DNA from: a virus
Lineage: Duplodnaviria; Heunggongvirae; Uroviricota; Caudoviricetes
Virus record (IMG/VR): IMGVR_UViG_2737471848_000001
Coordinates: 1 to 7,109 of that record
Reading direction: 5' to 3' (one strand)
Length of the DNA: 7,109 nucleotides
The notes below the pieces were generated by a model. That model was not told the origin of the DNA and did no database searches. It saw nothing but the letters and a program-made list of their open reading frames with translations. Positions 1 through 7,109 of this stretch are shown here, one piece after another (positions within the stretch are counted from its first letter, which is position 1; each line of letters opens with the position of its first letter). The translations under genes and the position numbers were made by a program.

Positions 1-82
1 AGTCATATTCGCCCTGACTTTCCAGAACCATACGAACTGCCCGTTGACGGACCTCGGGGGAAAAACGTGTATTTTTAGTCAT
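1..82 (-). CDS. IS3-family transposase OrfA, N-terminal 27 codons only (3' end off-window)
   Basis: ATG at 82..80 with AAGAGG 9 nt upstream; translation MTKNTRFSPEVRQRAVRMVLESQGEYD matches the N-terminus of IS629/IS1203-group OrfA as I recall it. Open to the window edge. Confidence 0.75.
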   Translation of the reverse strand, partial: MTKNTRFSPEVRQRAVRMVLESQGEYD

Positions 83-136
83 CCTGTTTACCTCTTTCTC
101 AGGGAGTTTAGTCTCCAGGATTCCCGGGGCGGTTCA
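1..136 (-). mobile_element. IS3-family insertion sequence, IS629/IS1203-like, left end only (terminal inverted repeat plus start of orfA); element continues beyond window start
   Basis: Minus strand from 136 downward reads TGAACCGCCCCGGGAATCCTGGAGACTAAACTCCCTGAGAAAGAGGTAAACAGG-ATG, a TG-initiated terminal inverted repeat followed by a Shine-Dalgarno (AAGAGG) and an ORF. I recognise this as the IS629-type left end from memory, unverified. Confidence 0.8.
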
Positions 137-640
137 GCTCATGTTGTTGGCGTATGTCTGCCCGGCGTTTGCCTGACCTTGCAGCGCACCAAGCCCAACG
201 TTTGCCAGATTGTTGTAATTGCTCATCTGATTTGATAACCAAGACTGACCGAGTGTCGGCGCGATCGTAGCCAGTTGATTGCTTGTGGCTGTCGAACCAA
301 GTCCACCCGTCGCCTCCGCAGCAGCAAGACTCTGGTAACGCGCCTGCCCTGCAAGGTCTTTATACTGCTGAGAGTTGTAATACTGATTAAGTGCCTGCCC
401 CTGACCTTCTAAACTGGAAAGGTTCTGAAGCTGGTTAACATACTGCTCCGCAAGAGGCGTGAACGGAGCAAGGTTTTTCATGATCGTCTGCCACTGCTGA
501 TTTTGCAGGTCTGCGGCATACTTCTGAGCTTCTGCTGCATATTTTGCGCTTTTATCAGAGTTGCCACCTTTCCCGCCTTTTTCAGGGCAATAAGGTTCCT
601 CACCGCGCAGTTTTCTGCCCAGTTTAAATGCATATAACAT
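134..640 (-). CDS. Ejection (E) protein, P22 gp7-position homolog, apparently C-terminally truncated by the IS insertion (168 codons vs about 229 expected)
   Basis: ATG at 640..638 preceded by GGGAGA; sits where gene 7 lies in P22 order (after gene 14). The stop TGA (136..134) is the first three bases of the IS inverted repeat, so the reading frame runs straight into the IS terminus. Confidence 0.7.
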   Translation of the reverse strand: MLYAFKLGRKLRGEEPYCPEKGGKGGNSDKSAKYAAEAQKYAADLQNQQWQTIMKNLAPFTPLAEQYVNQLQNLSSLEGQGQALNQYYNSQQYKDLAGQARYQSLAAAEATGGLGSTATSNQLATIAPTLGQSWLSNQMSNYNNLANVGLGALQGQANAGQTYANNMS

Positions 641-642
641 GG

Positions 643-1098
643 CTATCTCCCGTGATTCAGGAAGTCGATTAGTTCTTCGCGTGTGGCGCTGTAAAACGTC
701 ACGTCATCCACGCCTTTGAAGTATTTCTTGATGGTTCCTACACGCTTAAGGCCAATCATTGCGCAGTACATCTGACCGTGGCGGAATTTGCGTGCAGCGA
801 ACGATGTGACGCACTGAACGGTGGTGTTAGTCAGAATGTATTTCCAGAACTCCAGCCCGATTTCCTTGCTGAATCCACGAACCTCTGGCAGGTACATGGC
901 GTGGCAATCGAATGTAAGCGGCTGAATCTCCTGATAGTAAACAATGCCGCCAAACTGACCGTGCACGTTAACCTCAAAGTAACGGCATTCAGGCTTGTAA
1001 TCGTATCCATCACCGTTGTTGCTCCCGGCAATAATGTCAGGGTGATTTCCTACTGCTTCTATCAGGTCGATGTTTCGCGTTGGTTTGAACTGAATCAT
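643..1098 (-). CDS. P22 gp14-position protein (head/tail assembly-associated), 151 aa
   Basis: ATG at 1098..1096 overlaps the upstream stop (TAATG); GGAG 7 nt upstream; TAG stop at 645..643. Assigned by gene order between tail needle and gp7 and by size, not by direct sequence recognition. Confidence 0.75.
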   Translation of the reverse strand: MIQFKPTRNIDLIEAVGNHPDIIAGSNNGDGYDYKPECRYFEVNVHGQFGGIVYYQEIQPLTFDCHAMYLPEVRGFSKEIGLEFWKYILTNTTVQCVTSFAARKFRHGQMYCAMIGLKRVGTIKKYFKGVDDVTFYSATREELIDFLNHGR

Positions 1099-1946
1099 TA
1101 CTGCTCCGCGATTATCTTGATGGTTGTGGCAGTAAACGCCGCACCATTTGACTGGATGGTTAACGTACTGCCATTTGTGGCAAGAAATCCGTCTTTATCC
1201 ACGCTGAAGAACGTAGCTAACAGGATGTTGTCGGTTGTTGTCGCCGCATTACGACTGCTAACCAGTGTGTCAGGAACAGAGCCGGAAAAGGTTAGCTGCA
1301 TTGACCTGTTGGCGGTTCCGCTGGGCCACGTCCCGACGATCGACAGCTTGAAGAACAAGGTTTTGTTCTCGTTGAACACAACCATCTTGTTGTTAACGGT
1401 ATCGAAGAATGGCGCTAATGTTCCTGATGACGGCGTGAGCGTTTTCAGCAGACTGACAAGGTTGGTCGGCGCTGTCGGGATGGTTACAGATACGCCAGAG
1501 TAAACAACCTCTGACTTCTTGCGAGTAGTGGCATACTCCAGAGCATCGATGCGAGTTTCATGGTCTGAAAGCGTGTTTTGAATGGCGACAACTTCATCCG
1601 TCAGGTAATCAATATCGTTTTCTGCTGTCGTTAATCGTGAGTCAAGGCTGACTATCGCCGCTTCTGCGTTAGTGATCCTTGTTTCGTGGTCCTGTATCTT
1701 CGCTTCAGCTGATGCCAGTCGAATTTCGTGATCAACCAGAATCACATCCTGCTCATCGTTCCTGACTTGTGCGTCATAAGCGCCCTGTCCGGCCTCGTTG
1801 GCCTTGTTAGCCACGTTACCAACATCAGTGCCCTGTGCGATAACGTAAAGCAGATACGACTGCGAGAAGATATTGCGTGGAAGAACTGATGTATCGAGCC
1901 GCGTAGCTTGGATGATTACCGGCACATTGAGATTCGAATCCGCCAT
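1098..1946 (-). CDS. 26: Tail needle / cell-envelope-penetrating plug protein (P22 gp26 family), 282 aa, with Sf6-like C-terminal knob-type domain
   Basis: N-terminus [43 protein letters not shown] resembles the gp26 N-terminal domain that docks onto gp10; central heptad-like repeats (DHEIRL..DHETRI..DHETRI); C-terminal about 140 aa Ser/Thr-rich beta-type region unlike P22 gp26. ATG overlaps gp10 stop (TAATG), AAGGA SD. Confidence 0.88.
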
Positions 1947-3364
1947 TACTCAATCCTTATCTGGCAGCCAGACAGAGTGACTGGTGACTTCGTGATAACG
2001 CGCAATTTGAAGCCGACATTTTTCCTGATGCGCCCTACTCGTTTCCACAAAACGCGTTTGTCGTAAACGAACGGTTCATTCTGCTCAATCATCTGCTCAC
2101 GTCCGTAATTGATGCCGTCAGTGGTTGCAGAGAGGAACAGTCGGTCGGCGTACTGCGCAACGCCAGTTGACGATTCAACCTCAAGGTCGAAAACTCTGGC
2201 GTTATCTGCTTTGAAGAGTGGAGTAAACAGCAGGTGTTCCTGCTGCTTGTCGTACTGGCTGCTGATATCGAACTGCAATTTCCCGGTCACGGACTCCAGC
2301 TTATCGCCGCACGTTATCTGATTGCCTTCGTAAATGAAGTCGATAGCGCGGTACACATCGTCATACAGGCCTGTTTTCAGCACACACCATTGCGGACCAT
2401 TGGCGCTTGAAGATGCGTCGTAAACAAGAACATGGCGCGGAAGGTGGATAATCAGCAGCTCATGCGCATCAAATCGCAGAGACTCCATCACGCCATCAGC
2501 CAGTTCATCAGCAGTGTAGGAGCGTAGTATTTTCTCAATGCTCGCGCTGGCGATTGGTGATACCTGACCGGAGCCGATGATATACACAGACGGCGCACCT
2601 GTTGCCGGATTGCTGATGAACGCATAAGAATCAGCGAATGGCGTTTTGCAGTAAGTCCCGGCAATACCTTTCTGCACCATCAGCGATGGTTGTGCAACAT
2701 ACAAAGCGGCACCAACGGTGGTTGCACCAGTCAGGGAGAAATATTCAATCGTCGATGAACCAAAGCAGACGATGAAATCTCGCCATGTGCCGATACCGAT
2801 TATTCCGTCAGGCTGTGATTCTGCCCGATATTGTGCGCTGTAGCGGTCAGGATGCGATTCGTCTTCAAGGTCAGTGATAAACCATGAATCGGTGCCGTCT
2901 TTTGACCACGCATAACGCCCACGTAATCGCGTAATGTCGCGGACTGAGCCTAACTCATACTGCGTGAATCCGCTGTCTGCAGGCCAGTTTGAGACGGTTT
3001 TAACCGTGCCATCATAGCGATACTCGACCAGTTGACCATTAACGCCTACAGCCTGAGATGTCCGACCATGAGCCATTGATACGCGACCACTTCCGGAAAC
3101 ATCACCGACTTCGCTTTCGCCCTTATACAGCTTGCCACCACACACGCGATAAACAGCATTCTGCGCCATGTTGTACTCGACGCCTCGTGATACACCGTTC
3201 ACATCAGAACGTTTGGCAATGCCCGGGAATGAGCGAAGATATCCGCTGCTGTTCAGGATTTCTTTGGGTGTAGCCAACATATTCACTGGCAGATAGTCGA
3301 TATAGTCGGCGTTTCGAAAGTCTTTGCCGACACCTTTCATAAGCGGAAGTTGCTGAATCGGCAT
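1946..3364 (-). CDS. 10: Tail accessory factor / tail hub protein (P22 gp10 family), 472 aa
   Basis: 472-aa ORF, same length as P22 gp10 and strongly similar as I recall it (MPIQQLP...); located between gp4 and gp26 homologs; GGGAG SD; stop-start junction TAAATG with gp4. Confidence 0.92.
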
Positions 3365-3865
3365 TTATTCGCTCCCGTTATCGCAAGGTTCCTTCCGGTG
3401 GAAGTAATTCCAACCGTTCCACTTCGCCAACTGATTACCGCTACCAACAGGCATACGGTTTGGATAACCGGACTTACATTTTGCGGCTTTTGCTCTGTCC
3501 ATTGCAGACAGTTTGACGAGTCGCTCTTTCCCGTATCTGGCAGTGGTTATAAGTTTTGCAGACGCTTCCAGCGCATAATCCGGAGCAATGCGGCAGGCAA
3601 GGTTGAAAATGACGGCATTGATAGCGTTATTTGATAAACCGTGTTTATCGCCAGGATCTGGAGCGACATCTGCATCAGCGAAAATGTAGCCAACGTTGAT
3701 ACCTGGTGACGCATCACCGCCAAGCCATTCAGCCATCATCATTTCAAGGTCGTTAACGCCGTCTTCCATAGACTGCGGTTCGACATCGGTTAACGTGGCA
3801 TTTGATGCCACACCGAGCTTACGTAATGCCGCAAGAACTAAATCACCCTTCGTTGTCAGGTTCAT
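3365..3865 (-). CDS. 4: Head completion / tail accessory factor (P22 gp4 family), 166 aa
   Basis: Preferred start ATG 3865..3863 (AAGG upstream) gives 166 aa beginning [33 protein letters not shown], matching the gp4 N-terminus and length. An in-frame upstream ATG at 3928 would give 187 aa. Confidence 0.85.
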
Positions 3866-4067
3866 CTGCTGCCGCCTTAGGTTTTCGACCAGGCTTTTTA
3901 CGCTGTTTTTCTTCTGGCTCTGCAACATCCTTCAAAAGGTCATCAGGATGTGAAAACCAGCCAGCATCCAGATATTCCTGAAGCTCTTCGGCTTTCACGA
4001 TTTCAAAGTCGTATCCAACGCCTTTCCATTTCTTCATGTCTCCATGACGAAAGATCATGTGTGTCAT
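3843..4067 (-). CDS. Small hypothetical protein (74 aa) between coat and gp4; same position as the extra small gene of Sf6-type late operons; function unknown
   Basis: ATG at 4067..4065 with GGAGA 5 nt upstream; acidic body and Lys/Arg/Pro-rich C-terminus ([23 protein letters not shown]); 3' end overlaps the gp4 start by 23 nt. The ORF-track version starts at a GTG at 4115, which I reject. Confidence 0.55.
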
Positions 4068-4079
4068 GCTTGTCTCCAG

Positions 4080-4106
4080 ATAAAAAAGGGAGCCGAAGCT
4101 CCCTCT
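4080..4106 (-). terminator. Rho-independent terminator-like hairpin immediately downstream of the coat gene
   Basis: Minus strand: AGAGGGAGC-TTCG-GCTCCCTTTTTTAT, a GC-rich 6-9 bp stem with a UUCG tetraloop followed by a 6-T run; begins 5 nt after the coat stop codon. Confidence 0.6.
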
Positions 4107-4111
4107 GGTTA

Positions 4112-5407
4112 TCACGCGGTCTGGTTAGGCAGACCAACACCAATTGCCTCTGGTCGTACAGCACATGCTGAATACCACACAGCAATACGGCACTTACCAG
4201 ACAGAGTGTTGATATCACCCTGCGTTGCGAAGATGCCGTTAACACCAATACCAGGAATGCTGAAGGAAGACGTTTTCATGCCAGCAAACAGTTCATGGGT
4301 TACCGGGATCGGCTGAGACAGAAGGCGGATTGAGTCATCAGCCCAGAACACGTTAGCGGTGGTTGTTGCCACGTTCAGAACGTTTACCGGAGTGGTATCA
4401 GCAAGAGAGGTGTTTACGTTAGCGTAAGCCTTCTCTTCTTTTGTCAGTGACGCGTCATCCAGTGCAATCGGTTTCGGCGTGATTTCGATGTGAGTACCAT
4501 CGATCACACGGGTGATTGAGAAAGTAGCATCATCAGTCAGCACGTTCTTCGCCATCTGAGACAGGAATTTCACACCAGTGAAACTGATTTTGTCGCCGCG
4601 CTTAAATCCGGTGGTGGAGGATACGGTCACCGTTGCAACACGGTTGTCGACGTTCTCTTTGTTACCATCGGTATCAAGGGTGTATGCCTGCGGCTTAAAC
4701 TTCTGCGCACCAGAAACAGTTACACCAGTAGCGGTTGACTTGGTAACTGCCGGAAGTTTCGGTGAGCGAAGAATTTCATCAAAGCCAGCAATCTGACGCT
4801 GAATAGTACCGTTGCGATACGCTTCTTCAGGAACGCGCCCGAAGATGTCACCATCTACCAGGTTGCGGCCTGCTTTACGGTAATCGTCAGGGTTCAGGAA
4901 GTAACTGATGCCCATATCGCGGTTTAGCTCACGGGAGAACATCAGGCGCTCTGCATCAGACACAAAATCCCAGCCAGACAGGCCAGTAGATGGACCAATT
5001 GCGCGGGTATCGTGAACAACAAGCGAGCCCATTTCAGTTGCCTGTTTGGCAATCGCTGACTCAATGTTATTCGCCAGTTTTTTGGCGGATGCTTGGATGC
5101 GGCGACGGTAAGAACGCTCATCACGCAGGTCATCTGCACGAAGCTCGAAGAAATCGTTATCCGGATCGCCCATGTTGCATTTCACGGAGAGTTCCAGAAT
5201 CCCGGTTGCGTTGCCAGTTAAATCCCAGCCAGTCTGGGTTGGCGCTTCCTGCTCAACAGGCATCCACACGGTGTTGCTTGAACGCTGCATGGATTCTGCC
5301 GGAGGGGTGTATTTTGTCACTTTTGACGCCATTGGCGTCAGGTTCTGGACGGTTTCGATGATTTCATCCAGAGCATACGTGACCAGTTGACCTTCATTTA
5401 ATGCCAT
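4112..5407 (-). CDS. 5: Major capsid (coat) protein, P22 gp5 type, 431 aa
   Basis: Full-length similarity to P22 coat protein as I recall it (MALNEGQ..., ...[10 protein letters not shown]..., ...[12 protein letters not shown]); AAGGAA SD; start overlaps scaffold stop (TAATG); TGA stop at 4114..4112. Confidence 0.95.
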
Positions 5408-6318
5408 TATCGAATTCCTTTATTCAGTTGCGCCTTGAGCTTGCGGTATGTCTCTACATCCCCTTTGTTTGCTGCCGCTTCCATCTGCCTTTCAATCGCA
5501 GAGATATTTGCAGCAACAGCGTGTCCATGAATGGGTTCATCAGGTAACGGGGCTTCTGAAACAGGCTTGGCTCGAGGCTTGAGAGTTAAACGTTCTGACA
5601 GTCGAGTGAGTTCAATCAGCGCGGATTGCCCGTTCATCGCCAGCAACTGGCGTGTTTTCTCAGGATTAGCACCAAGGTGATACATGAGAGCGGCGGATTT
5701 CTCCGGGAAGAGGCGCATGATGTCGGCACCGACTGCTGGCGGCACCAGTTGCATGAATGCATCCTCTTTCTCCTGATAGTCAGGGATATTGAGCTTTTCC
5801 GCTGCGTCGTAGTGCTTACGGGCTGCCTCGACGTATTGCGCTGATTGCTGGGTGAACTCCTGAGTTTTGCGACCCTGCTCGGCGACAGCCTGGCTTCGTG
5901 CGTCCATAGCCTTGATCTGCCATTCACTGTTTGCCTGCTGGAAGGCGGCCAGTGCGCGGCTCTGGTCATAGTCGTACTTAGCCAGTGCATCTTCGGAAAG
6001 ATAATCGTTAGGGTCTGGTTGTTTTGGTAACTCAGGGTTCACCCGCAGGTGCTCCGGCAATTCTCCACGCTTAACCGCTTCCATCTGCTGCTCAAGCTCA
6101 CGCTGGCGTTTGCGTTCGATGCGGCGACGGGCAAATTCAGCATTAGTTGCCGGGTCTTGTTTTGGTTTCTCATCGTCTTTCAGGACAATCTCGAAGCCTT
6201 CTTCCTGACCTGCGCTGTCGTTGGCATTATCGACAACTAAGCCATCAGCAGATGCCGCTGCATGATTGCCGGGCAGGGTTAATTCTTCAGAAGCCTGAAT
6301 GTCGGTGGTTTGGTCCAT
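5407..6318 (-). CDS. 8: Scaffolding protein, P22 gp8 type, 303 aa
   Basis: 303 aa, same length as P22 gp8, with highly similar sequence by recall (e.g. [25 protein letters not shown]-terminal [19 protein letters not shown] coat-binding helix-turn-helix region); immediately upstream of coat. Confidence 0.93.
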
Positions 6319-6331
6319 GATTAACTCTCTC

Positions 6332-7072
6332 TTATTGAGGTGTCTCGGCTACTCCGCCGGAGGGGATTTGAACTTGACGCATAAGATTCGCGAAATCCAT
6401 GCGTTGTGAATGAGTCTGGTCTGCATCTTTAAGAAGCAGCTCAGCGTTAGCACGAGCATCTTTGCTGCGCTGTTGCTGGAATTGACCTACGAGCTTGAGG
6501 TACTCACGCAGTTCTGCCTGCTTGTCGAGGTCCATATTGTTGAAGATTTCCGCAATCTTCGCGGCGTTGAGTTGGTTTTGGGCTTCAACCTTGGCGGCTT
6601 CAACCTGAATCTGCGCCTGTTGGTTCTCTGCCTTGAGCAATTCAGCCTGACCTTGCAGAAGGATACCCTGCGCCTGAATTTGCTCTGCTGATGGCTGCTG
6701 CGGCTGCTGTTGAGCCTGCTGTACCATCTCCATCTCTTCAGGTGTTTCTGGTTTCTTCAGCCCCATCATCACCAGTTGCTTGTTCGCGTACTCTCGCATC
6801 ATCTCGACGCCTTTACCATCAAGCAGCGTGAAGTATTGCAGCATCAGCATCTGGAACTCTGGAGTACCTTGTGGAACCTTGGTGAGTAACTCCTGAATCT
6901 CTGCGCGGTTCTGTTCCTTCATACTCTGGAAGGATGGTCCAACGTCCGTATAGCACTCATAGCGACCGCGAATGTCGTTGAGTGTGACCACATTGCCGGA
7001 CTGGTAATCGACAACTTGCGCATAGAGTTGAACGTCTTTCTCGCTTCCATCTTCAAGTGTCAGCGTTACATG
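6332..7072 (-). CDS. 1: Portal protein (P22 gp1 type), C-terminal portion only; 5' end not present in window
   Basis: Frame open from 7072 to stop TAA at 6334..6332; Gln/Ala/Glu-rich C-terminal region ending ...SGGVAETPQ, consistent with the long C-terminal helical barrel of the P22 portal; directly upstream of scaffold. The ORF-track start at 6991 is an internal GTG, not the real start. Confidence 0.85.
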
Positions 7073-7090
7073 TCACGAACGGTGCAATAG

Positions 7091-7109
7091 CTGTCTCTTA
7101 TACACATCT
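7091..7109. other. Tn5/Nextera mosaic-end adapter sequence (CTGTCTCTTATACACATCT), library artefact at contig end
   Basis: Exact 19-nt match to the reverse complement of the Tn5 mosaic end AGATGTGTATAAGAGACAG at the very end of the window. Confidence 0.9.

Follow-up and report, generated by a model that had tools for sequence, protein, structure and literature searches.

An IS629 end at a probable deletion or rearrangement breakpoint in a decaying P22-like prophage of Escherichia coli

What brought the tip of an insertion sequence into the late operon of a P22-like virus, at the very edge of a 7,109-nt stretch of DNA (the window)? The implicit model of a preliminary description of this DNA was that IS629 had recently and simply inserted in gene 7, with the late operon otherwise complete. 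The explanation that we consider very probable is that an IS629 end marks the place where a decaying P22-like prophage at argW was broken by deletion or rearrangement, and that the contig ends at a multi-copy IS. The left end of IS629 abuts codon 168 of gene 7 of a P22-like prophage located at argW in E. coli, and the boundary 137|136 would represent the breakpoint of an IS629-associated deletion or rearrangement in a defective prophage, rather than a demonstrable simple insertion.

The minus strand from position 136 reads TGAACCGCCCCGGGAATCCTGGAGACTAAACTCCCTGAGAAAGAGGTAAACAGGATGACT..., and from 136 down to the start of orfA it consists of TGAACCGCCCCGGGAATCCTGGAGACTAAACTCCCTGAGAAAGAGGTAAACAGG followed by ATG. 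Positions 1..136 (minus strand) are the left (IRL/orfA) end of IS629, i.e. the first 136 of 1,310 bp, the rest being cut off by the contig end. This segment comprises the 25-bp left terminal inverted repeat TGAACCGCCCCGGGAATCCTGGAGA, which starts with TG (112..136, minus strand; delimited by comparison of IRL and IRR in a full copy in the related assembly L006), a Shine-Dalgarno-like AAGAGG (91..96, minus strand) 8 nt 5′ of the orfA ATG, and the first 27 codons of orfA, MTKNTRFSPEVRQRAVRMVLESQGEYD (2..82, minus strand). The ATG lies at 82, and base 1 of the window is the first base of codon 28. Window positions 136..1 match IS copies in phage records at 136/136 bases (E = 3e-65), among them that of JQ347801 (phage JLK-2012, from O55:H7 DEC5E), in which the depositors labelled the matching gene ‘IS629 putative transposase OrfA’. 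When a 140-base query was run against 5,426 complete E. coli genomes, 3,582 of them gave matches, at 23,577 places in total, every one of which bears the annotation IS3 family transposase. The match of window 1-136 to IS629 is thus far beyond chance. Two earlier proposals, of an IS3-family element of the IS629 group at the window edge and of an orfA located just inside the left repeat after a Shine-Dalgarno sequence, are both borne out, the latter with the very translation originally written down. The orfA gene is co-directional with the late genes, so read-through from the late operon would be expected to enter the IS; a scan of window 1-700 for sigma-70 promoters and terminators found none.

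The complete element can be studied in near-identical relatives. Full copies in assemblies L005 and L006 measure 1,310 bp and agree with the window at every one of the 136 nt that they share with it. The IRL and IRR of the L006 copy differ at only 3 of their 25 positions (22 match), none of these among the first 13, and the tips are of the TG...CA type, the IRL in the window starting with TGAACCGCCCCGG at 136 and full copies ending in ...CCGGGGCGGTTCA. The full element is 99.5% identical to the annotated IS629 of JLK-2012 (JQ347801), and 94-95% identical to copies annotated ‘insertion sequence:IS629’ in the O157 Sakai-type phages VT1-Sakai, CP-1639 and Stx2_499 (95.3-95.4% for AP000400 and AJ304858). 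The two open reading frames of L006, orfA (10559-10885) and orfB (10885-11772), overlap, with orfB in the -1 frame; an ALIL frameshift pseudoknot is recognised at the overlap (Rfam, 120.9 bits), and RefSeq annotates a joined CDS with ‘programmed frameshift’ for the IS. OrfB from the relatives' full copies matches the IS3 family transposase profile NF033516 (NCBIfam; 312 bits, cut-off 160) as well as PF00665 rve (90 bits) and PF13276 HTH_21 (Pfam), and full-length OrfA in L006 matches PF01527 HTH_Tnp_1 (Pfam) and NF033516. To judge from sequence, the element has the defining traits of the IS3 family and of IS629, its completeness being known from near-identical relatives and 136 of its bases lying in the window. 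Its name and sub-type follow the annotations of depositors, and the sub-type is best regarded as a probable assignment.

Because this anatomy is that of the IS3 family, a mechanism of transposition may be proposed from what is known of the family. OrfA and a transframe OrfAB DDE transposase would be made via -1 programmed frameshifting, with the ALIL pseudoknot stimulating it; OrfAB would bind the TG...CA inverted-repeat tips, and the element would be copied into a circular form that is then pasted into a new target, as a rule with a duplication of 3-4 bp. Multiple copies of IS629 may then serve as substrates for recombination and adjacent deletions. For IS629, a target-site duplication of 3-4 bp is reported (PMC3271280). 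Other copies of the same IS in related sequences are flanked by 3-bp duplications (AGC/AGC in L002, TAC/TAC in L003 and ATG/ATG in L010), and one IS629 copy has a 4-bp duplication, ACCC.

The boundary between phage and IS can be placed to the base. Alignments with E. coli prophages and with two P22-like phages, Dewey and IME10, run up to window 137 and no further, and because all of them stop there the boundary is set at 137|136, as the preliminary description had placed it; its proposal that the IS interrupts a P22-like late operon also holds, the interrupted gene being gene 7. Aligned with Dewey, the intact gene reads ...AACAACATGAGC followed by AGCATTGCACAG, and the window ...AACAACATGAGC followed by TGAACCGCC. 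The truncated gene, for a P22 gp7-type DNA ejection protein (134..640, minus strand; assigned by PF25688 P22_gp7 and by alignment with gene 7 of Dewey), retains 168 of its 230 codons, and the first three bases of the IS supply its stop codon (TGA, 136..134). Since both IS629 tips start with TGAACCGCCCCGG, either orientation of the IS gives the same truncated gp7. The truncated product covers only profile positions 1-168 of 230 of PF25688 (Pfam, 342 bits), and the intact gp7 homologue in L011, the argW prophage of E. coli JNE132847, spans positions 1-230. The truncated protein is by sequence a member of the P22 gp7 family that falls short of full length; an NCBIfam profile search assigned it no family, whereas Pfam did.

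Could the junction be an artefact, with an IS end misjoined to phage DNA during assembly, or a contaminant comparable to the adapter found at the opposite contig end? That untrimmed adapter does indicate that read trimming was imperfect. The 168-aa truncated protein, on the other hand, was retrieved by exact look-up from 49 collection blocks, for which 24 carrying contigs were read, and its cluster record lists it on 40 contigs, all labelled ‘[Escherichia coli]’. Four of the contigs with the exact protein exceed 1 Mb and come from independent projects. An identical junction and product in so many independent assemblies leave a chimera with practically no credibility, and this explanation is rejected.

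The state of the DNA on the far side of the IS bears directly on the model of a simple insertion. The last phage bases before the IS are AGC (137..139, minus strand; flank comparison), which a simple insertion would have duplicated, so that the sequence would read ...ATGAGC-IS629-AGCAGCATTGCACAG..., with the AGC duplication followed by the remainder of gene 7 and then by genes 20 and 16. Both the duplication and the far side were read in near-identical relatives, the window itself stopping inside the IS. Neither a 3-4 bp duplication nor any remainder of gene 7 beyond the IS was found in the three long assemblies that carry the exact junction (L004, L005 and L006; 0/3 for each). The left flank is always AGC, and the right flanks are CCTTCG in L006, CGGCGT in L005 and AAAGACCTTCG in L004, in which the IS is inverted; the duplication predicted around 137-140 is therefore not borne out (left AGC; right CCT, CGG or AAA). 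Further, a 700-base junction-spanning query found the 137|136 junction in 0/5,426 complete RefSeq E. coli genomes, the best matches being to the phage part only, and the window is 99.99% identical to L005 (1 base differs in 7,090), whose far side belongs to another prophage. A simple insertion is compatible with the window alone, it may well have been the ancestral state, and the copies with 3-bp duplications mentioned above are of just this simple type. As an account of the present junction it nevertheless appears improbable.

The absence of a duplication is no argument against membership of the IS3 family, and is attributed here to secondary rearrangement. It is an ordinary condition for IS629, because only 21 of 47 IS629 sites in O157 have a duplication and 26 of 47 are without (PMC3271280).

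The preferred reading, a deletion or rearrangement breakpoint, draws on what the relatives contain past the IS. The right flanks of L004 and L006 correspond to the 3′ part (last third) of gene 16, encoding a DNA transfer protein, with 80.6% identity to the injection protein of Salmonella phage Emek and 99-100% identity to gene 16 of the intact argW prophage of E. coli JNE132847. The gene 16 remnant gave no match in a blastn search of the right flank against phage Dewey, because the allele is mosaic. Relative to the intact prophage, the breakpoints lie at nt 504 of gene 7 and at nt 1153 (L004) or 1158 (L006) of gene 16, so that 2,756 bp (L004) or 2,761 bp (L006) are missing. Gene 20 is gone entirely, together with the end of gene 7 and some 384 codons from the start of gene 16. 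The far side of L005 is different, and consists of the nin/Q region of a lambdoid prophage, which implies either that IS629 mediated a rearrangement of the chromosome or that the assembly was joined at the repeat. The L005 sequence past IS629 (11815-20507) is a nin/Q/nanS-like region. The relatives thus differ past the IS, with gene 16 in L006 and L004 and another prophage in L005, and errors of long-read assembly at repeats are possible. We infer both the deletion route and the resemblance of the window's genome to L005 or L006 past the contig edge; a right flank CCTTCGTAACGC past the IS would correspond to the L006-type 2.76-kb deletion and CGGCGTATTGCT to the L005-type rearrangement.

A further allele is provided by the complete genome of OkiPb01684 (NZ_AP042519.1, L010), in which the same argW prophage has the IS between a truncated coat gene (at the equivalent of window 4807) and nt 1221 of gene 16. 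Erosion has gone further in this prophage, which extends over 700-14120 of L010 and carries three IS629-type copies, IS100 and IS1. Through deletions, a replication gene now adjoins a fragment of a lysis gene, and the coat gene adjoins gene 16.

Two routes to the breakpoint are possible, namely recombination of one IS629 copy with another and a transposase- or IEE-type adjacent deletion, and the data fit both. One version of the latter holds that IS629 inserted in gene 16 and that a transposase/IEE-dependent adjacent deletion then reached gene 7, which would make 137|136 a deletion endpoint and not a target site. The arrangement in OkiPb01684, with a left flank at the coat gene and a right flank 63-68 bp deeper in gene 16, resembles repeated nibbling of this kind, and the low proportion of O157 sites with a duplication (21/47; PMC3271280) accords with it. 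IS629-adjacent deletions linked to IEE are reported, from a few nt to >40 kb, in PMC9943667, which cites Kusumoto et al. 2011. Against this stands the comparison of L004 and L006 (10505-11814 in each), in which IS629 occupies the same gene-7 breakpoint in opposite orientations, with the gene-16 side 5 bp apart (AAAGA), a pattern poorly explained by a single one-sided deletion. The data equally allow recombination between two copies, and the role of IEE here is putative. An initial insertion in gene 16 is accordingly possible, and on balance doubtful.

No single simple history explains both the orientation and the 5-bp difference between L004 and L006. Three models fit the two-orientation pattern, none of them decisively: a two-copy inverted ancestor resolved differently in each lineage; local inverted re-insertion followed by deletion between the 13-bp identical tips; or IEE-type joining. 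The alleles at the locus are direct IS joined to gene 16 nt 1158 (L006), inverted IS joined to nt 1153 (L004), inverted IS with a left flank in the coat gene and nt 1221 on the right (L010), and direct IS joined to another prophage (L005). It is tempting to speculate that they form a natural time series, in which one IS629 copy flipped in place and eroded the prophage from its tips. Local re-insertion in inverted orientation and subsequent deletion between the 13-bp identical tips, or IEE- or microhomology-mediated joining, would be a possible route. We regard such a series as rather unlikely; if true, it would be a record, from wild E. coli, of an IS inverting in situ and of adjacent deletions that proceed step by step.

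The remaining P22-like late operon (643..6318, minus strand; from the list of open reading frames and Pfam searches of identical genes in L004-L008) contains, all on the minus strand, the genes for scaffold (6318..5407), coat (5407..4112), gp4 (3865..3365), gp10 (3364..1946), tail needle (1946..1098) and gp14/DUF2824 (1098..643). Its nucleotide identity is 95-96% to Dewey, APC_JM3.2 and IME10, and about 79% to P22. The prophage adjoins tRNA-Arg/yfdC/mlaA, i.e. argW. It is defective, with a truncated gene 7 and a portal gene that IS100 has split. All three ejection proteins are lost, since gp7 is truncated and gp20 and most of gp16 are absent in L004 and L006, and the portal is not intact. The prophage would thus be unable to make infectious particles.

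The portal gene lies at the opposite edge of the window. Its 3′ fragment (6332..7070, minus strand) starts at the IS100 insertion site, at which a 5-bp duplication, TGTAA, is found (7070..7066); the portal gene of L006 is uninterrupted. The adjoining 20 bases (7071..7090, minus strand) are the right tip of a 1,954-bp IS21-family element of the IS100 type, and are identical to L005 3551-3570 and to L010, in which istA/istB of this element are annotated as IS100. The full IS100-type element occupies 1617-3570 of L005, and L006 and L007 are without the portal insertion. The last 19 bases of the window (7091..7109, minus strand) are AGATGTGTATAAGAGACAG, which we take to be the Nextera/Tn5 mosaic-end adapter. 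This exact 19-mer, for which 0 matches are expected by chance, is a non-genomic library artefact; L005 continues as IS100 sequence at this place. Because of the IS tips at both edges and the adapter, the contig is considered to run from IS to IS and to derive from a Nextera short-read library.

This also bears on the suggestion, made in the preliminary description, that the window stops where it does because a multi-copy IS collapsed in a short-read assembly. Support is indirect and comes from the IS100 tip and adapter, from the independent short-read contigs L007 and L008, which also stop inside an IS629 copy, and from a related complete genome with 23 places matching IS629. Repeat collapse as the cause of the contig end is well supported, short of proof for this sample.

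The same IS629 end had been read as a hint of a Shigella or pathogenic E. coli host. The second part stands to some extent: the carriers of the junction are labelled E. coli, and include a bovine/beef EPEC/ETEC hybrid lineage. JARWBV, which carries the 168-aa protein, is strain MFDS1017696, an O49:H10 ST785 EPEC/ETEC hybrid from beef in Korea according to a literature search, and OkiPb01684 was obtained from bovine faeces in Japan. The IS itself is a weak marker, two thirds of complete E. coli genomes matching it. A Shigella host is unsupported, the labels on the exact 168-aa protein all being E. coli.

A known element with known behaviour is thus encountered here, since there is already ample documentation both of deletions linked to IS629 and of its presence in the prophages of pathogenic and bovine E. 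coli. The element has the tips, orfA/orfB arrangement, pseudoknot and, at other sites, 3-bp duplications of IS629 (IS3 family, IS51 group; isoforms IS1203 and IS3411; Shigella sonnei and E. coli), from which it does not differ; only the context of the gene-7 copy, without duplication and at a deletion or rearrangement junction, is distinct. The gene-7 copy shares the preference of IS629 for prophages, in which 62% of O157 copies are found (PMC3271280). The variable deletions from an IS629 tip seen in several lineages (L004, L006 and L010) resemble those ascribed to IS629 and IEE in EHEC (Kusumoto et al. 2011, cited by PMC9943667), from which the present case differs in that the role of IEE is putative, and in that part of the pattern is equally well accounted for if IS copies recombined by homology.

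Phage Sf6 with its IS911 is an example of an IS-interrupted P22-like phage. As in Sf6, an IS3-family element is found in a P22-like genome that integrates at argW, beside a tailspike-acyltransferase-integrase module. Unlike in Sf6, the IS is another one and lies elsewhere, and essential genes (7, 20, 16 and portal) are destroyed, giving a dead prophage as opposed to a viable phage with a passenger IS.

The biological importance of the locus is small, and its value lies in annotation. What is filed as a 7.1-kb ‘phage’ contig is a piece of a dead prophage with an IS element at either end, database entries for a ‘DNA transfer protein’ of 168 aa represent gp7 cut short by an IS, and the 19 bases of Nextera adapter should be trimmed off the contig. 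Tools that assess prophage completeness would overrate the region.

Several other features of the prophage and its relatives were noted. Region 13466-17714 of L004 encodes a tailspike, an Acyl_transf_3 acyltransferase (363 aa) and IntS beside argW; a search of the phage collection gave nothing close to the acyltransferase or to the body of the tailspike (35% coverage). A second IS629-like copy in L004 (401-1708), 93.6% identical and with a broken orfB, is nested in IS100 and flanked by the ACCC duplication. The HNH endonuclease gene located between scaffold and coat in Dewey (L001 5058-5579) is absent from the window (at 5407), and the tail-needle gene of the window (1098-1946) has 282 codons, with knob domain PF16532, versus 233 codons in Dewey. 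The gene 16 remnant of L006 is itself occupied, 84 bp past IS629, by an IS66-family element (11899-14300; tips starting with GTAAGCG; TnpB_IS66 and DDE_Tnp_IS66 genes).

What the first reader, a model, noticed from the sequence alone, without database searches (positions are those of the whole stretch)
134..640. Ejection-protein gene (gp7 position) ends exactly at the IS terminus: probably a disrupted, non-infective prophage
Seen in sequence: the ORF's stop codon TGA (136..134) is the first three bases of the IS inverted repeat, and the last phage-encoded codons (..ANNMS) abut the IS. Established knowledge: P22 gp7 is about 229 aa and is one of three ejection proteins needed for DNA delivery; gene 20 and gene 16 normally follow it. 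Inference: about 60 C-terminal residues are missing and the IS may separate genes 20/16 and the tailspike from late transcription, so the prophage is likely cryptic for particle infectivity while still expressing head genes.
Basis: partly seen in the sequence, partly recalled or inferred. Interest (0 to 1): 0.65.

Follow-up and report, generated by a model that had tools for sequence, protein, structure and literature searches.

The report
IS-truncated phage ejection gene, decayed prophage
An insertion sequence of the IS629 group cuts off the last 62 residues of a P22-type DNA-ejection protein in an E. coli prophage that has also lost two more ejection genes (seen in sister genomes) and has a broken portal gene: ordinary IS-driven prophage decay.

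Summary
The minus-strand ORF 134..640 encodes residues 1-168 of a 230-aa P22-gp7/Sf6-gp11 ejection protein (167/168 identical to Sf6 and to an intact E. coli O26 prophage). Phage homology stops at base 137, and the TGA at 136..134 is the first three bases of a 1,310-bp IS3-family element of the IS629/IS1203 group. No natural 168-aa form exists. Intact homologues are 223-234 aa with a conserved glycine-rich hydrophobic tail, which is the part lost here.

The prophage is defective, but the IS does not merely separate genes 20/16 from late transcription. In every resolved assembly with the identical junction there is no target-site duplication and gene 7 does not resume. The IS abuts codon ~385 of gene 16, a deletion of about 2.76 kb that removes the gene 7 tail, all of gene 20 and two-thirds of gene 16. 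In the closest relative it abuts DNA of another prophage instead.

Inside the window the portal gene is also split at codon 475 of 721 by IS100, so the head module is not intact either.

This is well-documented IS629-type prophage erosion in E. coli. Interest is low. The window is a short-read contig bounded by IS repeats, with an untrimmed Nextera adapter at 7091..7109.

The parts
1..136 (-). Left end of a 1,310-bp IS3-family insertion sequence of the IS629/IS1203 group. The terminal inverted repeat starts at 136 (TGAACCGCCCCGGGAATCCTGGAGA). The orfA start codon is at 82, and the first 27 codons of orfA are in the window.
   Evidence: 100% identical to copies in thousands of E. coli records annotated as 'IS3 family transposase, programmed frameshift'. 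The full copy in sister loci is 1,310 bp and 95.4% identical to a RefSeq 'IS3-like element IS1203 family' copy. The orfA start was located.
134..136 (-). TGA stop codon of the truncated ORF. It is supplied by the first three bases of the IS terminal repeat.
   Evidence: Junction comparison with Sf6 and with IS copies in other contexts.
137..640 (-). Gene 7 / Sf6 gene 11 homologue, codons 1-168 of 230. This is a pseudogene fragment of the ejection ('DNA transfer') protein.
   Evidence: 167/168 identical to Sf6 gp11 and to O26 prophage WP_000964882. Pfam PF25688 profile positions 1-168 of 230 are matched. Alignment A1.
643..1098 (-). gp14 homologue (DUF2824, head assembly / virion stability), apparently intact.
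   Evidence: Pfam PF11039, profile positions 2-149 of 151. Corresponds to Sf6 gene 10.
1098..1946 (-). Tail needle (gp26 homologue) with an Sf6-type knob, apparently intact.
   Evidence: Pfam PF16532, profile positions 2-175 of 175. Corresponds to Sf6 gene 9.
1946..3364 (-). gp10 homologue (tail hub / DNA stabilisation), apparently intact.
   Evidence: Pfam PF11134, profile positions 1-469 of 469.
3365..3865 (-). gp4 homologue (head-tail adaptor), called as 166 aa.
   Evidence: Pfam PF11650. Gene call in sister loci.
4112..5407 (-). P22-type coat protein, 431 aa, apparently intact.
   Evidence: Pfam PF11651, profile positions 1-422 of 423.
5407..6318 (-). Scaffolding protein, 303 aa, apparently intact.
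   Evidence: Pfam PF09306, profile positions 1-301 of 303.
6332..7070 (-). C-terminal fragment of the portal gene, from about codon 476 of 721. It is a pseudogene fragment.
   Evidence: Pfam PF16510, profile positions 453-594 of 594 only. The intact 721-aa portal is seen in L004, and the breakpoint is at codon 475.
7071..7090 (-). Terminus of IS100 (IS21 family) inserted in the portal gene. It is a simple insertion with a 5-bp target duplication, TGTAA, seen in sister loci.
   Evidence: RefSeq labels istA/istB 'IS100 / IS100kyp family' in L010.
7091..7109 (.). Nextera/Tn5 mosaic-end adapter (CTGTCTCTTATACACATCT). This is a sequencing artefact at the contig end.
   Evidence: Exact string found at 7091. 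The sister loci diverge from the window exactly here. Identifying it as the adapter rests on my own knowledge of the sequence.

Best explanation
The window is the late (virion) region of an Sf6/IME10-like P22-type prophage, integrated at argW in an E. coli lineage, that is being eroded by insertion sequences. A 1,310-bp IS629/IS1203-group element lies immediately after codon 168 of the 230-codon gene 7 homologue, and its terminal TGA closes the reading frame. The product lacks the conserved Gly/Ala-rich hydrophobic C-terminal 62 residues. The IS is not a simple insertion. It marks an IS-anchored rearrangement in which the 3' end of gene 7, all of gene 20 and the first ~384 codons of gene 16 (2,756 bp on the O26 reference) were lost. 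The likely route was an insertion followed by an IS-end-anchored adjacent deletion, or recombination between two IS copies. A second element, IS100, splits the portal gene inside the window. All three ejection proteins are needed for DNA delivery and the portal is needed for packaging, so the prophage cannot make infectious particles. Shown: the truncation point, the IS identity and termini, the absence of a target duplication, the loss of genes 20/16 in sister genomes, and the portal disruption in the window. Inferred: that the window's own genome has the same far side, the order and mechanism of the events, and the functional consequence.
For: Truncation: (168 of 230 codons; Pfam profile 1-168/230; eight intact homologues from seven genera carry the conserved tail). 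No natural short form. IS identity and termini. Simple insertions of this IS make 3-bp duplications (AGC in L007, ATG in the L010 portal gene), whereas the gene-7 copies have none (left flank ...GAGC; right flanks CCT, CGG, AAA). Far flank: it translates in frame to gp16 from residue 385 (KDLRNAVAKNLG...) and matches the O26 prophage gene 16 and Emek gene 16. The endpoints are nested in relatives of the same prophage (99.96% identical over 2.3 kb): gene 16 reference nt 11572 (L002), 11577 (L004) and 11640 (OkiPb01684), with the left endpoint moved back into the coat gene in OkiPb01684. Portal split by IS100 with TSD TGTAA. [quoted passage not shown] The lost tail is the only hydrophobic segment (maximum Kyte-Doolittle 1.57 against 0.6 elsewhere; 42% Gly+Ala; one charged residue). 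IS629 is concentrated in prophages (62%; PMC3271280), and deletions from a few nt to more than 40 kb arise next to it (PMC9943667, citing Kusumoto 2011).
Against: The window stops 136 nt into the IS, so its own far side is unseen. The nearest relative (L003, 1 mismatch in 7,090 nt) has lambdoid nin-region DNA there rather than the gene 16 remnant. The rest of the prophage may therefore lie elsewhere in that genome, and I could not scan whole genomes for stray copies of genes 20/16. The mechanism of the deletion is not resolved. The IS occurs in both orientations at the same junction in different assemblies, which neither a single adjacent deletion nor IS-IS homologous recombination explains. 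No experiment shows that a gp7 lacking its tail is non-functional.
Confidence: 0.87

Rival explanations
1. Simple IS insertion. In the source genome the IS would be flanked by a 3-bp duplication, and the rest of gene 7 plus genes 20 and 16 would follow intact. Only gene 7 would be broken, with possible polarity on downstream genes.
For: The window cannot exclude it, because it ends inside the IS. The ancestral event was probably such an insertion: the target AGC|AGC fits a 3-bp AGC duplication like the one in L007.
Against: None of the four resolved relatives with this prophage (L002, L003, L004, OkiPb01684) has gene 7 sequence beyond the IS. All 40 contigs with the exact product differ from each other by a few nt at most where compared, which points to one clone carrying the rearranged state.
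Confidence: 0.06
2. The 168-aa protein is a natural short form and the IS sits just downstream without truncating it.
For: None found.
Against: The Pfam profile is covered only 1-168 of 230. 110 of the 120 best homologues are 205-249 aa, and the 10 shorter ones are contig-end partials continuing with SIAQQ... or frameshifts. The DNA of Sf6, IME10 and O26 continues in frame past the junction. The C-terminal tail is conserved across seven genera.
Confidence: 0.01
3. The junction is an assembly chimera. The window is a short-read contig ending in repeats and even carries an adapter.
For: An adapter is present at 7091..7109, and both contig ends lie in IS elements.
Against: The identical junction is present in long contigs of 1.4, 2.8 and 5.2 Mb and on 40 contigs in all. 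The window reads 136 nt into the IS.
Confidence: 0.01
4. Same end state, different route. Two IS629 copies, one in gene 7 and one in gene 16, were resolved to a single copy, either by homologous recombination (direct copies) or by microhomology joining at the 13-nt identical termini (inverted copies). This contrasts with a single-copy transposase/IEE-type adjacent deletion.
For: The absence of a target duplication fits both routes. The two orientations with identical outer junctions (L002 against L004/window) are most easily derived from an ancestor with two inverted copies resolved in two ways. IEE has microhomology end-joining activity (PMC9943667).
Against: No assembly with two copies flanking the gene 7-20-16 segment was seen. 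The right endpoints differ by 5 and 68 nt among relatives, which needs further end-anchored deletions in any case. The distribution of the IS100 insertion would require the two-copy state to persist and to resolve more than once.
Confidence: 0.3

Closest known systems
Shigella phage Sf6 gene 11 protein / P22 gp7 (Pfam PF25688, 'DNA transfer protein'), the first of three ejection proteins
   Same: 167/168 identical over the retained part. It holds the same gene position after the gp14 homologue, within the same late-operon order of portal-scaffold-coat-gp4-gp10-gp26-gp14-gp7.
   Different: It lacks residues 169-230, the conserved Gly/Ala-rich hydrophobic tail. It is followed by an IS instead of gene 20.
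IS629 / IS1203 (IS3 family) insertions and IS-associated deletions in prophages of EHEC and other E. coli (PMC3271280; PMC9943667, citing Ooka 2009 and Kusumoto 2011)
   Same: The element is 1,310 bp, with TGA...TCA termini, two ORFs with a programmed frameshift, and 3-bp duplications at simple insertions. It sits in a prophage, with a deletion adjacent to the retained IS and variable endpoints among related strains.
   Different: This copy is 95.4% identical to the RefSeq-labelled IS1203, not identical. The host is a bovine-associated E. coli lineage whose serotype I did not determine. I did not check for the iee gene.
Enterobacteria phage IME10 / Escherichia phage APC_JM3.2 (intact P22-like coliphages), and the intact argW prophage of E. 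coli O26:H11 (e.g. FORC_028)
   Same: IME10 is 97-98% identical across both halves of the window. The O26 prophage matches both flanks of the deletion and shares the argW-intS-yfdC-mlaA location.
   Different: These relatives have a complete gene 7 (230 aa), gene 20 (468 aa), gene 16 (614 aa) and portal gene.

Membership tests
P22_gp7 ejection protein family (PF25688) | Sequence match above Pfam's gathering score | tested here: met
   342 bits against a cut-off of 28, E=2.2e-102.
P22_gp7 ejection protein family (PF25688) | Full-length protein of about 229-230 aa with the conserved glycine-rich C-terminal tail | tested here: not met
   Profile positions 1-168 of 230 only, whereas the intact O26 protein covers 1-230. 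The tail is present in all eight intact homologues. This is a fragment of a family member, not a functional member.
P22_gp7 ejection protein family (PF25688) | Gene context: after the gp14 homologue and followed by genes 20 and 16 | tested here: inconclusive
   The upstream context is met. The downstream side is not visible in the window. In sister assemblies gene 20 is absent and only the last ~230 codons of gene 16 remain.
IS3 family, IS629/IS1203 group | Terminal inverted repeats beginning 5'-TG and ending CA-3', length about 1.3 kb | tested here: met
   TGAACCGCCCCGG...CCGGGGCGGTTCA. IRL and IRR match at 22 of the first 25 positions. Sister copies are 1,310 bp. The window holds only the first 136 nt.
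IS3 family, IS629/IS1203 group | orfA and orfB expressed as a fusion transposase by a programmed -1 frameshift | tested here: met
   RefSeq annotation of copies identical to the window's 136 nt reads 'IS3 family transposase, programmed frameshift', with an AL1L pseudoknot feature. Pfam HTH_Tnp_1 + rve on the called products. This rests on annotation, not experiment.
IS3 family, IS629/IS1203 group | High identity to a named IS629/IS1203 reference | tested here: met
   95.4% over all 1,310 bp to a RefSeq 'IS3-like element IS1203 family' copy. IS629 subtypes differ by 4-5% (PMC3271280).
IS3 family, IS629/IS1203 group | 3-bp target-site duplication at simple insertions | tested here: met
   AGC in L007 and ATG in the L010 portal gene. 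It is absent at the gene-7 junction, which is the evidence for rearrangement.
IS-associated adjacent deletion (IS629/IEE type) | IS retained at the deletion junction, no target duplication, flanks non-contiguous in an intact reference | tested here: met
   The flanks lie 2,756 or 2,761 bp apart in the O26 reference. No duplication is present. This was shown in sister assemblies, not in the window itself.
IS-associated adjacent deletion (IS629/IEE type) | Variable, nested endpoints among related strains | tested here: met
   Right endpoints at reference nt 11572, 11577 and 11640. The left endpoint is at gene 7 codon 168, or in the coat gene in OkiPb01684.
IS-associated adjacent deletion (IS629/IEE type) | Presence of the iee gene in the host genome | not tested
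   No IEE query sequence was in hand, and whole genomes of the source lineage could not be searched with a protein.

The most novel reading that the evidence does not exclude
The same IS629-group copy occupies the identical gene-7 junction in opposite orientations in different long assemblies of one clone (IRL next to gene 7 in the window, L003 and L004; IRR next to gene 7 in L002). This could record an in-place flip of an IS through its 13-nt perfect terminal repeats. Alternatively it could record two different microhomology resolutions of a head-to-head IS pair. Either way it would be a natural trace of an IS rearrangement pathway (possibly IEE-linked) that is rarely caught in genomes.
Probability: 0.25. 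Interest if true: 0.35.

Novelty: already known. Interest (0 to 1): 0.1.

Why it matters
It matters little beyond annotation. The 168-aa ORF should be annotated as a pseudogene fragment ('DNA transfer protein, missing C-terminus'), not as a protein, and this prophage should be scored as a non-inducible remnant in prophage or STEC typing. It is one more example of IS629-group elements, together with IS100, IS66-family and IS1 copies, dismantling a P22-like prophage. The nested endpoints in sister strains could serve as lineage markers.

Tried and rejected
1. I searched 5,426 complete E. coli genomes for the gene7-IS junction. None holds it, and the best hits stop at the junction. The source lineage is represented only by draft or contig-level assemblies and by one further-deleted complete genome, OkiPb01684.
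2. I searched PDB sequences with the intact 230-aa protein and found no solved relative at E<=0.01. No structural statement about the lost tail is therefore possible.
3. I tried to read the 2026 P22 channel preprint (one search failed; one search returned only the abstract stub) and Ooka 2009 (not held). What I take from Ooka and Kusumoto is cited second-hand through PMC9943667.
4. I considered and rejected the natural short isoform, the assembly chimera, and the idea that the in-frame TGA is meaningful. It is a roughly 1-in-3 outcome for an element whose two ends both begin TGA.
5. I did not use the collection scans (genome, metagenome or viral contigs), structure prediction or RNA tools. Nothing in the finding called for them.

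Full report
**1. What is in the window**

All long ORFs lie on the minus strand and form the late (virion) gene block of a P22-like podovirus:
- a portal C-terminal fragment (6332..7070; Pfam P22_portal, profile positions 453-594 only);
- scaffolding protein (5407..6318);
- P22-type coat protein (4112..5407);
- a small ORF;
- the gp4, gp10, gp26 (Sf6-type needle knob) and gp14 (DUF2824) homologues;
- the ORF in question (134..640).

The tail half (137..3370) is 94-97% identical to Shigella phage Sf6 and to an E. coli O26:H11 prophage. The head half is 98% identical to coliphages IME10 and APC_JM3.2. IME10 matches both halves and is the closest intact phage.

**2.

- The ORF is 168 codons and ends ...ANNMS-TGA.
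- Homology to every P22-like phage stops at window base 137.
- Bases 136..1 are 100% identical to the left end of an IS3-family element found in 3,582 of 5,426 complete E. coli genomes.
- At the junction, Sf6 reads AACATGAGC|AGCATTGCA and the window reads AACATGAGC|TGAACCGCCCCGG.
- Copies of the IS in other contexts have different bases before TGAACC, which fixes the terminus there.
- Full copies in sister loci are 1,310 bp. Their terminal repeats match at 22 of the first 25 positions. Their products carry HTH_Tnp_1 and rve domains, and RefSeq annotates them as a programmed-frameshift transposase.
- The copy is 95.4% identical over its whole length to one that RefSeq labels 'IS3-like element IS1203 family'. 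IS1203 is an IS629 isoform, and IS629 subtypes differ by 4-5% (PMC3271280).
- The in-frame stop itself is not special. Both IS ends begin with TGA, and the inverted copy in L002 produces the same 168-aa product.

**3. The gene is truncated**

- Sf6 gene 11 is 693 nt (230 codons), and the match ends exactly at codon 168.
- The product is 167/168 identical to the first 168 residues of Sf6 gp11 and of the O26 prophage protein.
- It covers positions 1-168 of the 230-position Pfam P22_gp7 profile, whereas the intact protein covers 1-230.
- Among the 120 best homologues out of 1,125 hits, 110 are 205-249 aa. The ten shorter ones either continue past residue 168 with SIAQQ... and stop at a contig end, or are frameshifted.
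- Published lengths are 229-230 aa for P22, Sf6, CUS-3 and HK620 (PMC8954989, Table 1).
- An alignment with eight intact homologues from Shigella phage, E. coli, Salmonella, Klebsiella, Pectobacterium, Serratia and Shimwellia shows a conserved tail ending ...STPWGAGIGAGLGLLGSLF.
- That tail is 42% Gly+Ala, has one charged residue and several GxxxG motifs, and is the only hydrophobic stretch of the protein. I infer that it is the membrane- or assembly-active part. This is not shown, and no solved structure exists.

**4. What lies beyond the IS**

The window ends inside the IS, so I looked up the exact 168-aa product. It occurs on 40 contigs, all named E. coli. The resolved contexts are:

| Locus | What follows the IS |
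|---|---|
| L004 (2.8-Mb contig) | 88 nt of gene 16, an IS66-family element, the rest of the gene 16 remnant, a 161-aa ORF, an mnt/arc-like gene, tailspike, acyltransferase, intS, tRNA-Arg (argW), yfdC, mlaA |
| L002 (5.2-Mb contig) | Same as L004 but without the IS66 element, and with the IS629-group copy inverted |
| L003 (nearest to the window, 1 mismatch in 7,090 nt) | A lambdoid nin/Q region, i.e. an IS-mediated junction between two prophages |

None of these shows gene 7 resuming. The far flank of L002 translates in frame as gp16 from residue 385 (KDLRNAVAKNLG...). It is about 81% identical at the DNA level to the 3' end of Emek gene 16 and 97.6% identical to the O26 prophage.

In the intact O26 reference (FORC_028), gene 7 is 230 aa, gene 20 is 468 aa and gene 16 is 614 aa. 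The two flanks lie 2,756 bp apart for L002 and 2,761 bp apart for L004.

Simple insertions of this IS make 3-bp duplications: AGC in L007 and ATG in the OkiPb01684 portal gene. The gene-7 copies have none.

The complete genome OkiPb01684 carries the same prophage (99.96% identity over window 4807..7090) in a more eroded state. There the IS joins coat codon ~201 to gene 16 a further 68 nt in. That genome also has two more IS629-group copies, IS100 in the portal gene and IS1 in the tailspike gene.

Nested, IS-anchored endpoints of this kind are what has been described for IS629. Of IS629 copies in O157:H7, 62% lie in prophages (PMC3271280), and deletions from a few nt to more than 40 kb arise adjacent to the element in the presence of IEE (PMC9943667, citing Kusumoto et al. 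2011).

**5. A second lesion inside the window**

The portal gene is split at codon 475 of 721 by IS100, an IS21-family element carrying istA and istB. It is a simple insertion with the 5-bp duplication TGTAA. Its last 20 nt are window 7071..7090. Bases 7091..7109 are the Nextera mosaic-end adapter. The window is therefore a short-read contig that broke at IS repeats on both sides. Assemblies L004 and L005 have an intact portal, so the IS100 insertion is younger than the gene 7 lesion or belongs to a sub-lineage.

**6. Consequence**

[quoted passage not shown] With gene 7 truncated, genes 20/16 lost from their position in every resolved relative, and the portal gene broken, the element cannot yield infectious particles. 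Its picture of intact genes 20/16 behind the IS, and of an otherwise working head module, does not stand. Expression of the remaining head genes cannot be judged from sequence.

**7. Mechanism and its limits**

My preferred sequence of events has three steps:
1. The IS inserts at AGC|AGC in gene 7.
2. An IS-end-anchored deletion removes DNA up to gene 16 codon ~385.
3. Individual strains then undergo further small deletions (5 nt and 68 nt on the right; back to the coat gene on the left in OkiPb01684) and IS-IS recombination with another prophage (L003).

An origin from two IS copies is equally compatible with the missing duplication.

One observation is unexplained. The IS abuts gene 7 with its IRL in the window, L003, L004 and L005, but with its IRR in L002, at the identical base and with identical outer flanks. 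Homologous recombination between IS copies cannot do this. Two candidate explanations are an in-place flip through the 13-nt perfect terminal repeats, and alternative microhomology resolutions of a head-to-head pair. Neither was tested (note).

**8. Verdict**

- This is a known kind of event, IS629-group erosion of a prophage, in a known kind of phage. There is no sign of a new system.
- Interest is low (0.1).
- The practical outcome is annotation: a pseudogene fragment, a defective prophage, and an adapter-contaminated contig end.

Noticed in passing
window 7091..7109: CTGTCTCTTATACACATCT is the Nextera/Tn5 mosaic-end adapter, left untrimmed at the contig end. Sister loci diverge from the window exactly here. 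It is an artefact, not biology.
   Followed up: yes
window 6332..7090: The portal gene is only a C-terminal fragment. It is split at codon 475 of 721 by IS100 (IS21 family), a simple insertion with the 5-bp target duplication TGTAA. The last 20 nt of the IS are at 7071..7090. Assemblies L004 and L005 of the same prophage have an intact 721-aa portal.
   Followed up: yes
L002:10505-11814 compared with L004:10505-11814 and window 1..136: The IS629-group copy sits at the identical gene-7 junction in opposite orientations in different assemblies (0-1 mismatch in 1,310 nt). L002 keeps 5 more nt of gene 16 (AAAGA) than L004. Recombination between IS copies does not explain this. The 13-nt perfect terminal repeats may be involved.
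   Followed up: partly
L010 (NZ_AP042519.1, E. coli OkiPb01684) 1..20000: This is the same argW prophage in a more decayed state. It has three IS629-group copies, IS100 in the portal gene and IS1 in the tailspike gene. The coat gene is truncated and joined through the IS to the gene 16 remnant 68 nt further in than in L002. The replication and lysis genes are also partial.
   Followed up: partly
L003:11815-20507: In the assembly closest to the window, the far side of the IS is a lambdoid early/late-regulatory region (NinB, NinE, NinG, antiterminator, DUF1737-SASA esterase). An IS-mediated rearrangement has therefore joined two different prophages. The whereabouts of the tailspike-integrase end in that genome are unknown.
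   Followed up: no
window 137..3370 compared with 3371..7070: There is a mosaic boundary near the gp4/gp10 junction. The tail-side genes are 94-97% identical to Sf6 and the O26 prophage. The head-side genes have no megablast match to those but are 98% identical to phages IME10 and APC_JM3.2.
   Followed up: partly
L006:1-40 (Logan contig SRR2914462_125): This short-read contig ends in the opposite IS100 terminus (...GTTGACA|TCATGTAACGC), 3 nt off the junction seen in the window and L003 (...GTGACA|TGTAACGC). It is either an inverted IS100 in that strain or a graph-assembly artefact.
   Followed up: no
L004:11903-14400: An IS66-family element (three ORFs: HTH_Tnp_1, TnpB_IS66, DDE_Tnp_IS66) is inserted in the gene 16 remnant 88 nt beyond the IS629-group copy. 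L002 lacks it. This is a further strain-specific IS hit in the same prophage.
   Followed up: no

Follow-up and report, generated by a model that had tools for sequence, protein, structure and literature searches.

Tail needles nearly identical to the one described here are homotrimers that close the hexameric tail hub of the virion (PMC9728967), and in the tail of the Shigella phage Sf6 the conserved N-terminal helical hairpin of the needle forms a quasi-sixfold plug (PMC9728967). The C-terminal knob is likewise a trimer, with three L-glutamates bound between its subunits; in the knobs of both Sf6 and the E. coli prophage HS1 the bound L-glutamate is contacted by residues E146, K200, S248 and D250 (PMC3741392). 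The shaft of the HS1 needle is 67% identical to that of Sf6, the knob 99% (Leavitt 2013, PMC3741392). Knobs of the Sf6 type, which were described in 2011-2013, were found in 69 of 164 P22-like genomes and differ among themselves by at most 4.9% (Leavitt 2013, PMC3741392).

An intact needle gene in a block of P22-like late genes

The window, by which we mean the whole 7,109-nucleotide stretch of DNA that was analysed, is a single minus-strand block of P22-like morphogenesis genes (Table 1). Its gene order is that of Sf6, HK620 and P22, with the needle gene situated between the gp10 and gp14 homologues. A sequence-only reading had placed an open reading frame at positions 1098-1946 and left its strand unstated. 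The frame is real, and comprises a single intact run of 282 codons plus a stop codon on the minus strand; a plus-strand reading of the same interval was ruled out by its many stop codons. The TAA of the tail hub gene overlaps the ATG of the needle gene and the TAA of the needle gene overlaps the ATG of the gp14 gene, both junctions reading TAATG, as expected for co-translated late genes. (Note that the small ORF between the coat and gp4 genes, called at 74 amino acids in related loci, has a Lys/Pro/Glu-rich tail and corresponds in position to P22 orf69 and Sf6 gene 6; its match to phrog_1175, annotated as 'unknown function', scored 127 bits, and it had no NCBIfam hits.)

Table 1. Features of the window, with the needle gene and its segments listed first.
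Feature	Position	Strand	Basis or remark
Tail needle gene	1098..1946	-	ORF, PDB matches, PF16532, phrog_1030; ortholog of Sf6 gene 9 and P22 gene 26
N-terminal domain, codons 1-70	1737..1946	-	Predicted helical hairpin, plug of the tail hub channel; Sf6/HK620/P22 identity, PDB 8eap_B
Variable coiled-coil shaft cassette, codons 71-124	1575..1736	-	Low identity to Sf6; flanking DNA 93-100% identical
Distal shaft end leading into the knob, codons 125-139	1530..1574	-	13/15 identical to Sf6
Sf6-type C-terminal knob, codons 140-282	1101..1529	-	Sf6 gp9 identity, 3RWN, 4K6B, PF16532, ligand residues
gp7, first 168 codons	134-640	-	PF25688
gp14 homologue (DUF2824)	643..1098	-	PF11039, 178.6 bits
gp10 / Sf6 gp8 homologue, tail hub	1946..3364	-	PF11134, 1000.7 bits; binding partner of the needle N terminus
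gp4 adaptor	3365-3928 (listed ORF)	-	PF11650
Small ORF between coat and gp4 genes	about 3843-4067 (listed as 3843-4115)	-	phrog_1175
Coat, 431 aa	4112-5407	-	
Scaffold, 303 aa	5407-6318	-	
Portal, C-terminal fragment	6332-7081	-	Listed ORF 219 aa

The predicted needle aligns with Sf6 gp9 without a gap, the two proteins being equal in length (282 amino acids) and identical at 243 of 282 positions. Sf6 gene 9 also occupies the same position in its operon; the head genes of the window, in contrast to those of Sf6, are P22/HK620-like (431-aa coat, 303-aa scaffold). The PHROGs family phrog_1030, 'tail needle knob', covers the whole protein with a score of 447 bits. The division into an N-terminal domain, a coiled coil and a C-terminal domain that had been proposed from the letters alone was borne out, and the sequence blocks on which it was based could all be located (residues 72-84, 86-98, 128-139, 150-170 and 271-282).

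The N-terminal 70 residues are identical to those of Sf6 gp9 (70/70), and match HK620 gp26 at 66 and P22 gp26 at 57 of the 70 positions. (Note that the canonical P22 gp26 of NC_002371 was used as the reference, in place of AB362338, which encodes a 212-aa variant; gene 26 in NC_002371 is 702 nucleotides long, in agreement with the 233 amino acids earlier given for this protein.) The first ~60 residues had been called gp26-like, and 49 of 60 are indeed identical to P22 gp26. When all PDB chains were searched, the N-terminal domain matched chain 8eap_B (gp26 N-terminus; E = 1.8e-27), residues 1-144 matched the P22 gp26 structures 2POH, 3C9I and 4ZKP (E about 1e-45), and residues 1-153 matched 5BU5, a 233-aa needle named 'DNA stabilization protein' (E = 9e-48). 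Moreover, phrog_1219, 'tail needle protein', matches residues 1-146. The virion-binding domain that plugs the tail hub and is common to all P22-like needles is present here.

The C-terminal domain is that of Sf6. Residues 140-282 are identical to Sf6 gp9 at 141 of 143 positions, the two exceptions being A234 and A271, and the four residues that contact L-glutamate in Sf6 are all kept at equal positions. Residues 131-282 match 3RWN ('Gene 9 protein', the Sf6 tail needle knob) with an E value of 3.5e-90 and 150/152 identities, and 4K6B ('HS1 knob domain') with an E value of 1e-89 and 151/152 identities; each of these entries contains three chains. The Pfam model PF16532, Phage_tail_NK ('Sf6-type phage tail needle knob'), scored 361.5 bits on the needle with a cut-off of 27. 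The comparison with the Sf6 knob that the sequence-only reading had proposed was thus decisively positive. The Ser/Thr/Asn-rich character ascribed to this end of the protein was also confirmed by composition counts, these three amino acids making up 35% of residues 140-282 as opposed to 20% in each of the other two segments of the needle. (Weak Pfam hits on the needle, among them DUF4349, Tropomyosin, ATG16 and XhlA, fell below their cut-offs and were set aside as reflecting coiled-coil composition. NCBIfam offered no specific model for the needle, only sub-threshold coiled-coil hits such as SMC and PspA.)

When compared to the gp26 needles of P22 and HK620 (2POH, 3C9I, 5BU5), the protein shares a homologous plug domain, a heptad shaft, the position of its gene and a presumed role as channel plug, whereas its C-terminal domain is not homologous to theirs; P22-type tips are shorter, the whole protein having 233 amino acids. 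No homology to the P22-type tip (gp26 residues 141-233) was detected by phmmer, in which alignments to P22 gp26 structures end at residues 137-144 of the needle; with the 233-aa needle 5BU5 the alignment extends to residue 153, and a forced multiple alignment of the C-terminal region with P22 gp26 gave 25 identities at 88 positions. That the C-terminal domain differs from the P22 gp26 tip, as had been noticed beforehand, therefore holds, with alignments to P22-type needles stopping at residues 137-153. The particular domain swap at the tip that had been proposed does not, because the gene as a whole is the ortholog of Sf6 gene 9, including the N-terminal domain (70/70), and its product is a standard Sf6-type needle.

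The similarities of the needle are not a matter of chance, as phmmer gave E values of 3.5e-90 (knob) and 4.5e-45 (P22 gp26, residues 1-144). As far as can be read from sequence, every defining feature of an Sf6-type needle is present and that of a P22-type tip is absent. We regard it as almost certain that this is the tail needle gene of a P22-like (Lederbergvirus) prophage and that its product is a standard needle of the Sf6 type.

State and distribution of the prophage

The prophage in the window is decayed and defective, with IS elements truncating gene 7 and splitting the portal gene. The end of an IS3-family element occupies bases 1-136; of the roughly 230 codons of gene 7 it leaves the first 168, and its terminal TGA supplies the stop codon. 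At the other end, the portal gene is cut at about position 7081, where homology to other prophages stops, and bases 7082-7090 match DNA adjoining an IS21-family element by which the portal gene is interrupted in two other loci, L007 and L012. This element also cuts the needle gene off from what lies upstream in the late operon. Assembly GCA_037957285.1 (L012) contains exact copies of both junction sequences; the portal/IS21-family junction is present in L007 and the gp7/IS3-family junction in a further locus, L008.

The window closes with 19 bases (7091-7109) that read CTGTCTCTTATACACATCT and are not present at that position in L012. We take CTGTCTCTTATACACATCT to be the Nextera/Tn5 mosaic-end adapter. 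Since the otherwise identical locus L012 continues differently there, we read these bases as an untrimmed adapter at the contig end, and so as an artefact of assembly and not biology.

Given this disruption by IS elements, the needle gene of the window probably does not belong to an inducible phage but survives as an intact relic. On balance we lean towards a gene that is non-functional and has stayed intact only because the IS-mediated decay is recent, so that no needle would be assembled into particles. The truncation of gene 7 by an IS3-family end argues for this, as do the reduction of the portal gene to a 219-residue C-terminal fragment next to the IS21-family element and the recurrence of the same arrangement in L007 and L012, two loci whose tail and ejection genes are absent or scrambled. 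Full-length reading frames are nevertheless kept by all six genes that lie between the IS3-family and IS21-family insertions. Moreover, more than 100 E. coli genomes contain small P22 remnants with a needle gene of the Sf6 type (PMC3741392), which could also mean that the gene is retained. Note that the relic reading concerns only the present state of the gene and is compatible with its identity as an Sf6-type needle.

The same needle occurs in prophages that appear to be whole. An exact-sequence look-up placed the 282-aa needle in 150 blocks of a public assembly collection, and it is found, together with P22-type head genes, in prophages that seem to be intact (loci L005, L006 and L009). In L005 the identical needle is accompanied by head genes of the P22 type (721-aa portal, 431-aa coat) and in L010 by Sf6-like ones (Terminase_3, 696-aa portal, 423-aa coat), which indicates that the tail hub/needle block is exchanged independently of the head module, as a mosaic module among P22-like phages.

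Among complete E. coli genomes in RefSeq, 314 of 5426 contain a match to the needle gene with at least 80% coverage. The 25 matches listed are all full-length, have nucleotide identities of 95.6-96.8% and are annotated 'tail needle knob protein'. The window had no match above about 97% among the complete RefSeq E. coli genomes; it probably derives from a lineage of Escherichia or Shigella that is rich in IS elements.

According to a statement made in 2013, P22-like phages with an Sf6-type knob infect only Escherichia or Shigella (PMC3741392). Needles whose match extends through the knob region were also observed in phages listed for Klebsiella (phiKp_30, 84%), Salmonella (S9-5, 62.5%), Aeromonas (4_4512, 56%) and Shewanella (ZP9, 46%), a host range wider than that of the 2013 statement.

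The coiled-coil shaft and its borders

The middle of the needle departs from Sf6. Residues 71-124 are identical to Sf6 gp9 at only 19 of 54 positions and to P22 gp26 at 22 of 52, whereas residues 125-139, which lead into the knob, are identical to Sf6 gp9 at 13 of 15 positions and to P22 gp26 at 2 of 10; residues 131-139 fall inside the crystallised constructs of both 3RWN and 4K6B. The same borders are seen in the DNA, where identity to Sf6 gene 9 is about 98% over nucleotides 1-200 of the gene, about 40-58% in 45-nucleotide windows between nucleotides about 210 and 370, and 84-100%, mostly above 90% (about 94%), from about nucleotide 375 to the end. Overall, the shaft segment 71-124 is about 50% identical to that of Sf6 at the DNA level. 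The description of the coiled coil as P22-type consequently has to be given up, as this segment, with 22/52 identities to P22 and 19/54 to Sf6, is a mosaic segment carrying an allele of its own.

The shaft has the length of the Sf6 shaft and its heptad register is unbroken: a single hydrophobic a/d register is the best one in every 14-residue window from residue about 74 to 139. The heptad-like blocks noticed earlier are part of this pattern, the DHExRI blocks being spaced 14 and 42 residues apart, in phase with the heptads. By analogy, residues 71-124 may be taken to form a trimeric coiled coil, an assignment that draws on the heptad pattern and on the homology of the flanking segments. Relative to Sf6, the needle is a three-block mosaic in which the shaft cassette was swapped for another allele of equal length and the tip left unchanged.

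Variable shafts joined to a conserved knob are a feature that the needle shares with HS1 (4K6B; 151/152 over the knob). The full-length HS1 needle was represented in our comparisons by the 317-aa needle of phage Gally, the HS1 needle likewise having 317 amino acids (PMC3741392). The N-terminal residues 1-70 and the knob of the Gally needle are nearly identical to those of the needle here, and between them lies a third shaft sequence. In this 317-aa HS1/Gally type the shaft is 35 residues longer and has 16 heptads instead of 11 (PMC3741392), and the shaft in the window matches neither this type nor Sf6.

The shaft allele itself occurs in 60 of the 5426 complete E. coli genomes, at 90-99% nucleotide identity, and all eight carrier records listed are annotated 'tail needle knob protein'. 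Among deposited phage genomes the shaft is found at 100% only in an unannotated fragment record, OR844601, the next best being 45-56% identical.

A record of P22 strain MSU (AB362338.2; 1458-2096, minus strand, of the extracted locus) encodes a needle of 212 amino acids, with a shaft that is shorter than, and different from, that of the canonical 233-aa gp26. Since the gp26 of NC_002371 differs from this needle, even records that bear the name P22 do not agree in their shaft cassettes.

We considered whether the cassette of residues 71-124 might be functionally significant, for example by setting the length or stiffness of the needle or by allowing it to escape an exclusion system, as opposed to neutral mosaic variation. 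The sharp breakpoints, at which nucleotide identity passes from about 98% to about 50% and back to about 94%, would fit such a role, and so would the existence of several shaft alleles (Sf6; HS1/Gally, with 35 additional residues; the needle here) beside one nearly invariant knob and of the different, shorter shaft in the P22 record AB362338. However, the length and heptad register of the shaft equal those of Sf6, for which reason its geometry should be unchanged. Moreover, the needle shaft in the Sf6 tail is flexible and poorly ordered (PMC9728967), and a hybrid P22 needle that contains Sf6 codons 69-282, and thus most of the shaft as well as the knob, works normally (PMC3741392). We therefore think a functional role for the cassette unlikely. 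Slightly more doubtful still is selection on the shaft itself, for instance for evading an exclusion factor, encoded by a prophage or by the host, that would recognise the exposed shaft; such selection might explain why the cassette is about 65% diverged, of equal length and sharply bordered; a related long shot is that use by the host retains intact needle genes in decayed P22-like remnants.

Needle function and the significance of the tip

By analogy with Sf6 and P22, three copies of the needle would form one fibre. In this fibre, residues 1-70 would make up the helical-hairpin plug that closes the channel of the hexameric tail hub (the gp10 homologue) and retains the packaged DNA, the shaft (residues about 71-139) would be a trimeric coiled coil about 10-11 heptads long, and residues 140-282 would form a trimeric knob that binds L-glutamate between its subunits. 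Upon infection, the needle would be released and the channel would open. It is from the literature on near-identical proteins that we infer trimer formation, the plug function, release at infection and an effect on the rate of ejection; that the protein would be a homotrimer is suggested by its identity of about 99% to knob constructs with three chains and by cryo-EM of the Sf6 tail.

Replacing the tip with a foldon results in slower K+ release and slower DNA delivery, mutants of the glutamate-contacting residues have no plaque phenotype, and P22 hybrids carrying the knobs of Sf6 or HS1 infect Salmonella normally (PMC3741392). Because the hybrid P22 still infects Salmonella normally, the knob gives no host species specificity in the laboratory. 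As for the effect on host-envelope interaction that the sequence-only reading had put forward as a possible consequence of a domain swap, a role in host specificity was tested by experiment and not found, knob-swapped P22 infecting Salmonella normally (PMC3741392). The best-supported function for the needle, on analogy with these proteins, would be that of a channel plug and modulator of ejection rate.

That the gene might instead be a new chimera, in which a P22-type needle is fused to a previously undescribed tip domain with its own receptor specificity, can be given practically no credence: the C-terminal 140 residues do indeed fail to align with P22 gp26, even the forced alignment yielding few identities, but the domain is nearly identical to that of Sf6 gp9 and its PF16532 score lies far above the cut-off, so that the matches to 3RWN/4K6B and to this model refute the proposal, and furthermore the knob type is the one described in 2011-2013 from so many P22-like genomes, whose transfer into P22 left the infected host species unchanged (PMC3741392).

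The standard Sf6-type needle encoded here is of a type that is already known, and variation of the shaft beside a conserved knob has been described for HS1 (Leavitt 2013, PMC3741392). Structural, genetic and survey work has documented the Sf6-type knob as well as the variability of the shaft. The main value of the present analysis lies in the correct annotation of the locus, and its results are a firm assignment of the gene, the exact mosaic borders of its shaft allele and the recognition of the contig as an IS-decayed prophage.

Follow-up and report, generated by a model that had tools for sequence, protein, structure and literature searches.

An orthologue of P22 ORF69 beside the head-to-tail adaptor gene in the late operon of a P22-like phage

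Between the coat protein gene and the gene for the head-to-tail adaptor gp4, the late operon analysed here carries a small open reading frame of 74 codons that is almost certainly a real protein-coding gene, belonging to the ORF69 family and linked to the adaptor gene. Its product is the orthologue of P22 ORF69 (69 aa; AAF75048.1), an ORF placed between genes 5 and 4 in the P22 record AF217253, and the two proteins can be aligned over their full length, from Met1 to the tail, with 33% identity (alignment: MKIAIYKPGGSIMVWGVMAQMKVIDSSELPEYVKDGWLDHPSKLLPVEADDVKPRKGRKPKAVSDADKD). The first-pass annotation of the sequence had stated that P22 itself has no gene at this position, and this statement has to be withdrawn in view of the ORF69 entry, a full-length homologue in which even the GRKPK tail is shared. 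The gene as such is already known, P22 ORF69 having long been annotated; it is conserved, ordinary and uncharacterised.

P22 serves as the reference for work on podophage assembly, with a gene list that is regarded as complete, and ORF69 has been an unexplained ORF in the middle of the structural operon ever since the P22 genome was sequenced. Literature searches on P22 orf69, orf186/ST64T, Sf6 gp6, NUMOD2, the WDGH domain and DUF7302 returned no functional data. Neither the linkage of the family to the adaptor gene across distant podophages nor its similarity to a module of homing endonucleases is mentioned in the literature that we found on it.

Gene order and signals around the small ORF

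The window, by which we mean the whole analysed stretch of 7,109 nucleotides, corresponds to the block of late structural genes in a P22-like phage, with all genes on the minus strand.

6332-6991, minus strand: portal gene, C-terminal part
5407-6318, minus strand: scaffold gene
4112-5407, minus strand: P22-type coat protein gene, the 5' neighbour of the small ORF (PF11651, E 3e-166)
3843-4067, minus strand: small ORF, 74 aa plus stop, orthologue of P22 ORF69 and member of PHROG 1175
3365-3865, minus strand: adaptor gene, homologue of P22 gp4, 166 aa (PF11650, E 2e-58)
1946-3364, minus strand: gp10 gene
1098-1946, minus strand: tail needle gene

Two more genes follow downstream of the tail needle. 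Positions 3300-4500 are 95-98% identical to phages APC_JM3.2, IME10, Dewey, Bas106, Louie and HZ41, and the replicon is shown to be a P22-like (Lederbergvirus, IME10/Bas106-type) phage or prophage with the small ORF in its late operon. The signals in the immediate surroundings of the small ORF are the following.

4114-4112, minus strand: stop codon TGA of the coat gene
4082-4106, minus strand: terminator-like hairpin 3' of the coat gene (stem 4106-4085, U-run to 4082)
4073-4077, minus strand: Shine-Dalgarno sequence GGAGA, 5 nt 5' of the small-ORF ATG
4067-4065, minus strand: start codon ATG of the small ORF
3866-3928, minus strand: upstream extension in the gp4 frame, open by chance and counted as part of gp4 in some GenBank records
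3875-3878, minus strand: gp4 Shine-Dalgarno sequence AAGG, inside codons K64-A65 of the small ORF
3865-3863, minus strand: start codon ATG of gp4
3845-3843, minus strand: stop codon TGA of the small ORF

All elements of the gene as it had originally been described, an ORF of 74 codons with its own GGAGA Shine-Dalgarno sequence directly behind a terminator-like hairpin, are present, and the translation is identical to the 74 residues quoted at the time. The hairpin at 4106-4085 consists of a 9-bp stem closed by a UUCG loop (AGAGGGAGC-UUCG-GCUCCCUUU), and its RNA fold yields z = -2.9, with equally good folding in 1 of 200 shuffled sequences. A scan of the region returned four terminator-like sites where 1.4 were expected, and the coat hairpin is the single one on the coding strand. 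Sf6 and phage L have an annotated terminator, 't coat', in the corresponding position, and the hairpin in the window is its equivalent. A longer version of the ORF with 90 codons, starting from a GTG at 4115, was rejected, as it traverses the terminator hairpin and is conserved in no family alignment.

The first-pass annotation had missed that the last 23 nt of the small ORF are at the same time the first 23 nt of gp4, read in the +1 frame. Note that the start of gp4 is placed at the methionine of MNLTT/MQIKT both by PGAP and in the P22 record, and the extension of the gp4 frame to 3928 is probably not translated.

Conservation, kinship and gene neighbourhood

Over codons 1-47, pN/pS was 0.16 in the frame of the small ORF versus 2.4 and 1.5 in the two shifted frames, calculated for the window together with eight relatives from Escherichia, Citrobacter, Kluyvera, Buttiauxella and one further Enterobacteriaceae genome. 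Pairwise omega ranged from 0.04 to 0.13 at dS values of 1-2. The reading frame is intact in all relatives, whose lengths differ by multiples of 6 nt only, so that a lack of frame conservation, named at the outset as one result that would speak against a gene, was not observed.

The protein matches phrog_1175 with E 5.6e-37, residues 1-72 aligning to profile positions 1-72 of 72, and its homologues form 329 clusters at 90% identity. Among 5426 complete E. coli genomes, 217 have the gene; each E. coli match among those listed coincides with a CDS annotated as 'hypothetical protein', and a 100% identical copy resides in a prophage of E. coli EC38. These numbers bear out the earlier description of a conserved but functionally undefined small gene between coat and gp4. 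Its designation as moron-like did not stand up to the same analysis. A moron would be recognised by its own promoter and terminator, an atypical composition and a patchy distribution, and the small ORF differs on these points: a scan of the region revealed no promoter-like site, the G+C content is 0.46 (0.43 in the N-terminal domain) as compared to approximately 0.50 in the neighbouring genes, no P22-like lineage examined lacks the gene, and its 3' end runs into the next late gene.

The likeness to P22 ORF69 extends from the position in the slot between coat gene and gene 4 to the out-of-frame overlap with gene 4, and both proteins have the same order of parts, an N-terminal domain, an acidic or proline-rich spacer and a K-x-G-R-K-P-K tail. 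They differ in the spacer, which reads 'PVEADDV' in P22 ORF69 and is a Glu-Pro repeat in its shortest form in the window. The overlap with the adaptor gene amounts to 23 nt in the window, 17 nt in P22 and 26 nt in Sf6. In phages L and ST64T the slot is occupied by orf186 (phrog_3769), with the same type of N-terminal domain and tail and the difference of an inserted WDGH domain (PF25311); for phage L, this homologue is listed with 'detailed function unknown' in PMC8022706. Gene 6 of Sf6 shares slot and layout and is probably a distant homologue (hhalign probability 63%), in line with the original remark that Sf6-type operons have an extra small gene between coat and gp4. HK620 hkbT is a further relative of P22 ORF69.

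Short and WDGH-containing alleles replace one another in the slot, and the tail and the start of gp4 in the long allele are 100% identical in nucleotide sequence to those of the short one. In one relative (L023), an extra ORF of 78 aa is inserted at this point. In APSE-1, the annotation at the slot is on the opposite strand. The match to DUF7302 (PF23976) covers residues 30-73 only and, with 15.5 bits and E 0.023, remains below the gathering threshold of 24.9 bits; weak matches to the same model occur in 7 of 43 relatives, with a best E of 5e-4.

Wherever the downstream neighbour was readable, it was a head-to-tail adaptor gene. The short contigs L029, L031, L033 and L035 end before the downstream gene can be identified and were left out of this assignment. 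A PF11650 gene follows in loci with coat proteins of the P22, Sf6 and CUS-3 types and also in the distant metagenomic phages L010, L011, L028, L030, L032 and L034, while in L019 the downstream gene belongs to PF24175 (SU10_adaptor). In the loci examined, the distance from the stop codon of the family member to the start of the adaptor gene is always between -26 and +3 nt. L010 and L019 have further genes between the small ORF and the capsid gene. Given the constant spacing, it is the adaptor gene, and not the coat gene, to which the family is invariably tied, and the check for synteny across P22-like prophages that had been proposed with the first description found the ORF69 family directly upstream of the adaptor gene in every locus examined.

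The association also holds in the reverse direction. Starting from remote adaptor homologues, the upstream gene carries the N-terminal domain in Vibrio phage 1.090.B (E 2.5e-9), Escherichia phage Sortsne (1.4e-9) and Pseudomonas phage AH02 (3.3e-11), as obtained in a search with six sequences. The C-terminal parts of these three upstream proteins are very different.

Protein anatomy and candidate DNA contacts

The 74 residues can be divided into four parts.

3924-4067, minus strand: N-terminal acidic globular domain, residues 1-48 (AF2 model, invariant columns, omega of about 0.1)
3909-3923, minus strand: spacer AEPEE, residues 49-53
3876-3908, minus strand: basic AT-hook-like tail, residues 54-64, with the motif KKPGRKPK
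3843-3875, minus strand: acidic C-terminal end, last 10 residues and stop codon

The net charges of these parts are -4, -3, +7 and -4, respectively, in agreement with the acidic core and the tail rich in Lys, Arg and Pro noted at the beginning. An AF2 model calculated from an alignment of 43 sequences is confident for residues 1-40 (pLDDT of about 89) and less so for residues 41-50 (about 71); the tail stays below 50, and the protein beyond the domain is disordered. The N-terminal domain is predicted as a beta-hairpin (residues 2-14 and 17-25) followed by a helix (26-34), a turn at G36-W37, P41 and a second helix (41-48). Residues G36, W37 and P41 are invariant across phages whose synonymous sites are saturated; together with the omega of about 0.1, this argues that the amino acid sequence of the domain is under selection.

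The Glu-Pro spacer is encoded by a GAGCCA repeat, of which the window has one copy (3915-3920). The 128 cluster representatives have between 1 and 12 Glu-Pro units, most often 2 or 4, and the window is at the minimum of 1; the length of the spacer shifts freely by slippage of the repeat. Weak Pfam matches on the spacer, to the polyproline region of TonB_N and to the procyclin EP repeat, fit an extended conformation. Several phage records run gp4 through this repeat and lose the small gene in doing so, an annotation that the present analysis corrects.

In the tail, the basic motif K-K-P-G-[RP]-K-P-K is retained at the protein level through synonymous codon changes. The CCT-AAG-GCG codons that follow are nearly invariant in the DNA itself because the Shine-Dalgarno sequence of gp4 is located there. 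The acidic C-terminal end largely results from read-through into the start region of gp4. It is missing in the relatives from Citrobacter and Kluyvera, which terminate at ...KPKG, 3 nt 5' of the gp4 ATG. Degenerate tails are found in some relatives (L016, L017 and L011).

The KKPGRKPK tail resembles a nucleic-acid-binding peptide, and it may function as one, as had been suggested from the start. It has in common with the AT-hook (PF02178) that it is short, disordered, rich in Lys, Arg, Pro and Gly, and built around a G-R core. KKPGRKPK of the window gives no Pfam match at the threshold of 17.4 bits, its core being P-G-R-K-P and not R-G-R-P. Where the window has PGRKP, several members of the family show RGRPP(K), the canonical core of the AT-hook, and weak matches to the Pfam AT_hook model were obtained for 2 of 43 relatives, the best with E 0.047.

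For the N-terminal domain, searching 1.84 billion representative proteins brought up small homologues and, in addition, homing endonucleases of the GIY-YIG and HNH types, each matched in four to five stretches with E values from 3e-6 to 5e-4. These stretches are copies of a repeated unit, [KR]-x2-Y-I-x-K-D-G-x2-K-x-V-x3-E-L-x2-Y-L-x-D-G-W-x2-G, interspersed with NUMOD3, and the proteins that bear the module also contain GIY-YIG and NUMOD3. The module stands in C-terminal DNA-binding arrays and shares with the small ORF the pattern K-x-V-x3-E-L-x2-Y-L-x-D-G-W-x2-G. The small ORF differs in having a single copy, a longer hairpin and no nuclease domain. In AF2 models, each endonuclease unit shows the order of hairpin, helix and GW-strand that is also found in the small ORF. 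An hhalign comparison of the ORF family with the module reached a probability of 95.9%, though over 19 aligned columns only, corresponding to the strand-helix-GW core. Some caution is needed, as repeats can produce spurious matches: P0133, an all-beta repeat protein that is unrelated, also scored 1e-7 in the search of representative proteins. For the module itself we found neither a Pfam model nor a solved structure, nor any demonstration that it contacts DNA. Taken together, the module match and the RGRPP cores of the relatives suggest that both ends of the small protein could contact DNA, although the net acidic charge of the N-terminal domain would be unusual for a DNA binder.

Other structural leads were rejected. 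A reading as an H-NS-like protein, prompted by a match of the endonuclease model to MvaT and by a local resemblance in G-x4-W-x-G-x-G, ended with an hhalign probability of 0.2% against the H-NS DNA-binding domain and no Pfam match in 43 members; the similarity to the C-terminal domain of H-NS, Q/R-G-R loop included, that such a reading would call for was not seen. The helix-extension-helix or SAP-like appearance of the C-termini of distant relatives is a visual impression on which Pfam is silent. Sequence searches of the PDB gave no match, whether the query was the protein alone or the profile of the family, a comparison of the AF2 model with the PDB gave none either, and Foldseek against BFVD retrieved only uncharacterised phage proteins. 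No match to the small ORF was found in NCBIfam or PADLOC, and a search of the whole window against Rfam was without result.

Possible roles and comparison with lambda gpFI

Our best explanation, put forward tentatively from sequence features and by analogy, is that the small ORF encodes a non-structural protein that tethers DNA and assists in head completion or packaging, its translation being coupled to that of gp4. The ORF would be translated from late transcripts that read through the coat terminator, and ribosomes would then be passed straight to the adaptor start, with its Shine-Dalgarno sequence within the conserved CCT-AAG-GCG codons. The protein itself would act as a tether. Its basic tail may bind DNA in the minor groove in the fashion of an AT-hook, the N-terminal domain may bind either DNA or a partner in assembly at the portal vertex, be it adaptor, portal or terminase, and the spacer would do no more than join the two, so that its length would not be critical. 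The factor would act between the end of packaging and the attachment of the adaptor.

The close association with the adaptor gene is equally the starting point for two other explanations. The product could be a protein-only partner or chaperone of the adaptor that binds gp4 monomers or the portal clip and times ring assembly, with the tail contacting protein. This would account for the linkage in every locus examined, across both PF11650 and PF24175, and overlapping or abutting stop and start codons everywhere would give nearly stoichiometric co-synthesis. The type of tail sequence also travels with the type of gp4, but it does so trivially, because the two sequences physically overlap, and distant relatives have unrelated C-terminal regions in spite of sharing the same adaptor family. 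The AT-hook cores of relatives speak for contact with DNA instead, as does the similarity to the endonuclease module, and we consider a chaperone of this kind rather unlikely. Alternatively, the ORF could be a cis-acting leader for ribosome loading, on which re-initiation takes place after the coat terminator and which sets the level of gp4 through coupling, the peptide being dispensable. The strong Shine-Dalgarno sequence right behind the terminator, the location of the gp4 Shine-Dalgarno sequence within nearly invariant codons and the narrow range of stop-to-start distances are all in accordance with such a leader. It is nevertheless improbable: the low omega and the three invariant residues of the N-terminal domain show selection on the peptide, the domain persists in relatives of 98-231 aa and in the allele with the WDGH insertion, and a leader peptide has no need for the folded domain predicted by AF2.

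Two further possibilities detach the protein from the assembly of the neck. A host-directed or counter-defence factor, carried as moron-like cargo in the late operon, might be a small DNA- or nucleoid-binding protein, and the slightly lower G+C content, the allelic replacement in the slot with the additional 78-aa ORF in L023 and a weak structural echo of H-NS/MvaT-type domains via the endonuclease module could be taken in its favour. We regard it as hardly probable, given that the scan found no promoter-like site and the PADLOC search no match, that family members occur in every lineage checked and are not patchy, that the comparison with H-NS was null at the level of sequence, and that even in very distant phages the gene keeps its place beside the adaptor gene, as morons do not. 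The gene is also located within the structural block, and a small domain with an extended, proline-rich spacer is akin to some surface-exposed proteins, so that the product might be a minor virion or decoration protein on the capsid or the portal vertex; for phage L, PMC8022706 mentions nine further unnamed proteins in virion mass spectrometry. The P22 virion components given there (1, 5, 4, 10, 26, 14, 7, 20, 16 and 9) do not include ORF69, and the family is absent from the virion protein lists of both P22 and phage L that are quoted in PMC8022706. The proposal of an accessory virion gene made in the first-pass annotation found no support, and we consider it very improbable.

With respect to the preferred reading as a DNA-tethering assembly factor, the nearest functional analogue, by gene position and layout only, would be gpFI of phage lambda. 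The Fi gene is flanked by E, the capsid gene, and Fii, a gene for head closure, just as the small ORF lies between the coat and adaptor genes, and the proposed action between packaging and adaptor attachment would parallel gpFI in these same two respects. Like the product of the small ORF, gpFI is a small protein in which a flexible acidic linker connects a globular domain with a short motif of the nucleic-acid-binding type. It bridges the capsid and the terminase-DNA complex as a packaging chaperone that is separate from the components of capsid, portal and terminase (PMC13595911). Homology between the two was considered and rejected, with an hhalign probability of 0.4% and no match to PF14000 (Packaging_FI) in 43 members; gpFI itself scores 4.8e-59 with PF14000 and has a weak SAP match. 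The order of the parts in gpFI is reversed relative to the small ORF, and gpFI, which stimulates packaging and is absent from virions, is essential in vivo. On the classical genetic map of P22, by contrast, no essential gene is known from the ORF69 slot between genes 5 and 4, and any role of ORF69 is therefore likely to be auxiliary.

On a wider and distinctly speculative view, for which the odds are poor, the ORF69 family might represent a widespread and unrecognised class of adaptor-linked assembly factors in podophages with adaptors of the P22_Tail-4 or SU10 type. Each would be a small tether in which a DNA-binding module like that of the homing endonucleases is joined, through a spacer free to vary in length, to an interchangeable DNA-binding tail, AT-hook-like in enterobacterial phages and, by eye, helix-extension-helix-like in those of Vibrio and Pseudomonas. 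Such a protein would keep the end of the packaged DNA, or the terminase-DNA complex, in place at the portal until docking of the adaptor, as a functional counterpart of gpFI. If a helper for packaging or head completion is indeed coupled to the adaptor, it would add a new component to a textbook pathway and provide the P22 group with its own equivalent of the lambda protein.

Reading frames at the gp4 start

Upstream of the start of the adaptor gene gp4, the +1 frame is open across the GAGCCA repeat (window 3866-3928, minus strand), where it reads MLQSQ(SQ)..., and it is therefore this open frame that accounts for the over-long gp4 in the GenBank annotations for IME10, Dewey and Louie, where the small ORF is missing or shortened. 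In PGAP and in the P22 record the gp4 start is a conserved methionine.

Over-long gp4 or open +1 frame at related loci
L002, 3062-3655
L004, 1565-2152
L005, 1566-2171

A second allele between coat and gp4

In three E. coli prophages (L036-L038, about 1990-2583) the place between the coat and gp4 genes holds a second allele, and the types of both neighboring genes are the same. Its product of 195 amino acids carries a different subtype of the N-domain together with a WDGH domain (PF25311) and runs into an EP spacer, a tail and a gp4 start whose nucleotides are 100% identical to those of the other allele, which places the recombination joint at, or close to, the EP repeat. PGAP shortens this gene or labels it partial even though its whole reading frame is intact.

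Insertions and mosaicism in the structural operon

Close relatives carry HNH or NUMOD4 homing-endonuclease genes at differing sites of the same structural operon. In Dewey and Louie the site is between the scaffold and coat genes, and two prophages have the insertion after gp10. Unlike these relatives, the window contains none.

Homing-endonuclease genes (HNH or NUMOD4) at related loci
L002, 5202-5723
L004, 3693-4220
L038, 4499-5032
L015, 6080-6625

In a Kluyvera prophage (L023, 2268-2504) the coat gene and the small ORF are separated by an extra ORF of 78 amino acids. It is without a Pfam match, and as an insertion in this intergenic slot it is moron-like and genuinely patchy.

The tail-needle gene of the window (1098-1946, minus strand) has 282 codons, as does the gene annotated as 'tail needle knob' in Louie, and that of APC_JM3.2, IME10, Dewey and Bas106 has 233 codons (702 bases). 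This difference in length is a mosaic joint in phages that are otherwise 96-98% identical.

The small ORF, as a P22-like prophage gene, was also present at 98% identity in two RefSeq E. coli assemblies labelled DH5alpha (H100 and H101), an unexpected occurrence in this laboratory strain.

Other members and probable members of the family

In APSE-1 (L041, about 705-890, plus strand) an ORF similar to Sf6 gene 6, MERKSVFAWSDNAAGYVQAVIVTRDFPEFEKRGFVSSIDEIKTPEKSQEPKKGKRANDDKTAD, lies unannotated immediately upstream of the adaptor gene P27; in its place the record lists P26 on the opposite strand. The E. coli homologue P0004 (93 amino acids) contains an internal tandem duplication of a 13-residue segment, perhaps an artefact of assembly, perhaps a duplication that is tolerated.

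Distant members (L042 621-917, L044 191-886 and L032 849-1169) have C-termini that follow the pattern 'LG(I/L)K..(R)W...TL...I.E.E'. Pfam did not detect this motif in these three members; on visual impression, it is similar to helix-extension-helix/SAP motifs and to the N-terminal end of lambda gpFI.

Follow-up and report, generated by a model that had tools for sequence, protein, structure and literature searches.

Why a hairpin with the build of an intrinsic terminator should stand directly behind the coat gene of a phage late operon, with virion genes still to be transcribed beyond it, is the question raised by the stretch of DNA analysed here (7,109 nucleotides in full length, referred to as the window). 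An earlier note on this DNA had described the hairpin and proposed that it acts as a partial terminator or as a 3' stabiliser, perhaps passed with the help of late antitermination. We followed this proposal from the exact structure of the element through its counterparts and relatives to the functions which it may have.

Gene content and relatives of the window

Judged by its sequence, the window represents the late region of a P22-like (Lederbergvirus) prophage of E. coli. Its real genes are all encoded on the minus strand, and their order, as established from the ORF list and the profile matches, is that of the late operon of phage P22. In this order the features are:

6332-6991, minus strand: portal gene, C-terminal part
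5407-6318, minus strand: scaffolding protein
4112-5407, minus strand: coat (major capsid) gene, 431 aa (PF11651 P22_CoatProtein, E = 2.8e-166; phrog_283 and phrog_22632)
4085-4106, minus strand: hairpin (folding, terminator scan, alignment with the annotated P22 and L elements)
4080-4087, minus strand: U-tract UUUUUUAU (from the sequence; most enterobacterial lineages likewise have a U-tract and then AU)
4074-4077, minus strand: Shine-Dalgarno sequence GGAG of the next ORF, 6 nt ahead of its ATG at 4067-4065 (from the sequence)
3843-4067, minus strand: small ORF, 74 aa, P22 orf69 / phage L orf186 family (phrog_1175, E = 5.6e-37)
3365-3865, minus strand: gene 4 homologue (gp4, head-tail adaptor / tail accessory factor), 166 aa (PF11650 P22_Tail-4, E = 1.6e-58; phrog_637)
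1946-3364, minus strand: gp10
1098-1946, minus strand: needle gp26
643-1098, minus strand: gp14
134-640, minus strand: gp7

The gene 4 homologue and the small ORF overlap by 23 nt, and the gene 4 start is identical to that in the phages APC_JM3.2 and Bas106. Both belong to the nearest sequenced phages, all of them E. coli Lederbergviruses with 94-99% identity (APC_JM3.2, Dewey, IME10, Bas106, Louie and HZ41). The hairpin region was present in 217 of 5,426 complete E. coli genomes, nearly always on the chromosome, and therefore belongs to a common prophage; in E. coli YZ22PE165, window positions 3990-4200 are matched with 100% identity.

With a length of 282 aa, the needle protein gp26 of the window (1098-1946, minus strand) has its match in the 'tail needle knob' family (phrog_1030), while gp26 of P22 has 233 aa. 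Given this size and the phrog_1030 match, the window would be a mosaic of a P22-type coat and a knobbed needle.

Architecture and significance of the post-coat hairpin

In minus-strand order, the end of the coat gene and the start of the next ORF are joined as GCG-TGA-TAACC-AGAGGGAGC-TTCG-GCTCCCTTT-TTTAT-CTGGAGACAAGC-ATG. The coat stop TGA (4114-4112) is followed by an in-frame TAA (4111-4109), which results in the tandem stops TGA-TAA. The hairpin consists of the 5' arm AGAGGGAGC (4106-4098), the loop UUCG (4097-4094), which is closed by a C-G pair and thus forms the extra-stable C(UUCG)G tetraloop, and the 3' arm GCUCCCUUU (4093-4085). The stem comprises 9 bp with five G-C pairs. The U-run (4087-4082) is followed by A4081 and U4080, together giving UUUUUUAU (4087-4080). 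Since the three lowest stem pairs (A-U, G-U, A-U) use the first three U of this run, the canonical reading is a 6-bp GGGAGC/GCUCCC stem with U6AU behind it. Read on the plus strand, the hairpin runs into GGUUAUCAC instead of a U-tract, which makes the element unidirectional. It fills the only real intergenic gap of the window (44 nt); according to the ORF list, all other coding-strand junctions of the 7.1 kb overlap or lie at most 13 nt apart. The location which the earlier note had given, on the minus strand 5 nt past the coat stop with a UUCG loop and a U-tract, was thereby confirmed, with the correction that 12 nt and not 13 nt separate the end of the element from the next ATG.

The features that characterize intrinsic terminators, namely a GC-rich stem of ~5-14 bp with a short loop and a U-tract directly 3' on the transcribed strand, are all present, and the canonical terminator architecture recognized previously (GC stem, tetraloop, adjoining U-tract) holds. 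Strong intrinsic terminators are reported to follow a GC(U)7RU 'HUB' motif with GC at -11/-10 and RU at -2/-1 (bioRxiv 10.64898/2026.05.29.728758). If the transcript were released at U4080, AU at -2/-1 and C at -10 would match this motif with six of the seven U in place, while -11 would be C instead of G and -9 C instead of U. By its sequence, the element would thus fit the motif of the strongest terminators partially.

A calculation of the folding energy, suggested earlier as a check, gave -14.9 kcal/mol for the hairpin and -6.2 +/- 2.1 kcal/mol for shuffled sequences (z = -4.16); none of 200 shuffles folded equally well. A generic terminator scan of the window returned eight sites where 7.5 were expected, which is the chance level overall, and the post-coat hairpin was the strongest of them (9 pairs, 5 G-C). 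A looser, energy-based scan proved too permissive, ranking two antisense-strand hairpins with poor T-tails higher, and strict criteria were used instead (at least 8 bp, at least four G-C pairs and at least six T in eight positions). With these, the post-coat hairpin was the sole match on either strand of the window, and 300 dinucleotide shuffles contained a mean of 0.1 matches per window, with any match at all in 26 of the 300. A covariance-model search of the whole window against Rfam yielded no match at E <= 1.

A second stable hairpin lies on the plus strand opposite the coat gene (4400-4440; -18.3 kcal/mol, z = -4.1) and is followed by UUCUUUUG. It was considered as a partner element and rejected, being kept in near-identical phages and absent from P22 and Proteus phage Brookers; it is probably lineage-specific or due to chance.

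Annotated counterparts in other phages

The post-coat hairpin is a known and ordinary feature, the stem-loop or terminator that follows the major capsid gene of lambdoid and P22-like phages. Its counterparts have already been annotated in P22, phage L and HK97, which the earlier note had missed. A DNA search found 100 Salmonella and Proteus P22-like phages which share the coat 3' end at ~75% identity, with alignments that pass through the hairpin and end at window position 4080 or 4077. In the P22 record BK000583 the aligned element is a 'stem_loop' (6102-6119) with the comment 'putative; similar in location to stem-loops in phage HK97 and phage lambda'. The record of P22-pbi (AF527608) names it 'RNA stem-loop', and those of phage L (AY795968, MW013503) list the aligned element after gene 5 as 'terminator'. 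In the closest E. coli phage records the hairpin is unannotated.

The P22 and L elements are direct homologues which align column for column with that of the window. They share the offset of 5 nt from the coat stop, the GC stem, the 4-nt loop and the U-rich tail ending in AU, and are likewise followed by a Shine-Dalgarno sequence and a gene of the orf69/orf186 family. Differences concern the stem, which is GGGAGC/GCUCCC extended to 9 bp in the window and AGGGGC/GCCCCU with compensated changes in P22, and the U-run, which is an unbroken U6 in the window and UUUCUUU in P22.

In HK97 a 'terminator, putative' stands directly after the major head gene gp5 (GGGCGGG-GAAA-CCCGCCC-UUUU), and lambda carries AUGGCCC-UUCG-GGGCCAU-UGUUUCUCU 2 nt past the stop of gene E, followed by the Shine-Dalgarno sequence and start of Fi. 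As in the window, these hairpins begin 2-6 nt past the capsid stop, are continued by a U-rich tail and the ribosome-binding site of the next gene (in lambda within the E-Fi gap), and lie inside a Q-antiterminated late operon. Both have 7-bp GC stems, with the loop UUCG in lambda and GAAA in HK97, and the U-tract of lambda, UGUUUCUCU, is weak. The capsid genes and flanks of lambda and HK97 are unrelated to those of the window, however, and the likeness is one of analogy or module-level convergence, without alignable homology.

Two further systems are similar in logic. T-phi of phage T7 is a leaky terminator right after the major capsid gene 10; the downstream virion genes are expressed by read-through and the capsid mRNA is enriched. 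T-phi acts on the single-subunit RNA polymerase of the phage, whereas the operon of the window would be transcribed by the host polymerase with a Q-type antiterminator for the bypass; the annotation of the complete relative APC_JM3.2 lists no phage RNA polymerase. By analogy, the element may work like T-phi, but it is not a member of the T-phi type. The REP elements of malEFG and the hairpin of the puf operon are intercistronic stabilisers that cause differential decay within one polycistronic transcript. They also close the segment needed in higher abundance with a stable 3' hairpin, but lack a terminator-type U-tract, whereas the window element has a complete terminator design in the enterobacterial lineages.

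Conservation among relatives

In a check which the earlier note had proposed, the hairpin proved to be present in relatives, with its pairing kept by compensatory changes. The stem does not vary among 80 IMG/VR loci that carry the same coat gene, except for one G-to-A change which turns a G-U into an A-U pair; the loop varies between UUCG, UUCU, UUUG and UUAG, and one locus has a G inside the U-run. The T-run behind GCTCCC comprises six T in 58 of these near-identical loci, four in 15, five in four and seven in two, and is absent in one.

For an analysis of covariation, the window type was aligned with the Proteus, P22, L and Sf101-type elements. Standard pairs made up 92% of the pair cells, and two of the nine pairs change on both sides (GC/UA/AU and GC/AU). 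None of 500 shuffles reached the covariation/pairing score, and sliding the partner strand reduced the pairing to 43-68%. With ~4 independent lineages in the alignment, this modest evidence supports a conserved stem without being overwhelming.

The position of the hairpin appears to be the stronger evidence. More distant coat homologues, down to ~25% protein identity, were collected from Pseudomonas, Kosakonia, Klebsiella, Stutzerimonas and metagenomes and dereplicated to 26 neighbourhoods. The best 32-nt hairpin in these had a mean energy of -16.0 kcal/mol in the 80 nt after the coat gene, compared to -8.0 kcal/mol upstream and -9.3 kcal/mol inside the gene (Wilcoxon, p = 2e-5 and p = 2e-7, respectively). 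A hairpin of -12 kcal/mol or below occurs within 80 nt of the coat stop in 24 of the 26. The two exceptions are Ralstonia phage Firinga, which has no hairpin, and Salmonella phage SE1Spa (DQ003260, ~1994-2030 of our locus L098). In SE1Spa the 5' arm is devoid of GGG (CTAACAG---CTTCGGCCCC) and the stem is destroyed; this may represent a natural viable loss, or else an artefact of Sanger compression at a GC hairpin.

A U-tract stands against the stem in every enterobacterial lineage, despite the differing stems, and ends in AU in most; examples are the window, Brookers, P22, L, Sf101, Kc166B, Skarpretter, sortregn and AH02. In six of the 24 hairpin-bearing lineages, all of them environmental and related to AH02 or Sortsne, the U-tract is missing entirely. 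The universally conserved property is therefore the stable hairpin after the capsid gene and not termination. In these environmental loci (L184, L185, L186, L188, L190 and L204) a GC hairpin of -14.7 to -21.7 kcal/mol follows right after the coat gene and runs nearly straight into the next Shine-Dalgarno site.

Read-through and late antitermination

The genes behind the hairpin depend on transcription that passes it. The Shine-Dalgarno sequence of the next ORF begins 2 nt past the end of the U-tract, so that no promoter fits in between. A promoter scan of the coding strand identified two weak sites, one inside the coat gene and thus upstream of the hairpin (5320-5293) and one inside gp10 (3038-3011), fewer than in shuffled sequences (2 versus 5.9), and no promoter-like site near the hairpin. 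As no promoter separates the hairpin from the next gene, all downstream genes must be transcribed through it. The need for read-through which the earlier note had pointed out is thus upheld, with gp4, gp10, gp26, gp14 and gp7 downstream and no room for a promoter of their own. Its statement that essential genes follow is correct for gene 4 from ~3865 onwards; the gene immediately behind the hairpin, and the first that depends on read-through, is the small 74-aa ORF of the orf69 family and not an essential structural gene. In P22, gp4, gp10, gp26 and the ejection proteins are essential.

Late antitermination, which had been suggested as a way past the hairpin, finds support in a close relative. 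The Q region lies outside the window and the evidence comes from the complete phage APC_JM3.2, which is 99% identical and encodes a Q-type antiterminator of 207 aa (PF03589, E = 1.3e-57) immediately upstream of the lysis and morphogenesis genes. Across its late operon of ~20 kb, the strict criteria were satisfied at only two terminator-like sites, the post-coat hairpin and a site behind the lysis genes, and its early operons hold several, as expected for antiterminated lambdoid operons. Q makes RNA polymerase resistant to terminators and acts at the RNA exit channel (PMC6606751; bioRxiv 10.1101/651190; 10.1101/2022.03.25.485794). The literature covered, which did not extend to the P22 genome papers and the Casjens reviews, contained no direct experimental data for P22-like phages at the post-coat site or for the amounts of late mRNA in lambda, and the site is not discussed in the transcriptome papers on LF82/Gally and BTP1.

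Function of the element

From the observed structure of the element, its significance, its position and its conservation with compensatory changes, together with the need for read-through and the Q gene of the close relative, we infer as the probable function a leaky intrinsic terminator which is bypassed with the help of Q and acts in addition as a 3' stability barrier, causing a step-down in mRNA after the coat gene. Polymerase without the late antiterminator modification would stop at the hairpin. During lytic growth, polymerase modified by Q/gp23 would mostly pass, and gp4, gp10, gp26 and the ejection proteins would still be made. The minority of terminated transcripts, as well as read-through transcripts cut further downstream, would end in a stable hairpin that blocks 3'-to-5' exonucleases. 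The predicted net effect is a step-down in mRNA behind the high-copy scaffold and coat genes, with less message for the low-copy genes of head completion and ejection; this prediction includes actual termination, the height of the step and the stabilising effect. The P22 virion contains ~415 coat subunits versus 12 gp4, six gp10 and three gp26, and a step-down role, which follows the same logic as T-phi of T7, has long been assumed for the stem-loops of lambda, HK97 and P22. The hairpin alone cannot set the stoichiometry, because it would equally stabilise the message of low-copy genes that lie upstream (terminase, portal), and in classic work on lambda the ratios of the late proteins reportedly resulted mainly from translation initiation. 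Q-loaded polymerase may also bypass the site almost fully, in which case stabilisation would be the sole effect.

A pure intercistronic stabiliser of the mRNA is possible, if rather unlikely. Here, Q-modified polymerase would ignore the site altogether, the block to 3' exonucleases would lengthen the half-life of the scaffold-coat message, and the U-tract would be incidental or a relic. The six distant lineages which keep a hairpin without a U-tract at the same position argue for this explanation, as do the terminator resistance conferred by Q and the label of the P22 annotators, which is 'stem_loop' only. All enterobacterial lineages, however, retain the U-tract against differing stems and usually with the AU ending of strong terminators, and a pure exonuclease barrier would need neither the U-tract nor the AU, both of which would be superfluous.

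It is unlikely that the element is chiefly a fail-safe terminator against polymerase that has not been antiterminated, starting for instance in a lysogen from internal or spurious promoters of the capsid region, so that the downstream virion genes would be expressed from Q-modified transcription only. The full intrinsic-terminator architecture would suit such a role, one weak promoter-like site does lie inside the coat gene (5320-5293), and mapping in BTP1 placed four coding-strand promoters within the capsid gene cluster (PMC7067206). BTP1 is a P22-like prophage with the P22-type hairpin and a spontaneous induction of 0.2%. Against this, promoter-like sites in the window are below chance (2 versus 5.9), and leaky expression of gp4 or gp10 is not known to carry any obvious cost. 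Moreover, the position after the most abundant virion protein recurs in unrelated capsid types (HK97, lambda), which favours expression balance over insulation.

The module boundary and the gene behind the hairpin

Identical coat genes are followed by either of two cassettes, an orf69-type ORF or an orf186-type ORF of 195 aa. Sequences with different cassettes are 100% identical up to ~25 nt past the coat stop, where identity collapses, to resume ~186 nt downstream in a shared basic C-terminal tail. The identity between P22 and L breaks where it does among the E. coli phages, and the Salmonella group loses its BLAST homology to them at window position 4080 or 4077. Such a pattern of breaks is expected from lambdoid mosaicism. 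The hairpin is part of the coat module and moves together with the coat gene.

The small ORF of the window shares 37% identity with P22 orf69, and no Pfam family matched it. All forms of the gene behind the hairpin (~3880-4085 on the minus strand of the window, the alternative in our loci L012 and L005) have an N-terminal fold motif and a C-terminal tail in common. The short form, of the P22 orf69 type, comprises 69-88 aa and the long form, of the phage L orf186 type, has 186-195 aa, including an inserted domain of ~120 aa; the swap between them is bounded by the end of the U-tract and the linker, in the E. coli lineages as well as in those of Salmonella. The homologue in Sf101 is annotated as a virion structural protein. 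Between the conserved N-terminal domain and the basic tail (KKPGRKPKA...NEG), the ORF contains a (Glu-Pro)n stretch, which is annotated as a repeat_region in APC_JM3.2. In the window (3909-3923, minus strand) n is 1 (AEPEE), so the repeat annotated in APC_JM3.2 is here a single copy, and Tandem Repeats Finder reported no tandem repeats in the window. Among IMG/VR loci with an essentially identical coat gene, n ranges from 1 to 13 and the ORFs from 74 to 98 aa or more. This looks like slippage-prone hexanucleotide variation in the linker.

The cassettes allow the idea, which we consider improbable, that the hairpin doubles as a fixed left-hand anchor of a swappable cassette which channels recombination between capsid and head-completion modules. 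Still less credible is that its main significance lies in being a recombination joint, a short conserved 'linker' at the module boundary that promotes exchange of the downstream orf69-type or orf186-type cassette. The collapse of identity ~25 nt behind the coat gene, seen within the E. coli group as well as between P22 and L, and the end of homology between the E. coli and Salmonella groups at 4080 or 4077 are what a joint would produce. Mosaic joints at gene boundaries are, however, expected from functional selection alone, and ~25 bp are short for homologous exchange. A joint also leaves the covariation, the U-tract and the occurrence of the same element after non-homologous capsid genes unexplained.

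Control of translation of the next ORF is very improbable as a function. It would rely on an outer helix in which CCAGA (4108-4104) pairs with UCUGG (4080-4076) and hides the first two G of the Shine-Dalgarno sequence. This helix is part of the minimum-free-energy fold of a 151-nt context and is possible in the alternative cassette with one G-U pair, but the centroid structure favours the 9-bp hairpin, and the helix is absent in P22, L and Sf101. As a main role, sequestration of the Shine-Dalgarno sequence was rejected for this lack of conservation. A chance inverted repeat without function, which would agree with the chance rate of generic terminator-like matches (8 versus 7.5), is effectively refuted by the 0.1 strict matches expected per window, the location of the hairpin in the only 44-nt gap and its conservation in 24 of 26 lineages with compensatory changes.

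Consequences for annotation

Two public records call a coding sequence through the hairpin, namely CDS0007 of Dewey (1759-1896 of our locus L002) and gp6 of Brookers (1992-2246 of L088), where the translated hairpin yields the peptide GSFGSLF. Both are probably gene-calling errors: the start of Brookers gp6 should be the ATG behind the hairpin, and Dewey CDS0007 would be spurious. In the window, the corresponding reading, an ORF from GTG at 4115, was rejected, as the indels in the T-run (4-7) break the frame among near-identical genomes, and it is the Shine-Dalgarno sequence and ATG behind the hairpin that are conserved instead. Since the variable T-run shifts the frame relative to this conserved start, the region is non-coding.

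Significance of the element

The element carries little weight as a discovery, being the orthologue of a feature that was already flagged two decades ago when P22, L and HK97 were annotated. It is of practical relevance because P22-like capsids are widely used as nanocontainers, and the element would affect expression from native late-operon fragments. It is conceivable, though improbable, that a terminated 3' end of the coat message also yields a stable Hfq-binding small RNA from the 3' UTR. The enterobacterial lineages with hairpin, U-tract and AU, and the environmental lineages with the hairpin only, provide natural controls by which termination and stabilisation at this site can be separated.
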